NCBI GenBank assembly: GCA_905234185.1
Contig: CAJOGC010000005.1
Location: forward strand, 936 to 64,935
DNA: 64,000 nucleotides
Origin: an uncultured Alphaproteobacteria bacterium
GTDB lineage: Bacteria > Pseudomonadota > Alphaproteobacteria > Rs-D84
Direction of reading: 5' to 3'
Shown here: positions 1 to 64,000 of the stretch, in pieces
How the letters are laid out: each line of letters opens with the position of its first letter
Position numbering within the stretch: position 1 is the stretch's first letter
Program-made: the position numbers and the translations under genes
The notes under the pieces: generated by a model
Told to the model about the DNA's origin: nothing
What the model saw: only the letters and a program-made list of their open reading frames with translations
Databases searched by the model: none

Positions 1-1371
1 AATAGATGCGAACAATGTCGACGGCAACGATGTTAACCCCGTGCAACCATAAAATGTCGCAGAAAACTGCGGAATTGCGCCACTTATTACCGGGAATATT
101 TTACCCAGGTCGCCATCAATCGACGCAACCTTTGCCTGGGTCCCGCCCGATGACTTATAAAACGATATCGCCGCGTCGTTTGTTGATGTGCTGTATCCCG
201 TGGCGGCGCCGCCGAATCGGACGGTGTGTGCACCCGCGGATGGCCACGAACATGTGTATATGGTTTGACCTGTCGATACCGCCGTCCGGGTTATTGTTTG
301 ACCGGAAAGCGTGCCATGGTTGGATGTGTTCTGGGTTAACGTGCCACCATCACCGCAATTAACATAGAATGTCCCCGTCGCGGTCATTGTGAAAACCAAA
401 CTTGTCGCATCGGACGTGGTCGTGACGTGGAACTTATCCTCGGCACAGGTGCCACCGATATCGAAATATCCAGAATCGCATGTCCAGTTACATGTCCCGG
501 CGACCCAGGACGCGTTCGCGGGCAATGTGCCAGAACACCCACATGAAACACGATTCGTGCCGGACGTGGATGTATTTTCGTTGCTGTACCCCCAATCTGA
601 TTCAAACCCAGTGATATATTGGCTTGTCCCCGCCGGGCAAGTGGTGGCAAGTTGCGTGTTGTAAAATGTTTGATACCACATGTTGGCGCTGGACGAAGAA
701 CCCGGGACAATAGTGCTTGGGAATGTTGTTGGCGGAATATACCCGGTCATATTCGTGCAACCCAAAAATGTGCGGTAAAACATATAACTTGTCTTCTTTG
801 CGGACGATGTGTCAACAGATGCGAACAATGTCGCCGGCAACGATGTTAACCCTGTGCAACCATAAAATGTTTCAGCAAACATATAACTTGTATTTGTTGC
901 GGACGATGTGTCAACAGATGCGAACAATGTCGCCGGCAACGATGTTAACCCTGTGCAACCATAAAATGTGTCGAAAAACATATTACTTGTATTTGTTGCG
1001 GATTGTGTGTTAATGGTACTGAACAATCCCGTCGGCAATGATGTTAACCCCGTGCAACCATAAAATGTGTTCTGAAACATATTACCTGTATTTGTTGCGG
1101 ACGATGTGTCAACAGATGCGAACAATGTCGCCGGCAACGATGTTAACCCACTGCAACCAGAAAATGTGTAGTAAAACATCCTGCCTGTATTCTTTGTAGA
1201 CGATGTGTCAATAGATGCGAATAATGTCGACGGCAACGATGTTAACCCTGTGCAACCATAAAATGTCTCATTAAACCGCGGAATTGCGCCACTTATTACC
1301 GGGAATATTTTACCCAGGTCGCCATCAATCGACGCAACCTTTTCCTGGGTCCCGCCGCTTTCTTTATAAAA
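1..1371 (-). CDS. Continuation of the repeat-rich surface-protein gene in a different frame. It carries DUF285-like 33-aa tandem repeats (FYGCTGLTSLPATLFASVDTSSATNTSYMFAET) and a second copy of the N-terminal beta-rich module. It is open to the window edge, so partial, and offset by one nucleotide relative to 1296..1769
   Basis: Hand translation of the minus strand with codons at plus positions 3k+1..3k+3 gives an uninterrupted reading frame across the whole 99-bp repeat array and into region 5..640. That region is a protein-level paralogue of the module encoded at 1400..1700 (KFHVTTTSDATSLVFTMTATGTFYVNCGDGG... vs KFTVTTTSDATSLVFTMTATGTFYVDCGDGG...). No minus-strand ORF with a stop is listed here, consistent with it running off the edge. 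Confidence 0.55.
718..1262 (-). repeat. Tandem array of about 5.5 units of 99 bp, with unit starts near 718, 817, 916, 1015, 1114 and 1213. It lies inside the coding sequence and each unit encodes one 33-aa DUF285-like repeat
   Basis: Direct reading shows 'agatgcgaacaatgtcgccggcaacgatgttaaccctgtgcaaccataaaatgt...' recurring with exact 99-bp period. Units are 85-95% identical. The outer units at 718 and 1213 and the copy at 5..60 are more diverged. Confidence 0.85.
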
Positions 1372-1769
1372 GCGACGGTTGCAGTTGTGCTGTATCCCGT
1401 GGCGGCACCACCAAAACGCACTGTATGTGCACCCGCGGATGGCCATGTGCATGTATATGTGGTCACCTCCGTCCCCGTCCGGGTTATGGTCTTGCCGGAA
1501 ATTGTGCTACCGGTTGTTGTGCCGCTCTGACTTAACGTGCCACCGTCACCACAGTCCACATAGAATGTCCCGGTCGCGGTCATTGTGAAAACCAAACTTG
1601 TCGCATCGGACGTGGTCGTGACCGTGAATTTAGATGTTTCACACTGTGTGCCGTCACCCAAAACATCAATCTGGGTGCCGGTGCATGCCGCAAACGCCGT
1701 CCCCATCGACAGCGAAACAAATAAAGACGCAAAAATCGCAAAAAGTAAGTGTTTTAAACGGATTAACAC
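1296..1769 (-). CDS. N-terminal part of a secreted repeat surface protein. Contains a signal peptide (MLIRLKHLLFAIFASLFVSLSMGTAFA) and a Thr/Gly-rich beta-type module. The ORF as sequenced stops at 1296 after a frameshift
   Basis: GTG start at 1769 is preceded by AAGGAGG. The N-terminus is hydrophobic. The C-terminal 30 aa (…KKAAGPRKRLRRLMATWVKYSR*) are out-of-frame relative to the homologous copy at 60..200. Confidence 0.6.
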   Translation of the reverse strand: MLIRLKHLLFAIFASLFVSLSMGTAFAACTGTQIDVLGDGTQCETSKFTVTTTSDATSLVFTMTATGTFYVDCGDGGTLSQSGTTTGSTISGKTITRTGTEVTTYTCTWPSAGAHTVRFGGAATGYSTTATVAFIKKAAGPRKRLRRLMATWVKYSR

Positions 1770-2136
1770 TGTTTTTCGCCTCCTTCCTTTTTTACACCTT
1801 GATGGAACCATACAAAATATCAGAAAGTCGTTCAAGCATAAAAAAACATTTTTTATGATTTTTTTTCGATTGACACATTTTTTGGGGGGGCTGGTTTCTG
1901 TTTTTGGTGGACACACCCCATTGTGGGACGGGCAATGCGTCGACTGTGCGTCATATCGGCGCAGGCCGGTATTCATCCGCTTTCGCTTATGCTACAGCGA
2001 GACTTCGCCCCCCCCCTCCTTGCCAACGAAAGGTAATTTAAACTCCGCACTCTATATCATCAAAACCAATGTTAACTAAGTCACATGGTCCAGTAAGAGA
2101 ACGTGTCCGGCCACACCACGGAAGCAGTTTTTTGTG

Positions 2137-2322
2137 TCCTAACAAAATAAATACCCATCTTGCGACGGGTATTTGGTCTTCAAAACGTTCATTAACGTTT
2201 GCTAATTCCGTTCCCTCCACCCGCGGTTGCGGGCGTCGCCCGGAATGACAATTTTGTTGTTCCAACAAAATAAATACCCATCTTGCGACGGGTATTTGGT
2301 TTTCAAAACGTTCATTAACGTT
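2137..2322. terminator. Two direct copies of a ~64-bp element (2137..2200 and 2259..2322). Each contains hairpin ATACCCATCTTGCGACGGGTAT followed by a T-run. Copy 2 adds a second hairpin TTTTCAAAACG-N8-CGTTTTGAAAA that overlaps the rpsI stop. Acts as a bidirectional rho-independent terminator
   Basis: Inverted repeats with flanking T- and A-runs on both strands. The copies are separated by a GC-rich palindrome (cccgcggttgcggg). Confidence 0.6.
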
Positions 2323-2845
2323 TTGAAAACTGGGTTGAACGACGTGCCTTGCGAACACCATAGTGTTTACGTTCAACGACACGACTGTCGCGGGTAAGAA
2401 AGCCGGCGGCTTTCAAAACCTTACGCAGATCTGGTTCGGCTTTTTCCAATGCTTTGGAAATACCGTGTTTAACGGCACCGGCCTGACCCGACAAACCACC
2501 ACCCAAAACCATGCAAACGGCATCGTATGCGGTTTCGCGTTTTGTGATGTTAAATGGTTGTGCGATAATCATTTGCAGCACTGGGCGACGGAAATATTTT
2601 TCCACCGGGGTGTCATTGACAATGATATTACCCTTGCCCGGAACCAAATAGACACGTGCAATGGAATCTTTACGTTTTCCGGTTGCATATGTTGCGCCCG
2701 TCAATTTTGCGGATGCTGTCGCAGTTTTTGCCGCGGCTGCGGTTGTCTTTTTCGCAGGGGCTTCTTTTTTAACGGCTTTTGTAGCCGCAGTTTTTGTCGC
2801 GGTTGCTTTTTTGGCCGTTGTTGCTGTTTTCTTTGCTTCTGCCAT
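2315..2845 (-). CDS. rpsI: 30S ribosomal protein S9 with a ~45-aa N-terminal Ala/Lys/Thr-rich extension
   Basis: C-terminal 130 aa show typical S9 (…[19 protein letters not shown]…[18 protein letters not shown]). TAATG overlap with rplM. Confidence 0.9.
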
Positions 2846-3318
2846 TATTCACCCCTTTTGTTTTTACGATTCAGTGACGCAAAATCAATAACGACCGGAT
2901 TTTGCGCGGCATGCTTGTGTTCGGCGCCCGCATACACATGCAATTTTGTCAAACGCTGGTTCGCCAAAGCGACCGTTGTACGGCGGCCCATCATGCGTTT
3001 TACAGCGTTGGTCACCAATTGCGTTGGTTTTTCATCGCGCATTTGGCCCAATGTGCGTTCCTTGGTCGAACCCGTCCACAAAGAGTGCCAAAAGAATTTA
3101 TCTTTATCGGCCTTGTGCCCGGTCAATGCGACCTTGGACGCGTTAATAATGATAACATGATCACCACAGTCCATGTTTGGTGTCCATGTTGGCTTGTTCT
3201 TGCCACGCAGGATGTTCGCAGTAAATGCCGCCAAACGACCCAGTGTGCAATCGGTTGCGTCAATCAGATACCATTTGGCATCTAATTCACACTTTTTTAA
3301 CGATTTTGTCGTTGCCAT
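2845..3318 (-). CDS. rplM: 50S ribosomal protein L13
   Basis: 157 aa with L13 signature sequence. Conserved rplM-rpsI order. Confidence 0.9.
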
Positions 3319-3430
3319 TTTTCTAACCTTTTTTATGTTTTTGCGGACACATTATGCATGCACCCAGCACAAAAGTCAAGAAAAATCAATGCGGTATTAT
3401 TATACCATACCGTGGCACGGGCGCAGAATT

Positions 3431-3463
3431 CCATTCGCTGGCGAATGGGTGTCACGAAGTGAC
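3431..3463. repeat. Compound hairpin element CCATTCGCTGGCGAATGG + GTGTCACGAAGTGAC. Same family as the elements at 63513..63658 and 63697..63840
   Basis: The 15-mer GTGTCACGAAGTGAC occurs at 3449, 63533 and 63718. Each is preceded by a CC(C/A)TTCG…CGAAGGGG-type hairpin. Confidence 0.6.
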
Positions 3464-3844
3464 ATGCTCGTGGTGATGAAATTTCTGATTGTCGATTTCT
3501 GATTTATGATTGTACAGAGCCTATGTCCCAAGAAATCAAGTGCCATCCAATCAGAAATGACACAAGACCGTCGAAGAATGGTTATCATAGGAAAATATAC
3601 TGTTTGCATTTGTGAATATTTTACTATAAAATGTGTTCTGAGTTGGTGATTTGCCAACTTGGGGACTAAGAAACCTCGCGCGAACTGTCAGAGATGACAT
3701 AAAAAATCCAATCACAAATGTGGTTGGAGAGTCGCGAATATACTGAATAAGCGATGACAATGTTTGCGTTGTTTCTTAGCTCCAACCACTCTCGATATTC
3801 TCTTGGGTGGTTTTTTGTTGAAACAGATAAAAGGAGAAAAAACA

Positions 3845-4045
3845 ATGCCAACAAAAAGACCCGTTGCCGACGAAACACTTGCCCAGTTAATTGAAGCAAT
3901 GTATGATTTTATCCGCAAACACCCAAAATATGTTATGCCAATTCACGATATTTATGCACTTTACGATATTGCCACCGTTGAATTCAGCAGAACAATGGGA
4001 TTGATGGCCAAGACGTTAAAAGAATTAGATAAACCAAAGAAATAA
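3845..4045 (+). CDS. Small hypothetical protein (66 aa)
   Basis: ATG preceded by AAAAGGAG. It ends at a terminator shared with convergent argS. No recognisable domain. Confidence 0.4.
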   Translation: MPTKRPVADETLAQLIEAMYDFIRKHPKYVMPIHDIYALYDIATVEFSRTMGLMAKTLKELDKPKK

Positions 4046-4072
4046 AAATCGCCCAATCGGGCGGTTTTTACA
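4045..4072. terminator. Bidirectional rho-independent terminator (CGCCCAATCGGGCG + T-run) between the small ORF and argS
   Basis: Hairpin plus flanking A- and T-runs. Confidence 0.6.
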
Positions 4073-5786
4073 TTTCGCGCGGAACGGTCAATCCCATTAA
4101 ATCGATTGCCGTGGCCAGTGTATCACGGGCTACGCGCACAATGTGCAACCGCCCCGCCCTGGTTTTATCGTCAATATCGTCGCGCATAATCGGACAATTG
4201 TGATAGAAAGTATTTATCAACTGACACAAATCATACGCATAGTTTGCAATTAAATCAGTCGCCCGGTTATCAAACGCGGTCAGAACAGTCCGTTCAAAAT
4301 CCATAATCTGGATAAGCAGATTGCGTTCATCAACGGTCAATTTATGGTTTACGATTTCTGATTTCTGATTTGTTTCGGCCTTTTTCAGAATGCTGTTCAA
4401 ACGAACGGCGGTGTAAAGTATGTATGGACCGGTGCGCCCTTCGAATGATGTGACAGAATCCGGATCAAAGATATAATCGGAACGTAAATCATGCATTAAA
4501 TCATTAAACTTTAATGCAGCCAATGCGATTTCATCAATGGTTTCATCGTCTAATTTTTTGCCCGATTCCGCAACGCGCGCACGCGCGGCAACGCGTACCA
4601 TGTCAATAATGTCATTCAATCCGGCGGCGTTCCCGTCGCGCGTTTTAAATGGCTTGCCATCGGAACCATTTATTGTGCCGTAACCAATATGTTCCAATGC
4701 GTCGGCCGGGAACATATTTAACAATTCTGCAACACGGAACAACTGTTCAAAGTGTAACGATTGACGTTTGTCCGTCAAATATATGACTTTATCAGGGTTA
4801 TCGGTAATCTTACGATAATACAGTGCCATAATATCTGTTGCGTCATACGGAACTGCGCCACGCGAATTATAGAACATCACGGGTGGCATTGGTTTATTGT
4901 CTGTATCGCGTTTTACAATGATGATTTCGGCTCCGTCGCTTTTTACCAACAGATTCTTGTCGCGAATCATTTTCTCAACGGGTGCTGTATATTTTGCTGC
5001 GTTTCGTTCACCCAAATCATTATCAAACGGAACAATGTTTAATGATTTTACAGTTTTATTCATAGATGCCAATGAAATCGGCATAAAAATATTGTATATC
5101 GCATTATACCCCGCATGACCCTGCTGTAATTCCGCCGTAATCATTTGCGCATGTTCCAAAAATGCTGTGTCGGTTTTTGCCAATGCCGCAGCAGATGGAT
5201 AGTATGTGTCTAATTCAGCCGGATCAAATGTGTATTTGGAATAATCGCCGTCTGGGTCAAAATTCGATTGAAAGAACGGCCAATCAGGGTGCAAACGTTC
5301 AATCCATGCGATAACGAATCCCATAGAACGCCCCCAATCACCCATGTGATTATAAGAAATCATTTTGTGTCCCAAAAAGCGTCCCAAACGATACAGCGTG
5401 TCGCCAACAATAGATGTGCGCAAATGACCAATGTGTAACGATTTGGCAACATTATATGCACCGTAATCCATATCGATTACCAATGGTTTGTCTGCGGTAA
5501 TTTGTTCTGGTGCGGCGACGTTTTTCCATATAAAATCATCGCGTAATTTAATATTAATAAATCCCGGCCCGGCAACTGACGCGTTTTCCACAAAATCCAA
5601 TTCTGCCAGTTTTGCGACATAGTCGGTGGCTAATTCGCGCGGATTTTTGCCCGCCGATTTGACATTAACCATCGCGACATTAGTAGCAAAGTCGCCAAAT
5701 TCGCGATTGCGTGGCGATTCCAGGTTCACCGTTGCCCCTAACTTTTCATTTATCTTATCGGATACATATTTATAAAGATTCATCAA
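4068..5786 (-). CDS. argS: Arginyl-tRNA synthetase
   Basis: 572 aa. HIGH-type motif SLHIGHLRT. Class I ArgRS architecture. Confidence 0.92.
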   Translation of the reverse strand: MMNLYKYVSDKINEKLGATVNLESPRNREFGDFATNVAMVNVKSAGKNPRELATDYVAKLAELDFVENASVAGPGFINIKLRDDFIWKNVAAPEQITADKPLVIDMDYGAYNVAKSLHIGHLRTSIVGDTLYRLGRFLGHKMISYNHMGDWGRSMGFVIAWIERLHPDWPFFQSNFDPDGDYSKYTFDPAELDTYYPSAAALAKTDTAFLEHAQMITAELQQGHAGYNAIYNIFMPISLASMNKTVKSLNIVPFDNDLGERNAAKYTAPVEKMIRDKNLLVKSDGAEIIIVKRDTDNKPMPPVMFYNSRGAVPYDATDIMALYYRKITDNPDKVIYLTDKRQSLHFEQLFRVAELLNMFPADALEHIGYGTINGSDGKPFKTRDGNAAGLNDIIDMVRVAARARVAESGKKLDDETIDEIALAALKFNDLMHDLRSDYIFDPDSVTSFEGRTGPYILYTAVRLNSILKKAETNQKSEIVNHKLTVDERNLLIQIMDFERTVLTAFDNRATDLIANYAYDLCQLINTFYHNCPIMRDDIDDKTRAGRLHIVRVARDTLATAIDLMGLTVPREM

Positions 5787-5800
5787 TAATACCCCACAAA

Positions 5801-7081
5801 TTATATCGGTAAAACAACGCGCACGCGCAAACCGCCCAAATCGCTGTTTTCCAGGAATATTTGTCCGCCGTGGTTTTCAATCGCGGTTTTCGCGATGGAT
5901 AATCCCAGCCCAGTTCCGCCGGTTTTTGCACCACGTGCTTCATCCAGGCGGACAAACGGACGCATTGCGTCGGCTTTTTTGTTATCCGGGATGCCGGGGC
6001 CGTCGTCTTCTATGATAATCTCTACCTGGTCTGGGGTATCGATTTCTGTGATTTTTATCGTCTTTTTGGCGTATCTTGCCGCGTTTTCAATAATATTCGC
6101 GAATGCACGCGCCAATGCCATTGGGCGCGCATAGAATTGTGCCGGCGTGTCCGGGAAATCGGTAAGAATCTTCTTTTTCGGCGCGGCATCACGCGCAGTG
6201 CGCAATAACATTGATGGCAATTCGGTGACCTGTTCTATTTCCGGCATTTCCCCACGCGCGAACGCCAGATATCCGTTAACCATTTCCGTCATGCGATCGA
6301 TGTCGCGCAATAATTCATCTTTTTCTGCGGTTTCTGTTTCAACCGCCAAACGCATCCGGGTAAGCGGTGATTTCAAATCGTGACTGACTGCGTTCAACAT
6401 GTCCGTGCGGGTACGATTATAACGATCAAGACGTTCTTTCATAGTTATCATAGCAGATGCTGCTTCGCGGATTTCGCGTGATCCCGATGGTTCAAATCCC
6501 GGTGCGTCCAGACCACGGCCAAAACGGTTTGCCGCCCGCGCAATGCGACGAATACTGCGTGTGTGCAACACTATGAACGGTGCAACCAAAATGCTTACTA
6601 TCAAAATAGATGCGATTAGCCATATAAGAAAAACTTCGGCACTGGTTGAATAAATTCGATGCATCGAAACCCCAAAAGTCGCAACGCGACCATCATTTGT
6701 CGGGACATCAATTTGGACAGAACGTTTGCCACGATTAATATATATATTGGCGCGCTGATTTAGTCGCTGTTTCAATTGATTCGACAACGGTCCCGCAATC
6801 ATCGAATGATTGTCATCATGTTTCGGTCGTGACATCGTATCGTTTACCGCCACATTAATACCAACATCGCCAGCCATTGTGTCCAATGCCACCGTGTTTT
6901 GGTCATTTATAAATTTCATCATTGTGGATATTTCACCGGCCAATGAACGCGCCATGGTCGCGTGTACGCGTTCCCAGTGGTTCCCAAAAAACACATTTGC
7001 AACAATAGTTAACGACACCACCAATGGCAACAAAACCATTAATATTGTGCGCCAAAGAAAACTGCGGGGCATTATTTTCAT
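5801..7081 (-). CDS. Two-component sensor histidine kinase of EnvZ/ChvG type (2 TM segments, HAMP, HisKA, HATPase_c)
   Basis: H-box HDLKSPLTRM and G-box GTGLGLSIAK. Two N-terminal hydrophobic segments. Confidence 0.85.
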   Translation of the reverse strand: MKIMPRSFLWRTILMVLLPLVVSLTIVANVFFGNHWERVHATMARSLAGEISTMMKFINDQNTVALDTMAGDVGINVAVNDTMSRPKHDDNHSMIAGPLSNQLKQRLNQRANIYINRGKRSVQIDVPTNDGRVATFGVSMHRIYSTSAEVFLIWLIASILIVSILVAPFIVLHTRSIRRIARAANRFGRGLDAPGFEPSGSREIREAASAMITMKERLDRYNRTRTDMLNAVSHDLKSPLTRMRLAVETETAEKDELLRDIDRMTEMVNGYLAFARGEMPEIEQVTELPSMLLRTARDAAPKKKILTDFPDTPAQFYARPMALARAFANIIENAARYAKKTIKITEIDTPDQVEIIIEDDGPGIPDNKKADAMRPFVRLDEARGAKTGGTGLGLSIAKTAIENHGGQIFLENSDLGGLRVRVVLPI

Positions 7082-7085
7082 TGTT

Positions 7086-7733
7086 TTACTCCGTTATTTT
7101 ATCGTCATGTGAACCATGGTCTATAATTTTATAGCCACGGCCACGAACAGTTATTATATCCAGATTTGATAATACACCATTTAATTTTGTGCGCAAGCGT
7201 TTTGCAACCATTGGTGCTGCAGATACGATGTTGCCCATAGGTGTGGTTAAATGTACTAATAATTTTTTTTCTTCACCAGACAATGCAAACAACCTTGAAC
7301 CGGTTCCAGAATCAACAAAAAACTCATTATCGGCAAAAATCAAGCCCTTTGGCAATTTTATTGGGGCATCAGTGGTTTTTATTATGTTATTCAGGCGCAG
7401 TATTAATTCGCGCAACTGAAACGGCTTTGCCAGATAATCGTTCGCACCACCAGAAAGCCCCGCGATAGCGTTTTCTGGCCCCGTCATTGCAGTTAACATT
7501 ATTACCGGCGTTGTATCGCCACCCGCGCGCAGGTTCTGTAAAAATGTTAATCCGTCCAAGCCGGTCATCATGCGGTCCAGCACTATGGCATCAACATGTA
7601 TTCTGTTTAATATTTCGCCACCATGTTCAGAGTCAAAGGCAGAAACGACGGCAAACCCTTCGGCACGCAAACCACGTGCCAAAGCCATATTTAATGTTTC
7701 GTCGTCGTCAATAATAAGAACTGTTTTATTCAT
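7086..7733 (-). CDS. OmpR-family response regulator. It is in an operon with the kinase downstream
   Basis: Receiver domain with DDD…D…K. C-terminal winged-helix (…VRGRGYKI). Start chosen at MNKTVLIIDDDE. Confidence 0.85.
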   Translation of the reverse strand: MNKTVLIIDDDETLNMALARGLRAEGFAVVSAFDSEHGGEILNRIHVDAIVLDRMMTGLDGLTFLQNLRAGGDTTPVIMLTAMTGPENAIAGLSGGANDYLAKPFQLRELILRLNNIIKTTDAPIKLPKGLIFADNEFFVDSGTGSRLFALSGEEKKLLVHLTTPMGNIVSAAPMVAKRLRTKLNGVLSNLDIITVRGRGYKIIDHGSHDDKITE

Positions 7734-7797
7734 GTTGCATGGTTCGTTTTTTGTCGTGTCGCGACATATGCGCATTACGCCACGCACATGGCGACCA

Positions 7798-8718
7798 TTA
7801 TTTTCCCAATGGTCCAACCGCGTATTCGCCCGGCTGGATAGTCATTATACCGCCGTTTGGCCCGGTCATATCTGCATCATCTGTCGCTGCGTGGAACTTT
7901 AATCCAGCGGTTGCAAATTCGGTCTTGAACAATGCGTACCCCGTGCCACCACCAGTGGTCGGTCCCTGCATCCCTAACGAATAATAGCCACCCAAAATAC
8001 CGTAATCCAAATCAATATAATCTATGCTGACCAACAATGAGACATTGCTAAGCCCGTCACTGGTCATATTGCATGTGAATTCACGATTAGATAATGTGGC
8101 CTGGGAATTAACGGGAATCACAATATCCATAACTGTCGGTTCGCATACGCGTGATATACCGTTGACCAACATTTCATATGTCATACCAACGGTTGCCTTG
8201 GATAATCCGGTTGAAACACTAACCTGGGAAATTGTAGCCTTAGGAATTTTGACCAATGCATTGGCAATTCCACTGCGCACAGGAAAAGAAATGCCGGACT
8301 GCAAACAGTCGCGTGAGAACGGGTCCGCTTCACATATGTATACACGCGAATGAGAGTTCATCATGAACATGTTCGCCAGACTGTTAAACAAAAACGTGCG
8401 CGTAATACGGTCATTCAGTTTTGTACAACCAAAATTACGACATATTATCATCGGACGATCCGCAAACATCACCCCAGGATGAGCGGCGGATTCGGCCGCA
8501 CGGGCATCGATTATGTTTTGATCGTAATTAAGACTGTCGGCGCGTTGCATAAATTCGGTTTCTGGAATAAAATTCGGATCGTCAGGGTACGCATAGTACG
8601 ACTGAACCGGTGTCTCGGTATAGATTGTTTGGAAATTATCATATTCAACAAATTCTTCGGCGTGTGCGCTAAATGTGCCCCAAACCGCCAGAATAGCTGC
8701 AAAACCTAATTTACGCAT
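7798..8718 (-). CDS. Secreted hypothetical protein (306 aa, signal peptide MRKLGFAAILAVWGTFSAHA)
   Basis: Long ORF with cleavable signal peptide. No recognisable domain. Confidence 0.55.
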   Translation of the reverse strand: MRKLGFAAILAVWGTFSAHAEEFVEYDNFQTIYTETPVQSYYAYPDDPNFIPETEFMQRADSLNYDQNIIDARAAESAAHPGVMFADRPMIICRNFGCTKLNDRITRTFLFNSLANMFMMNSHSRVYICEADPFSRDCLQSGISFPVRSGIANALVKIPKATISQVSVSTGLSKATVGMTYEMLVNGISRVCEPTVMDIVIPVNSQATLSNREFTCNMTSDGLSNVSLLVSIDYIDLDYGILGGYYSLGMQGPTTGGGTGYALFKTEFATAGLKFHAATDDADMTGPNGGIMTIQPGEYAVGPLGK

Positions 8719-8858
8719 GGCAAAACCCTTTATCTCTCAGATAAATATTAAAACAATCGTGGGGGCTGTGTCAAAGCAAAAATATTTTTATTGAAAATTA
8801 TAGTTTGTTTGTTCTATAAATTACCGTAGAGATATTAATTAAGGCAAGGTGACAAATA

Positions 8859-9518
8859 ATGGTGGATATAATAATTACAGGCGAAGCGGGTAAATTGCAC
8901 GCGGTGTATCATAAATCTGAAACGCCGGGGGCGCCATTGGCGGTCGTGTTATCCGGAAATCCGCGTCAAAAACATCATATGAACGACCGTGTGTCATATG
9001 CAATGTTTCGGGCATTTATGGATATCGGTTTTTCTGTTGTGCGGTTTAATTATCGTGGGGTAAACGATTCCGATGGCTCGCTTGGAACGACAACTGAAAA
9101 CATGTTAGATATCGCGACAGTGATTGATTGGATTCAGAATAAAAACGAAGACAGCGACAAAATATGGATCGCCGGACACGGCTTGGGGGCGTGGTATGTA
9201 TTGCAAACCATGATGCGCCGTCCAGAAATTTCTGGTTTTGTTCTGGTTTCCCCCGACCCGTCTATTTCTGATTATTCATTTTTGTCGCCACGACCGAATC
9301 GCGGATTATTGCTTCAGGGGGCGGCGGAATCTGATGATGCACGGGCATTTTCAGAACATTTGACACATATATTAAAACGCCAGGCACAAATAGATTTGGA
9401 AACAATACGGATAAAAAACGCAGATTGTGAATATAGTCAACCGGCAGATCTGCGCCAGATGTATAATGACCTAAAGGCGTATGTCGGTCGCGAAAACGCA
9501 GAAAATAAGTTATTGTAA
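8859..9518 (+). CDS. Alpha/beta-hydrolase-fold protein (COG2945-like) with an atypical nucleophile-elbow sequence GHGLG
   Basis: 219 aa. Motif …[10 protein letters not shown]… appears where G-x-S-x-G is expected. Confidence 0.6.
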
Positions 9519-9519
9519 A

Positions 9520-10509
9520 ATGAATCAAAAAGAACGATTTTTGGATCCAACTGTGCCAGATGAGATGGCGGCGACGATTCGTCCTAAGACACTGGCTGAT
9601 TTTATTGGACATGATGGGTTAAAGCAAAACCTGTCTGTGTTTATTGCTGGCGCAAAATCGCGTGGTGAAGCAATGGATCATGTTTTGCTTTATGGTCCCC
9701 CGGGATTAGGTAAAACGACATTGGCGCATATAGTCGCAAATGAATTGGGAACGAATTTTCGTACGACTGCGGCACCTATGCTTACTAAACAAGGTGACTT
9801 GGCGGCGATTCTGACCGCATTGGAACCGATGGATGTTTTATTTATTGATGAAATACATCGTTTGCCAACCGCCATCGAAGAAGTTCTGTATTCTGCGATG
9901 GAAGATTTCAAATTAGATATTATGTTGGGCGAAGGTCCGTCGGCCAAAAGCGTTCGTATCGATCTGCCGCCGTTTACATTGGTTGGTGCGACAACACGTA
10001 CCGGATTATTGTCGAATCCATTGCGTGACAGGTTTGGAATTGATTTGCGTCTTTCGTTTTATTCGCCGTCAGATTTGGCAAAAATTATTAAACGCAGTGC
10101 TGGTATTTTGGGAACGGAAATAGACGACGAAGCCGCATTAATGTTGGCGCAAAGTTCACGTGGCACGCCGCGTATTGCGAACAGATTATTGAAACGCGCA
10201 CGCGATTTTGCAGCGGCAACGAACGGACAAAAAATCACCGTGGAAACCGTAAAAACCGCCCTGTTCCAGTTGCATATTGACGCATCGGGTTTAGATGAAA
10301 TCGATCGCGAATACATGCTGACAATTGTGAAAAATTATGCCGGTGGCCCGGTTGGAATTGACAACTTGGCGGCGGCATTATCGGAACCTGCGGATACAAT
10401 AGAAGATGTTATTGAACCATACCTTATGCAATTGGGGTTTGTACAACGCACACCACGTGGTCGTATTATAACTGATTCTGGGTACGAACATTTGGGATTG
10501 AAAAAATAG
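9520..10509 (+). CDS. ruvB: Holliday-junction branch-migration ATPase RuvB
   Basis: Walker [13 protein letters not shown]+ plus winged-helix architecture. No ruvA upstream. Confidence 0.92.
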
Positions 10510-10577
10510 TTTACGCTTTATTAACAATATGTTATGTGCGGTAAAAAACCGGGCATGTTTTTTATGGAGAAAGAAAA

Positions 10578-10976
10578 ATGAGAACATTCAGATACAATTT
10601 TTCAATTGCCTATGCGGACACAGATGCCGGTGGCATTGTATATCACGGGCGATACATTGAAATTGCGGAACGCGCCCGCATGCAGATGATGCGTGGGATT
10701 AAATTGCCGGCGGGCGATATGGGGTTCGTTGTCCGCGAATTGTCCATAAAATATATGCACCCTATGCATTTGGCCGATGATATCGTTATCGAAACAGAAA
10801 TTATAAATGTCGGTGGCGCGTCGATGGATTTACAACAAAAATTCGTGCATGATGGCATAATTTGTGCTATAATGAATATCACTGTGGTCTATATCGGTGC
10901 GGACATGCGCGCAAAACGCATACCCAACACGGTGGCGACACATTTAGATTCAACAAAGGAAGAAGGAAATGACTAA
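10578..10976 (+). CDS. ybgC: Tol-Pal-associated acyl-CoA thioesterase YbgC (4HBT fold)
   Basis: 132 aa with YADTDAGGIVYHG motif. Conserved position before tolQ. Confidence 0.8.
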   Translation: MRTFRYNFSIAYADTDAGGIVYHGRYIEIAERARMQMMRGIKLPAGDMGFVVRELSIKYMHPMHLADDIVIETEIINVGGASMDLQQKFVHDGIICAIMNITVVYIGADMRAKRIPNTVATHLDSTKEEGND

Positions 10977-11409
10977 CTTTTCATTATGGACATTGTTTAC
11001 CACAGATGTTGTTACGGCAATTGCATCGATTGTTTTGGTAATTTTTAGTATTTTATCATGGGCGGTAATCGTTGAAAAAATTCGCCTGTTCCGCACGGTG
11101 CGTCGTAATAAACCACACGGCAATCCGGATGCTGTAATTGCACCATTTGATAAAAACCTGTGGTTTTTGGCAATGGTCGCGGGGGTATCACCATTTATCG
11201 GTCTGTTCGGAACCGTATGGGGGGTTATGGATTCGTTTGCATCGATTGGTCTTAACCAGTCGGTCAGCATTGGTGTCATTGCACCGGGGTTGGCAACCGC
11301 GTTGGGTACAACTGCACTGGGACTTATTGCCGCAATACCGGCCGCGATTGCATACCAGGTATTTACGAAAAAATCCGACGATTTATACGAAAAATTGGGT
11401 GGAAAATAG
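10969..11409 (+). CDS. tolQ: TolQ/ExbB-family proton-channel protein (short, 146 aa)
   Basis: MotA/TolQ/ExbB C-terminal TM pair. Operon position. Confidence 0.78.
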   Translation: MTNFSLWTLFTTDVVTAIASIVLVIFSILSWAVIVEKIRLFRTVRRNKPHGNPDAVIAPFDKNLWFLAMVAGVSPFIGLFGTVWGVMDSFASIGLNQSVSIGVIAPGLATALGTTALGLIAAIPAAIAYQVFTKKSDDLYEKLGGK

Positions 11410-11411
11410 CC

Positions 11412-11816
11412 ATGTCCAGATTAAGACGCAGACGCGATACAGATGCACTGATTCAACTAACGCCGATGATTGATGTCATGACGGTGTTGCTGGCGGTGTT
11501 TATGGTGACGACCCCAATGATGACAAATGGTATAGATTTGGATTTGCCAAATGCCGGGCATTCGGCACTGACTGGAAACGACCACGCAATCCAAATAAGT
11601 GTCGATGCCAATGGGCAATACTATCTTAACGAAATGCAATTAGATGTCGATGATGTTGTGAAACGCGCAATTGCAATGCGTGGTGAAAACCCACAACTGG
11701 CAATTATGATAAATGGTGACAAACACGCGGATTATGGCGCGGTAATGGTCGTTATGGGTAAATTGAAAGATTCTGGATTCCAGCGCGTCGGTTTGCGAAC
11801 GAAAGCGGAAAAATGA
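11412..11816 (+). CDS. tolR: TolR/ExbD-family protein
   Basis: 134 aa with a single TM and ExbD-like periplasmic domain. Confidence 0.8.
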   Translation: MSRLRRRRDTDALIQLTPMIDVMTVLLAVFMVTTPMMTNGIDLDLPNAGHSALTGNDHAIQISVDANGQYYLNEMQLDVDDVVKRAIAMRGENPQLAIMINGDKHADYGAVMVVMGKLKDSGFQRVGLRTKAEK

Positions 11817-12571
11817 ACATCGATAAAACATTTTCTTTGGAAAATATTATGGTGTCGTTGGTTGGACACCTGGTTTTTATTGCGATTGCGGTCACATCGT
11901 TTGCAATATTGTTGGAACGAACAATGTTGATTGCGCCTGATCGTATCCAGATTATGGAAATAGACCTTAATTCGGTCACGGTGTCCGGCGAAGAAACCAA
12001 GTTGTTTAACACCAATCCGCCGGATGAGGCCAAAGATGATAAAAAACCAGCTGAATCGCCAGAGCCCGCGCCGGAACCTGAACCGGATGAAACACCGGTG
12101 GAGGAAAAACCCATAGAAACGCCGTCAATGACGGAACCAGAACCGGAAAAGAAAGTCGAAGAAAAAAAAACCGAAAAAGTCGAAGTTGAACCGGTGCCCG
12201 CACCAAAAAAGAAAATGGTGATTCGTGTTAATCGCGAAAGTGTCTCGTTAAATCGGACATTAAATGTTTCGGTTGTTGATGCGTTGCGTGTGGCGATGAC
12301 GCGTTGCTGGGTCATCGATAAAAATCGTTCCGATATTTCGGATATTCGCGCAGTTGCACATTTGACTATGCGAAAAAATGGGACGGTGCGCGATGTATGG
12401 TTTGAATCGGCGGCGCGTGCCGATGACGACCCTGCGTTCGCATATGTTTTGGATACTATTCGTGCGGCAATAAATACCTGTCAACCATTGCGTATGTTGC
12501 CGGAAAACGAATTTTCCAAGTGGGAAAAAATCCAGTTAACATTTTATCCCAACAGCGGGAAAGTTATGTAA
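11813..12571 (+). CDS. tolA: TolA-like protein (TM anchor, Pro/Glu/Lys-rich linker, C-terminal domain)
   Basis: Domain architecture and operon position. Linker is PEPAPEPEPDETPVEEKP…. Confidence 0.65.
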   Translation: MNIDKTFSLENIMVSLVGHLVFIAIAVTSFAILLERTMLIAPDRIQIMEIDLNSVTVSGEETKLFNTNPPDEAKDDKKPAESPEPAPEPEPDETPVEEKPIETPSMTEPEPEKKVEEKKTEKVEVEPVPAPKKKMVIRVNRESVSLNRTLNVSVVDALRVAMTRCWVIDKNRSDISDIRAVAHLTMRKNGTVRDVWFESAARADDDPAFAYVLDTIRAAINTCQPLRMLPENEFSKWEKIQLTFYPNSGKVM

Positions 12572-12603
12572 AAAAAAAATCGCGCCAGAAGGCGCGTTTT
12601 TAT
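12572..12603. terminator. Bidirectional terminator (A9-CGCGCCAGAAGGCGCG-T5) shared by tolA (+) and rnpB (-)
   Basis: GC hairpin flanked by an A-run and a T-run. Confidence 0.7.
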
Positions 12604-12611
12604 TGTGTGCC

Positions 12612-12937
12612 AGATTCACTATAAGCCGGATTCTGTACATGCCCCGGGCCAGTCATAGAACCATCCCGGGGTAGCGGACATAATTAATCTGCACCCGAAG
12701 TTACCAACGGGTGTCAAGCCCTCTACCCGCCACCTGACTGGGACATGTCAATTGGTGGCCTATTTGAAGTTGCTGCACATAGAGATTGGCCGTTTCAAAC
12801 GATTTTCATCGCATACGTTACTGTTCCTCTTATCGTCGGGTCACCCCGCCAGGCCGTTAGCCTGTATGCCGTCCCATGCAGTCCGGACTTTCCTCCGCCA
12901 CGTTGCCGCGACGGCTATGTCCCGTTCATCTGAACAT
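12612..12937 (-). ncRNA. rnpB: RNase P RNA (bacterial type A)
   Basis: Minus strand contains GGAGGAAAGTCCGGACTGCATGGGACGGCATACAGGCTAACGGCCTGGCGGGGTGACCC… and 3' ACAGAATCCGGCTTATAG (P4 halves AGGAAAGTCCGG / ACAGAATCCGGC). Boundaries are about ±15 nt. Confidence 0.8.
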
Positions 12938-12974
12938 GTTAATAATAGTTTATAAATATTGATTTTCAAGTATT

Positions 12975-13187
12975 TTAATTTTCGCCCATATGACGCGCAT
13001 TGTTCAATGCGTGGCGCAAAGATTGTGTCGCGATTTCACGAATTTTGCCCACAAAGGCACGCATGTTCATTGCGTCCGCGATACCATCGCTAAAAATATG
13101 TGCTATATATTCTATTTGTGTTGGTGAAATTGTATAGACTTCGCTGGTTATTTCGCTTGTATTTAACTGTCGTACTGGTGTTCGCAT
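12975..13187 (-). CDS. Small hypothetical protein (70 aa), possibly HTH-like
   Basis: ATG preceded by AGGGGGGG (the C7 tract on the plus strand at 13192..13198). Weak sigma-region-4-like C-terminal helix pattern. Confidence 0.4.
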   Translation of the reverse strand: MRTPVRQLNTSEITSEVYTISPTQIEYIAHIFSDGIADAMNMRAFVGKIREIATQSLRHALNNARHMGEN

Positions 13188-13387
13188 ATCGCCCCCCCTG
13201 ATTTCAATTTTTCATACACAATATATCATATTTTTTATGCATTTTACATAAATATTTCATAAAAATCGTGTATTTAGCGAAATCCCCCCTTGCGCATGCC
13301 GCGATAGTGTATTATATCATAAAGTGACTTGACGGAAAGACGCAAAATTGCTATACATTTCCTGATAAAAAGACAAGGAAACAAGAA

Positions 13388-15994
13388 ATGTTGGATATTT
13401 TAACACGACTTTTGGGATCTGCTAATGACAGATTAGTTAAATCTTATGACAAAACAGTTTCAATTATAAATGATTTAGAGCCTAAATACCATGCAATGAG
13501 TGACGATGAATTGCGTGCACAAACCACGATTTTGCGTGAACGACTGCAGGGTGGCGAAAAAGAAAAAAATATATTACCAGATGCCTTCGCCCTGGTACGC
13601 GAAGCCGCAATCCGCACCGTCGGCATGCGCCATTTTAATGTGCAATTAATTGGTGGTATGGTTTTAAACGACGGCCAAATTGCCGAAATGAAAACCGGTG
13701 AAGGTAAAACCTTGGTCGCGACATTGGCAATGTTTCTTAAATCATTGTATGGTCGTGGTGCGCACCTTATTACGGTTAATGATTATTTGGCATCCCGTGA
13801 CGCAAACTGGATGGGACAAATTTATAAGTTTTTGGGGCTAACCGTTGGGGTGATTCAGCACGATATGACCGACGAAGAGCGTCGCGCGGCATATGCATGC
13901 GACATCACATATGTGACCAATTCCGAATTGGGATTCGATTATCTGCGCGATAATATGAAGTTTTCCAAAGAGCAACAGGTGTTGCGCCCATTGTTCTTTG
14001 GTATTGTCGATGAAGTTGACAGTATTTTAATTGATGAGGCGCGCACACCCCTTATCATTTCGGGGCCCGCCGAAGATGTCAGCCAGTTGTACGCCCGTGT
14101 TGACGATGTTGTCGTAAAACTGGGGCCGGATGATTTCAAGAAAGACGAAAAAGATCGCCATGTCACATTGACTGAATCAGGTGTCGATAATGTGACCCGA
14201 TTGTTGAAAGATGCGGATTTGTTGGTTGGCGACAACCTGTACGCGGCAGAAAATGCGGCATTGGTTATGCACATTCAGCAATCATTATTAGCGCATCATT
14301 TGTATCAAAAAAATGTTAACTATGTTGTTCGCAATGGCGAAATTCTGATTGTGGACGAATTTACCGGACGCGTTATGACGGGGCGTCGTTTTGGCAAAGG
14401 ATTACATCAGGCAATAGAGGCCAAAGAACATGTGACTGTTCAACCAGAAAATCAGACAGTGTCCAGCATTTCGTACCAGAACCTTTTCCGTTTGTATGAA
14501 ACTTTGGCTGGCATGACCGGGACCGCCATGACCGAAGCCGCAGAATTCGAGGAAATCTATAAATTACGCGTCGTGTCGATTCCGACGAATCGCCCGGTTG
14601 CGCGTGTTGATCATCATGATGAAATATATCGCAATAAAGATGAAAAGTATGCCGCTATTTTGGCCCAGATAAAGGATTGTATGTCACGAAAACAGCCGGT
14701 TTTGGTTGGAACCGTGTCCATCGAAAAATCTGAAGAGTTGGCGGCATTGGTGCGTTCAGAATTGGGGATTAATCCCGCGGTGTTGAACGCAAAGCATCAT
14801 GAATCCGAAGCAAAAATCGTGGCCCAGGCGGGTGCGCCCGGTGCGGTCACTATTGCAACAAATATGGCGGGGCGCGGAACCGATATTAAATTGGGCGGAA
14901 ATGCCGAAGAATTAATTTCGGCATTGGATAAAGACGCACCGGATTTTGATAATAAAAAGAAAGAGATATATGAAACAATCGAAGCAAACAAAAAACTTGT
15001 TCTGGACGCGGGTGGTTTATATGTTATTGGGACAGAACGTCACGAATCGCGCCGTATTGACAACCAACTGCGCGGTCGTTCCGGACGCCAGGGTGACCCG
15101 GGTGATTCTAAATTCTTCCTTGCTCTGGACGATGATTTGATGCGTATCTTTGGGGCCGCGCGGCTGAATGGTATGTTGACAACGCTGGGACTTAAACCGG
15201 GCGAAGCAATTACCCACCCATGGATAACCAAGGCATTAGAAAAAGCACAAAAACGTGTCGAAGCGCGCTATTTCGAAATGCGTAAAGAATTGTTGAAATA
15301 CGACAATGTGATGAATGAACAACGCACCGTCGTTTATAAACAACGCAACGATTTAATGACATCTGATGATTTAAGCGGATTGGCGCGCGAAATGATTGGC
15401 GATGTTGTTGAAATGATTTGCGAAAACAATATTCCTGAACGTGCAATGCCGGCGGATTGGAATATTTCGGGAATACACGATGCTATGCTGCGAACATTTG
15501 CATTGGATATTACCGACATAGAAAATTGGAAAACCGATGAAGAAATTACCGAACGCAAGGCATTCGAAGTACTTAACGGGTTGGCACTGCGGCGTTATGA
15601 GCAGCAGAGCGAAAAGTATGGGACCGAATTAATGCAAATGGCATCGCGCCAAATGATGTTGGGGGCATTGGACGGTGTCTGGAAACGCCACTTGCAACAG
15701 ATGGACTATTTGCAGACGGCAATAGGATTGCGGGGATATGCCCAAAAGAACCCGTTGTATGAATATAAACGCGAAGCATTGGGATTGTTCAAAAATACAA
15801 TTAACAATTTCAAGTTAATGTCGGTGTCTTATATTTGTCGCATGGAATTAACACGCGAAAATGTTGCGGCGACGGCCGCGGAACACGCCAAGCATGATGC
15901 GGACATGAACCAATCGACCGAGGCGCGTCGTAATGCACCATGTCCGTGTGGTTCGGGATTGAAATATAAACACTGCCACGGTAAATTAAGTTGA
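13388..15994 (+). CDS. secA: Preprotein translocase ATPase SecA with C-terminal zinc finger CPCGSGLKYKHCHG
   Basis: 868 aa with DEAD-like motor motifs and full SecA architecture. Confidence 0.95.
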   Translation: MLDILTRLLGSANDRLVKSYDKTVSIINDLEPKYHAMSDDELRAQTTILRERLQGGEKEKNILPDAFALVREAAIRTVGMRHFNVQLIGGMVLNDGQIAEMKTGEGKTLVATLAMFLKSLYGRGAHLITVNDYLASRDANWMGQIYKFLGLTVGVIQHDMTDEERRAAYACDITYVTNSELGFDYLRDNMKFSKEQQVLRPLFFGIVDEVDSILIDEARTPLIISGPAEDVSQLYARVDDVVVKLGPDDFKKDEKDRHVTLTESGVDNVTRLLKDADLLVGDNLYAAENAALVMHIQQSLLAHHLYQKNVNYVVRNGEILIVDEFTGRVMTGRRFGKGLHQAIEAKEHVTVQPENQTVSSISYQNLFRLYETLAGMTGTAMTEAAEFEEIYKLRVVSIPTNRPVARVDHHDEIYRNKDEKYAAILAQIKDCMSRKQPVLVGTVSIEKSEELAALVRSELGINPAVLNAKHHESEAKIVAQAGAPGAVTIATNMAGRGTDIKLGGNAEELISALDKDAPDFDNKKKEIYETIEANKKLVLDAGGLYVIGTERHESRRIDNQLRGRSGRQGDPGDSKFFLALDDDLMRIFGAARLNGMLTTLGLKPGEAITHPWITKALEKAQKRVEARYFEMRKELLKYDNVMNEQRTVVYKQRNDLMTSDDLSGLAREMIGDVVEMICENNIPERAMPADWNISGIHDAMLRTFALDITDIENWKTDEEITERKAFEVLNGLALRRYEQQSEKYGTELMQMASRQMMLGALDGVWKRHLQQMDYLQTAIGLRGYAQKNPLYEYKREALGLFKNTINNFKLMSVSYICRMELTRENVAATAAEHAKHDADMNQSTEARRNAPCPCGSGLKYKHCHGKLS

Positions 15995-15997
15995 GCC

Positions 15998-16025
15998 ATG
16001 CCCCCGTTTTCGGGGGCATTTTTAT
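15998..16025 (+). terminator. secA rho-independent terminator (ATGCCCCCGTTTTCGGGGGCAT + T-run)
   Basis: Perfect 9-bp stem followed by TTTTTAT. Confidence 0.75.
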
Positions 16026-16091
16026 ATGAATAAAATCTTGTGTTTTATACCAAAAACGCATATAATACCCACAATAAATCAGGGTGAAAAA

Positions 16092-16811
16092 ATGAGTAAA
16101 ATACCATTTTATATTGGAAATTTTGTCGCAATATTTGTGCCGGATGGCGCGCGCCGTGCACGCGTTCGCGGAAACATCAATCGCGTGTTGTACACACCAC
16201 GAATCAAGAACTTTATTTGGCGCACATATCACGAACGTGCAAAAAGCATAAAGTTTGTTCGTCAAATAAACCTTAATCGGGTATGTTTGGTCGTTAATGA
16301 TAAATATTTTGTTAAACTTTTTCGTAACATTACGCCACAGCGGGTTCAGAATTATGAAAAGTTAATGAAATTCATCGCCCCGCGTTTAAGTGTCCGAATT
16401 CCGGTCGTTCATGTCGATAATCATATGGCTATGTATGTCAGTGAAAAATTACCGGGTCGAACAATTCACACTTTTGACTGGGAAACCGTGATGCGGAACG
16501 AACCAAAGTTTAAGGCCCAGGTTGCAAAATTGATTGATGAAATCCAAAGTATAAAGATAGAATCTATTCCGCATCATGAACTGTATTCGCACAGTTTGCA
16601 ACCAGAACGCGCAACGGAACCAAAAACCGATAATCCACGTCCTGTATTGGCGCACTTTGATTTGAATGAAACTAATTTCTTGTTCGATGATGATATGAAT
16701 ATACGCGGGGTAATTGACTGGGACATGTGCTCTATCGCCCAAAATCCCGAAACAGATATGTTCGTATTTAACCGTTTTTGGAACCGATACAAGGATGCGC
16801 ATAAATCGTAA
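16092..16811 (+). CDS. APH/choline-kinase-family phosphotransferase
   Basis: Brenner motif HFDLNETNFLF and DWDMCS (the H-x-D-x4-N … D-W-E/D pattern). RBS AGGGTGA. Confidence 0.65.
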   Translation: MSKIPFYIGNFVAIFVPDGARRARVRGNINRVLYTPRIKNFIWRTYHERAKSIKFVRQINLNRVCLVVNDKYFVKLFRNITPQRVQNYEKLMKFIAPRLSVRIPVVHVDNHMAMYVSEKLPGRTIHTFDWETVMRNEPKFKAQVAKLIDEIQSIKIESIPHHELYSHSLQPERATEPKTDNPRPVLAHFDLNETNFLFDDDMNIRGVIDWDMCSIAQNPETDMFVFNRFWNRYKDAHKS

Positions 16812-16854
16812 TTTTTTATAATAATGTGGTTGCCCCACTCTGTTATTTTTTGGT

Positions 16855-19800
16855 ATGGTATCGCACATGACAGGTCAGTTTGTTCATCTTCACACGCATA
16901 CACGGTTGTCGATTGGTGCATCGACATTGATGATTCAGGCCGGGAAAAAGGCACCACCGGAAATTGCGGCAAAAACAATCCCTGCAATGTGCATCTCTGA
17001 CGGTATGACCGCATGCGCGTTAACAGATACAAACCTTATGTCGGGGTGTGCCGAATTTTCCGATGCATTGCCGGCGAAACATATTCAGCCCATTATCGGC
17101 GTGGAAATATCACTTAATCAACATACCGCCGATCCAAAAATTTTACGCGAATCCAGTCTAAGCAAAATTGTATTATTGGCCCAGAATCACGATGGATACC
17201 TGAACCTGTGCGAATTATCACGAATAATGTATATGCGGGGCGAAAACCACCATCTGGGGCCGTATATCACATTTGACGAATTGCAATCTCATTCTGGTGG
17301 CATAATTTGTTTGTCGGGGGCACACAATGGCCCGCTGGGCATGGCAATTTGTAATAATCAAGATGCATTGGCATACACATATGCACACCGTCTTTTGGAC
17401 ATGTTTGGCGACAGGTTTTACATAGAGATTCAACGGCATGGTTTGGAAAACGAGATAAAAACAGAACCCGTATTTCTGGAAATTGCCAAGGAATTAAATA
17501 TCCCAATTGTTGCAACAAATGATGTATGTTTCGCGACCAAGAATGATTACGAGGCTGCCGATGCATTGTCTTGTATTCTGGGGCAAACAAAAATTATTGA
17601 TCCGAATCGCCCACGAAAATCGTCCGAACAATATTTCAAAACAACCGCAGAAATGGTCGAACTGTTTTCCGATTTACCCGAAGCGATTGAAAATACTGTC
17701 GCAATTGCGAACCGTTGTGGATTTATGGTTAACATCCATGAAAAACCGCTGTTGCCACGTTTCGGTGCCGATTTTGATGCGGAATGTCAAATGTTGCGCG
17801 ACAATACGATGTCCGGTTTGGCGCGCCGGCTTAAAGAACATAAAATCAAAGATACAAAGCCATATTATGACCAGGCCGAATTCGAATTAGGTGTTATTGA
17901 CGGCATGGGCTTTCCGGGCTATTTCCTTATCGTTGCGGAATATATTAATTGGTGCCGAAACAATGATATTTTGACTGGTCCGGGTCGTGGATCGGGTGCG
18001 GGGTCTATAATTGCATGGGCGTTGGGTATTACGCATGTTGATCCATTGAAATATGGTTTGTTGTTCGAACGTTTCTTGAATCCGGATCGTATTTCTATGC
18101 CGGATTTTGATGTCGACTTTGAACCCGAAGGAATCGAAACAGTTCTTAAACATGTATGCGATAAATATGGTGCGGAATCTGTTTGCCGAATAATCACATT
18201 CGGTGGACTGAAGGCCAAAGGTGCCATTCGTGATGTTGGTCGTGTGTATGGCATGCCCTATTCTAAAACCGATCGATTTACCAAGTTAATACCGGACGAT
18301 GCAAAAACACTTAAGGGTGCGGTGGACGAATCATCGGAAATTCGCGGAATTTTGGACAGTGACGATGATATGAAGAAAGTGGTCAAAATCGCCGAAGAAT
18401 TGGAAGGTTCGTTCAGAAACCTTGGGCAACATGCATGCGGCGTTGTTATTGGCGACCGTCCAACAACCCAAATCGCGCCTGTTTATCGTGACCCGTCAAA
18501 TCCGTTGCCGTCCAGTCAATATGATGGCCATTACCTGGAAGCGACCGGATTAATTAAGTTCGACTTTTTGGGACTTGAAACACTGGTCGTGTTGAAAAAC
18601 GCAATTAAACTGATTCAGAAAACGCGTGGCATTAATGTGAACCTTGACACAATTCCAACCGACGATAAACGAACAATTGAACTGTGGCAAAACGGATTCA
18701 CCGAAGGAATATTCCAGTTCGATGCCCCTTTTGTTAAACAAACCCTGCGCAAAATGCGGCCCACACATTTTCTTGAAATATCCGCACTTAATGCGCTGAA
18801 TCGGCCTGGTCCTATTCAATACATTCCTCAATTTATTGCCCGTATGCATGGTGAAGAACCAATAGAATATGTTCATCCGCTGGCCGAACCCATTCTAAAA
18901 GAAACATATGGTATTATCGTTTACCAAGAACAAGTTATGTTATTAACCCGTGCATTGGCGGATTTTACCCGCGGTCAATCGGATACTGTGCGTAAAGCCA
19001 TGGGTAAAAAGAAATTGGATTTGTTGGCCGAACTGGAAGTTAAATTTTTAGAGGGATGTGAAAAAAAAGGAACGCTGAATACCGACCAGGCAAAAGATTT
19101 GTGGGAAAAGTTCAAGAAATTTGCAGAATATGCATTTAATAAATCACATGCTATTGCATATTCCATTGTTGCAAATCAATGTGCTTATCTTAAGGCGAAT
19201 TATACACCGGAATTTCTGGCCGCCGCAATGTCCAGTGAACTGAATGCGACAGACAAGTTGATTTTACTAATAGACGATGCAAAAACTAATTTTGGAATAC
19301 AGATTGTTCCACCAGATATCAACGAAAGCGAATCGTTATTCACTGTGCGCGATGGTAAAATTCTTTATGGATTGGCCGCGATTAAGGGGGTTGGGGTCGC
19401 TGCAACCGATATGATTGTCCGTGAACGCATCGAACATGGCCGGTTCAGAAACCTTACAGATTTTGCGAAAAGATGCGCCCCGTTTATGAATAAAAGAATA
19501 CTCGAAGCGTTTGCCCGTACGGGCGTTCTTGATTCATTGGAACCTAATCGGGCGTTAATATTTATGAACGCCGACGCAATATTGTCATATGCATCTAAAT
19601 CAAAAGATGACGCAAATTCTTTATCGTTGTTTGCCAACACAATAGAAGATGATGTATCCGAAGATAGATTACACAAAAACCTGGCAAAAACAACCGCATG
19701 GAATTTTTCCCGTCGCCTTGAAAACGAATTGTCCGCGTTGGGATTCTATATTTCGGCCCATCCGTTGGACCAATACAAACATTTAATTGTCCGCGCCGGA

Positions 19801-20313
19801 TTGGCAATAAGTTCGTCACTGGAAAGCATTGGCGATCGGAAACAGGTCCAGATTGCCGCAAGTGTGGGTTCTTATTCGCGCCGAAAAACAAAAACCGGAA
19901 AAGAAATGATAACCATTAATGCATCGGACAGTGCCGGGAATATCGAAGCGGTGGCGTTTGGCGATGCGGCCATAGAATTCGCAAAGGTCTTGGAAAACGA
20001 AAGCATTGTTTTAATATCCGGCAAAACATCCGTGCGCGATGATCGTGTGTCTGTGTTTGTTGATTCTATTGTGCCTTTGGCCCAGTGGGTGGCGAAAATC
20101 GCCAGAAAAATGACACTGGATATTTCGAATGCTCGCGTTTTGCCGAATGTAAAAAAATCGCTGGCCAGTTTGCCACGCGGCGTGACATTGGTTGAATTGA
20201 ACCTGCATTCGGGTGACGCCATAACCAAAATAAGATTGAATGGTGGCGTTGAACTAGGCGTCACAACAACCGCGGATATGACCGCATTGGGAATACGGGT
20301 GGGAATAGAATAA
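16855..20313 (+). CDS. dnaE: DNA polymerase III alpha subunit
   Basis: 1152 aa. PHP N-terminus (FVHLHTHT), polymerase core, OB fold. TAATG overlap with rsmH. Confidence 0.93.
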   Translation: MVSHMTGQFVHLHTHTRLSIGASTLMIQAGKKAPPEIAAKTIPAMCISDGMTACALTDTNLMSGCAEFSDALPAKHIQPIIGVEISLNQHTADPKILRESSLSKIVLLAQNHDGYLNLCELSRIMYMRGENHHLGPYITFDELQSHSGGIICLSGAHNGPLGMAICNNQDALAYTYAHRLLDMFGDRFYIEIQRHGLENEIKTEPVFLEIAKELNIPIVATNDVCFATKNDYEAADALSCILGQTKIIDPNRPRKSSEQYFKTTAEMVELFSDLPEAIENTVAIANRCGFMVNIHEKPLLPRFGADFDAECQMLRDNTMSGLARRLKEHKIKDTKPYYDQAEFELGVIDGMGFPGYFLIVAEYINWCRNNDILTGPGRGSGAGSIIAWALGITHVDPLKYGLLFERFLNPDRISMPDFDVDFEPEGIETVLKHVCDKYGAESVCRIITFGGLKAKGAIRDVGRVYGMPYSKTDRFTKLIPDDAKTLKGAVDESSEIRGILDSDDDMKKVVKIAEELEGSFRNLGQHACGVVIGDRPTTQIAPVYRDPSNPLPSSQYDGHYLEATGLIKFDFLGLETLVVLKNAIKLIQKTRGINVNLDTIPTDDKRTIELWQNGFTEGIFQFDAPFVKQTLRKMRPTHFLEISALNALNRPGPIQYIPQFIARMHGEEPIEYVHPLAEPILKETYGIIVYQEQVMLLTRALADFTRGQSDTVRKAMGKKKLDLLAELEVKFLEGCEKKGTLNTDQAKDLWEKFKKFAEYAFNKSHAIAYSIVANQCAYLKANYTPEFLAAAMSSELNATDKLILLIDDAKTNFGIQIVPPDINESESLFTVRDGKILYGLAAIKGVGVAATDMIVRERIEHGRFRNLTDFAKRCAPFMNKRILEAFARTGVLDSLEPNRALIFMNADAILSYASKSKDDANSLSLFANTIEDDVSEDRLHKNLAKTTAWNFSRRLENELSALGFYISAHPLDQYKHLIVRAGLAISSSLESIGDRKQVQIAASVGSYSRRKTKTGKEMITINASDSAGNIEAVAFGDAAIEFAKVLENESIVLISGKTSVRDDRVSVFVDSIVPLAQWVAKIARKMTLDISNARVLPNVKKSLASLPRGVTLVELNLHSGDAITKIRLNGGVELGVTTTADMTALGIRVGIE

Positions 20314-21158
20314 TGAAACATATTCCTGTTCTTTTAGATGCCGTAATGGCCGCCATGGGGGATATTCGTGGGCGGAGTGTGGTTGACTGCACATTTGGTG
20401 CCGGTGGCTATTCCCGTGCATTTCTGGATGCGGGGGCTAATGTTGTTGCGTTTGATCGTGACCCAAATGTTATTGCCGATGCCGAAAATCTGTGCAAAGA
20501 ATACGGCAACAGGTTCCGGTTTATCCCCGAAACATTTTCACATCTGGGCGATTTAGACGAATCTTTTGACGCTATTGTATTTGACCTTGGTATTTCATCG
20601 ATGCAGATTGATATTCCCGAACGCGGTTTTTCATTTCGCGCGGACGCACCATTAGACATGCGAATGTCTGGGACCGGATTGACCGCCGCGGAAATGCTGC
20701 AAAAAATATCGGCAAATGAATTGACACGCATATTGCGCGAATATGGCGACATAAAAAAAGCAAATGTATTGGCGCGGGCAATCCTGGGAAAAATGCCCAA
20801 AACAACTTTTGAATTGCGTGATTTGATTTTCAATCCGCGCGATGTCGCACCGGTATTCCAGGCACTGCGTATTGCCGTGAACGACGAAATGGGCGAATTA
20901 GAACGCGCACTGGCCAATGTGCCGTCACGACTAAAATCCTGTGGAAAGTGCATCTGTGTGACCTTCCATTCGATAGAAGACAGAATAGTTAAAAACACTT
21001 TTCGTGATTGGACAACGACACCTGGCGATCCGCATTTGCCGAACAATCGCCCCGCCCCATTTATCCAAATGCGGGCGACCGTTCCATCGGCCGATGAAAT
21101 AAGTGCTAATCCGCGTGCGCGCAGCGCGCATATGCGTGGCGTTATAAAATCATGTTGA
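20313..21158 (+). CDS. rsmH: 16S rRNA (cytosine1402-N4)-methyltransferase RsmH/MraW
   Basis: 281 aa with SAM-binding motifs (DCTFGAGGYS) characteristic of the family. The dcw-cluster neighbours ftsL and ftsI are absent. Confidence 0.88.
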   Translation: MKHIPVLLDAVMAAMGDIRGRSVVDCTFGAGGYSRAFLDAGANVVAFDRDPNVIADAENLCKEYGNRFRFIPETFSHLGDLDESFDAIVFDLGISSMQIDIPERGFSFRADAPLDMRMSGTGLTAAEMLQKISANELTRILREYGDIKKANVLARAILGKMPKTTFELRDLIFNPRDVAPVFQALRIAVNDEMGELERALANVPSRLKSCGKCICVTFHSIEDRIVKNTFRDWTTTPGDPHLPNNRPAPFIQMRATVPSADEISANPRARSAHMRGVIKSC

Positions 21159-21211
21159 CCGCACAATGGGTAATTGCCTATAATAGCAGGACTTAAGGAA
21201 AGGATTTTTTT

Positions 21212-21718
21212 ATGAAAAAATTATTATTTGGTTTCATTGCGATGATTGTGGCGTCTGGGGTGGCACATGCGTTTTGTCCGGTATGCACTGTCGCGGTCGG
21301 CGCGGGGCTTGAAGGGGCGCGAATCCTTGGGGTATCTGATGTTATAACGGGATTGTGGGCTGGCGGTTTAATGTTGTCTTTGTCTGCATGGACCGCGGGC
21401 TATATGCGTGACCACGGCATTACAAACAGGCTTTTAATTGCATTGAACTATGTGGTGTATTATGGAATATTGGCATTAATATATGTATTGCCGGTGGGCC
21501 ACCCGACACTTCGATTTGACGCAACAACATTATGGGGTGTGGACCAGTTTCTTTTGGGGACCATTATTGGTTCTGTGGTGTTCTTTTTGGCCGGCAAATG
21601 GTATGAACGAATCAAGGCAAACAATGGTGGTCATGCATGGTTTCCATTCCAAAAGGTGGTATGGCCACTGGGTGCATTAATAATAGTCACACTGATTTTT
21701 TGGTTGTTTATCATTTGA
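21212..21718 (+). CDS. Polytopic membrane protein (about 5 TM) with a CPVC motif immediately after the first TM segment
   Basis: Hydrophobicity pattern. CxxC at residues 22-25. It is upstream of and co-oriented with the two Cys-rich secreted-protein genes. Confidence 0.55.
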   Translation: MKKLLFGFIAMIVASGVAHAFCPVCTVAVGAGLEGARILGVSDVITGLWAGGLMLSLSAWTAGYMRDHGITNRLLIALNYVVYYGILALIYVLPVGHPTLRFDATTLWGVDQFLLGTIIGSVVFFLAGKWYERIKANNGGHAWFPFQKVVWPLGALIIVTLIFWLFII

Positions 21719-21820
21719 TTCATAAAATGGGCTTGATTTGTACTGCATATAAATGATAAAATGTGCACAACAGAGAGATGTATTTTGAAGTCTAAACGCA
21801 CTCATTTTTCGGGTTGTTTT

Positions 21821-24085
21821 ATGCTGGTTGCCTTGGTGGCTCTTGGCTTTGATGCCTTTGCTGTTCAGGCACCGAACCCGCGCGGTTCTTCATCGGCACC
21901 TACTTCGACGGCTCGTTCAACCGATTCGGCAAATGTATCGCGTGTTGCCGTTGGACGTTCGGCCGTCCGTTCACCGGCCCGTGGTGCGATTGTATCAACC
22001 GTCACGCGTGGTGGTGCAACTGTGGCACGGGGTGCATCGGGTACGGTGGCACGTGGTTCGACTGCTCGCACGGGGGTGTCCCCTCATAGTGCGCGTTCCG
22101 CGATTGCAATTGACACCTCTCGCGCCGGAACGGCCCGCGCGACCAAGGTGTATAGTGATATATCCAAGATTGGGGGTGGCTATGCCACCTGTCGCGAATC
22201 GTATGCGACATGCATGGATCAATTCTGTGCGAACGCGAACGACACATATCGTCGCTGTTATTGCAGTTCTCGGTTTACCGAATTTCGTAATACCGAAAAC
22301 GCACTGGACGAAGCAAAAACATTGCTGATGCGGTTCGAGGATAATAACCTTAACGCTGTTGACAAAAGCGCCGCCGAAGTTAACGCCATGTACACCGCCA
22401 CGGTGGGCGAAGCCGCGATAAAAAACGATACCAGTGCGGCGGCAAAAATGCTGGACGAAATAAGCGATTTGTTATCCGGGAAAAAGAAAACAACATATTC
22501 ATCGGGGTTGTCCTCGACTTCTCTGGGTGTTCTGTCTTTTGATTTTTCAACAGACATTGACGACATTTGGTCAGATGGGGGCAATTCTATATTTTCCACC
22601 GGACTTAACAGCCAGAATCTGTCGGAACTTGAAGGGGTCAGCCTGTATAACGCCGCGAACAAACAGTGTACTGATATTATGTCTGGCGATTGCGAAAGTT
22701 CGGCTGTGTTTAATATGGCGCGTTCTTCGTACAGTATTATGATTACCCAGGACTGTAACGCTTACCAGGCGAATGTGGATAAGAAAGTCGAATCTGTTAA
22801 ACAAGCCGTCCGTACCGCGGAAAAATATCTGCGCGAGGCACGACTTGCCGAATATCACTCACACAATAATGCCAATGTTAATGAATGTATTACCAAGGTT
22901 CGTACGGCTTTGACGGCCGACACGGCATGTGGTGCAAATTATAAACGTTGTTTGGACTATACCGGTGCTTATATTAATCAGACCACCGGTGATGCGATTT
23001 ATTCACCCCGGCTGTTCCAGTTAACCGATTTAATCAAATTATCCGGCGTCACTGACGGAAAAAGTGACATGGATGTTCTGGCTCAGAATCCAAAGTTTAA
23101 TGATTTCTTGGAATCACGAAAAATATTTGCCAATGCAGCCTTGGATACATGTCGCGACATTGCGTCCACGGTATGGAATGAGTTCAAACGGACCGCATTA
23201 ATAGAAATCGCCCAGGCCCAAGACGAGAAGATTGAAGAAGTCAAAATGTCATGCGTCAGCACCATGGCCGATTGCTATGATACCCAATCTTCGGCACTAA
23301 AGAGTTTTGATGATACAACCGCACAAATGGCGGGGGCAATATCTGCATACGCAGCAAGACAAATGTGTGTAGATAAGGTTTCGGCCTGTGCCGCGTTATA
23401 TGGGAACGATACCCCATGCCAATTTAATAATGATGGGAAATTAGCAAATGCGAGTTCTTGTGGATTAACGGCTTTACTTAAATTCGTTGACACTGTTGAT
23501 ACTGTTCGCATTACCGAAGGTTGTGAAACCGCATTACAAAATTATGCCAAAGAATTATGTACACCAACATCCGGCACGATTGGATATCCATGGAATTGTC
23601 GATTGATGTCTGCCAAAGAAATTCAAAACAATTTGACCACAATGGCGGGTACATATTGTGATTTGGGTTCGAACGCCAATATGTCTGTCAACACCGAAAC
23701 TATCATAGATGCTTTGGTAAGCGATATATCAATGCAACTTGCCGATGCCATGATGGACCAATGCCAGGCATTGGGCGGATTGTGGATAGAAGGAAACGGC
23801 TTCATCCCGAATAATTACAACGAACTAAAAGTCTATTACAGCACAGTGTACGGCAACAATCAAACATATGTCGAAAACAGCAGATTATATGGCCGTTGCA
23901 TTGAAAGTACAACTCGTGTTCTATGCGAAGCGTATAATACAGATAATGATACAAAAACAACATTGACAACATATGATGCACTTAGAGACACATGTAATTT
24001 TAGTCAGGCATGGTATGAAAAGAAATGCACCGAAGAACTTGGTGGTGTTTGGGAAAATTCAACCTGCTATATTACGGAAGAGTAA
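21821..24085 (+). CDS. Large secreted cysteine-rich protein (about 750 aa) with an N-terminal Arg/Ala/Ser/Thr/Val-rich low-complexity region
   Basis: Signal peptide MLVALVALGFDAFA. About 35 Cys. The N-terminal ~300 nt are locally GC-rich with many overlapping spurious ORFs. The start could also be ATG at 21761. Confidence 0.6.
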   Translation: MLVALVALGFDAFAVQAPNPRGSSSAPTSTARSTDSANVSRVAVGRSAVRSPARGAIVSTVTRGGATVARGASGTVARGSTARTGVSPHSARSAIAIDTSRAGTARATKVYSDISKIGGGYATCRESYATCMDQFCANANDTYRRCYCSSRFTEFRNTENALDEAKTLLMRFEDNNLNAVDKSAAEVNAMYTATVGEAAIKNDTSAAAKMLDEISDLLSGKKKTTYSSGLSSTSLGVLSFDFSTDIDDIWSDGGNSIFSTGLNSQNLSELEGVSLYNAANKQCTDIMSGDCESSAVFNMARSSYSIMITQDCNAYQANVDKKVESVKQAVRTAEKYLREARLAEYHSHNNANVNECITKVRTALTADTACGANYKRCLDYTGAYINQTTGDAIYSPRLFQLTDLIKLSGVTDGKSDMDVLAQNPKFNDFLESRKIFANAALDTCRDIASTVWNEFKRTALIEIAQAQDEKIEEVKMSCVSTMADCYDTQSSALKSFDDTTAQMAGAISAYAARQMCVDKVSACAALYGNDTPCQFNNDGKLANASSCGLTALLKFVDTVDTVRITEGCETALQNYAKELCTPTSGTIGYPWNCRLMSAKEIQNNLTTMAGTYCDLGSNANMSVNTETIIDALVSDISMQLADAMMDQCQALGGLWIEGNGFIPNNYNELKVYYSTVYGNNQTYVENSRLYGRCIESTTRVLCEAYNTDNDTKTTLTTYDALRDTCNFSQAWYEKKCTEELGGVWENSTCYITEE

Positions 24086-24088
24086 AAA

Positions 24089-24943
24089 ATGAAGAAGTAT
24101 TTGACATTCATTTTATTTGCAATAACGACAACAACCGCAAATGCCGGATGGAATGGGGATTTTGTTGGTTGTGCAATGTTCACAAGGCTTTTTGGACTTG
24201 ATGATTATTATTTTTGTGGTGCCCACGAAGCGAAATGTGCGAACGATTGGGCGGAAGAAGTTGAATTAAATAAATCTGTTAAATGGTTTAAAGATGGCGA
24301 CCAACAGGAATTGGGTGACGACCATAAACGTTATTACTGTTGCTTTGGGGAAGTGAAAAGCAAACCAACCCAGAAAAAAGGTAGTGCCACCGGAACACCA
24401 GGAAAATGGGTTCGCGCGGATGATTGGTATAAAGTAGAACCAAAAACAATAAGTATTAATGGGGGGACTTGTTCGTATACTGAAAAAACCGATGTATGTG
24501 GTCGTGTCACAAATGATAAAGAAGAAGTATGTAAAGAACAACTTGAAAAAAATATTACTTGTCCTGAGGGGCAATACTTTCGCGAATCAAGTCAATCGTG
24601 TGCAACACTGTGTGAAACTGGTTATGCATATGAGTCTGCGAAATCTAACAACTGTGTCGAATGTCCGGAAACAAATACCCAGGGTGTTGTTGATGATGGA
24701 TATGACAAAAATTATAAATTTGGGTATCCAGTGGAACCCGCGCACAGAATATGTCGCAAGTGCGATGCCAACAGTTTCTTTGACACAAATACAAAACAGT
24801 GTGTCCAGAAGGTGAGTTTGAAAAATTTATCGCCGGTTGATTTGCAATACGGCAGAAATGCCAATACCAGGGACAAGAAAGTTATGGACCAGTGCTGGAC
24901 AAAATACGGCGAAGATTACAAGAAGTGCGTGTTAAACCAATAA
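24089..24943 (+). CDS. Secreted cysteine-rich protein (284 aa, 18 Cys) with EGF/TNFR-like Cys spacing
   Basis: Signal peptide MKKYLTFILFAITTTTANA. Motif CPEGQYFRESSQSCATLCETGY…NNCVECPETNTQG. There is a 4-nt gap after the preceding gene, and a terminator at 24945..24971. Confidence 0.6.
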   Translation: MKKYLTFILFAITTTTANAGWNGDFVGCAMFTRLFGLDDYYFCGAHEAKCANDWAEEVELNKSVKWFKDGDQQELGDDHKRYYCCFGEVKSKPTQKKGSATGTPGKWVRADDWYKVEPKTISINGGTCSYTEKTDVCGRVTNDKEEVCKEQLEKNITCPEGQYFRESSQSCATLCETGYAYESAKSNNCVECPETNTQGVVDDGYDKNYKFGYPVEPAHRICRKCDANSFFDTNTKQCVQKVSLKNLSPVDLQYGRNANTRDKKVMDQCWTKYGEDYKKCVLNQ

Positions 24944-24944
24944 C

Positions 24945-24971
24945 AAAAACCGCCATTTTGGCGGTTTTTTG
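24945..24971 (+). terminator. Rho-independent terminator (CCGCCATTTTGGCGG + T6)
   Basis: Hairpin plus T-run directly after the stop. Confidence 0.7.
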
Positions 24972-25026
24972 ATTCTAAAACATCACAACAAACTGACAGA
25001 TAATAGATATAAAAATCCAGCGTCCC

Positions 25027-25440
25027 CTATTCTACACCATTCAGGGTTTTCAACATTTTCAATATCATGTCGCGTTGATCATCGTTCGGTAATTTCCAAA
25101 ACAACCTTATTAACTGTAATGTTTCGTTTTTCGATAATGGATCATCGTCTGATTGGTCCGCGACCCGCGCACGACGTCCAGAACGGGTTTCTTCGGGTGG
25201 ATTACCGGGCAACCCCAGAAAGAAAAATGATACGGGGGTTTCCATGGCGGTACTTATCTCGAACAAGCGCGATGCAGATATACGATTCCCCGCCGTTTCA
25301 TATTTTTGTATTTGCTGAAAAGATATTCCACATACATTGGCCAAATCTTTCTGGGACAGCCCCAACATAACGCGTCGCAGTTGCATGCGTTGACCAATAT
25401 GTTCATCCACCGATGTTATTGTCACTTTTCTTCCGGCCAT
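25027..25440 (-). CDS. XRE-family (Cro/C1-type HTH) transcriptional regulator
   Basis: HTH sequence GQRMQLRRVMLGLSQKDLANVCGISFQQIQKYETAGNRIS. Start chosen at MAGRK (RBS GGGGAA). Confidence 0.7.
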   Translation of the reverse strand: MAGRKVTITSVDEHIGQRMQLRRVMLGLSQKDLANVCGISFQQIQKYETAGNRISASRLFEISTAMETPVSFFFLGLPGNPPEETRSGRRARVADQSDDDPLSKNETLQLIRLFWKLPNDDQRDMILKMLKTLNGVE

Positions 25441-25569
25441 TTTTTCCCCGATCTGTTTTTGTTTACGAAATATTCCCTTTACACACCATAATATACAATT
25501 TTTGTTTTTATTTTGCAATCAAAAAACATATGTGATACCATGCATAATGTAGATTTTTATGAGGGAATT

Positions 25570-27042
25570 ATGGCAAAACCGCTTGTTTTATGTATTATGG
25601 ATGGGGTCGGCATTTCAAACGCGCGCGAACATAACGCGGTGGCGTTGGCAAAAATGCCCTATTTTGATTCTTTGATAAAAAAATATCCACATTCACGGTT
25701 AAATGCATCTGGTGCGGCGGTCGGGTTGCCCGACGGTATTATGGGTAATAGCGAGGTTGGCCACATAACCATCGGTTCGGGGCGTGTGGTAAATCACTTT
25801 TTACGTCGTTTTGAAATGGCGGATTGGGCCAAGAATAAAAACCTGAACAATTTTATATCGCGTGTGAATCGGCATGGTGGCGTTGTTCATATTGCGGGTT
25901 TAATGTCGGACGGTGATGTACATTCTGATTTGTACGAAATAATCGCTATTACGAAATATATTATGGATGCAGGATTACGGGTGTATATTCATTTTATTAC
26001 CGATGGTCGCGACACCCCACCACACAGCGCGAAAAAATATTTATATAAAATAAAGCGCGAACTGGCGGACTATTTTGTAAATAATCAATTAATGTGGGGA
26101 ACTGTTTCTGGGCGTTATTACGCAATGGACCGGAATAACAATAACGATCGCACCGAATTGGCATTTGATGCAATCGCAAACGCGTCTGCTGAATATCATG
26201 CACCAACGGTCGAAATGGCAATCGATGGCGCATATGCCCGTGGCGAAAGTGACGAATTTATCAAACCAACAATTATCAATGGCGATAAACCTATTACTAA
26301 AAATGATGGTTTTGTATTTGGAAACTATCGTTCCGATCGGGCGCGACAAATCGTTCGCGCGATGCTGGGGGTCGGTTGCGAAATGCTGTGCTTTTCGCAA
26401 TATGGCGAAGGGCTGGACGAACACTGCCCCGCATTGTTGGACGATATTGATGTGCCAAATACACTGGGCGATTTATTGGCGAAACATGGGTTATCACAAT
26501 TACGTATTGCCGAAACAGAAAAGTATAATCATGTGACCTATTTCATGGATGCCGAACGAAATATAGATTTCCCACACAGTAAAAAGATTCTTGTTCCGTC
26601 GCCCGATGTTGCAACATTTGACATGAAACCGGAAATGAGTGCGATAAAAATCACAGATAAACTTATTCCACAACTGGGCAAATATGATGTCGTGATATTG
26701 AACTATGCCAATGGTGATATGGTCGGTCATACTGGAAACGAAAAAGCAACAATAAAGGCAATGGAAGTATTGGACGAACAATTAGCACGACTTGTTCCGG
26801 CGGTATTGAAATTGGGTGGCGAATTGCTGATTACCGCCGATCATGGTAATGCGGAACAAATGTGGGACGATGAACACAATGCACCGCACACCGCACACAC
26901 AACAAATCCTGTTAATTTGATTTATGTTGCCAATGATGCAAAACCGCTGCGTAACGGTGGATTGGCCGACATTGTACCAACAATGTTAAAACTTTTGGGA
27001 ATTCCGCAACCGGCGGAAATGACGGGACATGCCCTATTCTGA
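25570..27042 (+). CDS. gpmI: 2,3-bisphosphoglycerate-independent phosphoglycerate mutase
   Basis: About 490 aa with iPGM motifs (…LCIMDGVG…, …SDGDVHS…, …ITADHGN…). Confidence 0.9.
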   Translation: MAKPLVLCIMDGVGISNAREHNAVALAKMPYFDSLIKKYPHSRLNASGAAVGLPDGIMGNSEVGHITIGSGRVVNHFLRRFEMADWAKNKNLNNFISRVNRHGGVVHIAGLMSDGDVHSDLYEIIAITKYIMDAGLRVYIHFITDGRDTPPHSAKKYLYKIKRELADYFVNNQLMWGTVSGRYYAMDRNNNNDRTELAFDAIANASAEYHAPTVEMAIDGAYARGESDEFIKPTIINGDKPITKNDGFVFGNYRSDRARQIVRAMLGVGCEMLCFSQYGEGLDEHCPALLDDIDVPNTLGDLLAKHGLSQLRIAETEKYNHVTYFMDAERNIDFPHSKKILVPSPDVATFDMKPEMSAIKITDKLIPQLGKYDVVILNYANGDMVGHTGNEKATIKAMEVLDEQLARLVPAVLKLGGELLITADHGNAEQMWDDEHNAPHTAHTTNPVNLIYVANDAKPLRNGGLADIVPTMLKLLGIPQPAEMTGHALF

Positions 27043-27486
27043 CTTTTTACGACGCGCAGCAAAAAACGAGCGTAATAATTGCGCACTTTCGTCCGCATAT
27101 TCGGGCAACTGACGCACAGTGGGCAACCAAAGGTGTTTATCCGTGTCATATACCCGTGCGTTGGACAAAATACCCCCGCCCTTTTCATCGGTTGCTGCAA
27201 AGAAAACATTTTGAATCCGCGCAAACGATATTGCCGTTGCACACATAGCACACGGCTCCAGCGACACATAGATATCACAATCGTCCAGGAATTTTGTTCC
27301 CAGTTTCTTGCAAGCGCGGTTAATTGCGACTATTTCCGCATGTAATGTCGGATTTTTCTTTTTCTGGACCATGTTTTCGCCACGGGCAATGATTTTACCA
27401 GAACGCACAATAACCGCGCCGATTGGGACATCATCGTGTTTATATGCGCGCCGTGCCGAAATTAATGCTTGCTTCATAAAACTCAT
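27034..27486 (-). CDS. tadA: tRNA-specific adenosine deaminase
   Basis: CDA motifs HAEIVAI and PCAMCA. 150 aa. Confidence 0.88.
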   Translation of the reverse strand: MSFMKQALISARRAYKHDDVPIGAVIVRSGKIIARGENMVQKKKNPTLHAEIVAINRACKKLGTKFLDDCDIYVSLEPCAMCATAISFARIQNVFFAATDEKGGGILSNARVYDTDKHLWLPTVRQLPEYADESAQLLRSFFAARRKKSE

Positions 27487-27503
27487 GAATTACACTGTAA
27501 TAC

Positions 27504-28061
27504 ATGGAATCTAAATTGCAAATCATTTCTGGAACATATCGTGGGCGAAAATTGACACTGCCACGCGGGGCGCGCCCAACCCAGAATCGCGCACGAATTG
27601 CGCTGTTTAATATGCTGGAATCTGGAATCATTGCCCCAAGCGCAAAAATGATTGTTTGGGATGCGTTTGCGGGATCTGGCGCGTTCGGAATTGAATGTAT
27701 TTCCAGATATGATGCAAGTGCCATATTTACAGACACCGCCCCGGAATCTATTGCCGCGATCCGCAAAAATATTACAGCGATTTCTGGGGACAATCGGTCG
27801 AAAATTGTACAAAATGATGCCATCGGCGCGATATCACAATTTGCCCCAAGGGCCAACATTGTATTTGTTGATGCACCATATGATGCCGCGGAATTGGGGC
27901 GTGCGTTTGTAAACAAATTGGGGCGTGTGGCAAAACCCGGCACTATATTAATCTGGGAACAGGAATCCACAAATTCCATTGAACCGAACCCGGAAACCTG
28001 GAACATACTGCGTGATAAAACATATGGTCGGGCCCGGTTTCTGATTTTATCGCGAAAATAA
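27504..28061 (+). CDS. rsmD: 16S rRNA (guanine966-N2)-methyltransferase RsmD
   Basis: 185 aa with motifs DAFAGSGAFGIE and VFVDAPY. Confidence 0.8.
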   Translation: MESKLQIISGTYRGRKLTLPRGARPTQNRARIALFNMLESGIIAPSAKMIVWDAFAGSGAFGIECISRYDASAIFTDTAPESIAAIRKNITAISGDNRSKIVQNDAIGAISQFAPRANIVFVDAPYDAAELGRAFVNKLGRVAKPGTILIWEQESTNSIEPNPETWNILRDKTYGRARFLILSRK

Positions 28062-28164
28062 TTAAAATTCCCTTGATTTTCCAGATATTTTGATAAATAA
28101 TATGCCCCGCACGGCACCCTTGGAGGCCGCGCATAGTTTAACCAGAGCTATAAAAGGATTTAAA

Positions 28165-28821
28165 ATGGCTATTGAAATAAGTGCAGAAATTCGCAATGTT
28201 GCCGGCAAGGGGGCCGCACGTAGCATCCGCAAAAACAGCAATGTTCCGGCGGTTATTTACGGTGAAAAGAAAGCCCCAGTTGCAATCGAATTGAACGGTC
28301 GCGACTTTGACATGTTGTTGAAAACACCGGCTTTGCGGACAAAATTATTTAATATTAAAACCAAAGATGGTGTCGAAGATGCCATGTTGATGGATGTTCA
28401 GTATCATCCGGTTTCCGATCGTGTTATCCACGCGGACTTTAAACGCATTAATGTCAAAGAACCGGTTAATGTGGTCGTTCCGGTCGAAGTTATCAATGTC
28501 GAAACATCCCGCGGAATTAAGGTTGGCGGTGTTCTGAACTTCGCTGTGCGTAAGGTTGCCCTGCGCGGTTTGGTCCAAGATATCCCAGAAAAAATCACAA
28601 TCGATTTGACCAATTTGGGCATTGGTGAAACAGTCCATGGTTCCGATTTGGTATTGCCAAACGGTATTGAATTGGGCTTGCACCAGGCGGAATTGGCGTT
28701 CGCAACAATTGGTGGTAAAATGGCCGAAGAAACAGATAACAAGGCCGCCACTGCCGCAGCCACTGCTAATGCAGCAGCCGCGCCGGCCGCTGCGACCGCC
28801 GCGCCAGCCGCCAAGAAATAA
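28165..28821 (+). CDS. rplY: 50S ribosomal protein L25/Ctc with a C-terminal Ala-rich tail (…AATAAATANAAAAPAAATAAPAAKK)
   Basis: L25 N-domain (…AEIRNVAGKGAARSIRKN…PAVIYG…) followed by the Ctc beta-domain. Confidence 0.85.
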   Translation: MAIEISAEIRNVAGKGAARSIRKNSNVPAVIYGEKKAPVAIELNGRDFDMLLKTPALRTKLFNIKTKDGVEDAMLMDVQYHPVSDRVIHADFKRINVKEPVNVVVPVEVINVETSRGIKVGGVLNFAVRKVALRGLVQDIPEKITIDLTNLGIGETVHGSDLVLPNGIELGLHQAELAFATIGGKMAEETDNKAATAAATANAAAAPAAATAAPAAKK

Positions 28822-28840
28822 TTTATACATTATTTCATAT

Positions 28841-28871
28841 AAAACCGCCCAAACGGGCGGTTTTGTTTTGA
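28841..28871 (+). terminator. Rho-independent terminator (CCGCCCAAACGGGCGG + T-run)
   Basis: Hairpin plus TTTTGTTTTG. Confidence 0.7.
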
Positions 28872-28886
28872 TATTTTTATTCCCAT

Positions 28887-28920
28887 ATACTTGAAATCAA
28901 TTTTTGATTAACTATATCTG
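28887..28920 (+). promoter_or_regulatory. Possible heat-shock (sigma-32-like) promoter upstream of dnaK (CTTGAAA … CTATATCT)
   Basis: CTTGAAA matches the sigma-32 -35 consensus. The -10 region matches only weakly. Confidence 0.3.
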
Positions 28921-28952
28921 TCATAACCAGAAATTCATAAGGAGTGAAAATT

Positions 28953-30842
28953 ATGTCAAAAGTATTAGGTATCGATTTGGGAACAACCAATTCCGCCATG
29001 GCTTTCATGGACGGAACCGATCCAAAAATTATTGAAAATAGCGAAGGTCAACGCACAACACCATCTGTTGTTGCAATTACAAATAATGGCGAACAATTAG
29101 TTGGTATTACGGCCAAGAACCAGGCGGTCACCAACCCAACAAACACCATTTATGAAATCAAACGTTTGATGGGGTTGCGCTTTGACAGCCCGGCGGTTAA
29201 AGAAATCGAAAAACGCGTTCCTTACAAAATTGTTGCGGGCGATAATGGCGACGCATGGGTTGAAATTGATGGCAAGAAATATGCCCCGTCCCAGATTTCC
29301 GCAATGATTCTGTCTAAATTGAAAAAGGATGCGGAAAATTACCTGGGCGAAACAATTACCGATGCGGTTATTACCGTTCCGGCCTATTTCAACGATTCTC
29401 AGCGTCAGGCAACCAAGGACGCCGGTCGTATTGCGGGTCTGAATGTGTTGCGTATTGTTAACGAACCGACTGCGGCTGCATTGGCCTATGGTTTGGATAA
29501 AAAGAAAGATGGGACCATTGCGGTATATGACCTTGGTGGTGGTACATTTGATATTTCTATATTGGAAATTGTTGATGGCGTGTTCGAAGTTAAATCGACA
29601 AATGGCGATACCGCGTTGGGTGGTTCGGACTTTGATGCCCGTGTTTTGAAATATTTAATCGATGAATTCAAGGCACAAAGTGGTATCGATTTGTCTGGCG
29701 ACAAATTGGCGTTACAGCGTTTGAAAGAAGCCGCCGAAAAAGCAAAAATCGAATTATCGTCGAAAACTTCGACCGAAATCAATTTGCCGTATTTGACGGC
29801 GGATGCAACGGGGCCAAAGCACTTTACCACAACACTGACACGCGCTAAATTGGAATCGTTGGTTGATGATTTAATCCAAAAAACCATTGAACCATGTCGC
29901 AAAGCATTAAGTGATGCGGGTATTGATAAATCACAAATCAGCGAAGTTATTTTGGTCGGTGGTCAAACCCGTATGCCGAAGGTTGTTGAAACGGTCAAGG
30001 AATTCTTTGGTCGTGAACCGCACAAGGGTGTGAACCCGGACGAAGTGGTGGCCCTGGGTGCCGCAATTCAAGGCGGCGTTCTGAAAGGCGATGTCAAAGA
30101 TGTCCTTTTGTTGGATGTCACCCCGTTGTCGTTGGGTATTGAAACATTGGGTGGTGTGTTTACGCGTCTTATTGACCGCAACACAACAATTCCAACCAAG
30201 AAATCCCAAGTGTTCAGCACCGCCGAAGATAACCAATCGGCCGTGACAATTCGTGTGTTCCAGGGCGAACGCGATATGGCCGCAGACAACAAGTTGCTGG
30301 GTCAGTTTAATTTGGAAGGTATCGCACCGGCACCACGTGGTATGCCACAAATCGAAGTTTCGTTCGATATTGACGCAAACGGCATTGTGCATGTTTCCGC
30401 CAAAGATAAAGGCACCGGCAAAGAACAGGCTATTTCTATTAAATCGGATGGTGGTTTGTCCGAAGATGAAATCAAGCGCATGGTTGATGAAGCCGCCGCG
30501 AATGCCGATGCCGACAAGAAAAAACGCGCGTTGGCCGAAGCACGCAATAACGCCGAAGCCGCAGTGTTCGGTATTGAAAAATCATTAAAAGAACACGGCG
30601 ACAAAATTAGTGAAGCGGAAAAAACAGCAATAGAAGAAGCCAAGAAAGCATTATCTGACGAATTGGCGAAACCGGACACTACGGCGGAATCTTTGAAAGA
30701 AAAGACGGACGCGTTAACCGAAAAAGCCATGAAGTTGGGTGAAGCGGTCTATAAGGCACAACAGGAACAATCCGCACAAAACGCACCAGAAGATAAAAAA
30801 GACGATGGTGCAACCGATGCCGATTTTTCTGAAAAGAAATAA
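28953..30842 (+). CDS. dnaK: Molecular chaperone DnaK (Hsp70)
   Basis: [16 protein letters not shown] and the other Hsp70 signatures. RBS AAGGAG. No dnaJ or grpE adjacent. Confidence 0.95.
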
Positions 30843-30867
30843 TTTGGTTGTTGGTGTAATTTGTTGT

Positions 30868-30902
30868 AAAAAAAAAACCGTCCAGTTTTGGACGGTTTTT
30901 AC
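30868..30902. terminator. Bidirectional terminator (A10-CCGTCCAGTTTTGGACGG-T5) between dnaK and pfk
   Basis: Hairpin flanked by A-run and T-run. Confidence 0.7.
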
Positions 30903-30908
30903 TAACCA

Positions 30909-31988
30909 TTATTTCACTTCCCCAATATATACACCCATATCGTGTGCGATTTCCAGCAATGGATCATTTTCTGATACATATGCGTTTGATGTGAACAATT
31001 TTGGAATATTTGGGTCATTTATACATTCACCCGCATTGGCAAATTCCGCCAGTGATACCGTCTTTACCACACCATTTTGTAATGCGGTCATTACGTATGT
31101 TTCATTGTTTTCAATCGCATTTAGTGCCGTGTCCGCCATTGCGGTTGCCAACAGACGGTCAGACGCAGTTGTGTCGCCAGAACGTTGAAGGTGTTCTGGA
31201 AATGCCGTACGATTTGGAATGCGTGCGGCGGTTAATGCACGGGATACCATATCGGCGGGTTTCCCCGAATGGCCGCGGATGGTTATCCCCTCGGCTACCA
31301 TAATAATTCCATAATCATTTGGTGAATTTTTAATATGCTTTATTAATGCATCGGTATTAAACTTTATTTCCGGTATTAAAATTGCCGATGCGCCCGCGGC
31401 AAGTCCCGCATTTAAAGCCAATGCGCCACAATCGCGCCCCATTGATTGAACCACGAACCAGCGGTGATGACTGCGTGCAGTTAACATTAATTGGTCACAA
31501 TATTTTGTTAATTGTTCCACCGCCGTATCAAATCCGATTGTACGGTCGGTCAACGGAATATCCATATCGATAGTCTTTGGAATGCAAACCAGTTGTACAT
31601 CGCGATAAATTTCACGATTTGCCCACGCCAGTGATAACGAACCATTGCCCCCGATTAAAATCACCGCATCCAGTTTCAATTCGCGTATAGAACTGTAAAG
31701 TTTTTTATTAAACGCCACAAGCGATCCCGTATGTGCCGCTGTTTCAAAATTCAATGCACCCGCATGACCGTTACGCAGGAAACTTCCCGCGATGTGCGTA
31801 TATTCAATCGGTAAAATATCGTCGTTTAATTCAATAAAACGCACTGGCGACGACACCAAACCATCGGTCCCGTCAAGAATACCAAAAACACGCCATCCAC
31901 GCAGGTGTGCACCACGCATAATGTGCCATATCGCAGTATTCAGACCACTGCAATCGCCCCCGGTTGTCAAAACCCCTATTCTTTTCAT
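30909..31988 (-). CDS. pfk: 6-phosphofructokinase (ATP- or PPi-dependent PFK family)
   Basis: Motifs TTGGDCSGLN, GGNGS and QSMGRDCG. Start at MKRIGVL with RBS GGGGGAA. Confidence 0.85.
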   Translation of the reverse strand: MKRIGVLTTGGDCSGLNTAIWHIMRGAHLRGWRVFGILDGTDGLVSSPVRFIELNDDILPIEYTHIAGSFLRNGHAGALNFETAAHTGSLVAFNKKLYSSIRELKLDAVILIGGNGSLSLAWANREIYRDVQLVCIPKTIDMDIPLTDRTIGFDTAVEQLTKYCDQLMLTARSHHRWFVVQSMGRDCGALALNAGLAAGASAILIPEIKFNTDALIKHIKNSPNDYGIIMVAEGITIRGHSGKPADMVSRALTAARIPNRTAFPEHLQRSGDTTASDRLLATAMADTALNAIENNETYVMTALQNGVVKTVSLAEFANAGECINDPNIPKLFTSNAYVSENDPLLEIAHDMGVYIGEVK

Positions 31989-32087
31989 ATTTTCCCCCAC
32001 TTTTCCCAACATTATACCATAAAATATATTGACAAAGAATAGTTTTTTGTAGTATTTTGTCCAATATTCAGTATCAGGAGAATATTT

Positions 32088-33218
32088 ATGTCCAGTAAAA
32101 ATAATATGGGTAAGACAAAACGTTCAACCGACGATATGATTGATGATGCAATTGCACAGCAAAATGACTGGTTGGAAAACCGTCGCTCATATGCGCGCCG
32201 GTTTCTTAAAACGCTTAATATTTTTGCGCGTCCAAAAGATGAAAATAATACACCGGCCAAGAAAGAAACTAAAAAAGAATCACATTATCCATTGCGTGCG
32301 TTTTGGTTCCCTATTCTGTGTGCTATAATTGTTATATTAATTGCCATATGGGTTATGTTCGTCCGCACTAATGCACCGCAACGCGTCGTTATTGTGCCGG
32401 TTGTCCCAGATTCAATTACACGCGTTATATCGGAAAAAGAAGCACCTGCTTTTGACATTGTGCGTATCCAACCCGATGGAAATATTGTTGTTGCTGGACG
32501 ATGGGCACCGAACAAAAGTGTATCTATCGCAATAAATGGTAAAATTGTCGCGACCGAGCAAACAAACAACGACGGCGAATTCGTCTATGCTCCAAAGAAA
32601 CCGTTGGCCGCCGGAAACTATACCTTGTCTTTGATTGGTGTCGGAACGAACACAAAATCATCAGACAAGGTTTTTTTGTATGTATCTGATGAAGGTTATG
32701 AAAATAGTGTTTCATTATTGATGACCAAGAAAGGCAGCACATTGTTACAAACACCGACCGTCCTGCGTGATGGTGATTTGGCGGTGTCAAAGATTGATTA
32801 TCTGGAAAATGGCCGTATCGTTGTGACAGGCGACGCAATGCCACGTCTGCGCGTATCATTGTGGTTGAATAATACATACATGGGATATGCACATGTATCT
32901 GATTACCGCCATTTTGGGTTGGGTGCCGATGTTGGAAAATTGGAAAGTGGCAAAGAATATGAATTGTCGGTTCGCCTGCACGATGGTGACGGCAATACTG
33001 TGACCAGTGTAAATCACAAATTTACAATGCCCGAAATGACCGGGGCTGATGATACATTCTATACCGTGCGGCGTGGCGATTGTTTATGGATAATTGCGCG
33101 CAACTTTATGCGTCGCGGAATTTTATTCAGTATAATTGCTGATAAAAATCATATTGAAAATCCGGACCTTATTTATCCGCAACAGAAATTACAAATTCCA
33201 GTGACAAACAAACAATAA
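32088..33218 (+). CDS. Membrane-anchored protein with a C-terminal LysM peptidoglycan-binding domain
   Basis: N-terminal TM segment. C-terminal …YTVRRGDCLWIIARNF…IYPQQKLQIP LysM pattern. Confidence 0.7.
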   Translation: MSSKNNMGKTKRSTDDMIDDAIAQQNDWLENRRSYARRFLKTLNIFARPKDENNTPAKKETKKESHYPLRAFWFPILCAIIVILIAIWVMFVRTNAPQRVVIVPVVPDSITRVISEKEAPAFDIVRIQPDGNIVVAGRWAPNKSVSIAINGKIVATEQTNNDGEFVYAPKKPLAAGNYTLSLIGVGTNTKSSDKVFLYVSDEGYENSVSLLMTKKGSTLLQTPTVLRDGDLAVSKIDYLENGRIVVTGDAMPRLRVSLWLNNTYMGYAHVSDYRHFGLGADVGKLESGKEYELSVRLHDGDGNTVTSVNHKFTMPEMTGADDTFYTVRRGDCLWIIARNFMRRGILFSIIADKNHIENPDLIYPQQKLQIPVTNKQ

Positions 33219-33232
33219 AGAGCAGAACGAAA

Positions 33233-33742
33233 ATGACTTCAAAAGGCGTCAAAGAAATTATAAAATTTCTGCAGCACGATTATCGCGCCAATATTACTAA
33301 ATCACAGTACGAACAACTTATTTACCTGCGTGGGGTTGAATATTACGGTGTTCGCACATTAAGAAAAGTATTCGGTATTGCTATTTCTGCATGTGCATAT
33401 CCGGAATGTGAGTATTGCCATAAACCAATCACAAACATTGATGATTTAACCATAGATCATACGGTCCCGCGTTCGCGTGGCGGTTCAGATGCGATTGAAA
33501 ATTTGCAACCTATGCACGGAAAGTGCAATTCAGACAAAGGATGCACTATGCCGACAACGCACCCAAGTCAAAGTGCATCTTTGACTAAACCAAAGCATCC
33601 AAAACATCGTTCAGTGAAAAGACCACCGCGCAACGAAAATATATGCGGGCGCGACATTGATGAATTAGCGCAAAAATGCGAACGCGTCGACAACATATAC
33701 CGCTATCGTATTTCCGCGATGCGTCGGAAAAAGTGCAAATAA
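33233..33742 (+). CDS. HNH endonuclease-family protein
   Basis: Cys-x2-Cys … IDHTVPRSRGGSDAIENLQPMHGKCNSDKG (the HNH beta-beta-alpha-Me motif with zinc cysteines). Confidence 0.75.
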   Translation: MTSKGVKEIIKFLQHDYRANITKSQYEQLIYLRGVEYYGVRTLRKVFGIAISACAYPECEYCHKPITNIDDLTIDHTVPRSRGGSDAIENLQPMHGKCNSDKGCTMPTTHPSQSASLTKPKHPKHRSVKRPPRNENICGRDIDELAQKCERVDNIYRYRISAMRRKKCK

Positions 33743-33795
33743 CACATTTACACTGGACATTAATATCTTGATGATATAGAATCATTTTCACTATC

Positions 33796-33869
33796 GCGGG
33801 CGTGGTATAATGGTAGCACGTCAGCTTCCCAAGCTGAAGACGAGGGTTCGATTCCCTTCGCCCGCACCA
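33796..33869 (+). tRNA. tRNA-Gly (anticodon CCC)
   Basis: GCGGGCGTGGTATAATGGTAGCACGTCAGCTTCCCAAGCTGAAGACGAGGGTTCGATTCCCTTCGCCCGCACCA. Near-identical to canonical tRNA-Gly(CCC). CCA is encoded. Confidence 0.92.
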
Positions 33870-34029
33870 CCCGTCTTTGCTGACGCAAAGCCGCGGTTAG
33901 TGTTGCGACGATTAGAGATGCAGCAGCGCGATGTCTTATCTTGCCAAAACCCCAAAATTTGTCAGAAAAAATCGTTTACATTTTGTGTTAAACACGCTAT
34001 ATTGTACCGGCAAAACAAGGAAAGATTTA

Positions 34030-34599
34030 ATGTCAGCAGAACCTAATCGCAATTTGATTTCGGATAATTATGATTGGTACCTTAGCCGGGTTTTACCGGT
34101 GGTTTCGCGTCGGGCAATTCAGCCAAAGTATGGTTATCATGGGCTTTATACGCATACATCTGCCGTTGTATTTCGTGGCATAGACTATGCACTGTCGGCA
34201 CAGGAAAACCCGATGCCAGTCGTGTTGGCTTGTGCATTTCATGATATGGCGCGCACAAATGATGGGCCGGATATTCGTCATGGGGAAAACGCGATTCCTA
34301 TTATCAAAAGTATTCTTCACGACTATTTGCCGGTATCGCCACTGGAGGCAAAGATGATAATAAACGCGGTCAAAAATCACCCTTTTGGCATGGTGGCCCC
34401 GGACTATGTTTCGGCGTGTTTGTATGATGCAGACCGAACACGACTGGCATGGGAATGCGGATACGAAGCACGATTTTTTACCACCGACCGCGCAAAAAGT
34501 ATCGCATCAGACGACGCAACAAAATACATAAAGTTCATGAATGAAACCATGTCAAAATATGCCCACGGGATTATAAATCACCTGGATATGCAGTATTAG
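34030..34599 (+). CDS. Hypothetical protein with an HD-like motif (AFHDMAR)
   Basis: ORF with RBS AAGGAAAG. Weak metal-dependent phosphohydrolase-like signature. Confidence 0.45.
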   Translation: MSAEPNRNLISDNYDWYLSRVLPVVSRRAIQPKYGYHGLYTHTSAVVFRGIDYALSAQENPMPVVLACAFHDMARTNDGPDIRHGENAIPIIKSILHDYLPVSPLEAKMIINAVKNHPFGMVAPDYVSACLYDADRTRLAWECGYEARFFTTDRAKSIASDDATKYIKFMNETMSKYAHGIINHLDMQY

Positions 34600-34643
34600 T
34601 TATACTGTGGATTTTTTCATATGGGAAAAATCGCCGAATTTAT

Positions 34644-34672
34644 TTGACTTTCATGAAATTTCGGGTAATAAT
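34644..34672 (+). promoter_or_regulatory. Sigma-70-type promoter for the rpsP operon (TTGACT-N17-AATAAT) with a ~150-nt leader
   Basis: Near-consensus -35, 17-bp spacer and an AT-rich -10 hexamer read directly from the sequence. Confidence 0.5.
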
Positions 34673-34820
34673 AGTCCCGCAAATCCCAAAGATTGCCATT
34701 CGAATCAGACCAGTACGCGGTATGCGTGTGGAACATCATCCGGCGAGTTTTCGCCCTTGGTGGCGGTTTTCTTTGTGGATAAAACAGTTTTATAAACAAA
34801 ACACATAAGGAGTGTAAAAC

Positions 34821-35255
34821 ATGGCTACTGTTATCAGATTAGCACGTTACGGGGCAAAGAAACGCCCATATTATCATGTTGTTGTTACGGATTCACGCAA
34901 TGCGCGTAATTCTGGCAACATTTTGGCTGTCGTTGGTAAATATGACCCAATGCAAGCAAAAGACAGCGATAAACGCGTTATCTTGAAAATCGATGAAGTC
35001 AAGGCGTGGATGGCCAAGGGTGCAAAACCATCTGACCGTGTTTATAAGTTCTTGGTAAAGGCCGGGTTAGCGGCTGCTAAACCGATTCCGGTTCAGACAA
35101 AGAAAAACCAACCGTCTGAAAAAACACAGCAGAAAATTAAAGACAAAGAAGCAAAACTGGCCAAAATAGCCGAAGAAAAAGCTGCCGCAGAAGCCGCAGC
35201 CAAGGCTGCAGCAGAAGCACCAGCGGAAACACCAGCGGAATCAACGGCCGAATAA
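34821..35255 (+). CDS. rpsP: 30S ribosomal protein S16 with a C-terminal Ala/Lys/Glu-rich extension
   Basis: N-terminal 80 aa show canonical S16 (MATVIRLARYGAKKRPYYHVVVTDSRNARN…), followed by a ~60-aa low-complexity tail. Confidence 0.9.
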   Translation: MATVIRLARYGAKKRPYYHVVVTDSRNARNSGNILAVVGKYDPMQAKDSDKRVILKIDEVKAWMAKGAKPSDRVYKFLVKAGLAAAKPIPVQTKKNQPSEKTQQKIKDKEAKLAKIAEEKAAAEAAAKAAAEAPAETPAESTAE

Positions 35256-35503
35256 TGCCAGCAAAAGAACAGCGGAAAGATCAAGTCGCACAATATTGCA
35301 TTCGGATTCTGGAGCGCCATGTGTTCGCCCAGTTGTCCTTCTTAACCAAGGAAGATCGCGACATTGTGTATGACAGCTATGTCCAAAATATTGGCCAAAT
35401 GATCCAGTACGCAGTGCAACACAACATCGATGTAGAACAGTATTTCCGGGAAATCAAGAACATACTGTTAAAATCTAAAAATGTCCGCGAACGAACACGA
35501 TAA
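35255..35503 (+). CDS. Hypothetical 82-aa protein inserted between rpsP and rimM
   Basis: ORF with TAATG overlap to rpsP. No recognisable domain. Confidence 0.35.
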   Translation: MPAKEQRKDQVAQYCIRILERHVFAQLSFLTKEDRDIVYDSYVQNIGQMIQYAVQHNIDVEQYFREIKNILLKSKNVRERTR

Positions 35504-35948
35504 AATCTTGGTCGGTAAAATCGTCGCCCCCCAGGGCATTCGGGGCGATGTTCGTGTTCAGACATATAGCGAAAATCCGGTGGATTTCAGAACATTCAAT
35601 GTGATAAGCAATCGTTTTGATGAAAAAGATTTTCGCTTTATTCGTGTTGTGCCAAATTCGACCGTAATAATTGCACACATTAACGGGTTTGATGACCGCA
35701 ACGCGGCCGAAACACTGCGCGGGACCGAGTTGTTTATTGAACGTGGCACCCTGCCCGCACCCAGCGATGGCGAATATTACCAGGCGGATCTGATCGGATT
35801 TTCGGTTGTTCGCGATGACAAAAAAATCGGAATTGTTGTTGGTTTTCAGAACTTTGGCGCAGGCGATATAATAGAATTAGATAATGGCAATTATGTTTCG
35901 TTCATAGGCGCCGATGTTGATATGAAAAATAAAGAGATTAAATTATGA
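35481..35948 (+). CDS. rimM: 16S rRNA processing protein RimM
   Basis: Motif …ILVGKIVAPQGIRGDVRV… and a PRC-barrel C-terminus. Operon position. Confidence 0.85.
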   Translation: MSANEHDKILVGKIVAPQGIRGDVRVQTYSENPVDFRTFNVISNRFDEKDFRFIRVVPNSTVIIAHINGFDDRNAAETLRGTELFIERGTLPAPSDGEYYQADLIGFSVVRDDKKIGIVVGFQNFGAGDIIELDNGNYVSFIGADVDMKNKEIKL

Positions 35949-36107
35949 TTAGTACAACAGTTAAAAAGGAAACACAAGATACAAACAAATCTGAATTGAT
36001 GCGCTTTTTATCGGCAAAAAATGTTATTATTGTACATCCAGACCAACATATTGTGGCCCAAATTGTAAAAAGTTTGGAAAAAACCAAATAAAAAGGAATT
36101 GCGCACA

Positions 36108-36440
36108 ATGTTTATCCCAAAACCGTTTGTTTTTACAAGCATGATTAATCCAGGCGGAACCACCAAAGTCTATTTACCTGGCCAGTCATGTATTATGCGC
36201 AACATCGATGGTTTGCCGGTGAACACGCATGAAATCGTCTGTGTTCATTCGTGCGAACAATTTTTTTCGTACCCTACGATTGGATACGGCATCAGATGTA
36301 TTCCAGAAGATGCAACATGTCCGTTTGGTGGATGGTGCCGCGGTGCGCGCATTGTTGTAAACGGTAAAATGACCAAACATAGTATCGATATGAACTATCA
36401 ATTAGTACGAAATTTAAACAAACCACAGAAAACGAAATAA
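36108..36440 (+). CDS. Hypothetical Cys-containing 110-aa protein inserted between rimM and trmD
   Basis: ORF only. No recognisable domain. Confidence 0.35.
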   Translation: MFIPKPFVFTSMINPGGTTKVYLPGQSCIMRNIDGLPVNTHEIVCVHSCEQFFSYPTIGYGIRCIPEDATCPFGGWCRGARIVVNGKMTKHSIDMNYQLVRNLNKPQKTK

Positions 36441-36441
36441 A

Positions 36442-37128
36442 ATGCACTTTAACATACTGACCATTTTTCCAGAAATGTTTCCCGGCACACTTGGGGCCGG
36501 TGTGGTTGGACGCGCATTGGGAAAAGGTATTTGGTCGTATGACACCATTAATATTCGTGATTTTGCCGTAAATAATTATGGCAGTGTTGATGACGAACAG
36601 TTTGGCGGTGGTGCGGGGATGGTTATGCGTCCCGATGCATTGGGCGACGCGATTGATTCAATCAAAAATCGCGGTAAAATCATATTCTTTTCGCCGCGTG
36701 GCCCGACATTAAACCAAAAAATGGTGCGTGAGTTTGCGGCGGACAAAGACGCGATATACACCCTGCTCTGTGGTCGGTACGAAGGAATCGATCAACGTGT
36801 TATCGATGAATATGATATAATGGAGTTGTCTGTCGGGGACTATATACTGTCAGGTGGCGAAATTGCCGCGCAAGTTTTTATTGACAGTTGCGTTCGCGTG
36901 TTAGATAATGTGCTGCACGGTGGGACCGAATCCACCGAAAATGAAAGTTTCGAAATCGGCGGGTTGGAATGGCCGTTGTATACCCGACCGTCAGTATGGC
37001 GTGGACGTAATGTCCCAGAAGTCCTGCTGTCTGGTCACCACGGCAACATAGAACGGTGGCGGAAACAACAATCGGACGAAATAACCAAAGAACGTCGTCC
37101 GGACTTAATAAAGGAAAACAAGAAATGA
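36442..37128 (+). CDS. trmD: tRNA (guanine37-N1)-methyltransferase
   Basis: SPOUT/TrmD motifs (…ILTIFPEMF…, …[13 protein letters not shown]…). Confidence 0.9.
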
Positions 37129-37517
37129 GTATCTTGAAAAAAGTAGAGGCCGCAAATATCGCAAAAGTCGCGGCAGATAAAAAAATCCCAGACTTTAAAG
37201 CCGGGGACACTGTAAAAGTTCATGTAAAAATTAAAGATGGCGACAAATTCCGTATCCAGGTATTCGAAGGTGTCGTTATCGCCCGCGATGGTGGAAATGG
37301 AAACAACGCATCGTTTACGGTTCGTCGTGAATCTTATGGTGTTGGCGTTGAACGCAAATTTCCACTTTATACACCAGCGATTGAAAAAATCGAAAAGGTT
37401 CGTATTGGTCGCGTCCGCCGCGCAAAGTTGTTCTTTTTGCGTGGTTTGTCGGGCAAAAAGGCGCGTATTGTCGAAGATTTGTCTGCCACATCCGCGGAAA
37501 AATCCGAAAACAAATAA
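37125..37517 (+). CDS. rplS: 50S ribosomal protein L19
   Basis: Start at MSILKKVE with ATGA overlap to trmD. L19 signature …[27 protein letters not shown]…. Confidence 0.9.
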
Positions 37518-37534
37518 TCAAACGATTTGTTTTA

Positions 37535-37565
37535 CCTGGTCCCGCAATTGCGGGACTTTTTTATT
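37535..37565 (+). terminator. rplS operon terminator (GTCCCGCAATTGCGGGAC + T7)
   Basis: Perfect hairpin plus T-run. Confidence 0.75.
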
Positions 37566-37616
37566 GTACGATTTATCAATTTGACATTACAGATATGCAA
37601 ATGTAAAATACATGCT

Positions 37617-37961
37617 ATGAGAAAAATAATCGCATTTTTTATGTTGCTGTTCGTTTTTACAAACGCGTATGCATTTATTGACCGTGGTAATGCAATTATA
37701 ACTGTTTTAGACAAGGCCGCTGGAAAAACATACACAATGACAATTCCCGTGGAAAACGATGTCAAATATGAAAAATTGAATCTGAATGTGCGCGCATGCA
37801 AACAAACAGATCCTTTTATGCCTGAAAATGCGTATATGTTTATCGAAATCACGAACAACAACAATGAAAAAATATTCAGTGGCTGGATGAATAAAAACGC
37901 ACCTGGTGAAAACCCGTTACAAAATGCTGACTATGACATATGGCTGGTTCGGTGCGAATAG
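37617..37961 (+). CDS. Small secreted hypothetical protein (115 aa), possibly DUF2155-like
   Basis: Signal peptide MRKIIAFFMLLFVFTNAYA. No enzymatic motif. Confidence 0.45.
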   Translation: MRKIIAFFMLLFVFTNAYAFIDRGNAIITVLDKAAGKTYTMTIPVENDVKYEKLNLNVRACKQTDPFMPENAYMFIEITNNNNEKIFSGWMNKNAPGENPLQNADYDIWLVRCE

Positions 37962-37983
37962 TTCTGTTTTTATGGGGGAAAAT

Positions 37984-38280
37984 ATGAAATCTGTATTGAA
38001 ATTTATGTTGGGTATCGCGGTTTTACTTGTTGCGTTTTTTGTGTTTTTTTGCACGCAACGATCGAACGATTTATCAACCGGAAATCTGGAAAATTGGTTA
38101 GCGGCATCGACCGATCAGCGCACTACCGTTGCCAAAGTTGCCGTCGCTGGCGATGGCGACATTAACCTTATTGTTGCATGTGTGAATAAAATGGCCACAC
38201 TGCCCGGCGCACGTGAAATGATTGTCCGTGACGCAATTTCATTGTGCCACACGGGAATCATACTCAAAGAAAACATATAA
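37984..38280 (+). CDS. Small membrane-anchored hypothetical protein (98 aa)
   Basis: N-terminal TM segment after MKSVLKFMLGIAVLLVAFFVFF. Confidence 0.4.
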   Translation: MKSVLKFMLGIAVLLVAFFVFFCTQRSNDLSTGNLENWLAASTDQRTTVAKVAVAGDGDINLIVACVNKMATLPGAREMIVRDAISLCHTGIILKENI

Positions 38281-38283
38281 ATT

Positions 38284-38982
38284 ATGAAAAACTGGGCGAT
38301 TTTCGTATTAATTGCTTTTTGTATTGTGGATGCCGGTGCCGCGACAATCGGCGATAAATATGTCGGTAAAAAGTATGTGAATAATCCCCTGGGCGAAGGA
38401 TTTGGCATCGACGCGGATCCATTGATACGAACCGATGCCTTTGATTGCACAACATTTGTGGAAACCGCCCTGGCTGATGGCGACATCCAACGGCTTAATA
38501 AAATAAGATATAAAAACGGGTTCGTTAACTTTGTTAATCGCAATCATTTTGTTGAAACAGACTGGTTGCCAAATAATTCCGATATTTTAACAGATGTGAC
38601 AAAGAAATATGGTCGAACCGCGGTGCGACATGTAAAAATAGATCGTGCAAATTGGCTTAATAAAAATTATGGTATCGAAAACCGGGCCCCACAAAAATCG
38701 GTAAAATTGGGCTATATTCCATACAGCAAAGTCCGGAAAATCGAAAACACAGAACCCCTGGTCGTATTATTTATCGGCGATAAATATAAGACCGATGATA
38801 CATTGGGGACAGATTTAGCTGTGATGCACATGGGTTTTTTGTTGCCTGGGGGTATATTACGACATGCGTCATCCGACCGCGGTCGTGTTATTGATGTCGA
38901 TTTTTACGAATATGTTGCAAATCGACAAAAATCGCCCCATAATCTTGGCGTTATGCTATTGGAAATAAAAAATGACAAATGA
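38284..38982 (+). CDS. Secreted DUF1460-like protein with a NlpC/P60-type or amidase-like Cys motif (AFDCTTFVE)
   Basis: Signal peptide followed by a conserved …DAFDCTTFVETALA… catalytic-Cys-like context. Confidence 0.5.
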   Translation: MKNWAIFVLIAFCIVDAGAATIGDKYVGKKYVNNPLGEGFGIDADPLIRTDAFDCTTFVETALADGDIQRLNKIRYKNGFVNFVNRNHFVETDWLPNNSDILTDVTKKYGRTAVRHVKIDRANWLNKNYGIENRAPQKSVKLGYIPYSKVRKIENTEPLVVLFIGDKYKTDDTLGTDLAVMHMGFLLPGGILRHASSDRGRVIDVDFYEYVANRQKSPHNLGVMLLEIKNDK

Positions 38983-40105
38983 TAAATTGATGCGTATTGA
39001 TATGGGCAGATTAAATACGAATCTGGCCCCGGATTATGATGACAAAGCCACACTTTGCCTGGGCATAGAATCGTCATGCGACGAAACATCGGCCGCAATT
39101 GTCGATTCTAACCGTAATATTTTGTCTCATATTATTTATTCACAAATTCCAGAACATCAGAAATATGGCGGCGTTGTGCCTGAATTGGCGGCACGCGCAC
39201 ATATATTAGCGATTGATGAAGTAATCAAAAGAACACTTGAAAACGCCGACAAAACGATAAATGACATCGATGTTATTGCGGCAACCGCGGGTCCGGGGTT
39301 GATTGGCGGTGTGTTGGTCGGCTGGATGGCGGCCACGGGTATTGCACAGGCAACCAACAAACCATTGGTTGCGGTGAATCATCTTGAAGGGCACGCACTG
39401 GTTCCACGTCTGCATGCGGCATCGGCGACCGGTATTGACGAAAAAACATCTGTGGAATTTCCTTACCTGCTTATGTTGGCATCGGGTGGTCATTGCCAAA
39501 TTTTACTGGTTCGTGGTGTTGGAAAATATGAATTAATCGGTCAAACGCTGGACGACAGTGCCGGCGAAGCATTTGACAAAGTTGCAAAAATGTTGGGACT
39601 TGGGTATCCCGGTGGGCCAATTGTTGATAAACGCGCCCAAATGGGCAACCCGAATGCGTTCGATTTCCCGCGCCCCCTATGCGACAAACCGGGATGCGAT
39701 TTTAGTTTTAGCGGTATAAAAACCGCAGCACGTGTATTTCTGGACCGTGTTTCGGAATCGGCGCGTGATGACAAATTTATAAATGATTTTTGTGCATCGT
39801 TCCAGGCATCCGTGGTTGATTGTATAATAAACCGACTGGGGCATGCATTTGCCGACAAACGCGTTCGTAGTGCGGCACCAAAAACACTTGTTGTGGCCGG
39901 TGGCGTTGCCAAAAACAGTGCTATTCGTGCCGCAATGGAAGCATTGGCACACAAACACAATGTTATCTTTGCCGCACCACCAATGAATTTATGTACAGAT
40001 AACGGCGCAATGATTGCATGGGCCGGACTGGAAAATTACCGCATCGGGAACATTGTGCGCGAACCGGTTGCACCCCGCCCCCGCTGGCCATTGACGGAAT
40101 TGTAA
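38972..40105 (+). CDS. tsaD: tRNA N6-adenosine threonylcarbamoyltransferase TsaD
   Basis: Motifs LGIESSCDETSAAIV, HLEGH and GGVAKN. Confidence 0.9.
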   Translation: MTNDKLMRIDMGRLNTNLAPDYDDKATLCLGIESSCDETSAAIVDSNRNILSHIIYSQIPEHQKYGGVVPELAARAHILAIDEVIKRTLENADKTINDIDVIAATAGPGLIGGVLVGWMAATGIAQATNKPLVAVNHLEGHALVPRLHAASATGIDEKTSVEFPYLLMLASGGHCQILLVRGVGKYELIGQTLDDSAGEAFDKVAKMLGLGYPGGPIVDKRAQMGNPNAFDFPRPLCDKPGCDFSFSGIKTAARVFLDRVSESARDDKFINDFCASFQASVVDCIINRLGHAFADKRVRSAAPKTLVVAGGVAKNSAIRAAMEALAHKHNVIFAAPPMNLCTDNGAMIAWAGLENYRIGNIVREPVAPRPRWPLTEL

Positions 40106-40143
40106 ACCTTGAATTTTTGTGGTTTTGTGTTATAATTCAACAC

Positions 40144-40632
40144 ATGACAAAATCTGAAGAATTTTATGCCGGCATAAACAAATTGGCTGATTATGACAAC
40201 CAGTCTAAACAGTTGATGTTGTACGCAATGGAATTTAGCGATGTTTACAACGCGCGCTTTACTTTGCCAGAAATGGTATATCTGTTGCGCAACGCGTACA
40301 AGGAACGGCTGACCCATTCAGCGGTTCTGGGCGAAAAATTTATGCGACCAAACACCGATCCAACAAGTGGTTTTTGTTTAATAACAAGTTATCTTATATA
40401 CACACTGACCGGTGGCGAAAATGTGTGGGAAATACATGGCGCCCGTCCATTGCATTGGTGGTTGTATCACAAACAAACCGGTAAAATTTTTGATATAACA
40501 TATTCTCAATTCAAACCAACAATGTTGCATAACCTGTACCAAAACGGGTCTGTTTTTCATCCAGATGAACAATTGACCGAAATGTTGAAACAACGCGCCA
40601 AAACATTGGCGCATCGCGCGGGGCTGGAATAA
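40144..40632 (+). CDS. Hypothetical 163-aa protein
   Basis: ORF only. Confidence 0.4.
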   Translation: MTKSEEFYAGINKLADYDNQSKQLMLYAMEFSDVYNARFTLPEMVYLLRNAYKERLTHSAVLGEKFMRPNTDPTSGFCLITSYLIYTLTGGENVWEIHGARPLHWWLYHKQTGKIFDITYSQFKPTMLHNLYQNGSVFHPDEQLTEMLKQRAKTLAHRAGLE

Positions 40633-40633
40633 A

Positions 40634-41866
40634 ATGCAACGGCCAGAACCCGCCATTTCACCAAATACCATTTTCAGCGTTTCTGACGCATCTGCATTAC
40701 TCAAAGGCGTCGTAGAAACCGCGTTTCCACGTATAAAAATTCGTGGTGAACTGTCACAAATTACGCGCGCGACTTCGGGACATATGTACATGACGATAAA
40801 AGATTCCGGGGCCGCAATTTCTATGATTATATGGCGCGGCACCCCGGTTGCTTTTAAGTTGGAAGAAGGACTAGAGGTCATAGTCACCGGCCGTTTCACA
40901 ACATATCCCGCACGCAGCAATTATCAAATTGTGGTCAGCGAAATTGAAATGGCGGGCGTCGGCGCAATTCTTAAAATGCTGGAAGAACGAAAGCAAAAAT
41001 TATCCCGCGAAGGATTATTCGACGCATCGCGTAAAAAGCCCCTGCCACGTCTGCCACAAACAATCGGTGTCGTGACCAGTCCGACCGGTGCCGCGTTCCA
41101 AGATATTCAGAATCGTCTGCGCGAACGGTTCCCTGTTCATGTATTGCTGTACCCCGCCACGGTCCAAGGGGCAACCGCCGCAACCGAGGTTGCCGCCGGA
41201 ATTGAATATTTCAACCGCATGAATAATGTCGATGTCATTATTGTCGCGCGCGGTGGCGGCGCACTGGAAGACTTGTTGCCGTTTTCCGAAGAAATTGTTG
41301 TTCGTGCCGCCGCGGCAAGTCACATTCCGTTGATTTCCGGTGTTGGGCACGAACCTGATTGGATGCTTATTGATTTTGCGGCCGATGTGCGCGCGCCAAC
41401 ACCAACCGGCGCCGCAGAAATGGTTGTGCCAACGAAACTGGCGTTAACCCAGGAAATTGATAATTTATGGCATCGGTTATCAGGCGCATTTATGACCCGA
41501 TTGGGACATGCCAAACAACGCATCGAATCTATTAATATAAAAAGTCCGCACCAGGTTATTATGGAACATCAGCAACGCGTTGATGACACCGCACGAACAA
41601 TGGATATACTTATGTCTACAAAAATACAAAACGCACATCAAAAAATGGCGTTGTTTATCGGGTTTGATAACATCTTAGACCAACGAATGGGCGCGATGGC
41701 TCAATCAATTACGCACATGGGGCAAATGCTAAATAGTTTAAGTTATAAGAGTGTTCTGTCCCGCGGATACGCGATTGTTCGCGACAGTAAAAACAAAATT
41801 ATTACGCGCAGTGACGGCGCCACCCCCGCCAGCATTGAATTCACTGATGGAGTGTTGAAGTTATAA
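40634..41866 (+). CDS. xseA: Exodeoxyribonuclease VII large subunit
   Basis: OB-fold N-terminus (…VSDASALLKGVVETAFPRIKIRGELSQ…) followed by the catalytic domain. Confidence 0.88.
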   Translation: MQRPEPAISPNTIFSVSDASALLKGVVETAFPRIKIRGELSQITRATSGHMYMTIKDSGAAISMIIWRGTPVAFKLEEGLEVIVTGRFTTYPARSNYQIVVSEIEMAGVGAILKMLEERKQKLSREGLFDASRKKPLPRLPQTIGVVTSPTGAAFQDIQNRLRERFPVHVLLYPATVQGATAATEVAAGIEYFNRMNNVDVIIVARGGGALEDLLPFSEEIVVRAAAASHIPLISGVGHEPDWMLIDFAADVRAPTPTGAAEMVVPTKLALTQEIDNLWHRLSGAFMTRLGHAKQRIESINIKSPHQVIMEHQQRVDDTARTMDILMSTKIQNAHQKMALFIGFDNILDQRMGAMAQSITHMGQMLNSLSYKSVLSRGYAIVRDSKNKIITRSDGATPASIEFTDGVLKL

Positions 41867-41876
41867 GGGGGGCAAC

Positions 41877-42269
41877 ATGATTTACACGGGCTATTGGGCA
41901 AAAATCAATGACTATATTGCCGATGAACTAACGCCGGTTGGTATTTCCGGTTGGTCGCCAGATGGGTATACTGGTAAGACATATAAGAAACTGGCCCCGA
42001 AATATTCGTGGTGGCACGAATGGCATGACAAAAACTTGTCCGAACAATGGTACACAAAGAAATATTATGAAACGGTGTTAGACAAATTAAATCCTGATGC
42101 GATCGCAAACGAATTACAAACACTTGGCAAAAATGTTGTATTGCTCTGTTTTGAATCCCCAGACAAATTCTGTCATCGACATATTGTCGCAAAGTGGTTG
42201 TCTGAAAAAGCAAATATAACTGTTATGGAATATAAATTTTTATCGAAACAAGCACAACTAAAACTGTAA
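41877..42269 (+). CDS. DUF488-family protein
   Basis: 130 aa with the characteristic LLCFESPDKFCHRHIVAKWL motif. Confidence 0.65.
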   Translation: MIYTGYWAKINDYIADELTPVGISGWSPDGYTGKTYKKLAPKYSWWHEWHDKNLSEQWYTKKYYETVLDKLNPDAIANELQTLGKNVVLLCFESPDKFCHRHIVAKWLSEKANITVMEYKFLSKQAQLKL

Positions 42270-43919
42270 TTACTTAATCAATGTTTTTGCGGTGGCAATG
42301 GATTCAGGTGTTATTTCCGCACCACTTATTATCCGCGCAACCTCAGCCACCCGTTCGTCCCCGGTGATTTCGCACACAGTTGTTGTTGTCTTATTATCAC
42401 GAACACTTTTTTCAATCTTGAAATGATGATCGGCAAAACCGGCAACCTGGGCAGAATGCGTGACGACCAATGCCTGGGCAGATTCTGCTAGTTTATTTAA
42501 ACGCAATCCGACCGCCGATGCGGTCGCGCCACTGATTCCCGTATCAACCTCGTCAAAAACGAATGTATGTGCACCGGTATCCGTTATTAAGACAACACGC
42601 ATCGCCAACATTAAGCGTGCCAATTCCCCACCAGATGCCGATTTATGCAGTGGTGCAAATGGCGACCCGGGATTTGTTTTTATCATAAATGTGATGTCAT
42701 CAACACCGGTCGCAGTTGGATCAGTTTCCATCCGTTCAACCATAAAATCTGCGTTGCCTAACTTAAGGTCAGGAAATTCACCCCGTAAACGCTTTCTTAA
42801 TTCTTCGGCAGCAGCCAATCGCGCCGTGGTTAATTTAGATGCACACGCGTCAAATTTCGCACGAAAAACATCAACATCATGCGTAAGTTTCTTTAATGCC
42901 GCATCGGAATTATCAATTGTTTCCAGTTGTGCGGACATTTGATTCAATTTTTCAGGCAGTTCATCCGCAGAAACACGATGCTTTCGCGCGGCCGCACGAA
43001 TAGCAAATAATCTTTCCTCGATTTCATCAACACTGGTCATATCCATGTCGGGCGTTGTCACGTGCGCGGCAACATCCGCCAATACGTCCGCCACTTCGTA
43101 AAGTTTTTCGATTTGGTCCGCATATGGGTTTGGTTCGGTCTTTATTCTTTCCAAAATGTGCGCCACATCAAATACAAAAGAATCCAGTGATTTACCATTC
43201 GGATTCATCGCCGCATTCGCTTCAGATACAATTGCTGCGTTTTTTTCCGCGTTCATAATCGCAGTGCGTTTGTCGGATAATTCAGATTCTTCCCCGGTTC
43301 GCACATTAAGCGCACGCAATTCCGCGACATTGTGTTCAAGATATTCGCGCTCGTCCGCCGCACGTGCAACTATTTCGCGCAATTCGTGCAATCGTAAATC
43401 CGCAGCGTGATATTCGCCGTACGCGTTGTGCGTGTCCGTCAACAAATTGGAATACCCAGGAATATTAGCAATGGCAAATTCATCCAGTGCCGCAAGGTGT
43501 GTTGATTGGTCCAACAAGCGATGATTCGCAAATTGGCCGTGTATTTCCACCAATCCATCGCCAACAACATGCAATACCCTGACCGACACCGGAATATCGT
43601 TTATCCATGCGCGACTTTTGCCGTCCGCCGACAATGTGCGACGCAAAATAAGATTATCGTCCGCATCGATGCCATTTTCGGTCAAAATCGCACGAACAGC
43701 ATCGGGGACATTATCAAATTCCGCGGATACCGATGCCACATCACACCCAGAACGCACCAATCCCACATCCGAACGCGCACCCAGTGCCAATGACAACGCG
43801 TCCAACAAAATACTTTTACCCGCGCCGGTTTCACCAGTCAAAATATTAAGCCCCACGCCGAATTCTATGTTCAGTTTTTCAATTAATACTATATTAGAAA
43901 TGTTTAGTGCGGTTAACAT
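42270..43919 (-). CDS. recN: DNA repair protein RecN (SMC-like ATPase)
   Basis: Walker A GETGAGKS. Coiled-coil middle region. C-terminal signature and Walker B. Confidence 0.9.
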   Translation of the reverse strand: MLTALNISNIVLIEKLNIEFGVGLNILTGETGAGKSILLDALSLALGARSDVGLVRSGCDVASVSAEFDNVPDAVRAILTENGIDADDNLILRRTLSADGKSRAWINDIPVSVRVLHVVGDGLVEIHGQFANHRLLDQSTHLAALDEFAIANIPGYSNLLTDTHNAYGEYHAADLRLHELREIVARAADEREYLEHNVAELRALNVRTGEESELSDKRTAIMNAEKNAAIVSEANAAMNPNGKSLDSFVFDVAHILERIKTEPNPYADQIEKLYEVADVLADVAAHVTTPDMDMTSVDEIEERLFAIRAAARKHRVSADELPEKLNQMSAQLETIDNSDAALKKLTHDVDVFRAKFDACASKLTTARLAAAEELRKRLRGEFPDLKLGNADFMVERMETDPTATGVDDITFMIKTNPGSPFAPLHKSASGGELARLMLAMRVVLITDTGAHTFVFDEVDTGISGATASAVGLRLNKLAESAQALVVTHSAQVAGFADHHFKIEKSVRDNKTTTTVCEITGDERVAEVARIISGAEITPESIATAKTLIK

Positions 43920-43961
43920 GCCGGAATTATACCCAAATCACCATGAAAAATTCAAGGATTT

Positions 43962-44405
43962 TTACAGTTTTTCCAACACCCAATCATGCAACCACAAAAT
44001 ACATGTCTCGATTTGGTATTCTGGGTATATTTGATGCATCAGTTTTTCGTATTCGGTTAACTGCGCAACATATTTATCACGACGCGCACGCTTATCTATG
44101 TCTGTTTTATAATCCAGGATACGAACTATTTTATTTAGATCGTCTATGACCAAACGATCAATACGGCGACTTACAAATTCACCATTTATGATGCCCGCGA
44201 CCGGAACCTCTGTTCGTGCGTTTTCGACAAAAAACACCGATAAACCATCACATGATTTTACATGATTTTCAAGTTCACAATCTACTTTACCACAATCAGA
44301 TAATGTACGAACAAATGCCAATTTTTTATGCATTTCGTTTCCGGAATCTGTTGCGTATTTTATCGCATCATATTCATCTAAAAGTTCGGTTAAATTATTT
44401 GCCAT
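43962..44405 (-). CDS. addA: RecB-family (PD-(D/E)xK) nuclease domain, produced as a separate 147-aa ORF. Presumed C-terminal nuclease of AddA
   Basis: Motifs …GIINGEFVSRRIDRLVID…ILDYKTD… Its start overlaps the helicase ORF stop (ATGGCAAATAA). Confidence 0.7.
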   Translation of the reverse strand: MANNLTELLDEYDAIKYATDSGNEMHKKLAFVRTLSDCGKVDCELENHVKSCDGLSVFFVENARTEVPVAGIINGEFVSRRIDRLVIDDLNKIVRILDYKTDIDKRARRDKYVAQLTEYEKLMHQIYPEYQIETCILWLHDWVLEKL

Positions 44406-47046
44406 GTATTATCCTGATGTTATCTTCTTTGACAACCGCATCGCCGAGTGTTCCAAGCGCATCCCACAGCAATGCGTACCATGATTTTTCGTTCGCGTTC
44501 TTGTCCGATGTATGCCCATAGATATAAAGTTCATCCCGGGCGCGCGTCATTGCAACATAAAGCAACCTGTAATATTCGGCAAAACGAATATTCGACAGTG
44601 CGTCTGTTGCGGTTTCAAGATTTACGCTGGGTACCTGGCGTGGAACCCAAAGCCATGCCGGCGGTATATTTGGATCATATTCCATATCTTTTGGCATTAT
44701 GTCCGATGTTATTGGGACAACATTATCGCCCCGCGGAACCCGCAGGGTATCAATCAGAAACACAACCGGTGCTTCCAGTCCCTTGCTGCCATGAACGGTC
44801 GCGATCCGAACACCGGTCGATGCATTTATATCGCGTTTTATTTCGGAACCACCGGTTATGAACCATTTAAGAAAATGTCGCAATGTGCCAGGCTGGGTCC
44901 GTTCGTATGACAGACACAGTGTCATAAATTCTTCTAAGGGGTCTATTACCTGGGGCCCCAATGCGGACACAAAACTTTCCCGCACACCGGAATCAAATAT
45001 CCTTGAAAAAAACGAGTATGGCGCCATGGATGCCGACATATCAACAATAGATTTCAATCGTCCATGCACATCCGGATATTTTTGTTCCAGAGCATCAAAA
45101 ACTGTCATTTCTGATGTATTACCGACGCCATTTTTTGCCGTATTTTTTATTTTACATAAATCAAAAATATCGGCTTCGGTCAATCTGAAAATTGGACTTT
45201 TCAACACACAACATAAACTATAATCATCGGCCGTATTAAGACAGAATCTAACAAGATTCATAAGATCGCGTATTGCCGGAAACATTGGCAAAATAATGCG
45301 GTCTGTGCCAGCAACTTCGATATTTCGTTTCTTTAATGCCGTGACCAAAGGAACCACCATTGGATTACGATGCTGGACAAGCACCATTATGTCCCCTGGT
45401 TTATATTTTCCAGCGTCAAGTATCGATTTTATTTTGTCTGCTATGATTGAAACATATTGCTGGGTGTCGATACCGTCACCTTTTTTGGACATCATTTTTT
45501 GTAATTCGACAAGTCCGTCACCATCGCCACGAAAACAGACGTGATTATTATTGTGAAACCCCGTTGTTGCAATTACATCCGGATTGCCAAAAAACTCGTC
45601 CACTGTATATAAAATCGATGGCAATGAACGGAAACTCTGTGTTAATGGTATTTCACTTATTGTCCGCAAATTAGCCTCTATTTGACGTTTTATATCGTCA
45701 CGACTGGCTGCAAAAGCGCGCGAATCCGCGCCCTGGAAACCATATATCGATTGTTTTGTGTCCCCCACTACAAACAATGTATGTATATCGTGTTTGGTAT
45801 CACCATTTACAAAAAAATCACCGACCAGCATACGCAAAATATCCCAATGCAACGGCGATGTATCCTGGGCTTCATCAACCAAGATATGTGACAACGAAAA
45901 ATTTAATTGCGACAGCACCCAACCCATAACATCCGGTTTGGAAAAAAGTTTGCGTGTGCATAACACCAAATCATCAAAATCCAGCAAATTGCGCTGACGC
46001 TTTATATCACGATAAATATTTGTAAATGCCGCGGCTAAATCAAACAGCGCAACCGAATTCATAAAAATGTCCGCATTTATGTTATATTGATCGACATCGA
46101 AAACACGCGATTGTTCGTTGATCAAAAAACCTTGTTTTTGTATATGTTTTATCGGAGTTCTGTCTTTTGTCAAATATGCCGTCTTGTATTCATCAAAATC
46201 TATTGTTTTATCAATATACTTTTTTGTTAAATCAAACACCTTCATAAGGTACGCCGGCTGATTACCATCCGCTTTTATCTTGGCATCCAAGAAATCTGCT
46301 ATTCCGCGCAGTTCAGATTCCGGTACATCTATAACAGGGACCGAATCCAGTTTAAGAAATTTTCGCGTTGTATCAATAAAGTATTTGCGATACTCTTCGA
46401 TATTATCAACCATAAAAAAGTATTCGTATTGTTCGCTTAAAGTTTTCAGCAAAAGAGAAAGTCGTTGTTCACTTAACACATTCACAATACGCGCGAACGC
46501 ATCGCCAACACGACCATATTTAGCTGGTTCCAAATCAGACGCGTTTATAAGACGATCAAATGCCTCGTACTGCAAAACACGTTGATTCACATCAGACACC
46601 AATGTCCATGATGGGGATATGCCCGCCTCTAGCGGGAAGCGGCGCAATATTTCTTCGCAAAAACTGTGTATCGTTTTGATTTCAAGATTATCCGGATGAT
46701 CGATATACCAAAAGAAAACAGATCGTGCATGAGCAATATCATCAGCCGTCGCAGGTTTATTAAGCGCAACATCTTTCAATAATTCCACTAATTCTTCATC
46801 TGAGGCAACCGCCCAATCCCGCAATGCCCGCAAAATACGGTTGCGCATTTCACCCGCCCCGGCATTAGTGTATGTAAGGCATAATATTCCACTGTGTTCG
46901 ATATCATCAGATCTGAACAAAATTCGCAATAACCGCTGGACCAGAACACTTGTTTTGCCGGTACCAGCATTCGCCTGGACCCACACATTTCTGGACGGAT
47001 CCGCGGCATTGTCTTGTTCCGGTGATAATTCTGGTTTTTTGTTCAT
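44395..47046 (-). CDS. addA: UvrD-like SF1 helicase corresponding to the AddA N-terminal 880 aa
   Basis: Motifs GTGKTSVLVQRL and TIHSFC plus UvrD helicase motifs. No addB adjacent. Confidence 0.82.
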   Translation of the reverse strand: MNKKPELSPEQDNAADPSRNVWVQANAGTGKTSVLVQRLLRILFRSDDIEHSGILCLTYTNAGAGEMRNRILRALRDWAVASDEELVELLKDVALNKPATADDIAHARSVFFWYIDHPDNLEIKTIHSFCEEILRRFPLEAGISPSWTLVSDVNQRVLQYEAFDRLINASDLEPAKYGRVGDAFARIVNVLSEQRLSLLLKTLSEQYEYFFMVDNIEEYRKYFIDTTRKFLKLDSVPVIDVPESELRGIADFLDAKIKADGNQPAYLMKVFDLTKKYIDKTIDFDEYKTAYLTKDRTPIKHIQKQGFLINEQSRVFDVDQYNINADIFMNSVALFDLAAAFTNIYRDIKRQRNLLDFDDLVLCTRKLFSKPDVMGWVLSQLNFSLSHILVDEAQDTSPLHWDILRMLVGDFFVNGDTKHDIHTLFVVGDTKQSIYGFQGADSRAFAASRDDIKRQIEANLRTISEIPLTQSFRSLPSILYTVDEFFGNPDVIATTGFHNNNHVCFRGDGDGLVELQKMMSKKGDGIDTQQYVSIIADKIKSILDAGKYKPGDIMVLVQHRNPMVVPLVTALKKRNIEVAGTDRIILPMFPAIRDLMNLVRFCLNTADDYSLCCVLKSPIFRLTEADIFDLCKIKNTAKNGVGNTSEMTVFDALEQKYPDVHGRLKSIVDMSASMAPYSFFSRIFDSGVRESFVSALGPQVIDPLEEFMTLCLSYERTQPGTLRHFLKWFITGGSEIKRDINASTGVRIATVHGSKGLEAPVVFLIDTLRVPRGDNVVPITSDIMPKDMEYDPNIPPAWLWVPRQVPSVNLETATDALSNIRFAEYYRLLYVAMTRARDELYIYGHTSDKNANEKSWYALLWDALGTLGDAVVKEDNIRIIHGK

Positions 47047-47141
47047 TTATGCCCTTGCTTTATGAAAAAGATTCTAGTATAAATCATTACGAACTGCAAG
47101 AGCGATATTACATATCGTTAATATTTCGGGGGGAAAGACAA

Positions 47142-49079
47142 ATGGAAGGTGTTTTATCAAGCAATATTTTCGTGTATATTTGTGGTGGATTAGGATTTTT
47201 ATTAATAATCGCGTTAATCGCATTGTTTTTCATTTCACGCAAATCTCAACTGGTTATGCAATCTTTATTGGATATTATGTTGCGCCCAGAAAGTGCGCGC
47301 GTTGGCGACGCGACCCGTGTATTAAACTCCATTATGGCCACGGAAATCGCAAAAATAGAACAAAATTTTCGCATAATGTGCGAAACCATGAACGGTCAAA
47401 TCGCACATGCAAACGAACTTGAAAACCAACTGACCAAGCAAAACGAAAAATTGCTGTCTTTGGCCGACGCGGCGACAAAAAAAATGGCCCAGATGTCCGA
47501 CAGATTGGACAACACGCTTAACGGTATGAATACGATTGTCGGTTCACAGTCATGGAATGATGTCACAAATGCATCAGACCGGTTTTCGACCAATGTCAAT
47601 GAGTTGCTTAATAAAATTGATAAAACAACGAACGATACAACCGACCGCATCACCCAGATTCAACAGCAAATAGATTCCTGGGTTGAAACCAGCACCGATT
47701 TAAGTGGCCGGCTGGGCACTGAATTTGAATCTAATGCGACCCAGATGACCGATATCACACAAAAAGCGGCAACAATGCAACAACAACTTGAATCTTTGGC
47801 GCAGACGACCGCGGACGGGTTCACAAATGTCAAAAATGCATCGGCCGAATATACCGATATCATGGAAAAGAATAATGAAATGCTGGATAACCATCTTAAT
47901 AAACTTGATGCATTTTCCAAAATGTCAAAAAAACAGTTAGCCAGTCAAACAAATATTATAACCAACACCGCAAATGTTGTCGCCGGCCAGGTCCGACTGA
48001 CCGAGACATCCATTGAAAAACAAATTCGCAAATTATCCGACGCTGTTGACGCTTTGACCGCGTCCGCCACAGAAACCGAGGGGTCTGTGCGTGGGCTATC
48101 AACCGAATTAACCAATTTAACCAATCGGTTCAACCACGAAATCAAAGACTTTGCAACAGAAGTTGTTTCGGAATTAAAGACCGTGTCCGGGGTCGCAAAT
48201 ATTACACTTGAAAACACAAAAACCGCGGCAAACGCGTTTTCAGAGTCTGTTCGCACAATGGGAACCGGTGTCCGCGAAACTTTGATTGAAATGAATACCG
48301 CGCACACACAATTAACAGGCCAATCAGAAACGCTGATTAAAATGTCACGTGAAACCACGGAACAATTGCAACCACTGTCTGAACTTATCGAAAAGTATTA
48401 CGCCGCCCTGCCCGACCTGTCGCGTGATTCCGTGGCTGCGGGTGAAACGCTTGGTCGAATTGTCGCAGAATTAAATACCAGTATGGAAATGATGAAATCC
48501 ACGGTTAATGAATCAACCGATGCAATTTCCAAGTCGGCAACTCAGTTAGAAGAACTGGCCGGCGATTCAAGACAGCAAATGATTGATTTAATGTCGGACT
48601 ATGCCAAGGCCGTTGACACCATGCAAACACTGAATAAACAGATGATGGTGGCACGCGCGACGGCACCTATGGACGCGATTAAATCCACCCCGACGGACAC
48701 CCAGTATGGCCGCGTGAGCACAAGCGATTTCATTAAACAAAGCGAAAAAGTTTTTGGAAAGTTGCACGAACAATCAATTGATTTAACACGCGCGACCGGC
48801 GTCGACATCCCAGACAATATATGGAAGGCATATCATGACGGCGATACCGCTATATTTTCCAAATGGTTGGCTAAAATGCTAACCGCGGCGGATAAAAAGC
48901 AAATCCGTGACATGTTGAAACGCGACAGTGTTTTCCGGTCCCAGTCGTCACAATTTGTACGCAGTTTTGATAAAATAATGTCTGCATCGGAATCTGTGGA
49001 CAACGCAGAAAAAGTTGCGACGGCGTTGCTAAAAACCGACCTGGGACGGATTTATACCGCACTGAAGGGAAACATCTGA
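47142..49079 (+). CDS. Membrane-anchored long coiled-coil protein (645 aa)
   Basis: N-terminal TM (IFVYICGGLGFLLIIALIALFFI) followed by about 600 aa of heptad-like Q/N/T/L-rich sequence. RBS GGGAAAG. Confidence 0.55.
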   Translation: MEGVLSSNIFVYICGGLGFLLIIALIALFFISRKSQLVMQSLLDIMLRPESARVGDATRVLNSIMATEIAKIEQNFRIMCETMNGQIAHANELENQLTKQNEKLLSLADAATKKMAQMSDRLDNTLNGMNTIVGSQSWNDVTNASDRFSTNVNELLNKIDKTTNDTTDRITQIQQQIDSWVETSTDLSGRLGTEFESNATQMTDITQKAATMQQQLESLAQTTADGFTNVKNASAEYTDIMEKNNEMLDNHLNKLDAFSKMSKKQLASQTNIITNTANVVAGQVRLTETSIEKQIRKLSDAVDALTASATETEGSVRGLSTELTNLTNRFNHEIKDFATEVVSELKTVSGVANITLENTKTAANAFSESVRTMGTGVRETLIEMNTAHTQLTGQSETLIKMSRETTEQLQPLSELIEKYYAALPDLSRDSVAAGETLGRIVAELNTSMEMMKSTVNESTDAISKSATQLEELAGDSRQQMIDLMSDYAKAVDTMQTLNKQMMVARATAPMDAIKSTPTDTQYGRVSTSDFIKQSEKVFGKLHEQSIDLTRATGVDIPDNIWKAYHDGDTAIFSKWLAKMLTAADKKQIRDMLKRDSVFRSQSSQFVRSFDKIMSASESVDNAEKVATALLKTDLGRIYTALKGNI

Positions 49080-49171
49080 TTATTATTCCTGTAAATTCGG
49101 CACAAAACAACATTATTCGACAATTTCATCGGATGTGTTGTTTTTGATATTTAAGTTGACAAAATGCATAT

Positions 49172-50281
49172 TTGGTATATAATACTCAAAAAAGGGTGTG
49201 TTTCGTGCAAAACCAAAAACTGATTACTATTATTGTTCCTTGCTATAACATAGAGCCGTATATCGGTTATTGTCTGAACTCTATTATGTCGCAAAACATC
49301 ATTAATAAGTGCCAAGTTTTGTGTATCGACGACGGGTGTTCCGATGGGACGCCGAAATATCTGGCTAAATACGCGAAAAAATACCCCAAAATTGTTTCTG
49401 TTTTATCTCGGACAAACCGGTCGGGCGTCGGGAACTTTGGTGTGTCCGCCGCGCGTAATTTGGGATTGGATAATACTTTGGGTGAAACAGTCATGTTTAT
49501 CGATGGCGATGATTTAATTGGTGGCCGGCGCGATTTTCCAGGCAAATGCGACAAATACTGTCTTGAACACTTTTACGACACAATGAAATCACACCAGGAC
49601 GCATCTATGGTCGTAAGTGATATCGAATATGTCACCCGCGACAGCAGCAAAATTATCACCACGCGCCGTTTCAACATTCTGAATGACCGGTTGGCCCACG
49701 ATATATCAAAATATGATCATGCGCTGGATTTTCTGGATATGCGCATCAGCAGTTGCGCGTCATTATATCGTACAGACCTTATTAACAAGCATCATATTCG
49801 TTTTCGTCCGGGTATGATGTATTTCGAAGATGCGCACTTTGTTATGCAATATGCATTCGCCGCAATCCAAGACCAATACCCATGTATATTAACCCCAACA
49901 GACTTACCGACACTGTACCTGTATCGCAGTCGCCCACATTCTGCCATGCACAAGTTGTCCATGCATTCCGAAAGCGATATGCGCAGACTTGAAAGGACAA
50001 AAAAGCGTTTGGAATACTATGCATATTTGTTGGACGAAAGCGAAAAACAATTCGGTAGTGGCTCTCGCATTTATAATATTGCGGCCCACAGATATGCAAA
50101 CAAAACCGCAAAAGATATCGAAGATAATTTCAAACCTGTTTACGAAACAGAATATTACGCATTGCTGGACTATATCCCACACGAATGCCGTCACGAATGC
50201 AATAACAACAATTGCTGCTGTTGCCCGTATCATTATAAACTTGAATACAAGCGCCGAATGATAACCGAACGGTCCAGATAA
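49172..50281 (+). CDS. Family-2 glycosyltransferase with an unusual C-terminal Cys/Asn cluster (HECRHECNNNNCCCCPYH)
   Basis: GT-A motifs IIVPCYN…IDDGCSDGT…FIDGDD. An alternative GTG start at 49205 has a better RBS. Confidence 0.72.
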   Translation: MVYNTQKRVCFVQNQKLITIIVPCYNIEPYIGYCLNSIMSQNIINKCQVLCIDDGCSDGTPKYLAKYAKKYPKIVSVLSRTNRSGVGNFGVSAARNLGLDNTLGETVMFIDGDDLIGGRRDFPGKCDKYCLEHFYDTMKSHQDASMVVSDIEYVTRDSSKIITTRRFNILNDRLAHDISKYDHALDFLDMRISSCASLYRTDLINKHHIRFRPGMMYFEDAHFVMQYAFAAIQDQYPCILTPTDLPTLYLYRSRPHSAMHKLSMHSESDMRRLERTKKRLEYYAYLLDESEKQFGSGSRIYNIAAHRYANKTAKDIEDNFKPVYETEYYALLDYIPHECRHECNNNNCCCCPYHYKLEYKRRMITERSR

Positions 50282-50288
50282 GACAATC

Positions 50289-50948
50289 TTAACGCGCGTT
50301 AGCGATAAACCTGTTCAGCACAGGACGAATCTCATTGAAAACATCGTCTGGGTTCATACGGATGCCGTTTGGTTTAATCTCGTCCACGACTGTCCAATGT
50401 TTCGAATCGCGTGTCGCAAGTGCTTTATACACATCCGCGACATCTGTTAATAGTCTAGGGTTGCTTTCATGAATATCGGGTTTACCATTTTGATACGCCT
50501 TTAACCCATGGTTACGCATTGCATAAGATATGCGGGCGGGCAAATACAGATAAATATTATGATCTGGACGGATAATACCCATTTGGTCGAATTCCATAAT
50601 TTCAAGATTCGCTATCTCTGGAATCCATTGTTCGCGCGGCAATCTGGCAATAGAGTAAACATTGCTGTATGTATATCGATCAAACACAATCCATTTACCT
50701 GCATCAATCCATTGCTTTATCCGTGGCATCTGGGCCAGACGGTCGGCCGCAAACAAACGCATAACATGTTCACGCGACGGGTTGGATTCGGCGGTCAGAT
50801 AGCTTTTTATCTGTCTGCCTGTTTCTGAATCATATTGTGGGAAATCAAGTGTTTCTGTGGCGACCCCTTGACCATTAAGATATTCGACTATTCTCATTAC
50901 TTGGGTATGTTTCCCGGCTTTATCAGCACCCTCGACAGCAATTATCAT
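50289..50948 (-). CDS. Thymidylate-kinase-family nucleotide kinase with a variant P-loop (EGADKAGKHT)
   Basis: RBS AAGGAG 5 nt upstream. Tmk-like fold pattern with DRY…, and an atypical P-loop (EGADKAGKHT). Confidence 0.6.
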   Translation of the reverse strand: MIIAVEGADKAGKHTQVMRIVEYLNGQGVATETLDFPQYDSETGRQIKSYLTAESNPSREHVMRLFAADRLAQMPRIKQWIDAGKWIVFDRYTYSNVYSIARLPREQWIPEIANLEIMEFDQMGIIRPDHNIYLYLPARISYAMRNHGLKAYQNGKPDIHESNPRLLTDVADVYKALATRDSKHWTVVDEIKPNGIRMNPDDVFNEIRPVLNRFIANAR

Positions 50949-51000
50949 TTTATCTCCTTTTTTTACCATACAAATGCCCGCATTACGCGGGCGGAATAAA

Positions 51001-53085
51001 TTAATCTTCTAAAAAGCTCTTTAATTTACGCGCCCTTGTTGGGTGTTTAAGTTTATTAAGGGCTTTCTGTTCAATCTGGCGGATTCGTTCACGGGTCACA
51101 CCGATATATTCACCAACCTCTTCCAGGGTGCTGGTTTTATTAGTGCTCATACCGAAACGCTGGCGCAGGACCGTTTCTTCCTTTGGGTCTAATTCGGACA
51201 GAATTTGTGTGACAATTTTACGCAGGTTCTTTTGTGCCGCCGATGTAAATGGATTTTTCGCAGTTTCGTCCGCGATAATTTCGATACGGCTGCTATCATC
51301 TTCGGTGCCAACGGGTGCCTCTAATGAAATTGGTTTAAGGTTAACTTTCATCGCCTTGTGAATCTTGTCAACCGGCAGATAGATAATCTTGGACAATTCT
51401 TCGGCGGTTGGGGTGCGGCCATATTTATGCATAAATTGCCGTGATGCGCGCTGAATTTTATGAATATTATCAATCATGTGAACCGGTATACGAATAGTGC
51501 GTGCTTGATCTGCTATACTGCGGGAAATGCCCTGTTGAATCCAGTTTGTTGCATATGTTGAAAACTTGTTCCCCAAACGATAATCAAATTTATCAACCGC
51601 CTTCATTAACCCGATATTTCCATCCTGGACCAGGTCGGAAAAATCCAACCCCAGACCGCGATTGCTGGACTTTTTGGCGAATTTGATAACCAGACGCAAG
51701 TTCGCCTCTATCATTTCGCGTTTCGCACGGGCCGCTTCGGTTTGTCCACGACGAACCAATTCCACAACCTTTTTATATTCCGCGGTTGGTTGGCCGGTTT
51801 CGAATGCGATTGCGGTAATATCGTCCTGGATCTTTATGATATCTTTTTCGTGTTTTTTAACGAAATTAACCCATACCGCATTCTTGGATTTTGCCATTTT
51901 CTTTACCCAGTTGCGATTTATTTCGTTTCCGATATATTCCGCCAAGAAATCTTCGCGTTTAATCTTGTTCGCCATGGCAAGGCGCAACAGTTTCCCTTCA
52001 AGTCCCAAAAGCAATTGGTCGCGTTTGGTTAATTGTTCTAATATTTCGGCATTACGATCATCATTAAGACGAATCTTGCTAACATACTCGAACAGTTCAA
52101 GACGCATTTTTGTGTATTTCTTTTCAAGTGCTTCATCCGGCTTAGAAGATGTCAGTAAGTTGTCCAAACGACGGGCCTGTAATTTCTGCATTCCGGTGAA
52201 CACGCGTTTGATTTTTGCGAACAAATCCAAAACCATTGGCATCAACGACTCTTCCATCACAGGAATCGGAACGCCGGACGTGCCACGTGGCGCATCTTCT
52301 TTTTTGATGCCATCTTCATCTTCTTCGTCATCTTCATCATCTTCGTCATCGGATGCCGTAGATTCTTCAAGGTCGTCCAAATCATCATCATCCAGGTTGT
52401 CAACATCATCAACCCCTTTGGATTTAAGCGCCTCGGACAACGCAGCCAGGGATTTTTGTTCGGATTCAGACGAATACATCACTTCCAAATTCACGATATA
52501 ACGCAAACGAATATCTTCGTTCAACAATTGTTGATACCAATCCAACATTGCACGAATTGTCATTGGACTTTCACACAAACCGTACACCATTAAACGGGAT
52601 GCGGCCTCTATACGTTGGGCAATGGCGACTTCCCCGGCGGCAGTCAACAACTGCACCGTTCCGATTTGTTTAAGATAAGATTGTACGGAATCCTGGCCCC
52701 CAAGAACCAACGAACCAGTTTGGCTGCGCTCCAATTGCTTTGCAAAGTGTTCATAATCTTCGTCATTAACATCAACTTGTTCCGCATCGGCATTCAACAA
52801 ATTGCGCGTTTTATCACGATTTTCTTCGCTGTCTTCGTCTTCGTAATATTTCTCTATATTTTTGGAATAGTTGTCGGTTTCCAGCATTTCCAAACCCAAA
52901 TCTTGGGTAAAGAAGTCCATAACCTCTTCCTGTTCACTGGCCGGCACTTCGTCTGCTTCATTGGCGGCATTAAAATCCATTTGGGAAAAATAGCCAACTT
53001 CGACCGCAGATGTCGCTAATTTCTGAAGATTTTCCGGCAACGAGCCGATTAATAACTTGGTTGCGTCATCAAGTTTCTTTGCCAT
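51001..53085 (-). CDS. rpoD: RNA polymerase sigma-70 factor RpoD with an acidic insert
   Basis: Regions 1.1 to 4.2 are present. Acidic stretch DDDDLDDLEESTASDDEDDEDDEEDEDG. Confidence 0.95.
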   Translation of the reverse strand: MAKKLDDATKLLIGSLPENLQKLATSAVEVGYFSQMDFNAANEADEVPASEQEEVMDFFTQDLGLEMLETDNYSKNIEKYYEDEDSEENRDKTRNLLNADAEQVDVNDEDYEHFAKQLERSQTGSLVLGGQDSVQSYLKQIGTVQLLTAAGEVAIAQRIEAASRLMVYGLCESPMTIRAMLDWYQQLLNEDIRLRYIVNLEVMYSSESEQKSLAALSEALKSKGVDDVDNLDDDDLDDLEESTASDDEDDEDDEEDEDGIKKEDAPRGTSGVPIPVMEESLMPMVLDLFAKIKRVFTGMQKLQARRLDNLLTSSKPDEALEKKYTKMRLELFEYVSKIRLNDDRNAEILEQLTKRDQLLLGLEGKLLRLAMANKIKREDFLAEYIGNEINRNWVKKMAKSKNAVWVNFVKKHEKDIIKIQDDITAIAFETGQPTAEYKKVVELVRRGQTEAARAKREMIEANLRLVIKFAKKSSNRGLGLDFSDLVQDGNIGLMKAVDKFDYRLGNKFSTYATNWIQQGISRSIADQARTIRIPVHMIDNIHKIQRASRQFMHKYGRTPTAEELSKIIYLPVDKIHKAMKVNLKPISLEAPVGTEDDSSRIEIIADETAKNPFTSAAQKNLRKIVTQILSELDPKEETVLRQRFGMSTNKTSTLEEVGEYIGVTRERIRQIEQKALNKLKHPTRARKLKSFLED

Positions 53086-53106
53086 GTAAAACCCTTTGGA
53101 ATTAAA

Positions 53107-53658
53107 TTATTTGCTTTTCTTTTGAGATTTTTGCGCTTTTGCAACGGCGTCACGAATTGCGGATTCCGAAACCAATCCCAAAACAACCGGACTCTGAATC
53201 TGAATTGATGAAATAGATTTGTCCGAAAAAGACTTGTGCGTTTTGTTGCGAATTGACGCCACCGTTGGATTAGTGCTGCGCATCAGGCGGGCAATTTGAC
53301 CATCAGACAATTCTGGATAATTTTTCAGAATCCATAAAATGCCACCAAGCCGATTTTGGCGATGTAATTTAGGCGTATATCCAACACCCTTTTTGTTTTG
53401 GGCGTTTTGCGCATCGACAATTTCCTGGCGCAAAGTAAGGCGCGCAGACGGATCCGCTTCGCACATTTCGATATCTTCACGCGTCACCTGGCCATTCAGA
53501 ATTGGGTTCAGACTCTGGACCTTGCTATTTTCAGCATCGGCGATATTTTTTATTTCTAATTCATGAAGACCGCAGAATTCCGCGATTTGCTCGAAAGTCA
53601 ATGCTGTGTTTTCAATCAACCACAGCGCCGTAGATTTTGGCATGTATGGATAGTTCAT
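53107..53658 (-). CDS. Conserved alphaproteobacterial hypothetical protein (DUF1013-like)
   Basis: N-terminus MNYPYMPKSTALWLIENTALTFEQIAEFCGLH resembles the DUF1013 family. RBS AGGGGA. No dnaG upstream of rpoD. Confidence 0.45.
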   Translation of the reverse strand: MNYPYMPKSTALWLIENTALTFEQIAEFCGLHELEIKNIADAENSKVQSLNPILNGQVTREDIEMCEADPSARLTLRQEIVDAQNAQNKKGVGYTPKLHRQNRLGGILWILKNYPELSDGQIARLMRSTNPTVASIRNKTHKSFSDKSISSIQIQSPVVLGLVSESAIRDAVAKAQKSQKKSK

Positions 53659-53732
53659 GGAAATTCCCCTAATGTTAACGGCGCTTAATATAGACCAGAA
53701 TGCGCAAAATTTCAAGTGTTTTTTTCAGATTT

Positions 53733-55148
53733 TTATGCTTTTTTGGTCAATTTTGGTCCCGTTGGTGTATCGGTCAAAACCCAGCCCGCCGCGTCTATTT
53801 CGGCACGCAACGCATCCGCGGTTGCCCAATCTTTTGCGGCTTTCGCGGCGGTGCGTTTTTCAGCCAGTGCCACAATTTCCGCCGGTGCGACTTCTGATTC
53901 CGCCGCCACCAACTTTTCTGCATGTTCCACAAACATCAATCCCAACAACCGGTCAACAAATTCAACCAGCGCAATCTTGGTTGCATTATTTACCGAATTG
54001 TCACGCAATAATTCCTGGAAAACAACCAGTGTTTCCGCGGTTTTAAGGTTGTCTGATGTCGGCGCCAACAATTTATCGTGCCAGGTGTCATAGACCGCCC
54101 CGTCCAGTTCGCCCGATTTGTTCGCAATAATGTCGGCCACACGACGCACAATATTTTTATACCCGTTCGCCGCCGCATCCAAACTTTCAAATGAAAACTC
54201 TACCGGCTGGCGATAATGCCCAAGGGTCACAAGGTATCTGTATGCCATTGGATCATATCCCTTTTCAATCAACGTCCTAACCGTCCAGAATGAACCAGAC
54301 GATTTGGACATTTTCCCGTCTTTCAGCACCAACCATGCCCAATGCACCCAATACGAAACCCAAGGTTTCCCAACAATAGGTTCACTTTGTGCAATTTCGT
54401 TTGTATGATGTACCTTGATATGTTCTTGACCCCCGGTATGAATATCAAAATGGTCGCCCAGGTATTTCATACTCATTGCGCTGCACTCCAAATGCCAGCC
54501 AGGGAACCCGACACCCCACGGACTGTCCCATTCCATTTGACGTTTGGTATCGGTTGGTGAAAACTTCCACAACGCAAAATCGGTTATGTTGCGTTTGTTA
54601 TTATTTTCAATACGCGCCCCACCCCGTAATTCGGAAAGATTTTGTCCACCCAATTCGCCATAGGTTGGTAATTTCGCCGTATCATAATAAATGCCATCGC
54701 CCGGTATTTCATAGGTATAACCTAGTTTTTCCAATTTTTGAATTAGTTCTATCTGTTCTTTGATATGGTCGGTTGCACGCGGTGTTACGGTTGGCGGAAT
54801 TATGTTTAATTCGTTCATATCGGCAACGCAGTTGTTAATATATTTTTTAGCAACTTCCCATACAGACATATTTTCGCGCGCCGCCCCCTTTTCCATTTTA
54901 TCGTCCCCGGTATCTTCATCACTGGTAAGATGCCCAACATCTGTAAAATTCATTACATGATTGACATCATACCCATTTGCCAAAAACATACGTTTCAATA
55001 TATCGTTGTTAAGAAATGTGCGCATATTCCCCAGATGCTGATCCCAATAAACCGTTGGACCGCAAGAATAAAACCCCATTTTACCTGGAACCAATGGTTT
55101 GAATTCTTCAACTTTACGCGACATTGTATTAAATAATCTGATTTGCAT
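53733..55148 (-). CDS. cysS: Cysteinyl-tRNA synthetase
   Basis: KMSKS motif present. Class I N-terminus (SCGPTVY…HLGN). Confidence 0.92.
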
Positions 55149-55392
55149 GACATTTTCCTTTGTATTTTTATACGATGATAACTGATTGATTGATTTATTG
55201 CAAACAAAACATGTTCGCACGATTAAAAAAGCGAATTAACAACAACAGTAAAAATTTATAAAACGAACTGTCATATTGTTATTATCTCAACTCATCATAA
55301 GAAAGTCAAGTTTATCTCCATCATATTGACAATACATTATTATTTGTTTAGCATATTATCATGCAAGTCGTGATATAAAAAAGGCGAGAAAA

Positions 55393-56493
55393 ATGAAATT
55401 TTTCAAGAAAATTGCTCTTGGCGGCGGTTTAATGTTGGCAATTGGTACAACTAGTAACAAAGCATTTGCCCAGAGCAACAAATCAATCACCTTTCGTGAC
55501 ACCATTATTGCGCCATACAACGTTTCCACACGCGTAATACCCATTGAATTGGGAGAAAAAATAAAGAAAATATGTTCTAGCGAAACAGCCCCTAGCCGTA
55601 AATACACCGTATCTGGAACCGTTGTTGCAAATATGTTATGGGACTATGCAGAATACGTTAACGACAGCACCGTTATCAATTATAGCGAATCCGACTGTAC
55701 CGTATATGGAACTAATGGTGTAATGGTGTATAACATTGACACAACTGGTGATGGCTTAGCCGATAAAAGCGTACAATTTCCAGTCGACATTCGTAATCCC
55801 AATAAACAAACCAAATATGATAAACGTGGCAAAATAATAACATGCAATGTCAACGAATATGATAATCGTGGTGGTATGCCAATAACTAAACAGGTTTTGG
55901 TTAAAGGTGTTAATCGCCGTAAAGCACCGGATAAGCATAAATATTATGTTCGCGACTCTGGTGATGATGTCTTTGAAATTTCCGGTCGGATTGTTGCACA
56001 AAATTGGGTATCTGAATGGTGGATTACCTCTGCAGATTGGGGGAACGGCATTGTGTCGTATGGTGGCGACATAGAAGAAGCTGATTTAGTAACAATTGCA
56101 TACTTTGTAGATGTGGACGGCAATGGTATTAGTGATATATGTTTACAATACATAAAACATATTTCAGATCCAAGAGTTGCAACATCATTCATAGGTAAAA
56201 ATGTATCTTGTGAAATAAATCGTAACAAGATAAATGAATATGATTTAGATAATCCTAAATACTATAATGCTATGCCTATGCATGACAATATGAATGACAT
56301 TATTCAAAATGAAATTGGCGTCGCCTATATATTAAATCCAGAAAAATCTGATGTTTGGAGCGGCAAAATATCGTACACGCCGTATAATCCTGATGCCATT
56401 TTACAATCATTTATCACACCAGAGGTTCTGAAGAAGAAACAAATTGCCTATATGCGATATATGCAAAAACAAGCAGACAAAAAACAACATTGA
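55393..56493 (+). CDS. Secreted hypothetical protein (366 aa)
   Basis: Signal peptide MKFFKKIALGGGLMLAIGTTSNKAFA. No recognisable domain. Confidence 0.5.
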   Translation: MKFFKKIALGGGLMLAIGTTSNKAFAQSNKSITFRDTIIAPYNVSTRVIPIELGEKIKKICSSETAPSRKYTVSGTVVANMLWDYAEYVNDSTVINYSESDCTVYGTNGVMVYNIDTTGDGLADKSVQFPVDIRNPNKQTKYDKRGKIITCNVNEYDNRGGMPITKQVLVKGVNRRKAPDKHKYYVRDSGDDVFEISGRIVAQNWVSEWWITSADWGNGIVSYGGDIEEADLVTIAYFVDVDGNGISDICLQYIKHISDPRVATSFIGKNVSCEINRNKINEYDLDNPKYYNAMPMHDNMNDIIQNEIGVAYILNPEKSDVWSGKISYTPYNPDAILQSFITPEVLKKKQIAYMRYMQKQADKKQH

Positions 56494-56524
56494 TAAAAAC
56501 GCCCAAACGGACGTTTTAAATTCC

Positions 56525-56613
56525 TGGCGGAGCGTATAGGACTCGAACCTATGGACCGCTATAACACGGTCACGGATTAGCAATCCGCTGCATTACCACT
56601 CTGCCAACGCTCC
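56525..56613 (-). tRNA. tRNA-Ser (anticodon GCU)
   Basis: Reverse complement GGAGCGTTGGCAGAGTGGTAATGCAGCGGATTGCTAATCCGTGACCGTGTTATAGCGGTCCATAGGTTCGAGTCCTATACGCTCCGCCA. Long variable arm. Confidence 0.9.
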
Positions 56614-56744
56614 GAATGGTGAACGGTATTATACAGAAACAAAAAATAAATGCAAGCGTGAAAAACGCGAATATAATACAATCATTCAGGCATATTGTAA
56701 TTTACCTTGAAAAGTCGTAAAAATATTCTATATTTAGTTTCGCT

Positions 56745-58502
56745 ATGAAAGAATATATTTTGCCTTTTCGTGATTTGGTCGTGAATCCTGGTTTAACCGT
56801 TCCGATTTATATTGATAATCCGCTGTCTGTGTCGTGTATAGAAGCCGCAAGCAAAAACGGTGGCCGTATCGTCCTTGTTGCACAGCACTGTTGGGGTTAT
56901 CCCGCCAACGAGGTTGATATATACAAGGTTGGCACAATCGGCGAAATCGCCCAGGTTTTACGCATGCCGGACGGTTCATTGCACGCAATTGTTCGCACCA
57001 CAAGCGCGGTCCGTCTTTCCGGCATTGTGGTTGAAAACGGCATCTTTATGGGCGACATAACACCTATCGAAATACTAGACGACAGTGAATTTGACCAAAC
57101 TATCGCCCTGCGCGATAAAATAGCCAATAATATTCAATCAATGTCCACGGCCCGCAAACTTAAAATCGACAAATTACGCACTGTTATTCAGTCTTATCCT
57201 TTGCCGGCCTTTGTTGATACCGTTGTTCAAATGCTGGACATCGATACAGATGTCGCGATTAATATTCTTTGTGCAACGACATGGCGCGAAAAACTAATCA
57301 TTTTGCTGGAGCAAGTCAATTTGATGGCGGAAACCATGAAAATCGAGGATTCTATTAATCGTCGCATTAATCAACAAATGGAGAAAGGCCGTCGAGAGGC
57401 GATTTTACAGGAAAAAATGCGCGCAATTCAGGTCGAAATGGGCGAAAACACCGAAGAAATGGATGCAGAAAACCTGCGCGAACGCATCGAAAAGTCCCAC
57501 ATGTCTGCGGACGCCAAAGAAAAAGCACTGTCTGAATGGCGACGCATGCGCACCCTGTCCCCGATGTCGAACGAAGGCGGACTGTTGAAGGCATACTTGG
57601 ACGAAATGTTGTCTATGCCATGGAATAAGTATGACAAGCAGCCCATAGATATTCAGGCGGCCCGCGCGATTCTTGACAGTGAACATTCCGGAATGGATGC
57701 GGTCAAAGAACGCATTTTGGAACATATTGCCGTTATGAAAAAAACCGGCAAAAACAGTGGCAGCATTTTATGTTTCGTCGGCGCGCCCGGTGTTGGAAAA
57801 ACATCGTTGGGGAAATCTATCGCCGCCGCACTTGGTCGAAAATATCAACGCATATCACTTGGCGGTATTTCTGACGAGGCGCATTTCCGCGGGCACCGCA
57901 AGACCTATATCGGTGCACAAACGGGCCGCATTATGGACGCGCTTAAACGAAGCAAATCAAATAACCCCGTAATCGTGTTGGACGAAATTGATAAAATGAC
58001 GCGTGATTTTCGTGGTGATCCGGAATCTGCATTGTTGGAAATATTGGACCCGGAACAAAACAAAAACTTCCGCGATCATTATCTTGAGGTTGATTTTGAT
58101 CTGTCTAATGTTCTTTTTATTGCAACAGCAAACAGTCTGAACTTTTCCAATGCGTTAAAGGATCGTATGGAAATCATCGAAATTCCGGGATACAGCATGG
58201 ATGAAAAGGTTCGCATTGCCCGCGAACACTTGATTAAACGCGCGGCAAATGACACCGGATGGGCGGTTGAAAACATCACCATTTCGGACGATGCAATTCG
58301 CCATATCATTCAAAATTACACCAGCGAAGAAGGTGTTCGCCAATTACAACGCGAATTGACCGCTATTCTGCGCCGTGAATTGTTAAAGAACGACGGCAAC
58401 GACAAACCAACGGATTTTACACCAAATAAAATCGACGATTTATTATCACTGCAGCATTCCGCTGGATTTAGTAAAAAAATAGGATTTGGAGTAAGATTAT
58501 GA
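56745..58502 (+). CDS. lon: Lon-like protein with a Lon N-terminal domain and an AAA+ module that ends before the serine-protease domain
   Basis: Walker A GAPGVGKTS, Walker B VIVLDEIDKM, sensor-1 FIATANS. The ORF stops at 585 aa. Downstream ORFs are not protease-like. Confidence 0.78.
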   Translation: MKEYILPFRDLVVNPGLTVPIYIDNPLSVSCIEAASKNGGRIVLVAQHCWGYPANEVDIYKVGTIGEIAQVLRMPDGSLHAIVRTTSAVRLSGIVVENGIFMGDITPIEILDDSEFDQTIALRDKIANNIQSMSTARKLKIDKLRTVIQSYPLPAFVDTVVQMLDIDTDVAINILCATTWREKLIILLEQVNLMAETMKIEDSINRRINQQMEKGRREAILQEKMRAIQVEMGENTEEMDAENLRERIEKSHMSADAKEKALSEWRRMRTLSPMSNEGGLLKAYLDEMLSMPWNKYDKQPIDIQAARAILDSEHSGMDAVKERILEHIAVMKKTGKNSGSILCFVGAPGVGKTSLGKSIAAALGRKYQRISLGGISDEAHFRGHRKTYIGAQTGRIMDALKRSKSNNPVIVLDEIDKMTRDFRGDPESALLEILDPEQNKNFRDHYLEVDFDLSNVLFIATANSLNFSNALKDRMEIIEIPGYSMDEKVRIAREHLIKRAANDTGWAVENITISDDAIRHIIQNYTSEEGVRQLQRELTAILRRELLKNDGNDKPTDFTPNKIDDLLSLQHSAGFSKKIGFGVRL

Positions 58503-58876
58503 GCGAACAAGCAACAAAAACAGCCACATACCCCGATCTGGAAAATGGCCAAATGATAACTATCATAACCGATAAAGAAACGGCCAAAGCCATCCATGAA
58601 TACAACAGTATTTGTAATCAAATTCAGTCATTCAAAATAGATTCTCAGGTGATAACTGGTCTTAGTGGCCAGATTTGTGAAATATACAAAGCACAATCAC
58701 CAAAACTGAAAATCTGGTGCATAAGAAAATATCTGCCCTTGATTGACGACGATGTCTATGAATGTCGTATCGAAAGAAAGAACGACAAAGCAAATAAAGA
58801 CCCTGAATTGATTCTGGGTGGTGTGGAATACTTGTATTATAAGCTGCTTAGTAAAAACAGCGGGCGGGCAAAATGA
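58499..58876 (+). CDS. Hypothetical 125-aa protein (ATGA overlap with the lon-like gene)
   Basis: ORF only. Confidence 0.4.
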   Translation: MSEQATKTATYPDLENGQMITIITDKETAKAIHEYNSICNQIQSFKIDSQVITGLSGQICEIYKAQSPKLKIWCIRKYLPLIDDDVYECRIERKNDKANKDPELILGGVEYLYYKLLSKNSGRAK

Positions 58877-59418
58877 TTCTTGTACTGAACACATCCGGGG
58901 CCGATTTGGAATTTGTTTTGGATGACAAATATGCCCGCGTTTCTGTTGAAAAACAATCGGTTGCATTGCCCACCGAAACGGCGCGTTTTATCGCCAAATG
59001 TGGGGCAACATGGTCCGACATTTCCGCAATTGGTATCGTTGTTGGCCCGGGAAGTTTTACTGGTATCCGCTTGGGCATCGCCTATGTTAAGGGCTTAGGT
59101 CTGGGGCTGGACATCCCCGTTGTTCCAATAAACGCATTTGAATTGTATCTTGCGCAGACACCGGACGCGTTTGTCGCGATTGATTCCGGACATGGCGATT
59201 TCTTTGTTGGGGCCAAAAATTTACCGCCCTGTATTATGTCAATCGATGAAATCGAAACCAAACAAATGGAATGGCCACGCACGGTTGGACATCGCCCGTT
59301 TGACTTGAAATTAGGAACGCAAATCGTTCAAAATAAATTGGCACACCAAGGTAATGAACCAATTGTCCCGATGTATTTGCGTCCCAGTTATGTTGAAACT
59401 AATAAAAAGGAAAAATAA
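58873..59418 (+). CDS. tsaB: tRNA threonylcarbamoyladenosine biosynthesis protein TsaB (YeaZ)
   Basis: Motif …GPGSFTGIRLGIA…. Usual tsaB-rimI pairing. Confidence 0.8.
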   Translation: MILVLNTSGADLEFVLDDKYARVSVEKQSVALPTETARFIAKCGATWSDISAIGIVVGPGSFTGIRLGIAYVKGLGLGLDIPVVPINAFELYLAQTPDAFVAIDSGHGDFFVGAKNLPPCIMSIDEIETKQMEWPRTVGHRPFDLKLGTQIVQNKLAHQGNEPIVPMYLRPSYVETNKKEK

Positions 59419-59419
59419 A

Positions 59420-59749
59420 ATGGCAAACATTATTCAAAAAATATTTTTATCAAAATTCGAATGCTCTCTTATTGATGCGATAAATAAATCTGATGTGAAA
59501 ATGACGCACAACGATGATGTACAGCACATGTTTTCAACTACTTCGTACAGCATCAATAATAACAAAATGAATATTATGGCCGTACATCAGTGGCATCATG
59601 CCCAGGGCGATAACTATACACTTAATATCACCAGTGATTCTGAGTCACCACGAACACCAAACAGATATCTTGCCGATGATATTGTTGCCCATAAATTTGT
59701 ACGAAAAATATTTATGAGAATGCAACGCAAATATGCAAAACAAAAATAA
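59420..59749 (+). CDS. Small paralogue 1 of a 3-gene tandem family (110 aa)
   Basis: N-terminal MANIIQKIFLSKFECSLIDAINKSD is conserved with the next two ORFs. Confidence 0.5.
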   Translation: MANIIQKIFLSKFECSLIDAINKSDVKMTHNDDVQHMFSTTSYSINNNKMNIMAVHQWHHAQGDNYTLNITSDSESPRTPNRYLADDIVAHKFVRKIFMRMQRKYAKQK

Positions 59750-59759
59750 CGAGAATAAA

Positions 59760-60137
59760 ATGGCAAAAATCTTTCAACGTATGTTTTTATCTAAAAATAA
59801 AATTCGCATACTGGATATGATCGAAAATAATGCGGATAAAATAACGTATGATTATTACGAACACTCTTATTTTCCATACCATGAATTTACGATAAAAACA
59901 CCGACAAGCGTCCTTACATCTACATCGACCAGGGACAGATATTTGTTTAGCCGTACTTATATTTCACAATATAATTTCGCTGAAACTTTGCCAAACGGAA
60001 CCGTACACGAAGAATCCGAAGAGTTCACGCCTTTTGCTAACCGGGTTCATTCGGCTATGTTCCGCGCATTTATAAAGGCCAAGAGTATTGAGGCAATACA
60101 TAAAAAACAAGAAGATTTCCTGAAAAAACAAAGATAA
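59760..60137 (+). CDS. Small paralogue 2 (125 aa)
   Basis: N-terminus MAKIFQRMFLSKNKIRILDMIENNADKITY. Confidence 0.5.
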   Translation: MAKIFQRMFLSKNKIRILDMIENNADKITYDYYEHSYFPYHEFTIKTPTSVLTSTSTRDRYLFSRTYISQYNFAETLPNGTVHEESEEFTPFANRVHSAMFRAFIKAKSIEAIHKKQEDFLKKQR

Positions 60138-60160
60138 ATAAGTAAAAAGAGATATTAATT

Positions 60161-60520
60161 ATGGCAAGTTTTATTCACAAAATTTGGCTCACACCTGTTC
60201 AGTGCAAAGTATTGGATTTTATCAAAGAAAACGCTGATGCGGTTGAATACAAAAAAGGCAAAACGGTCGCTATTTTACCGGGTTATAACGAATATACCGT
60301 AAACCATGTATTTATACACGCAGACAATAAAGCATTACACGCGACACTTATCGCGCCCGAAAATAAGTCCCAGGATTTTAAATCGACATATTCATTTTCG
60401 TGCAAAAAACCGTGCACTAAGAAAAAATGCCCATTGCTTAATGCGACACAATCTGCTCATCACGGATTGACGACGGGTTTGCAAAAATGGTTTATGCCAG
60501 GATGTATAACAACTATATAG
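60161..60520 (+). CDS. Small paralogue 3 (119 aa)
   Basis: N-terminus MASFIHKIWLTPVQCKVLDFIKENADAVEY. C-terminal Cys-rich tail (CKKPCTKKKC). Confidence 0.5.
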   Translation: MASFIHKIWLTPVQCKVLDFIKENADAVEYKKGKTVAILPGYNEYTVNHVFIHADNKALHATLIAPENKSQDFKSTYSFSCKKPCTKKKCPLLNATQSAHHGLTTGLQKWFMPGCITTI

Positions 60521-60573
60521 AACACCAAAAAAATCGCGAGAAATGATGATAACCGCATTTCTATTGGATTACA

Positions 60574-60960
60574 ATGTTAAATAAGCTTGCCAATCTTCAT
60601 AAACAATGCTTCCCCGACAAACCATGGTCGGCATCTGATTTTGCAGAATTAAAGAAATCGGGGTGTGAAATTTTGGCGTCCGATAACGGATTTATAATAT
60701 GGCGAACAGTCGCAGACGAAGCCGAAATAATATCCATTGGGGTTGCCCCGAATGCGCGCCGTTCTGGTATCGCCGGTGCCATGATTTTGCTTATGGAACA
60801 AGAATTGAAAAAATCAGGTATTGTCAATGTGTTTTTGGAAGTTTCTGAAGTGAATATTCCGGCAAAAAAACTATATGAAAAATACGGGTTTGTACCGACC
60901 GGAAAAAGGCCCAAATATTACGATGGTACCGATGCAATTATCATGACCAAAAGGCTGTGA
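60574..60960 (+). CDS. rimI: Ribosomal-protein-alanine N-acetyltransferase (GNAT)
   Basis: 128 aa with a GNAT fold motif (…RRSGIAGAMI…). Position downstream of tsaB. Confidence 0.78.
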   Translation: MLNKLANLHKQCFPDKPWSASDFAELKKSGCEILASDNGFIIWRTVADEAEIISIGVAPNARRSGIAGAMILLMEQELKKSGIVNVFLEVSEVNIPAKKLYEKYGFVPTGKRPKYYDGTDAIIMTKRL

Positions 60961-62006
60961 AAATGAACGAAAAATCATTGTCAAAAACACACGGCAAAAT
61001 CCTGCAACGGGTTGCAAAAACAGATACAAATATACACGGGATAAGAAAGGCCGAAACAGTCCCTGCCCGCAAATTAAGCCTTGTCATATTTGGCGGTGAA
61101 AGAACTGTGAAAAACAAAGATGCAAACTGGTATATGTCGATGTTCGAGCGTCTTTTGCATTTTTATAATATACACGATGTCAACATATATTCTGCCGTTT
61201 ATGATTTCGAATCCACCAACAGGAAACCAGAACGCACAAATGCGTTTATTGCGGCCGGTCATAAAATAGCCAGGATGTATGGGGCCACAACACCCATTGA
61301 TACGCAATACATAGATGATTTATATCGAACCGTTGTCCGACCGCGTTTTATAAATAAAAACAATGAAATACTGTCAGAAATTGACGCAATAAATAATGTT
61401 CGACAACTGATTATCTTTGACCATTGTCATGGTGCCACACCGGTGCGCGCGTTCCAAGATATTATGGCATCAGATATGGAAAAATCCGGATATACACCAT
61501 CAACGATACGAAAGATTATGAAAAACCTGTTGGTTATTCAACACGCCCCCGTTGCGCCCCTGGAAAAATCGCGATTTAACACCGTCTCTTTTATGTCTGC
61601 GAATGACACACTCATGAATTTTTACAATAAAATTTCAGAATACATAGCAGATAATAATGCCGATGTATTACCGTCTTATATTTCATTGGGTAATTTTTTT
61701 GTCACCCACGCATTCACATACCAATACTTGGACGAACATTCTATTATTGGGCTGGTTCCGAATGAAATTTATGGTATGTTAACGCCGGACGGTGAAATAA
61801 TAATGGCTGCGGAACGCAATGCGATAATAAATGGCATTCGTGCCGCCCAGCAAGGCGCCCCGATGCCAACAATCCGCGAATTAATCGCCCCGGCATCTGA
61901 TAAAGATGCTATTAAACCAGACTTTGATACATTGATGCAGAACGGCGAATCCCTTATGAACATGATGCGTTATGATATGGCCCAGGAAAAATCGAAAGAA
62001 AGATAA
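60957..62006 (+). CDS. Hypothetical 349-aa protein
   Basis: ORF only. Convergent with the Pif1-like helicase, with a 5-nt gap. Confidence 0.45.
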   Translation: MKMNEKSLSKTHGKILQRVAKTDTNIHGIRKAETVPARKLSLVIFGGERTVKNKDANWYMSMFERLLHFYNIHDVNIYSAVYDFESTNRKPERTNAFIAAGHKIARMYGATTPIDTQYIDDLYRTVVRPRFINKNNEILSEIDAINNVRQLIIFDHCHGATPVRAFQDIMASDMEKSGYTPSTIRKIMKNLLVIQHAPVAPLEKSRFNTVSFMSANDTLMNFYNKISEYIADNNADVLPSYISLGNFFVTHAFTYQYLDEHSIIGLVPNEIYGMLTPDGEIIMAAERNAIINGIRAAQQGAPMPTIRELIAPASDKDAIKPDFDTLMQNGESLMNMMRYDMAQEKSKER

Positions 62007-62011
62007 CCCCG

Positions 62012-63283
62012 TCAAATATCATTGATAAAATCGACGACGCGCTGATCAAATATAACATCCCGCGGTCGCAACGGCGCAGACATGTGAATATCGGCCGCAC
62101 TGCGCGTACGCGACAGCGCGACATATGTTTGTCCATGCGCAAACGCCCCGCGCGAAATATCAACAATGACAGCATCTAAAGTTTTACCTTGGGCCTTATG
62201 TATCGTCATCGCGTACCCCAGGTTCAGCGGAAATTGTTTGTATGACCCAACCTCGGTTTCAATAATTTTGTCGTCCGCATCGCGCGAATATTCTATTTTT
62301 TGCCACTTTTCGGGCTTTACGACAACGACATCGTGCGTTTTATTTAGTAATTGGACAATTATTTCATGCGCCCCAAGTTGCTCTACAATACCCATTGATC
62401 CATTGTGCCATTTATCACCATTTTTAACAAAAACGACCAGTGCACCCTGCTTTAATGTCAGATTCATTGGCGCCGGTACATCGCGTTCAGAAAAATTGCC
62501 CGTAATTTCGCCGTTGTATGTCACATCTGGTGCAGCGATTTGATTTAACCTGTCGTCATTAATGCGTTCCGCAACCGCCCGAAACGGTGTAATTATAACC
62601 GCATTTGCGCGCCGCGATGCATCATCTATGCGACAATTATTGAAAAAATCCAGCGCCGATGAATCGTTTCCACGCAATCTCATAAGATTATCCAACAATT
62701 TATCGTCTTTTTGGCGATAAACTGTTCCGAAATTAAATGGAATAAATTCCGCACGCCGATATGCGTGCGAATCAAAGAAATATGCATTAGGGTGTTCGTA
62801 TTCGGTTGCATAGTATTTTTCCGCATCCCGCGTTATAACCGGCGGTAATTGAAACAAATCGCCAATCGCAACGATTTGGATTCCGCCAAACGGTTCATTA
62901 TTTCGCCGCGCCGCCCGCATAAGGTAATCCATTGCATCCAATAAATCCGGTGCAACCATCGATATTTCATCAATTATTAAAACATCGGTTCCACAGAGGA
63001 TATTTCGCGGCTTCGCCTTTAATTTCAACAATTCCATCATGATGAAATCGCGCGGCTGAATCTGGAACAACGAATGTATGGTTTGCCCCCCGACATTAAG
63101 TGCCGATACCGCGGTCGGACATGCACAAATAATGCGTTTTTTCGATGCGGATTTAATATAATTTACAAAAGTCGATTTTCCGGTTCCCGCCGGGCCCAGT
63201 ATAAGGATGTTAGATCGCGTATTTTCTAGTGTATTGAACGCGGCCATTTGCGATGGATTCAAAATCGGAACGATTGAAGACAT
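62012..63283 (-). CDS. Pif1-family SF1B DNA helicase
   Basis: Walker A GPAGTGKST. Motif II DEISMV. Pif1-signature GDLFQLPPV. 423 aa. Confidence 0.8.
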   Translation of the reverse strand: MSSIVPILNPSQMAAFNTLENTRSNILILGPAGTGKSTFVNYIKSASKKRIICACPTAVSALNVGGQTIHSLFQIQPRDFIMMELLKLKAKPRNILCGTDVLIIDEISMVAPDLLDAMDYLMRAARRNNEPFGGIQIVAIGDLFQLPPVITRDAEKYYATEYEHPNAYFFDSHAYRRAEFIPFNFGTVYRQKDDKLLDNLMRLRGNDSSALDFFNNCRIDDASRRANAVIITPFRAVAERINDDRLNQIAAPDVTYNGEITGNFSERDVPAPMNLTLKQGALVVFVKNGDKWHNGSMGIVEQLGAHEIIVQLLNKTHDVVVVKPEKWQKIEYSRDADDKIIETEVGSYKQFPLNLGYAMTIHKAQGKTLDAVIVDISRGAFAHGQTYVALSRTRSAADIHMSAPLRPRDVIFDQRVVDFINDI

Positions 63284-63349
63284 ATGCGTATAATGCCATA
63301 ATAAAAAATCCCTTGCAAGGATTTAAGAAACGATTATAATACCCGCCGT

Positions 63350-63426
63350 GGGTTATTAGCTCAGTTGGTTAGAGCGGAGCGCTCATAACGCTTTGGTCGT
63401 GGGTTCGAGTCCTACATAACCCACCA
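63350..63426 (+). tRNA. tRNA with CAU anticodon (elongator Met or lysidine-modified Ile2)
   Basis: GGGTTATTAGCTCAGTTGGTTAGAGCGGAGCGCTCATAACGCTTTGGTCGTGGGTTCGAGTCCTACATAACCCACCA. The anticodon stem lacks the three G-C pairs of an initiator. Confidence 0.85.
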
Positions 63427-63496
63427 CGATGATTCTCCAGACCGACATTGCAACTGGGAAATATTTTACGCCACGGGCGTTTTTTTTGTTTCCTTT

Positions 63497-64000
63497 TCCA
63501 GATACTAAAATTCCCCTTCGCGGTGCGAAGGGGTGTCACGAAGTGACGGGGTAGTTGTGGCGAGAGCCAAAGAAAGAAAAAACTTCACCACTCTTTCTGA
63601 CTACCCCGTCTTGCGTCACTGCCGTTCCGCAATCCACCCCTTCACTGTGGTGAAGGGGAATTAAACTCACTGGAATCATATTCCAGAGAATAAAGTCCCC
63701 TTCGTTGCACGAAGGGGTGTCACGAAGTGACGGGGTAGTTGTGACGAAAACCACAGAAAGTAAAAATTTTCCTCTCTTTCTGACTACCCCGTCTTGCGTC
63801 ACTGCCGTTCCGCAATCCACCCCTTCGTGCAACGAAGGGGATTTTGGAATCTGGCATCATAACTTTATTTTTACGCAATTATTCCAGAGAATTTAACTCC
63901 CCTTCACCACAGTGAATGGACGAAGTCTCGGCGAAACGAAGTGAAGGCGGATGGACAGGCGAAACGGACGGGGTAGTAATAAAACAAATTTTCACTTGCA
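63497..64000. repeat. Array of about 185-bp highly structured units (starts near 63497, 63681 and 63881). Each contains hairpin CCCCTTCG…CGAAGGGG, GTGTCACGAAGTGAC and the long inverted repeat GACGGGGTAG…CTACCCCGTC. The array runs off the window end
   Basis: Units 63513..63658 and 63697..63840 are about 90% identical. 'attccagagaat' precedes each unit. The third copy is truncated by the window edge. Confidence 0.8.

Follow-up and report, generated by a model that had tools for sequence, protein, structure and literature searches.

A 10-nt frame break in a predicted PARCEL-type repeat surface-protein gene of an uncultured gut alphaproteobacterium

Relation to described repeat proteins

PARCEL proteins are defined by repeats of about 25-26 residues and by dyad symmetry of the repeat-coding DNA (Roske et al. 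2010, PMC2996958). The gene reported here lies on the minus strand at the edge of the window, by which we mean the whole 64-kb stretch of DNA that was analysed. Like PARCEL proteins such as LppQ of Mycoplasma mycoides, its product has tandem, sequence-variable repeats with the core ..DTSxxTNxxxMFxxxFxGCxxLT..., exceeds the cut-off of the profile TIGR02167, begins with a signal peptide and a lipobox-like N-terminus, and carries the repeats as modules in otherwise unrelated sequence; in both cases no function has been assigned. Unlike PARCEL proteins, it has a period of 33 aa (99 nt) instead of 25-26 aa, falls under the Pfam DUF285 cut-off, is encoded by DNA without dyad symmetry above shuffled controls, is built of reiterated modules in which a beta-sandwich domain and a Cys-rich linker alternate with the repeats, and belongs to a Gram-negative alphaproteobacterium.

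The results of the profile searches showed a score of 51.7 bits against NCBIfam TIGR02167 (PARCEL repeat-containing surface protein; cut-off 30) over 6 stretches, and in each repeat unit the alignment to the 26-position profile stays inside 29 residues. Against Pfam DUF285 (PF03382) the window protein reached 17.2 bits, under the cut-off of 25, whereas its closest full-length relative, MBP5364090.1 (P0122, 1102 aa), reached 57.1 bits. The initial annotation had called the repeats DUF285-type; this is borne out by TIGR02167 and by the relative, but not by the DUF285 score of the window protein itself. It had also pointed to the LRR_5 profile (PF13306), for which the window protein gave no match at E <= 1; the relative P0003 reached 20.3 bits, under the cut-off of 27.7. 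As for dyad symmetry, the best local score of the repeat-coding DNA against its own reverse complement was 12.5, compared with 10.7 +/- 2.0 for codon shuffles, 34 of 200 of which reached it, and the repeat tract contains a single inverted repeat, 20 nt long and imperfect.

The other described class that comes close is that of the BspA-type leucine-rich repeat (LRR) proteins. The window protein is predicted to form a solenoid, which may be of the LRR kind: pLDDT was above 90 over the repeat region in the AlphaFold2 model, and all Foldseek matches of this model in the PDB were LRR proteins, with the BspA-type structures 4h09 and 4gt6 at the head. In addition, NCBI names MBP5364090.1 'BspA family leucine-rich repeat surface protein', and some homologues match PF13306. 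It is unlike them in its missing PF13306 match, in its longer repeat and in the weakness of the Foldseek matches, the best of which had an E value of 5.5e-3 and a TM-score below 0.2. The HMM results place the gene in the PARCEL/DUF285/BspA-like class, whose members are surface proteins with variable repeats. Its own family of surface proteins is large and uncharacterised, and within it the gene is nothing out of the ordinary; the unit that is reiterated, with beta-sandwich, solenoid and Cys-linker, is peculiar to this family.

Layout of the gene and its family

The region holds the 5' part of a gene whose Sec-secreted product is made of several modules and would be a protein of surface or adhesin type. 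Each module comprises a beta-sandwich of about 90 aa, a solenoid of 33-aa PARCEL/DUF285-type leucine-rich-like repeats and a Cys-rich linker. Its features, in the order in which they are read, are the following.

2297-2272 and 2174-2149, minus strand: terminator-like hairpins, each within one copy of a 72-nt direct repeat.
1807..1835, minus strand: putative sigma-70-like promoter TTGAAC / 17 nt / TATGGT, read from the sequence.
1779..1785, minus strand: Shine-Dalgarno sequence AAGGAGG, 9 nt 5' of the start codon, read from the sequence.
1689..1769, minus strand: GTG start codon and the Sec signal peptide MLIRLKHLLFAIFASLFVSLSMGTAFA, after which comes A-C (translation).
1372..1631, minus strand: beta-sandwich domain of module A, copy 1, in the frame of the start codon, its 3' end cut by the deletion (homology to copy 2 and to the family alignments A2 and A3).
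1371..1372, minus strand: junction of the 10-nt deletion, where the intact allele carries GACAATATCG (base-by-base comparison with the contig L001).
1296..1298, minus strand: premature TAA in the shifted frame, giving a product of 157 aa.
1264..1371, minus strand: remainder of module A, copy 1 (FYKESGGTQEKVASIDGDLGKIFPVISGAIPRFNET), which only the -1 frame reads; in L001 it is in frame.
769..1263, minus strand: five tandem 33-aa (99-nt) PARCEL-type repeats FYGCTGLTSLPxxLFxxxDTSSATNTxxMFxxT (TRF, TIGR02167, AlphaFold).
640..768, minus strand: a sixth repeat of degenerate sequence, or a cap at the C-terminal end of the solenoid (FLGCTNMTGYIPPTTF...), kept in the homologue consensus.
436..639, minus strand: Cys-rich inter-module linker (CPAGTSQY...CNWTCDSGYFDIGGTCAEDK; translation).
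55..435, minus strand: module A, copy 2, comprising the beta-sandwich and the cap at the N-terminal end of the solenoid that follows (direct repeats D2-D4 and D6; AlphaFold).
1..54, minus strand: first repeat of the second array, which runs past the window edge and whose continuation is visible in L001.

The promoter candidate matches at 8 of 12 positions, which is under the scan threshold, and a promoter role for it 5' of the repeat gene is possible. The early end of the signal-peptide ORF (1769→1296) that the initial annotation had described is confirmed, with its GTG start, its ribosome-binding site and its TAA, and the identical start is called for the 615-aa product encoded in L001. The adjacent frame is likewise open to the window edge as described: there is no stop in the -1 frame from about 1443 to position 1, and by our own estimate the chance of such an opening over some 480 codons is roughly 1e-10. 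Of the five to six perfect 33-aa repeats that had been proposed, the number stands, as five plus the degenerate sixth, but the perfection does not, since TRF gave a period of 99, 5.2 copies and 83% matches over 755-1270. The second copy of the N-terminal module was found at 435-55, and the module-repeat-module layout is typical of the family. Pairs of module copies are 82-92% identical, and their spacing falls from 1209 to 1199 nt across the break. Within the 64-kb window no further paralogues were found, and an Rfam search of window positions 1-4200 gave no match.

The hydrophobic N-terminus ends in AFA-AC in the translation, and is followed by a short loop with two cysteines (ACTGTQIDVLGDGTQC) and then by the Thr/Gly-rich domain that is module A. 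FAAC fits a PROSITE-style lipobox pattern, as do 20 of 47 N-termini of homologues, and the lipobox-like Cys has a conserved partner Cys 15 residues on (14 between), an arrangement that recurs where the inter-module linker ends. A lipoprotein and a disulfide loop formed after cleavage by signal peptidase I are equally possible. Because of family resemblance only, the product may be located at the surface and act as an adhesin.

The AlphaFold model of window:1-435:- (pLDDT 95.3) places a beta-sandwich over residues 1-80 and then a solenoid cap. The beta-sandwich domain of module A, about 90 aa long, has no Pfam match in the window protein; this domain is covered by no Pfam model, nor is any solved structure close to it. 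The best match of the A3 profile in the PDB, to 4xed, was weak (E 0.22). Its motif is FYVDCGDGG, or FYVDWGDG in distant members, which we take to resemble the PKD motif WDFGDG; some homologues carry PF00801 or PF18911. At the position of the linker, PF07699 (Ephrin_rec_like) was matched in some homologues.

For the 615-aa protein 702 homologues were obtained, most of them unnamed metagenome proteins. With the module profile, 3,220 representatives of clusters built at 50% identity were matched, of which 741 had E <= 1e-30, and the largest family members reach 7,626 aa. The word 'giant' therefore holds for the family, while both the window gene and the gene on the other contig are seen only in part. 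When the GTDB species representatives were scanned with module alignment A2, 31 loci emerged. Nearly all lie in metagenome-assembled genomes (MAGs) that bear the label Candidatus Enterousia or uncultured Alphaproteobacteria and come from yak, buffalo and sheep (rumen or gut). The best match among the species representatives is 66% identical, and homologues in Candidatus Enterousia and rumen alphaproteobacterial MAGs reach up to 61-66% identity. At 29 of the 31 loci the family gene is one unbroken ORF, 420-3552 aa long and comprising 1-4 modules. Multi-module homologues such as MBP5364090.1 (1102 aa) and the ORF at L015 (3552 aa) are built like the window gene, with a signal peptide, a Cys loop, an A module, repeats and a Cys-rich linker, reiterated 1-4 times. 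The only broken genes are those at L031 (3356-3390) and L032 (2-166), where the breaks sit at local duplications of about 25 aa of repeat sequence; they look like repeat-induced assembly errors. No interruption is seen in the Enterousia-type homologues, in contrast to the window gene with its deletion of 10 nt and to its lineage, which also carries a TT insertion downstream.

The order Rs-D84 has genomes of about 0.75-1 Mb, and a dependence on other cells is probable for Candidatus Enterousia and its relatives (PMC12306168). The window gene would belong to a relative of Candidatus Enterousia in this order, an uncultured gut alphaproteobacterium with a reduced genome. With genomes below 1 Mb and a probable dependence on other cells, large modular surface proteins are plausible attachment factors. 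It is a good deal more speculative, and in our judgement unlikely, that the module defines a new class of giant reiterated adhesins, which would be the main organelles of host or partner attachment in genome-reduced Rs-D84 gut alphaproteobacteria and whose indel-broken alleles would reflect ongoing diversifying or on-off selection in animal gut populations.

The frame breaks

The rpsI protein of the window is also encoded on the ENA metagenome contig ERZ27234812 k119_656964 (L001; 138,657 bp). Compared with window positions 1-12845, it shows 0 mismatches, and the sole difference is the presence of 10 extra nt, GACAATATCG, between 1372 and 1371. With these 10 nt the gene reads in one frame and gives the 615-aa product P0121, which is recorded on 2 contigs (L001/L002). 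The peptide restored is ...STTATVATISFYKESGG...; the intact allele encodes ATISFYK, which fits the family motif AAISF, and in the family alignment I90 is at least 90% conserved and F92 invariant. Since the intact allele matches the conserved I90 and F92, the allele on the contig is taken as ancestral and that of the window as a derived deletion. MAFFT alignment of the two module copies likewise made copy 1 10 nt shorter than copy 2, precisely at the break. The shortfall that the initial annotation had located near 1372..1395 is thus the exact cause of the broken frame. Given that an independent assembly restores a single frame, a recent inactivating deletion or a consensus error is what is left of the possibilities it had listed. 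The collapse of a repeat, which was among them, does not fit, since on either side of the deletion the sequence agrees exactly with the intact allele, with no chimera.

Neither at the junction CCGTCGC|TTTTAT nor in the lost segment GACAATATCG is there a simple repeat, a homopolymer, a direct repeat or microhomology, and no slippery heptamer of the form X XXY YYZ was found where the frames overlap. The sequence of the paralogous module differs from that of copy 1 at the site of the deletion. Among the called genes of the indexed assemblies, none of the truncated products looked up (157, 226 and 506 aa) is on record; the protein P0002 (506 aa), found in NCBI and ENA records, corresponds exactly to the ORF that follows the break in the deleted allele. 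Exact-pattern scans of JGI metagenomes, including one with a tolerance of 0-10 nt at the site of the indel, gave no match.

A further break lies 69 nt past window position 1 (L001 12,915-12,925), where GGGGTTTTAAC stands in place of the usual GGGGTTAAC, which is present at this position in all the other repeats. Dropping the extra TT brings back the consensus CTGLTSIPS. This second break is common to the deleted and the undeleted allele, and P0002 and P0121 share there the C-terminal end ...FYGCTGF*. Past it, five more repeats and a second Cys-rich linker follow in L001 in another frame, over 295 codons to the end of the contig. No protein covering this sequence was found in a collection of 5.8 billion proteins, and its best match is its own paralogous module (75%). 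The window and L001 both end inside the gene, which would fit a third module copy that defeats assembly.

On these data the break in the window is a non-programmed deletion allele or a consensus error and not a regulatory switch, and it brings no mechanistic novelty. We think it somewhat more probable than its competitors taken together that it is a real and very recent null allele, a 10-bp deletion in a gene that was already decaying. The loss between 1372 and 1371 would remove the conserved '..TIS..' codons and shift the frame, so that translation would stop after 157 aa. The TT insertion 69 nt past the window edge would mean that the gene had been broken before, through ongoing decay or relaxed selection; the shared insertion suggests gene decay, which is plausible in a genome-reducing lineage. 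The two assemblies possibly come from one sample, and the shared second break is then not fully independent evidence. The frame is fully open past both breaks (481 and 295 codons), which fits a very recent mutation or an error. A polishing or consensus error in the source assembly of the window would look identical to a real deletion. That the 10-nt loss is an artefact of assembly, binning consensus or polishing, and that the organism has an intact frame of 615 aa or more, is a serious but distinctly less probable explanation. It accords with the presence of the 10 nt in an otherwise identical contig, with the lack of the truncated products among called genes, with contig ends inside the gene, which mark it as hard to assemble, and with the suspicious breaks with duplicated stretches near contig ends at L031 and L032, by which such genes appear error-prone in MAGs. 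Yet a clean loss of 10 nt with perfect flanks is atypical of short-read or de Bruijn-graph error, the module copy offers no explanation because it differs at the site, and P0002 is present in two databases. We infer the lesion to be of biological origin and not an error of the consensus, and the deletion is most likely a real strain-level polymorphism.

A phase-variable or frameshift-regulated gene, which the initial annotation had also entertained, fares much worse. For the indel to be one state of an on/off contingency switch of a surface protein is very improbable: in-frame and out-of-frame alleles do occur in otherwise identical backgrounds, the product is a repeat protein of surface type, and the tracts C9 (2008-2016) and G7 (1884-1890) lie upstream of the gene, but the bare junction provides no mechanism of reversible slippage, a loss of 10 nt is irreversible by slippage, the two assemblies do not differ in the upstream homopolymers and 29 of the 31 relatives are uninterrupted. 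Programmed -1 ribosomal frameshifting near GCT TTT ATA, by which both frames would be joined into a full-length protein, is hardly credible at all. A -1 slip of tRNA-Phe on C-TTT-T would indeed give ...TVAF-YKESGG..., like module copy 2; however, there is no heptamer to slip on, the intact allele shows that the ancestral gene needs no recoding, the slipped product would be without the conserved 'IS' of AAISF, and the relatives are read in one frame. Annotations should join the 157-aa and 506-aa ORFs into one gene for a PARCEL-type surface protein, flagged as frameshifted, and not keep them as two hypothetical proteins.

Upstream neighbourhood and antisense frames

The repeat gene lies downstream of rplM-rpsI (3318-2315, minus strand). 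The order argS-rplM-rpsI was found in L020 (RGIG10235) only, whose rpsI and rplM are 97% and 91% identical to those of the window, and there four other genes stand between rpsI and the family gene; among the loci compared, no clear ortholog of the window gene could be recognized by synteny. The rpsI gene of the window (S9, 2315-2845, minus strand) encodes an Ala/Lys/Thr-rich N-terminal extension of about 50 aa, and its alignment with the L020 relative is limited to residues 53-176.

A direct repeat of 72 nt, 93% identical between its copies (2129-2200 and 2252-2323), duplicates the 3' end of rpsI together with a terminator-like hairpin (AAATACCCGTCGCAAGATGGGTATTT, then a T-run), and the duplicated hairpin would thus form two tandem terminators between rpsI and the repeat-protein gene. 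The C9 tract, which is G9 on the strand of the gene, and the G7 tract, both as read on the plus strand, are 2 of only 3 G/C homopolymers of at least 7 nt in the 64-kb window and fall within 380 nt upstream of the repeat gene; their lengths gave no evidence of variation.

Long antisense ORFs run over the repeats in the window (e.g. 717-1013, plus strand). On the strand opposite to the gene in L001, ORFs of 87 and 56 aa are called at 12890-13153 and 13181-13351, where the tail of the repeat gene itself carries no annotation. All these antisense ORFs, in L001 as in the window, are probably spurious.

Follow-up and report, generated by a model that had tools for sequence, protein, structure and literature searches.

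A probable natural fission of AddA into separate helicase and nuclease polypeptides in Candidatus Enterousia and related Rs-D84 bacteria

Is an addA gene that is found in two overlapping pieces a broken gene, or does it encode an enzyme that is made in two parts? The question is raised by a locus from an uncultured Alphaproteobacteria bacterium of the Rs-D84 lineage, lying in a 64,000-nt stretch of DNA (here called the window; positions 936 to 64,935 of contig CAJOGC010000005.1, assembly GCA_905234185.1). On the minus strand of the window, an ORF of 883 aa for a UvrD-like helicase (44395..47046) runs into a second ORF of 147 aa with the motifs of a RecB-family nuclease (43962..44405). A preliminary description of the locus placed the end of the first ORF at 44395 and the start of the second at 44405, both of which are confirmed on re-reading the sequence, and offered two interpretations, a recent disruption of the gene or a genuinely two-piece AddA. 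The evidence assembled below points most probably to the latter, a conserved natural fission of AddA into two polypeptides in Candidatus Enterousia and related members of Rs-D84.

The helicase and nuclease polypeptides

The 883-aa protein is an SF1A UvrD-like helicase ending in ...NIRIIHGK*, with its motifs intact (GTGKT, VDEAQD, VVGDTKQSIYGFQGA, HGSKGLE and YVAMTRAR) and with GTGKT, DEAQD and YVAMTRAR invariant across 48 homologues. It matches the Pfam families PF00580, PF13361 and PF13538 and aligns to positions 2-895 of the 1138 positions of the NCBIfam model for alphaproteobacterial AddA (TIGR02784, addA_alphas) with a score of 628 bits. The best 120 clusters of helicase homologues are all 865-891 aa long and all without PF12705. 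An AF2 model of the protein (pLDDT 79.6) has chain A of Bacillus subtilis AddA as its top match in the PDB (4CEJ_A, E 6.9e-31), followed by RecB.

The 147-aa protein is a complete, minimal RecB-family PD-(D/E)XK domain of the AddA type. It takes up TIGR02784 nearer the end of the model, at positions 1042-1131 (E 3.7e-14, 52 bits), and all the RecB-family nuclease motifs (E / D / D-x-K / QxxxY) are present. Alignments of homologues show H26, E66, D83 (SRRIDR), D98-Y-K100 (DYKTD) and E118/Y119 to be invariant and Q115 of the QxxEY motif to be nearly so; the motifs noticed in the preliminary description (IDRL…DYKTD) are found here as SRRIDRL and ILDYKTD. When the nuclease profile was searched against the sequences of PDB chains, no match reached significance (E >= 0.29), and AddA is found by fold comparison only: using the AF2 model (pLDDT 91.4), the top Foldseek matches are the nuclease domains of AddA chain A in 4CEH_A, 4CEI_A, 4CEJ_A and 3U44_A (probability 1.0, TMq 0.54-0.63), with ACE1/Cas4 and RecB ranked after them. 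Identity as Cas4 or as another stand-alone Fe-S PD-(D/E)XK nuclease was rejected, as ACE1 and Cas4 are secondary structural matches and the four conserved cysteines of a 4Fe-4S cluster are missing; no conserved cysteine that could serve as an Fe-S ligand occurs among 83 aligned nuclease homologues.

Both parts thus have canonical alphaproteobacterial AddA (TIGR02784) or B. subtilis AddA (3U44, 4CEH, 4CEJ) as their best profile and structural match, with which they have in common the 1A/1B/2A/2B arrangement of an SF1A helicase as well as the fold and motifs of a RecB-family nuclease. They differ from it in being two polypeptides without an extended linker rather than one, and in a total of ~1030 aa compared with ~1140-1230. 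The TIGR02784 cutoff of 860.75 bits is not reached by the helicase, the nuclease or the sum of their scores. Identity as RecB of the RecBCD enzyme was also rejected, since TIGR00609 gives 161.5 bits where its cutoff is 696 and RecB ranks structurally below AddA. The window showed neither recC nor recD; the 423-aa PIF1/RecD2-like helicase encoded at 62012..63283 is not a RecD of the RecBCD type.

An extended linker joins the helicase and nuclease in B. subtilis AddA (PMC3321194). The closest fused relatives of the split proteins carry a variable, low-complexity linker precisely at the position of the split, and the alignment to fused AddA that the preliminary description had called for accordingly places the junction within a natural inter-domain linker. 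In the split form this linker has been deleted: positions 896-1041 of TIGR02784, which correspond to the extended linker, are replaced by ~69 residues spread over both proteins. The 147-aa nuclease also shares with the nuclease domains of fused AddA an N-terminal helix that contains H26, and it is orthologous to the nuclease domain of these fused relatives. A single clean fission event is not supported by a rough NJ tree, which places the fused proteins P0134, P0144 and P0167 within the split forms; fused P0144 and split P0142 are 66% identical.

The junction between the two genes and its conservation

The two genes recur together well beyond the window. Five independent contigs carry an identical helicase and nuclease pair, and 20 contigs a related one. 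Homologues of the ~147-aa stand-alone nuclease form 254 protein clusters, with identity down to 46% among the 120 listed, and a tblastn search of species-representative genomes gave 212 positive stretches. Among the 79 related loci from Candidatus Enterousia and its relatives in the order Rs-D84 that were kept and had sequence upstream of the nuclease gene, 78 show an overlap of 4-20 nt between the two ORFs; the overlap reported in the preliminary description is thus a recurrent feature far beyond chance. In one genome (L056) the helicase and nuclease genes are parted by a gene for a 252-aa protein, and on a 2-kb metagenome contig (L091) the ORF ahead of the nuclease gene is an unrelated one and no helicase gene adjoins.

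This distribution bears directly on the possibility that the split is an artefact of sequencing or assembly, or that a frameshift has recently inactivated the gene and left AddA as a pseudogene in a genome undergoing decay. The genomes of Candidatus Enterousia and its relatives in Rs-D84 are indeed reduced to <1 Mb (PMC12306168), an indel of 1 nt would in principle join the two frames, and a second multidomain gene in the window, lon, is likewise shortened, being without its C-terminal domain. However, the identical junction is found in independent assemblies, and the split is kept over 78 loci in which nuclease identity falls to 44%, with the catalytic residues invariant and the helicase motifs intact. 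Both genes are under purifying selection, the linker has been deleted and not merely interrupted, and the nuclease ORF has a selected Shine-Dalgarno sequence, described below. Error or decay can hardly be credited as the origin of a split that is clade-wide, and the recent disruption first proposed as an alternative falls with it.

At the junction the minus strand reads ...ATC AGG ATA ATA CAT GGC AAA TAA in the helicase frame. The nuclease ATG (44405..44403) and the helicase TAA (44397..44395) thereby form an 11-nt overlap, ATGGCAAATAA, at 44395..44405. The nuclease is read in the +1 frame with respect to the helicase, as it is in most related loci. In the window and 78 related loci, the overlap is 11 nt (27 loci), 8 nt (22), 20 nt (12), 17 nt (12), 14 nt (4) or 4 nt (2) in length. 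In two loci, L016 and L028, the overlap is ATGA and the frame a different one. In the window a TAA in the nuclease frame lies two codons upstream of the ATG, with the consequence that both frames are open over 14 nt only; the region open in both frames is <=23 nt in 53 of 80 loci.

Ahead of the nuclease ATG, on the minus strand at 44411..44415, is the Shine-Dalgarno sequence AGGAT, which overlaps the helicase codons Arg(AGG)-Ile(ATA) and is separated from the ATG by a spacer of 5 nt after its final T. It occupies positions -10..-6 in about 95% of loci, the successive bases A, G, G, A and T being found in 74, 75, 75, 72 and 75 of 78 loci, respectively. The Arg codon that lies inside it is AGG in 74 of 76 loci, compared with 125 of the 3838 Arg codons (3.3%) in the remainder of the same helicase ORFs, and the closest fused relatives have no AGG at this position. 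Motifs resembling a Shine-Dalgarno sequence precede 23 of 60 genes in the window against a background of 3.3%. The spacing of AGGAT is constant relative to the nuclease ATG and not to the helicase stop. This pattern of codon usage indicates that the nuclease Shine-Dalgarno sequence is under selection at the nucleotide level, maintained by way of the AGG Arg codon. Together with the stop/start overlap of 4-20 nt, a selected ribosome-binding site within the 3' end of the helicase gene favours the two-piece AddA over the disrupted gene.

Could the overlapping frames instead be read through as one? Programmed +1 ribosomal frameshifting would produce a single fused AddA of ~1030 aa and make the two ORFs an illusion of annotation. 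The nuclease ORF does lie in the +1 frame and overlap in most loci, and a Shine-Dalgarno-like element precedes the stop codon, as it does at the +1 shift site of prfB. Nevertheless, there is no conserved slippery site, the overlap varies in sequence as well as in length, and the last sense codon of the helicase differs between loci. The ATGA loci of two species are in another frame, L056 would need a whole gene to be traversed, and in L091 the ORF before the nuclease is unrelated. Furthermore, the nuclease-frame stop in the window and the shortness of the doubly open region at most loci leave little room for a shift, the Shine-Dalgarno sequence keeps its distance from the start and not the stop, and the nuclease homologues all begin with Met at one shared alignment column. 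No conserved RNA structure, whether a coupling hairpin, a structure occluding the Shine-Dalgarno sequence or a stimulator of frameshifting, was predicted at the junction from the alignment of the loci, from which the L071 sequence, taken from wrong coordinates, is to be disregarded. Frameshifting is thus a very unlikely explanation of this junction.

Two separate polypeptides remain the preferred reading, and we infer from the Shine-Dalgarno sequence and the short overlap that their translation is coupled. Of the initial interpretation of the junction, as translational coupling rather than a random frameshift, the rejection of a random frameshift is borne out by the clade-wide split, and coupling is a deduction from these sequence features. 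A promoter-like match overlaps the junction of the two genes, so that some independent expression of the nuclease is possible.

AddB and the neighbouring genes

Canonical alphaproteobacterial loci have the order tsaE-APH-NTP_transferase-addB-addA, whereas no addB adjoins the split addA. Upstream of the helicase, as the preliminary description observed, there is instead a divergent gene for a coiled-coil protein, probably membrane-anchored (plus strand, 47142..49079; sub-threshold Pfam and NCBIfam matches only), whose longest ORF is 46950..49079 and whose start at about 47142 is that given by a gene caller for L082. It sits where alphaproteobacteria normally carry addB, and a homologue is found in 72 of 80 related loci, but it is apparently not part of the enzyme.

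A tblastn search with the canonical AddB from L085 as query found no addB anywhere in the 64 kb of the window, nor in 80 related genomes over the 10 kb to either side of the locus (E >= 0.57). Scans of all large ORFs of the window with NCBIfam and Pfam also revealed no AddB, and no large unexplained ORF that might encode one is present in the window or the related loci. One candidate for a divergent AddB, a 774-aa ORF at 21761..24085, was rejected, as its product is Cys-rich with a hydrophobic, signal-like N-terminus and carries the motifs of neither a nuclease nor a helicase. In the same hunt, tblastn with the genes that flank the canonical locus (tsaE, APH, NTP_transferase and trxA) gave no match. 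A protein-database search with the L085 AddB is uninformative for this clade: the 120 clusters listed hold only typical alphaproteobacterial AddBs, and in none of them did the length of the longest contig equal that for any of the listed helicase clusters.

It is conceivable, though we would put it forward only tentatively, that AddB has been lost altogether, leaving a minimal AddB-independent machine for end-processing comprised of a free AddA motor and a detachable nuclease, possibly with RecN. Were this so, the enzyme would lack both a subunit that scans for Chi and a second nuclease, its one nuclease would need to attach to the helicase itself, and resection of the 5' strand would fall to something else. 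An argument for the loss of AddB from the missing linker was dropped, since the canonical P0184, which has an adjacent AddB, has a linker similar in length to those of fused relatives without an adjacent AddB.

Downstream of the nuclease gene by 42 nt, and on the same strand, is recN (42270..43919; Pfam SMC_N and AAA_23). Of 80 related loci, 79 carry a recN homologue, and recN also follows the fused addA of L088. The helicase, nuclease and recN genes possibly constitute one transcription unit for double-strand-break repair; there is a promoter-like site in the 42-nt gap, which makes co-transcription of recN a possibility only.

These neighbours allow a further reading, in which the 147-aa protein has ceased to work with the AddA helicase and is a nuclease in its own right, acting with RecN, with another helicase or in the manner of Cas4, and the 883-aa protein is a plain UvrD-like helicase. 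The separated genes of L056, the nuclease gene of L091 with no helicase gene before it, the equal conservation of recN as a neighbour, the failure to find AddB nearby in the window and 80 related loci, and the Foldseek matches to ACE1/Cas4 would all agree with it. It is nonetheless improbable. The overlap at 78 of 79 loci and the arrangement of Shine-Dalgarno sequence and stop codon tie the expression of the two genes together, and the nuclease, orthologous to the domain of fused AddA and having the common N-terminal helix with H26, finds its best structural match in AddA and not in Cas4 and has no Fe-S cysteines.

Possible docking without a tether and comparison with known systems

For the AddA made in two polypeptides, the association of the 883-aa and 147-aa proteins into one enzyme may be envisaged as follows. 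Ribosomes that terminate on the helicase ORF would re-initiate at the nuclease ATG, or the Shine-Dalgarno sequence would recruit new ribosomes, and such coupling could provide helicase and nuclease in roughly equimolar amounts and next to one another. The nuclease, being free, might then attach by non-covalent docking to the helicase alone or to a complex of the helicase with its partner, where it would cut the 3'-ended strand leaving the motor, like the tethered domain of B. subtilis AddAB. The split would be tolerated because docking, and not a covalent tether, positions the nuclease domain, as has been shown for the severed E. coli RecB. In solved complexes it is on RecC that the RecB nuclease domain docks (PMC10954480). 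By analogy, that of AddA would dock on AddB, for which no gene was found in the window or in the related loci.

Enzymes of the RecB/AddA type are the main entry to recombinational double-strand-break repair in bacteria, and there is an active debate on whether the nuclease needs a tether to the motor. In the 'nuclease swing on a tether' model the length of the tether is critical (PMC6326792). Trans-complementation of the severed enzyme, in which RecB(1-927)CD and the free RecB nuclease domain function via non-covalent docking, argues against a requirement for the tether (Pavankumar et al. 2024, PMC10954480). The severed RecB and the split AddA have in common the separation of a RecB-family helicase and nuclease at the tether. 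However, the former is artificial, keeps all the residues of the tether and depends on RecC for docking, whereas the latter is natural, conserved and tether-less. Such a split has so far been known only as an artificial one, in E. coli RecB, and the AddA pair would be its conserved natural version. Its occurrence at a minimum of 78 related loci, and in about 250 protein clusters, shows that the severed state is tolerated and maintained by evolution, and it offers a ready-made system in which to study the docking and regulation of a nuclease without a tether.

Partition of a helicase and a nuclease between genes has a parallel in Cas3, for which the two are fused in most lineages but encoded by adjacent genes, Cas3' and Cas3'', in some type I CRISPR systems. 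The families are unrelated, Cas3 combining an SF2 helicase with an HD nuclease and AddA an SF1A helicase with a PD-(D/E)XK nuclease. The AddAB enzymes of Helicobacter and Campylobacter (PRK13909, 'RecB-like helicase'), in which addA and addB are unlinked, likewise have a compact AddA and a partner gene that is not adjacent, although that AddA is a single polypeptide. The PRK13909 models match both parts of the split AddA weakly and far below their cutoffs (187 bits against 650). In the NCBI databases the 147-aa genes bear the label 'hypothetical protein' and the helicase homologues that of 'UvrD-helicase domain-containing protein', so that a nuclease-competent AddA would be overlooked when the pathways of these gut symbionts are reconstructed.

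Layout and domains of the two addA ORFs

On the minus strand of the window lie a UvrD-like, AddA-type helicase ORF of 883 aa (44395..47046) and an ORF of 147 aa with an AddA-type nuclease match (43962..44405). The helicase ORF ends ...ATC AGG ATA ATA CAT GGC AAA TAA (minus strand), and the start ATG of the nuclease ORF falls inside CAT-GGC, in the +1 frame, making an overlap of 11 nt, ATGGCAAATAA. This arrangement, the overlap and the divergent coiled-coil gene had been noted in the preliminary description, and every detail was confirmed in the sequence. The larger ORF carries the Pfam domains UvrD-helicase, UvrD_C and UvrD_C_2, and its top NCBIfam match by a wide margin is the alphaproteobacterial AddA model TIGR02784 (positions 2-895 of 1138, 628 bits; the runner-up, Gram-positive AddA, scores 206 bits). 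The smaller ORF, publicly annotated as a 'hypothetical protein' and with no match in a Pfam scan, matches positions 1042-1131 of TIGR02784 (E 3.7e-14).

Judged from their sequences, the two halves are functional-looking parts of AddA. The SF1 motifs of the helicase are all present and are invariant in 48 homologues, and its structural model (pLDDT 79.6) matches AddA chain A best (E 6.9e-31), then RecB and then UvrD/PcrA. Among the residues invariant in an alignment of 83 nuclease homologues are H26, E66, S79-R80-R81, D83, R84, D98-Y99-K100, D102, E118 and Y119, with Q115 almost invariant; the conserved residues make up the RecB-family motifs I-III and QxxxY. None of the conserved residues in these 83 homologues is a cysteine, so the domain is AddA-like rather than AddB- or Cas4-like. 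A confident AlphaFold2 model of the nuclease (pLDDT 91.4) has the B. subtilis AddA chains 4CEH_A, 4CEI_A, 4CEJ_A and 3U44_A as its top PDB matches (probability 1.0, TMq 0.54-0.63), followed by ACE1/Cas4, RecB and RecE.

Conservation of the split

A protein-database search with the 147-aa protein gave 254 clusters of homologues. Among the best 120 of these, with identity down to 46%, 119 are 140-150 aa long and the remaining one is a 91-aa fragment. When a nuclease profile was run against 1.84 billion representatives, nearly all of the top ~48 clusters were short, the sole longer ones being three truncated entries, 332-478 aa long; the earliest full-length fused AddA was cluster P0167 (1007 aa, E 1e-27). 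Every one of the best 120 helicase homologue clusters is 865-891 aa long and without a nuclease domain.

A scan with one genome per species gave 212 loci. The 80 kept for comparison all come from MAGs of gut or rumen origin that carry the label Alphaproteobacteria or Candidatus Enterousia, the latter a genus of the uncultured order Rs-D84 with genomes mostly <1 Mb (PMC12306168). The helicase ORF, ~850-910 aa where the contig permits, overlaps the nuclease ATG in 78 of the 79 kept loci that have upstream sequence. Tallied over the window and these 78 loci, the overlap is 11 nt in 27 cases, 8 nt in 22, 20 nt and 17 nt in 12 each, 14 nt in four and 4 nt in two. The 883+147 pair is found in identical form on five contigs assembled independently, and twenty contigs carry a related 870+149 pair. 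The split is neither an artefact nor a recent event; the prevalence of the overlap and the recurrence of the identical pair rule out the recent disruption that had been offered as one alternative. One related MAG (L007, 6834..10005) has its helicase homology in two frames ~490 nt apart, an arrangement that may reflect an insertion or a pseudogene. Its nuclease ORF, 3' of the broken helicase, is intact.

Reading of the junction and position of the break

Programmed frameshifting, by which the overlap would be read through to give helicase and nuclease as one protein, is highly improbable. At one related locus (L056) a 252-aa gene separates the helicase stop from the nuclease ATG, and at another (L091, on a contig of just 2 kb) an unrelated ORF precedes the nuclease gene. 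The ATGA overlap of L016 and L028 puts the two ORFs in a different frame relation, and the overlap of L092 is 1 nt (TAATG). Neither the overlap sequence nor the pre-stop codon is conserved across loci, and no conserved RNA structure was predicted around the junction. A TAA in the nuclease frame two codons 5' of the ATG would confine any shift in the window to 14 nt, and the stretch open in both frames is <=23 nt in 53 of the 80 loci.

AGGAT at -10..-6 relative to the nuclease ATG, reading Arg-Ile in the helicase frame, is kept in 72-75 of 78 loci. At 74 of 76 loci the junction Arg is encoded by AGG, against 125 of 3838 Arg codons (3.3%) elsewhere in the same helicase genes, a bias that reflects nucleotide-level selection and fits a Shine-Dalgarno (SD) for the nuclease ORF. 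The equivalent codon in the nearest fused relatives is CGG, ACC, GAA or TTA; SD-like motifs stand ahead of 23 of 60 putative window genes (background 3.3%). Helicase and nuclease are two genes rather than a frameshifted single one. The genuinely two-piece AddA, the other alternative of the preliminary description, is supported by the clade-wide overlap, the SD and the intact active sites.

It had also been asked whether the break falls in the natural inter-domain linker, and it does. With the concatenated window proteins aligned to fused AddA relatives (P0167, P0134, P0144, P0173, P0184, P0255 and P0248), the junction maps to a variable low-complexity linker, Pro/Ser/Thr/Lys-rich and ~30-110 residues long, flanked by the final strand of the helicase (...G-I/V-x-x-I...) and the opening helix of the nuclease (...L-x-E-F/L-L...K-x-A-T-x-x-G-x-x-x-H). 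The split forms are without that linker. The helicase and nuclease of B. subtilis AddA are 'joined by an extended linker' (PMC3321194). A rough NJ tree places fused P0134, P0144 and P0167 among the short split forms, and P0144 shares 66% identity with split P0142. At the locus of P0134 (L087, ~430-465) the codons ATC GTA CGG ATA CAA TGC contain CGGATACAATG, similar to the SD-spacer-ATG of the split forms and possibly a vestige of an ancestor that was split and later re-fused.

Gene neighbourhood and proposed mode of action

The conserved order is a coiled-coil gene divergent from the helicase gene, then the nuclease gene and recN, which follows 3' after a 42-nt gap; recN also follows fused P0144 (L088). 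The coiled-coil gene (47142..49079, plus strand, ~645 aa) adjoins the helicase gene here and in 72 of the 80 related genomes; the encoded protein has an N-terminal hydrophobic segment, is probably membrane-anchored, and gives SMC and MCE-like matches below threshold only.

AddB was found neither in the 64-kb window nor within 10 kb of addA in the 80 related genomes; tblastn with canonical AddB as query gave E >= 0.57, and no large ORF there was left unexplained. The absence of addB claimed earlier is established at this local scale. In some organisms, such as Helicobacter, addA and addB are unlinked. The nearer fused AddAs P0167 and P0173 have no adjacent addB, and the remoter P0184 and P0255 show the canonical alpha order tsaE-APH-NTP_transferase-addB-addA.

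What is established for the split AddA is that motor and nuclease are separate genes with intact active sites, that a selected SD and a stop/start overlap mark their junction, and that the break lies in the linker. It shares the domains and motifs of the AddA family but is not a single polypeptide, scores below the curated cutoff and does not adjoin addB. From its sequence it should work like AddA. Coupled translation would supply motor and nuclease in matched amounts, and the nuclease would dock non-covalently and degrade the 3' strand leaving the motor, for which AddAB is the precedent (PMC3321194). A severed enzyme is plausible because severed RecB works experimentally: RecB(1-927)CD and free RecB nuclease domain form a complex, and in vivo severed RecB is proficient in Chi response, RecA loading, repair and recombination (PMC10954480). 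In that system it is RecC that holds the nuclease domain. A literature search found no paper on a naturally split AddA or RecB; the present one is a natural counterpart of the tether experiments (PMC6326792, PMC10954480), and its interest would rise were AddB truly absent.

A compact PIF1/RecD2-like SF1B helicase (62012..63283, minus strand, 423 aa) was ruled out by score as a RecBCD-type RecD. A cysteine-rich protein of 774 aa (21761..24085, plus strand), with a hydrophobic N-terminus and an Ala/Arg/Ser/Thr-rich low-complexity stretch, has no match in Pfam or NCBIfam; a homologue occurs in 2 of 80 related loci, most of which end short of that position. A Lon-like protein of 585 aa (within 56745..58876, plus strand; TIGR00763 positions 2-564 of 795) combines the substrate-binding, AAA+ and lid domains of Lon and is missing the S16 peptidase domain. 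A 125-aa ORF without a Pfam match follows it through an ATGA overlap (58499..58876, plus strand), and this may be a second truncated or split multidomain gene of the genome. The clade with the AddA fission also contains a fusion, an acetyl-CoA carboxylase carboxyltransferase of ~580-610 aa (Zn_ribbon_ACC + Carboxyl_trans + ACCA), found in related genomes at L089/L090 (1094..2833), L061, L070 and L072.

Follow-up and report, generated by a model that had tools for sequence, protein, structure and literature searches.

Lon is the textbook AAA+ protease, in which motor and peptidase are fused in one chain. The locus described here lies in a 64-kb stretch of DNA from an uncultured alphaproteobacterium (the window, that is, the whole stretch that was analysed), and it raises the question of whether a gene that encodes the Lon motor, and that stops where the peptidase should begin, is a damaged lon, one half of a split enzyme, an additional copy, or a functional motor in its own right. 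Judged from sequence comparisons, this gene, termed lon' here, very probably encodes a functional descendant of LonA that acts as an ATP-dependent unfoldase without a peptidase of its own.

A Lon motor that ends at the peptidase boundary

The features of the locus are collected in Table 1. The initial annotation had recognised a Lon N domain and an intact AAA+ module with Walker A and B, sensor-1 and an Arg finger, and both Pfam and a motif alignment agree. The lon' product scored 78 bits against PF02190, for which the cutoff is 28.7, and it thus contains the N domain expected of a LonA. In the AF2 model, the N-terminal region forms a beta-rich fold, after which comes a long helix (aa 180-231). 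The AAA+ module of LonA is likewise complete, including sensor-2 and the lid. K352, Y388, D413, E414, N463, R474 and R532 were invariant in both protease-less clades described below and in full-length Lons.

In contrast to LonA, the S16 domain with the Ser-Lys dyad is absent, as Pfam did not find Lon_C (PF05362) in the product. The NCBIfam model TIGR00763 ("endopeptidase La") matched lon' with model positions 2-564 of 795 (E 5e-162), and the score of 541.1 bits remained below the curated equivalog cutoff of 608.05 because the final third of the model is missing. Residues 13-581 of E. coli Lon (6u5z) could be aligned with aa 5-569 of lon' (E 4e-128), which places the lon' stop at about E. coli residue 597, at the P domain's first strand. 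Pfam, TIGR00763 and the 6u5z alignment therefore all bear out the earlier statement that the gene stops at residue 585, where S16 should begin.

All strong family matches of lon' were to Lon. ClpA matched only with an E value of 2.6e-10 across the generic AAA+ core, and sequence homology to the ClpX/ClpA family does not extend beyond the AAA+ fold. In current databases, such proteins are annotated just as "AAA family ATPase". The promoter-like element 10 bp upstream of the start codon is weak evidence for a promoter, as such sites were no more frequent in the region than in shuffled sequence.

Table 1. Features of the lon' locus; positions refer to the window, residues to the lon' product.
Feature	Position	Strand	Details
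tRNA-Ser(GCT)	56525..56613	-	131 bp upstream of lon'
Promoter-like TTGAAA-16-TATATT	56707..56734	+	10 bp 5' of the start codon; weak evidence
lon' (LonA-derived AAA+ ATPase gene)	56745..58502	+	585 aa, ATG start, TGA stop
LON_substr_bdg, Lon N domain (substrate-binding)	56757..57317	+	aa 5-191; Pfam PF02190, 9.6e-22
AAA+ large subdomain	57768..58178	+	aa 342-478; Pfam PF00004 (AAA), 1.1e-21
Walker A GAPGVGKTS	57780-57806	+	aa 346-354
Pore-1 loop GHRKTYIG	57891-57914	+	aa 383-390
Walker B VLDEIDK	57975-57995	+	aa 411-417
Sensor-1 ATAN	58122-58133	+	aa 460-463
Arg finger DRMEII	58161-58178	+	aa 473-478
Lon_lid (AAA+ small subdomain)	58257..58376	+	aa 505-544; Pfam PF22667, 2.4e-13
Sensor-2 GVR	within Lon lid	+	aa 530-532, Arg532
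Flexible C-terminal tail, ends KKIGFGVRL	58452..58499	+	aa 570-585; AF2 pLDDT <50
IGFG core of the tail	58479-58490	+	IGF = aa 579-581
125-aa ORF between lon' and tsaB	58499..58876	+	lineage-specific, fast-evolving
tsaB (t6A complex dimerisation subunit)	58873..59418	+	TIGR03725, 4e-22
rimI-like GNAT acetyltransferase	60574..60960	+	Pfam PF00583; third member of lon-tsaB-rimI

Conservation and origin of the truncated gene

More than 120 protein clusters with 76-100% identity to lon' were of the same length class and had the same stop, and 118 of 120 lon' clusters were 585 or 588 aa long. Six other GTDB species (L001-L006) contained lon' at 64-88% identity, again with the identical stop. Lon_C was also missing from P0121 (593 aa) and P0122 (580 aa), which branch more deeply, and the closest full-length Lons were 43-49% identical to lon'. 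The gene is under purifying selection, with a dN/dS of 0.06-0.18 at saturated dS. It is conserved at least as well as its neighbours tsaB and rimI; between the window and L001, the identities were 88% for lon', 79% for tsaB and 87% for rimI. The protease-less clade comprises uncultured Alphaproteobacteria from gut and rumen, and one of its members is represented by a complete chromosome of 716 kb (OZ246409.1).

Remnants of the peptidase domain were searched with an HMM of 58 Lon_C domains, which was applied without filters to the six-frame translations of the window and of 13 related loci. No Lon_C remnant was found in any frame of the 64-kb window or of the 13 loci. The same HMM detected genuine Lon_C domains with E values of 1e-80 to 1e-102, and it still recognised simulated copies that had decayed by up to about 40% substitution.

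These results bear on the possibility that an ordinary lon gene has recently been disrupted by a nonsense mutation or a frameshift, or that the truncation is an assembly error. Truncated Lons do occur sporadically in the databases, for example P0143 and P0200 (619 aa), which have a partial Lon_C, and contig-end fragments are also found. However, the lon' stop is the same in independent assemblies and species, tsaB abuts it in several species, and none of the signs of a pseudogene, that is, relaxed selection, variable truncation points and residual coding fragments, was observed. The comparative data thus refute a lon pseudogene, and the probability of this explanation is close to nil. Peptidase fragments in alternative frames and a sequencing correction had been named at the outset as observations that would overturn the interpretation of the gene. 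The six-frame search and the dN/dS values speak against decay, and the recurrence of the length of 585-588 aa and of the stop in more than 120 clusters and six species speaks against a sequencing error.

Among full-length Lons, the nearest is P0125 (769 aa), whose Ser-Lys dyad region is intact. It was placed as the sister of the protease-less clade in an NJ tree, and its locus has the order lon-tsaB-rimI. The other 74 lon loci did not have this order, and 57 of the 74 have clpP upstream instead. In every member of the clade, including the full-length L081, tsaB is located 3' of lon or lon'. The lon' gene is the positional orthologue of lon. As P0125 shares the lon-tsaB-rimI order, the peptidase domain was probably deleted in place in the clade ancestor. 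This event would have removed the 3' third of lon with a cut just after the first S16 beta-strand, and tsaB now follows.

The immediate surroundings of lon' were as initially described, with an ATGA overlap (58499-58502) to a 125-aa ORF and with tsaB, identified by TIGR03725, following next; a second ATGA overlap connects the 125-aa ORF with tsaB (58873-58876). The ORF had no match in Pfam, NCBIfam or PHROG, its sole orthologue was found in L001 (39% identity), and its AF2 model was unusable (pLDDT 44). In other species, its slot was either empty or occupied by an unrelated ORF, with a length of 93, 133 or 199 aa. The ORF was rejected as a conserved partner of lon' because it has no family match and because the content of the slot is not kept across species. 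The tRNA-Ser gene does adjoin lon' on the opposite strand. However, its interpretation as a marker of a rearranged neighbourhood could not be upheld: a tRNA-Ser gene precedes lon' only in the window and, on the + strand, in L001, and is absent in L002-L006. As these species have the same truncation, the adjacency of the tRNA is not linked to the loss of the peptidase domain.

A Bacteroidales lineage was found to encode a Lon that also lacks the peptidase domain, with the same boundary and with the tail [RH]VGFS. Its truncated gene is located in the slot of a syntenic full-length lon, which indicates loss in place. This loss is independent of that in the Alphaproteobacteria. The Bacteroidales that carry the gene resemble ordinary gut bacteria that degrade glycans, and do not look like organisms with reduced genomes.

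An appearance of this kind would be compatible with lon' being an extra paralogue that has become a specialised regulator while a normal full-length lon is also present in the genome. However, in both lineages the truncated gene lies precisely in the syntenic slot where the nearest relatives have their full-length lon, which fits a modification of the resident lon rather than a duplication. We therefore regard the paralogue as an unlikely explanation.

Candidate peptidases and the C-terminal tail

The 64-kb window was searched for a second lon, Lon_C, clpP and hslV with Pfam on the large and candidate ORFs and with tblastn, for which ClpP and HslV of E. coli served as probes, and none of them was found. 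The ClpP probe detected clpP upstream of 57 full-length lon loci, whereas the HslV probe matched no locus, so that the hslV search has no positive control. Within about 10 kb of lon', clpP was not found in any of the related loci. The 10 kb beyond the window contained rho, ssb, an arginase gene and helicase genes, and no Lon_C.

These searches also concern the idea of a split Lon, in which the S16 domain would be encoded elsewhere as a separate polypeptide that re-associates with lon', the tail perhaps completing the beta-sheet of the P domain. It would fit this idea that, in both lineages, precisely one strand of the P domain, its first, has survived the truncation. However, Lon_C was found neither in the window nor in the 10 kb beyond it nor in the flanks of the 13 related loci, and the tail no longer matches the canonical strand, having lost GLAW and gained F. 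In addition, a query with the Lon_C of P0125 retrieved fragments of ordinary lon genes that still carry beta-1 and no complementary stand-alone P-domain half, which is weak evidence as short fragments dominated the results. Taken together, a split Lon appears very improbable.

The sequence of the tail is highly constrained at its core. IGFG was invariant in 118 of 118 alphaproteobacterial clusters, with variable flanks, and only one of 329 canonical Lons had F at this position. Both protease-less lineages share the pattern of a basic residue, [IV]GF, and then G or S, located a few residues from the C-terminus. The [IV]G is inherited from beta-1 of the P domain (canonical [VI]G-x-V-x-GLAW), so that the novelty is limited to the F and the truncation. 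The IGFG codons vary synonymously across species, which argues for selection on the tail peptide and not on a downstream ribosome-binding site. The spacing to the next gene varies as well, and the Bacteroidales genes are not followed by a co-directional gene; on these three grounds, the possibility that the tail is kept merely as a ribosome-binding-site overlap was rejected. The tail was also rejected as a frameshift product of a canonical lon, as the alternative frames of five full-length lon genes yielded nothing similar.

Unfoldases of the ClpX, ClpA and ClpC type, the partners of ClpP, are characterised by a [LIV]-G-[FL] tripeptide on a flexible, surface-exposed element that faces the peptidase. 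The IGF of the tail resembles the tripeptide of the ClpP-docking loop of ClpX; its position on the exit face would follow from the architecture of Lon. IGF loops dock into hydrophobic H sites of ClpP (PMC9035409). The ClpX genes in the fetched loci encode the loops ..TSIGFGADV.. and ..KKTMGFGAKI... When peptides were scored with a simple 13-residue PSSM of ClpX loops, the tail did not outrank the background, and the PSSM was not discriminating. The likeness to ClpX therefore rests on the four-residue core, its invariance and its convergent appearance.

Proposed mechanism and comparison with known systems

The lon' product has kept the N domain, which would recognise substrates, the long helical region, the complete AAA+ ring module and the pore-loop tyrosine. 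By analogy with LonA and other AAA+ translocases, it would form a nucleotide-stabilised hexamer, bind substrates with its N domains and thread them through the pore with ATP. In Lon structures, the P domains form planar hexamers (PMC9569914), and ring assembly of lon' without a P domain is therefore assumed. Hexamer formation, the unfolding activity and a binding partner of the tail are what we infer for lon'. As no peptidase chamber is attached, the polypeptide would either be released, resulting in remodelling or chaperone activity, or be handed over to a peptidase docking in trans. The 16-residue tail with its invariant K-I-G-F-G core would emerge on the exit face of the ring, at the former position of the protease domain. 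The specific reading that we prefer, tentatively, is that the tail is a putative ClpP-docking peptide that may act like the IGF loop of ClpX.

A sub-case of the unfoldase explanation is a stand-alone chaperone or remodelling ATPase that releases its substrates and has no peptidase partner. The tail would then serve another use, e.g. ring stabilisation, autoinhibition or adaptor binding. It is consistent with this possibility that all motor motifs are kept and that no peptidase was found nearby, in the window and the flanks of the related loci. In yeast mitochondria, moreover, Lon without proteolytic activity still acts in a chaperone-like manner, and ClpX is able to work independently of ClpP. 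The N-terminal helical region of LonA is structurally related to ClpB (PMC6722904). However, a stand-alone chaperone leaves unexplained that an invariant basic-[IV]GF-[GS] pattern has arisen from the vestigial beta-1 in two unrelated lineages; we consider it a real possibility, though somewhat short of an even chance. The initial annotation had inferred that the protein is not a protease. This exclusion is not supported, as lon', with its conserved IGF-type tail, may feed a peptidase in trans.

Returning to the ClpP-docking reading, two unrelated gut lineages may have turned a vestigial P-domain strand into an IGF/VGF docking peptide that delivers Lon-type substrates to ClpP. We regard this as conceivable and rather doubtful. 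If true, two AAA+ protease systems that have until now been regarded as separate would be united in a hybrid "Lon-ClpP" protease, and the convergent tail leads to the testable hypothesis that AAA+ motors can switch peptidase partners in evolution. A resident lon that has long been kept without its peptidase in a widespread gut and rumen clade, and independently in Bacteroidales, is also a natural experiment on what the Lon motor does alone and on whether a chaperone or remodelling role of Lon is selectable apart from proteolysis.

A natural LonA without its protease domain was not described in the literature searched, and according to the published classification all Lons contain ATPase and protease domains (PMC9569914). 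LonA (endopeptidase La; E. coli Lon, PDB 6u5z; MEROPS S16) is the direct homologue of lon', with which it shares the N domain, the long helix, the AAA+ module and the lid. In contrast to LonA, lon' lacks the whole S16 domain with its Ser-Lys dyad and has the new C-terminal IGFG tail.

Like ClpX, ClpA and ClpC, lon' is an AAA+ unfoldase, in its case a predicted one, without a covalently attached peptidase. The likeness to ClpX includes [IV]-G-F, with basic residues before and G or S after it, on a flexible element at the inferred exit face, as is evident when the ClpX loops ..QKGTSIGFGADV.. and ..SKKTMGFGAKI.. are compared with the lon' tail ..FSKKIGFGVRL. However, the motif is located at the extreme C-terminus of lon' and in an internal loop of ClpX, the homology is confined to the AAA+ fold, and neither the window nor the flanks of the related loci revealed a clpP.

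HslU and the proteasomal ATPases (PAN, Mpa, Rpt) are hexameric AAA+ rings with flexible C-terminal tails that dock on, and open, a separate peptidase. The likeness of lon' is limited to this concept of a docking C-terminal tail, because its own tail is neither HbYX nor HslU-like. ClpB and Hsp104 are AAA+ unfoldases that work without a peptidase; lon' differs from them in its single AAA+ ring, its Lon N domain and its IGF-type tripeptide, and ClpB is not known to have such a peptidase-docking tripeptide. LonC of Meiothermus taiwanensis is a Lon-like protease without ATP-powered unfolding activity (PMC3391209). Both LonC and lon' are natural Lon derivatives in which one of two activities has been lost, and they are mirror images of each other: LonC is a peptidase with a dead ATPase, whereas lon' is an ATPase with no peptidase.

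An intact Lon motor without its peptidase

The lon' gene, which encodes a LonA-derived AAA+ ATPase, had been described in the initial annotation as an ORF of 585 codons with a complete Lon N-domain and an intact AAA+ module, ending where the S16 peptidase domain should begin, and all of these features were recovered. Pfam searches of the product detected the N domain, the AAA core and the lid, and no S16 (Lon_C) domain. The NCBIfam equivalog for endopeptidase La was aligned over model positions 2-564 of 795, and because only this part is covered, the score of 541 bits stayed below the curated cutoff of 608. The best match among solved structures was E. coli Lon (6u5z, E 4e-128), with alignment to E. 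coli residues 13-581, which places the lon' stop at about residue 597, within beta-strand 1 of the protease domain. The ATPase and pore motifs were invariant in an alignment covering both protease-less clades and full-length Lons.

Coordinates of the features (nucleotides of the window unless a locus or the lon' product is named)
Feature	Location	Strand	Remarks
lon' ORF	56745..58502	+	585 codons, ATG start, TGA stop
Lon N-terminal substrate-binding domain	aa 5-191 of lon' product		Pfam
AAA core	aa 342-478 of lon' product		Pfam
Lon-specific lid	aa 505-544 of lon' product		Pfam
Walker A; pore-1 loop; Walker B	lon' product		GAPGVGKTS; GHRKTYIG; VLDEIDK; all present
Sensor-1; arginine finger; sensor-2	lon' product		ATAN; DRMEII; GVR; all present
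tRNA-Ser(GCT)	56525..56613	-	
tRNA-Ser(GCT)	L001:9806-9894	other strand	
ORF after lon'	58499..58876		125 aa
Array ORFs	59354..60520		131, 134, 119 aa
Array ORFs	L001:12684-14789; L005:4437-5240		
ORF overlapping rimI stop	60957..62006		349 aa
Long tsaB	L003:12173-13294		373 aa
ORF between cysS and tRNA-Ser	55393..56493		366 aa
Large ORFs	21761..24085; 46950..49079		774 aa; 709 aa
RNase P RNA, bacterial class A	12606..12933	-	182 bits
Bacteroidales protease-less lon	L085:2905-4752; L087:4114-5994		615-627 aa
Bacteroidales full-length lon	L088:5352-7751		799 aa, comparison

A pseudogene or a sequence error, correction of which would restore about 800 aa, was ruled out by several lines of evidence. 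In a search of 5.8 billion proteins, more than 120 clusters matched at 76-100% identity. Among the 120 clusters listed, 118 were 585 or 588 aa long, none contained Lon_C, and those with a name were labelled just 'AAA family ATPase [Alphaproteobacteria bacterium]'. Six MAGs of a species-representative genome collection, derived from yak rumen, cecum and further gut samples, carried lon' at 64-88% identity over residues 1-585, and the next matches, at 43%, were ordinary Lons of 780-830 aa. The end position and the end peptide KKIGFG[VA]R[LIMV] were common to all six, pairwise dN/dS values were 0.06-0.18 with synonymous sites saturated or nearly so, and independent assemblies of the same organism contained the identical gene. 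A protease-domain HMM built from 58 domains was run with filters off on six-frame translations, and no peptidase remnant was detected in the whole window or in 13 related loci. The same HMM found the domain in control loci at E 1e-80 to 1e-102 and still recognized copies with simulated decay and frameshifts as long as no more than about 40% of nucleotides were substituted. These results showed that lon' retains an intact Lon motor, which is under strong selection, and that no peptidase is attached to its product or encoded nearby.

Origin and genomic neighbourhood

Deeper relatives were sought among 1.8 billion 50%-cluster representatives. Two further protease-less proteins, P0121 (593 aa, 51% identity) and P0122 (580 aa, 49%), were found, together with one full-length relative about as distant, P0125 (769 aa, 49%), whose Lon_C is complete and includes both the serine of PKDGPSAG and the lysine motif downstream of it. 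Neighbour-joining analysis of the N+AAA region grouped the protease-less proteins as a monophyletic set, with P0125 as their sister. The gene order is lon(769)-tsaB-rimI on the P0125 contig and lon'(580)-tsaB on the P0122 contig, and the window and the six related loci L001-L006 have the same arrangement. By comparison, tsaB/rimI followed lon in 0 of the 74 other lon loci fetched, 57 of which had the usual clpP upstream. The full-length sister and the common gene order, absent from the other loci, establish lon' as the positional orthologue of the clade's lon. It follows that lon lost its peptidase-coding third by deletion in place, a single time, ahead of the diversification of the clade. The chromosome of L004 comprises 716,531 bp, and strong genome reduction thus affects at least some members of the clade. 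Gene content is alphaproteobacterial (TrcR in the window, GcrA in a relative). The L004 record, OZ246409.1, is titled 'uncultured Muribaculaceae bacterium', which is probably a taxonomic mislabel; its lon'-tsaB-rimI region matches the alphaproteobacterial clade at 74% identity.

Protease-less Lons were also found in Bacteroidales, namely P0169 (615 aa) and four relatives (626-627 aa, 61-66% identical to P0169), all lacking Lon_C and sharing only about 39% identity with the window protein. Their closest full-length relatives are 'endopeptidase La' proteins of about 800 aa from Muribaculaceae/Bacteroidales (57% identity and below). The truncated genes are complete, internal to contigs and embedded in the order tig, DUF179, lon, convergent CN_hydrolase and PAD_porph, and a GH43-related gene, a neighbourhood in which a related organism carries full-length lon. 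The peptidase domain was thus lost in place here as well, independently and at an identical boundary. The lid motif YTRE(A/S)GVR of canonical Lon reads YTSEEGVR in the lon' clade (aa 525-532 of the window protein), with N at the Arg position in P0121 and P0122; P0125 and the Bacteroidales group retain the Arg. Its loss in the lon' clade could be related to a lost protease-domain contact.

Downstream of lon', two ATGA overlaps, the 125-aa ORF and then tsaB were present as annotated. No family match was obtained for the 125-aa ORF, and its sole orthologue, in L001, is 39% identical, compared with 88% for lon'; in other species this slot is taken by unrelated ORFs (93, 133 or 199 aa) or is empty. 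It is thus not a conserved partner of lon'. Small ORFs of 125, 127, 133, 199 and 93 aa occupy the slot in the window, L001, L003, L004 and L089. The site vacated by protease-coding DNA looks like one where small lineage-specific ORFs are gained and lost, and may be a hotspot for new small-gene gain. The tRNA-Ser(GCT) does lie upstream on the minus strand, but it does not mark a rearranged neighbourhood as had been proposed, since it is upstream of lon' just in the window and L001, and it is uninformative on the truncation. Its opposite strands in these two close relatives indicate a small local inversion.

The tsaB-rimI interval contains small paralogous ORFs without family matches, arrayed in variable number (three in the window, about five in L001, two in L005, none in L002, L004 and L006), with the common N-terminal motif IFQRMFLSK..ILD.I..NA..I.Y. 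The 349-aa ORF after rimI has no Pfam or PHROG match and is conserved in L001 (49%), L004 (37%) and L005 (33%); L089 has a 359-aa gene at this position. The tsaB of L003 contains a Gly/Pro-rich insertion and is roughly double the normal length. The 366-aa ORF has no family match and no homologue in related loci, and appears species-specific. Two large ORFs lack a Pfam domain, and the 709-aa one had weak PHROG matches alone, to a PmgS-like head-morphogenesis family and a tape-measure family. Housekeeping genes elsewhere in the window include secA, dnaE, dnaK, rpoD, tsaD, xseA and recN.

The C-terminal tail and its possible role

Past the lid, the lon' product consists of a short linker and the C-terminus. 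An AlphaFold2 model (34-sequence alignment, mean pLDDT 78) comprised a Lon-like N domain, a long helix and the AAA+ module, and residues 570-585 had no confident structure (pLDDT about 30). I-G-F-G in this tail was invariant in 118 of 118 clusters, with variable flanking positions, and K-I-G-F is kept in the more distant L006, P0121 and P0122. The codons differ (Ile ATA/ATT/ATC, Gly GGA/GGT/GGG, Phe TTT/TTC) and the spacing to the next start codon varies between species, which excludes a by-product of the downstream gene's ribosome-binding site; conservation acts at the protein level. Full-length Lons have protease-domain strand 1, [VI]-G-x-V-x-G-L-A-W, at the equivalent position, and Phe followed that glycine in 1 of 329. 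[IVLM]GF was present within the last 12 residues of all protease-less Lons examined except P0036, a 555-aa alphaproteobacterial entry taken to be partial, and in 1 of about 380 other proteins. The Bacteroidales proteins end in TFG[RH]VGFS followed by another three or four residues, where their full-length relatives have NEFPGVVTGLAWT. An other-frame product of canonical lon was rejected as the source of the tail, because no such peptides appear in the other frames of five full-length lon genes.

Every aspect of lon' function proposed here is read from sequence. By analogy to LonA and other AAA+ translocases, the product would form a nucleotide-dependent hexamer, its N domains would recognize substrates, and these would be threaded through the pore; the tail would exit the ring at the former protease-ring site. 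The IGF-type tripeptide of ClpX, ClpA and ClpC docks in hydrophobic H sites of ClpP (PMC9035409). The lon' tail carries this tripeptide, and ClpX genes in the fetched loci encode QKGTSIGFGADV or SKKTMGFGAKI, close to FSKKIGFGVRL of lon'. Location, tripeptide and likeness to ClpX loops lead us to favour a docking function for the tail, ClpP being the foremost candidate partner, but we hold this reading tentatively and at low probability: the tail did not stand out from background when scored with a simple PSSM derived from ClpX loops, and its [IV]G is inherited, not new. As the principal alternative, the product would act as a stand-alone remodelling ATPase and the tail would have another role. 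A P domain encoded elsewhere in the genome, giving a split Lon, is possible but unsupported.

Relation to known Lon and Clp systems

According to a recent classification, every Lon has ATPase and protease domains (PMC9569914), and the literature searched yielded no account of a conserved, naturally protease-less LonA. The lon' product is a LonA by descent. However, it lacks two of the features that define Lon proteases, the proteolytic domain and a score above the curated cutoff, and should therefore not be filed as endopeptidase La. In its working mode it would be closest to a free unfoldase of the ClpX type, and it is the mirror image of LonC, which keeps the peptidase while its ATPase is dead (PMC3391209).

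Follow-up and report, generated by a model that had tools for sequence, protein, structure and literature searches.

A strain-variable array of paralogous small genes between tsaB and rimI in Rs-D84 alphaproteobacteria

In this study, we describe a tandem array of three small genes, copies A, B and C, located between tsaB and a rimI-like gene of an uncultured alphaproteobacterium of the order Rs-D84, in a window of 64,000 nucleotides (the whole stretch of DNA that was analysed). Judged by database searches, the encoded proteins belong to an undescribed family that is without a relative in Pfam, NCBIfam, PADLOC or the PDB. The family combines unusual features, as it is undescribed, occupies a single fixed slot in a translation-related operon and differs in content between otherwise near-identical strains. 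It therefore offers a concrete testable target, namely three proteins with a length of about 110 aa plus one acetyltransferase, with which to address why the t6A genes are accompanied by rimI and by what means minimal symbionts diversify their functions. We propose tentatively, and with less than even confidence, that A, B and C are three specialised paralogs that would act as non-redundant subunits of an RNA- or protein-binding hetero-oligomer tied to this operon.

The array is embedded in a cluster in which the lon-like gene, a 125-aa gene, tsaB, the array, rimI and a 347-aa gene follow each other in one direction, tightly packed:

56745..58502, + strand: gene for a Lon-like protein, heading the co-directional cluster; substrate-binding N domain, AAA+ module and lid, without protease domain
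58499..58876, + strand: clade-specific 125-aa gene; ATGA overlaps with the stop of lon-like at one end and the start of tsaB at the other
58873..59418, + strand: tsaB (t6A complex dimerisation subunit), 181 aa, a short form; flanks the array on the left
59420..59749, + strand: copy A, 109 aa; A-type subfamily, motif H-x-W-H-x-x-Q-G-D-N-Y; starts 2 nt past the tsaB stop
59760..60137, + strand: copy B, 125 aa; B1-type subfamily (I-L-D-A-I-E-Q-N-A-D-K-I-x-Y-x-Y), extended by a further C-terminal helix
60161..60520, + strand: copy C, 119 aa as read in this strain; C-type subfamily, with 24 unrelated residues at its end, past a frameshift
60574..60960, + strand: rimI-like GNAT N-acetyltransferase, 128 aa; right flank of the array
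60963..62006, + strand: clade-specific 347-aa gene, last of the co-directional cluster
62012-63283, convergent with the cluster: PIF1 helicase gene, following the 347-aa gene

Since the genes are tightly packed and co-directional, with start and stop codons that overlap or stand 2-50 nt apart (ATGA overlaps, 2-nt spacing), the array is most likely co-transcribed, and partly translationally coupled, with tsaB and rimI. A search for terminators within the cluster gave no convincing candidate. Promoter-like matches equal the expectation from shuffled sequence and terminator-like matches exceed it modestly, so that both are uninformative, and an Rfam scan of the region returned no RNA family. TsaB is recognised by TIGR03725 (79.3 bits, cut-off 69.3) and by the Pfam TsaD family (E 9.4e-15), and shares 78% identity across lineages with a dN/dS of 0.06-0.1. 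The rimI-like protein, with 83-90% identity across lineages, matches Pfam Acetyltransf_1 (E 7e-13), while its best NCBIfam match, TIGR01575 rimI, scores 83.4 bits, just below the cut-off of 86.4. The Lon-like protein carries the Pfam domains LON_substr_bdg, AAA and Lon_lid and matches TIGR00763 over 2-564 of 795 only; its gene was found in all related loci and leads the same cluster in every long locus. The 125-aa gene has no Pfam, NCBIfam or PADLOC match, evolves fast (31-40% identity across lineages) and was ruled out as a hidden member of the array family (hhalign probability 0.1% against the family). The 347-aa gene, for its part, has no Pfam match, and its relatives form 44 clusters, 0 of them functionally named, whose sole taxon label is an alphaproteobacterial MAG. 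Adjacency of tsaB and rimI is reported to be a conserved context, and the two genes are reportedly fused in some bacteria (PMC4926160). The initial annotation regarded the array as a lineage-specific, duplicating family that breaks this usual adjacency, a view that our analysis bears out.

The same annotation had placed three consecutive, paralogous ORFs at this site; they lie exactly there, are co-directional and encode 109, 125 and 119 aa. Sequence comparison confirms A, B and C as true paralogs. Pairwise BLASTP is significant for A-B (E=4e-5, 12/31 positions identical) and B-C (E=6e-6, 14/47), and not for A-C alone. When each copy was compared with all 1227 six-frame segments of the window, its best non-self matches were the other two copies, and no further family member appeared among these segments. 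In addition, a search of 5.8 billion proteins with the family profile retrieves A, B and C at E 1e-20 to 1e-47. A direct repeat at the 5' ends of A and B is, to judge by its sequence, the trace of a tandem duplication:

59414..59455 and 59754-59795, + strand: 42-nt direct repeat, 81% identical, spanning the ribosome-binding spacer and the first 12 codons of A and B

Copy C seems divergent and devoid of the C-terminal helix because of a 2-bp AC insertion at 60446-60449:

60446..60449, + strand: ACAC, two of the four bases (AC) being inserted relative to the intact allele GCG-AC-AAT; frameshift in copy C
60442..60546, + strand: out-of-frame remnant of the ancestral copy C 3' end, encoding ...CDTICSSRIDDGFAKMVYARMYNNYIEHQKNREK*, the family's conserved C-terminal helix

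Locus L008 (Logan SRR14574025), from another strain, is 99.4% identical over 2072 aligned bases, with the AC insertion as the sole gap, and encodes an intact copy C product of 127 aa (P0009). In three-frame translation, the remnant agrees with the C-terminus of P0009 and with the family consensus F-A-x-x-V-Y-x-K-M. The frameshifted allele occurs in at least five contigs (NCBI, ENA, Logan). Programmed frameshifting was ruled out, as there is no slippery site and the 99.4%-identical strain lacks the two bases. The annotation of copy C in this genome should accordingly read frameshifted allele of a gene for 127 aa. Both this frameshift and the fixed place of the array with variable content across an order had been missed by the initial annotation.

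At 50% identity, the family falls into about 80 clusters, with 80 representatives found among 1.84 billion proteins; the members measure 88-147 aa, and nearly all of them align from the first residue or close to it. They are hydrophilic, predicted to be soluble and mostly basic (pI 8-10), and no signal peptide, hydrophobic or membrane segment was found in them. All taxonomically labelled matches are Rs-D84 / Ca. Enterousia or unclassified alphaproteobacterial gut MAGs, and the family is so far known solely from metagenomes of gut and rumen and from alphaproteobacterial MAGs of the Rs-D84 / Ca. Enterousia type; viral contigs, phage records and plasmid records hold no relatives. Scans of A, B, C and 17 family members against Pfam and NCBIfam found no family, and PADLOC gave no match for A, B, intact C, B2 or the 347-aa gene. 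A D-type protein reached only a sub-threshold E2 match in PADLOC (E 0.017), and the Lon-like and PIF1 proteins matched only generic ATPase and helicase models.

Sequence comparison shows the array genes to be real and their orthologous copies to be under purifying selection. Orthologs of A (P0004-P0007, P0020) share 41-56% identity over their full length, and dN/dS amounts to 0.09-0.14 for orthologous A, C and B2 pairs with unsaturated dS, compared to 0.05-0.1 for the flanks. The codons of the N-terminal motif vary synonymously, which shows that it is the peptide and not the DNA that is selected. The Rs-D84 / Ca. Enterousia group comprises uncultured gut bacteria thought to depend on partner cells; their genomes are smaller than about 1 Mb and show no build-up of pseudogenes (PMC12306168). 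A gene that is retained, duplicated and exchanged in genomes of this kind probably matters for that way of life.

Two parts of the proteins are constant, namely an N-terminal amphipathic decapeptide, M-A-N-I-F-Q-K-I-F-L, and a C-terminal helix. Conservation within the family is highest at the extreme N-terminus, where Ala2 occurs in 70/89 sequences (~79%) and in all three window copies. An invariant Met-Ala N-terminus is weakened as an idea by the wider family, whose other members start with MT, MV, MI, ML, MP, MF or MN. The N-terminal motif first written for the three copies is only approximate, as B lacks Cys15 and A has I-D instead of L-D. Similarly, the description of the C-terminal halves as divergent is half right, since the helix F-A-x-x-V-Y-x-K-M-x-x-x-Y is kept family-wide. 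Clustering yields six subfamilies, each of which is marked by a different conserved site on the sheet or hairpins, e.g., a His/Trp-rich H-x-W-H hairpin in the A subfamily and a Cys cluster with Cys81 and Cys90 in the C subfamily. The Enterousia D-type genes are probably distant members of the family (probability 56%, E 1e-4, 100 collinear columns).

The AlphaFold model of copy B, built on an 89-sequence alignment, has a pLDDT of 93.3 and a pTM of 0.85, and contains the elements H2-8, H12-23, five strands, H91-107 and H110-124; the copy A model reaches a pLDDT of 78. These models show a predicted family fold in which two helices at the N-terminus are followed by a five-strand antiparallel meander and then by a long C-terminal helix. 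The N-terminal decapeptide is modelled with low confidence and is poorly packed, and the exposed sheet face carries no residue that is conserved family-wide. The fold is predicted confidently yet unmatched: Foldseek searches with the two models found nothing significant in the PDB (best E 0.027-0.1, query-normalised TM-score <=0.45), model A found nothing significant in BFVD, and a profile search of PDB sequences gave 0 matches at E<=10. RiPP or bacteriocin precursors were considered and ruled out in view of the globular model (pLDDT 93), the conserved C-terminus and a cluster free of modifying enzymes and transporters.

In every locus for which the flanks are present, the array lies between tsaB and rimI and consists of 2-4 copies. 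Roughly a dozen lineages display about nine architectures composed from the six subfamilies, and most of them contain an A copy with a B-type copy next in order. The loci L004 and L009 illustrate how the content changes. Their flanks are 97.5% identical at the DNA and 99-100% at the protein level, and their arrays are different: identity between the A copies is 44%, their synonymous divergence is saturated, only one of the two loci has a C-type gene, and the breakpoints fall within the conserved 5' and 3' end motifs of the family. In near-identical strain pairs, the C copy has been inactivated or is missing three times, counting the frameshift described above, the loss of a start codon in L001 and the difference between L004 and L009. 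These comparisons show that the array evolves via duplication, loss and wholesale recombinational replacement. A cyclic permutation of the same three genes in related genomes (C-A-B vs A-B-C) proved wrong because clustering separates the B copy of the window (B1-type) from the B2-type copy of those genomes.

According to the explanation that we tentatively prefer, the paralogs would assemble via their exposed sheet face into homo- or hetero-oligomers, the conserved termini might dock them onto a common partner, and the target bound might be RNA, single-stranded nucleic acid or a protein belonging to the translation apparatus. The array would then be a clade-specific accessory module of the tsaB-rimI operon in which C could be a dispensable add-on. 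Non-redundancy is suggested by the six subfamilies and by the recurrent order of A followed by a B-type copy. Binding of nucleic acids is in line with the mostly basic nature of the proteins and with a weak beta4-alpha echo of single-strand-binding proteins that appeared for both models independently. The PC4/Whirly/PUR-alpha theme (PDB 1l3a, 4kop, 3nm7, 4bg7) is the only functionally informative one to recur in both weak Foldseek lists, with Whirly PBF-2/WHY2 and MRP1/2 for one model, and Pur-alpha of Borrelia (3nm7, probability 0.77) together with the PC4-like protein of T5 (4bg7) for the other. Like the family, these modules are small and basic and place a long helix after an antiparallel beta-meander, and they work as dimers of like or paralogous modules. 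The family differs from them by its five strands, its two extra N-terminal helices and the lack of a family-wide conserved aromatic or basic sheet surface.

Several observations speak against this explanation. The PC4/Whirly/PUR matches are not significant (E 0.12-0.5; TM-score 0.25-0.38 with query normalisation and <=0.43 with target normalisation), no other structural match is significant either, and hhalign of the family against human PC4 detects no profile similarity. A shared nucleic-acid-binding surface would also predict family-wide conservation on the sheet face, which was not found. Moreover, the wholesale swap of a cassette in near-identical strains is unusual for a housekeeping accessory and suits a conflict-type locus at least equally well.

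Such a conflict cassette is, to our judgement, an unlikely alternative. The array would be a diversifying locus for, e.g., immunity proteins, inhibitors of a variable target encoded by a partner or phage, or exported effectors of an obligate symbiont, with the constant N- and C-terminal elements as a common handle or export signal and the variable sheet as the specificity surface. It would account for the different content of L004 and L009 between near-identical flanks, for the number of architectures and for the threefold loss or inactivation of C, and it agrees with a decapeptide that is strongly conserved yet poorly packed and with hosts that have reduced, partner-dependent genomes (PMC12306168). 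However, orthologous pairs show purifying and not positive selection (dN/dS 0.09-0.3), the proteins lack a PADLOC match, a signal peptide or hydrophobic segment and relatives in viral, phage or plasmid sequences, the cluster is devoid of genes for toxins, transporters, recombinases or mobile elements, and the place within a housekeeping operon is strictly fixed. Hypervariable islands, defence hotspots and hsdS-type shuffling systems carry variable cassettes between conserved core genes or segments. The array resembles them by its conserved flanks with wholesale exchange in between, its breakpoints in short conserved coding segments and its differing presence or absence among close strains. Unlike them, it has no recombinase, inverted repeats, mobile-element genes or known defence protein, and it lies inside a housekeeping operon in a minimal genome, in the same orientation as the operon.

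Two further readings appear improbable to us. In the first, the proteins would be clients of the downstream RimI-like enzyme, which by analogy may acetylate the N-terminus Ala-Asn-Ile-Phe-Gln-Lys that follows Met1 so that the acetylated amphipathic helix docks into a partner; alternatively, the proteins may compete with ribosomal protein bS18 for RimI. The N-terminus with its prevalent Ala2 is the most conserved segment, and the array always adjoins rimI. The family's A-x-(I/Y)-F-x-(K/R) resembles the bS18 N-terminus A-R-Y-F-R-R, a likeness that serves as a lead only; the window contains no bS18 gene for comparison of the N-termini. Precedents exist, as the RimI of E. coli and Salmonella acetylates bS18 at Ala-Arg-, and that of M. 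tuberculosis has a relaxed specificity and acetylates in vitro the N-terminal peptides of neighbouring-gene products (PMC4926160). In M. tuberculosis, though, only peptides and not the folded neighbour proteins were acetylated (PMC4926160). The family shares with these substrates, in most members, a Met-Ala N-terminus and an adjoining rimI-like gene, yet Ala2 is not invariant, several of the alternative starts would keep Met1, and the family is unrelated to bS18.

The second of these readings, which we hold to be no more probable, takes the gap between tsaB and rimI in Rs-D84 bacteria as a dedicated site of cassette exchange, where the codons of the 5' decapeptide and the 3' helix would recombine and swap modules of a new fold. 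The Ala-led N-terminal helix, possibly acetylated by RimI, might dock onto TsaB/TsaD, the ribosome or the Lon-like ATPase, and the variable sheet would set specificity. If this were true, an obligate gut symbiont with a minimal genome would diversify a translation-linked or partner-interaction function. As to TsaB/TsaD, the subunits Pcc1 and Gon7 of KEOPS, the t6A machinery of archaea and eukaryotes, are small, partly paralogous alpha/beta proteins that dimerise via their sheets and attach to the TsaD/Kae1 enzyme. The paralogs described here are likewise small alpha/beta proteins and adjoin tsaB, an analogy of gene neighbourhood; neither a sequence nor a fold match was obtained. The small proteins also gave no TsaD-family or TsaE match, and their fold of about 110 aa (helix-meander-helix) is neither an ASKHA nor a P-loop ATPase. 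Bacterial t6A synthesis is not known to require more than TsaB, TsaD, TsaE and TsaC.

More doubtful still is a role as substrates or adaptors of the Lon-like AAA+ protein, whose N domain would recognise the exposed hydrophobic/aromatic decapeptide as a tag. In each of the long loci, the cluster begins with the lon-like gene (N domain and AAA+ module without protease domain), which is consistent with this, and so is the amphipathic, Ile/Phe-rich motif with its low model confidence, as expected for a flexible tag. Nevertheless, this is purely evidence from gene context, and the operon may unite lon-like, tsaB and rimI, all conserved genes of a housekeeping type, on other grounds.

The initial annotation had suggested small winged-helix regulators, antitoxins or effectors, and we now consider the first two options very improbable. 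Small size and tandem arrangement would suit these two, and the helix L-[ST]-P-x-Q-x-x-[IV]-L-D-x-I superficially resembles the first helix of LexA- or MarR-type domains. In both AlphaFold models, however, the supposed winged-helix start of copy C, L-T-P-V-Q-C-K-V-L-D-F-I, corresponds to one helix (residues 12-23) that leads directly into the five-strand meander, without a second or third helix of a helix-turn-helix, and no HTH, toxin or antitoxin family was matched in Pfam, NCBIfam or PADLOC. RelE/ParE toxins and type II pairs are comparable in being basic proteins of about 100 aa with N-terminal helices before a small antiparallel sheet, encoded by adjacent small genes. In contrast to such pairs, the family has no HMM match to them, no RelE, ParE or antitoxin structure was among the best 50 Foldseek matches listed for either model, an acidic antitoxin and a partner toxin are lacking, the copies are mutually paralogous and mostly basic (pI 8-10), and the chromosomal place is fixed across an order.

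The weakest reading, spurious or decaying functionless ORFs in an AT-rich spacer, draws on the low GC content of the array (31-37% against a window mean of 43.7%), the lack of database annotation, the frameshift and the repeated loss of C-type copies, but is barely credible given a family conserved over ~80 clusters, a dN/dS well under 1 with peptide-level selection on the motifs, a confidently predicted fold (pLDDT 93) and retention in genomes of <1 Mb without pseudogene build-up (PMC12306168), and it fits at most copy C of this strain.

Three small ORFs of one orientation (copies A, B and C), within 59420-60520 of the window, belong to what we show to be a real, selected and clade-restricted family of small globular proteins. 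The family is encoded as a tandem array of variable content whose position in the operon is fixed; its proteins have constant termini and subfamily-specific sites, and the array evolves via duplication, loss and cassette replacement. The cluster carrying it is composed as follows.

Genes of the cluster
56745-58502, + strand: lon-like gene, upstream of the array, with an ATGA overlap with its neighbour
58499-58876, + strand: 125-aa gene, sharing ATGA overlaps with the lon-like gene before it and with tsaB after it
58873-59418, + strand: tsaB, upstream neighbour of the array (TIGR03725, 79.3 bits, above cut-off; Pfam TsaD family match)
59420-59749, + strand: copy A, ORF of 109 aa
59760-60137, + strand: copy B, ORF of 125 aa
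60161-60520, + strand: copy C, ORF of 119 aa
60574-60960, + strand: rimI-like GNAT gene, downstream neighbour (best match TIGR01575 rimI, 83.4 bits, slightly below the 86.4 cut-off)
60963-62006, + strand: 347-aa gene, next after rimI
62012-63283, convergent with the cluster: PIF1 helicase gene

The stop codon of tsaB and the start codon of A are spaced by 2 nt, and searches inside the cluster found neither a convincing terminator nor an RNA family. The array is AT-rich (31-37% GC vs. 43.7% for the window). The Lon homolog comprises the substrate-binding N domain, the AAA+ module and the lid without the protease domain, aligning with TIGR00763 over model positions 2-564 of 795 only, and this truncated form is kept in all related loci (585-614 aa, 76-93% identity). 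The 125-aa gene is clade-specific, has no family match, is unrelated to the array family and evolves fast (31-40% identity between lineages, ~18% to Enterousia). The short tsaB (181 aa) aligns with the TsaB model (212 positions) over 1-125 only, and its C-terminal half appears divergent or reduced in this clade. For the 347-aa gene, which has no Pfam match, none of 44 clusters carries a functional name and the sole taxon label is an alphaproteobacterial MAG; its conserved motif F-D-H-C-H-G-A (HCQGA or HSHGA in relatives) resembles a Cys- or Ser-containing nucleophile elbow, a hint of an alpha/beta-hydrolase-like enzyme.

The paralogy put forward in the initial annotation holds, as pairwise BLASTP, six-frame search and family profiles agree. 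Within the N-terminal 31-47 residues, A matches B (E=4e-5) and B matches C (E=6e-6); A and C show no significant similarity on their own by pairwise BLASTP. In a comparison with the full set of 1227 six-frame segments from the window, the best non-self matches of each copy are the other two, and the 64 kb contain no further member. A direct repeat of 42 nt (81% identical) spans, in A and in B, the ribosome-binding spacer together with codons 1-12. Searching 5.8 billion proteins with family profiles retrieved A, B and C (E 1e-20 to 1e-47).

The family was delimited by an exhaustive profile search among 1.84 billion representatives, which yielded 80 clusters at 50% identity; all members have 88-147 aa, and nearly all align from or near residue 1. 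The sources are gut and rumen metagenomes; those with named genome records are MAGs listed as ‘Candidatus Enterousia sp.’ or ‘Alphaproteobacteria bacterium’, sampled from the rumen of roe deer and the caecum of yak. Ca. Enterousia belongs to the order Rs-D84, uncultured Alphaproteobacteria with genomes mostly below 1 Mb that miss most biosynthesis and for which an obligate symbiotic or parasitic life has been proposed (PMC12306168). No relatives were found in Pfam, NCBIfam, PADLOC, PDB sequences, viral contigs, or phage and plasmid records. BLAST clustering resolved six subfamilies.

Subfamilies of the array family
A: 22 clusters; window copy A; H-x-W-H-x-x-Q-G-D-N-Y
B1: 11 clusters; window copy B; I-L-D-A-I-E-Q-N-A-D-K-I-x-Y-x-Y
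B2: 25 clusters; absent from the window
C: 28 clusters; window copy C; Cys81 and Cys90 cluster, about half with a G-C-P end
E: 14 clusters; no window copy; restricted to Enterousia
D: 2 clusters; no window copy; divergent (hhalign probability 56%, E 1e-4)

The D-type genes of Ca. Enterousia (L013 3817-4188 and L014 5369-5740; 115-123 aa) occupy array positions and start with MTKEFYTKHK or MTNDFYTRHK instead of MANIFQKIF; the hhalign probability of 56% suggests that they are distant family members.

The AlphaFold model of B (89-sequence alignment; pLDDT 93.3, pTM 0.85) predicts helices at 2-8, 12-23 and 91-107, a B1-specific helix at 110-124, and five antiparallel strands (29-35, 38-46, 50-58, 67-76, 82-88); a shallower model of A shares this topology. 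The stretch initially read as the start of a winged helix is in the B model a single helix (12-23) running into the beta-meander, so that no helix-turn-helix is predicted. A reading as winged-helix regulators or antitoxins is contradicted by the predicted fold. Information content peaks in the N-terminal decapeptide (M-A-N-I-F-Q-K-I-F-L) and in the C-terminal helix (F-A-x-x-V-Y-x-K-M-x-x-x-Y), and the alternating inward-facing residues of the strands are likewise conserved. Decapeptide codons vary synonymously between copies and between genomes, indicating selection on the peptide. Yet of all parts, both models place this conserved decapeptide with the lowest confidence (pLDDT 49 and 66), a pattern that suggests a docking element. 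Foldseek gave nothing significant against PDB (best E 0.027-0.1) or BFVD (best E 1.6e-3, to uncharacterised proteins). The sole functionally informative theme common to both models is a weak likeness, below significance, to beta4-alpha single-strand-binding modules (Whirly, MRP1/2, Borrelia Pur-alpha, T5 PC4-like protein).

The C-terminal halves had also been described as divergent. For C this impression arose because the copy is frameshifted in the window strain: the helix of its relatives, F-A-x-x-V-Y-T-K-M-L-N-x-Y, is still encoded out of frame at 60442-60546 (...CDTICSSRIDDGFAKMVYARMYNNYIEHQKNREK*). A contig from another sample (L008, Logan SRR14574025), 99.4% identical across 2072 aligned bases, has GCG-AC-AAT at the site of GCG-ACAC-AAT in the window (60446-60449), and encodes an intact product of 127 aa (P0009). 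Three sources together supply at least five contigs with the frameshifted allele, one of them carrying a SNP; the allele is therefore a real polymorphism rather than an assembly error.

All fetched loci with sufficient flanking sequence carry the array in the tsaB-rimI gap of the same conserved cluster, in varying architectures.

Array architectures (L numbers denote related loci on other contigs)
A-B1-C: window lineage
C-A-B2: L001/2, L004/5
A-B2: L009-11, L015, L018, L019
A-B2-C: L017
C-B2: L021
C-(B1 fragment)-A-C: L020
E-E-E: Enterousia L012
D-E-E-E: Enterousia L013
E-D: Enterousia L014

The clearest contrast is that of L004 with L009. Between them, the Lon-like, 125-aa, TsaB and RimI proteins are 98.9-99.8% identical (flank dS 0.04-0.15), and DNA identity of 97.5% reaches 28 nt into the first array gene. 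L009 lacks the C-type gene of L004, the A copies share 44% identity with saturated synonymous divergence (pS 0.71), and B2 is 85% identical to about codon 103 before returning to ~99%. Since the flanks are near-identical and the array divergent, the entire array has been replaced by recombination. The breakpoints fall where the first gene encodes its conserved N-terminal motif and the last gene its conserved C-terminal helix; each version of the array is present in independent assemblies. Where synonymous divergence is unsaturated, dN/dS of orthologs is 0.105 (A), 0.14 (C) and 0.09 (B2), vs. 0.05-0.1 for the flanks; orthologous copies are under purifying selection. C-type copies are missing or inactivated three times among near-identical strain pairs: by the window frameshift, by a start-codon change in L001, and by absence in L009 vs. 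L004. The L001 change (5605-5610) puts ACG in place of the ATG of its near-identical relative L002 (4175-4177), a second independent C-type inactivation.

TsaB acts in tRNA t6A formation and RimI in ribosomal protein acetylation. Given the basic charge of the proteins (hydrophilic, mostly pI 8-10, without a hydrophobic segment), the weak beta4-alpha resemblance and the tight linkage to both genes, we propose, with low confidence, an accessory RNA- or single-strand-binding or translation-associated role. Because different subfamilies coexist and an A-then-B-type order recurs, the paralogs would be non-redundant subunits working jointly, probably oligomerizing via the open sheet face, with the conserved N- and C-terminal helices as shared framework or docking elements and C as a dispensable extra.

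The main rival is a conflict or diversification cassette of immunity, inhibitor or effector proteins, as array replacement and gene presence/absence at strain level would fit; yet there is no defence or mobile signature, the housekeeping position is fixed and orthologs are under purifying selection. That the proteins are clients of the neighbouring RimI is a weakened alternative: the Met-Ala N-terminus is conserved, and M. tuberculosis RimI acetylates N-terminal peptides from products of neighbouring genes (PMC4926160), but Ala2 is found in only ~79% of members. Gene context would also allow the proteins to be substrates or adaptors of the Lon-like ATPase, which lacks the protease domain and heads the cluster. 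Non-functional ORFs are contradicted by conservation, selection and the confident predicted fold, except for copy C of the window strain.

Birth-and-death evolution of a lineage-specific paralog array, in a variable slot flanked by conserved genes, is already a known phenomenon. Unusual here are the strictly fixed slot, within the translation-related operon of a minimal genome, and the combination of an ultra-conserved N-terminal decapeptide with recombination breakpoints in conserved ends. The family is undescribed, solid and well delimited, and the tools used detected no relative of its predicted fold.

Immediately upstream of the cluster lies tRNA-Ser(GCT) (56525-56613, - strand) and immediately downstream of PIF1 tRNA-Met(CAT) (63350-63426, +); elsewhere the window carries tRNA-Gly(CCC) (33796-33869, +) and RNase P RNA (12606-12933, -). 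Two ORFs without Pfam match, 55393-56493 (+, 366 aa) and 46950-49079 (+, 709 aa), are candidates for additional clade-specific proteins. In a related MAG (L009, 10110-12357), a giant ORF of 4430 aa with a weak Flg_new match begins just past the PIF1 gene and may encode a symbiont surface or adhesion protein.
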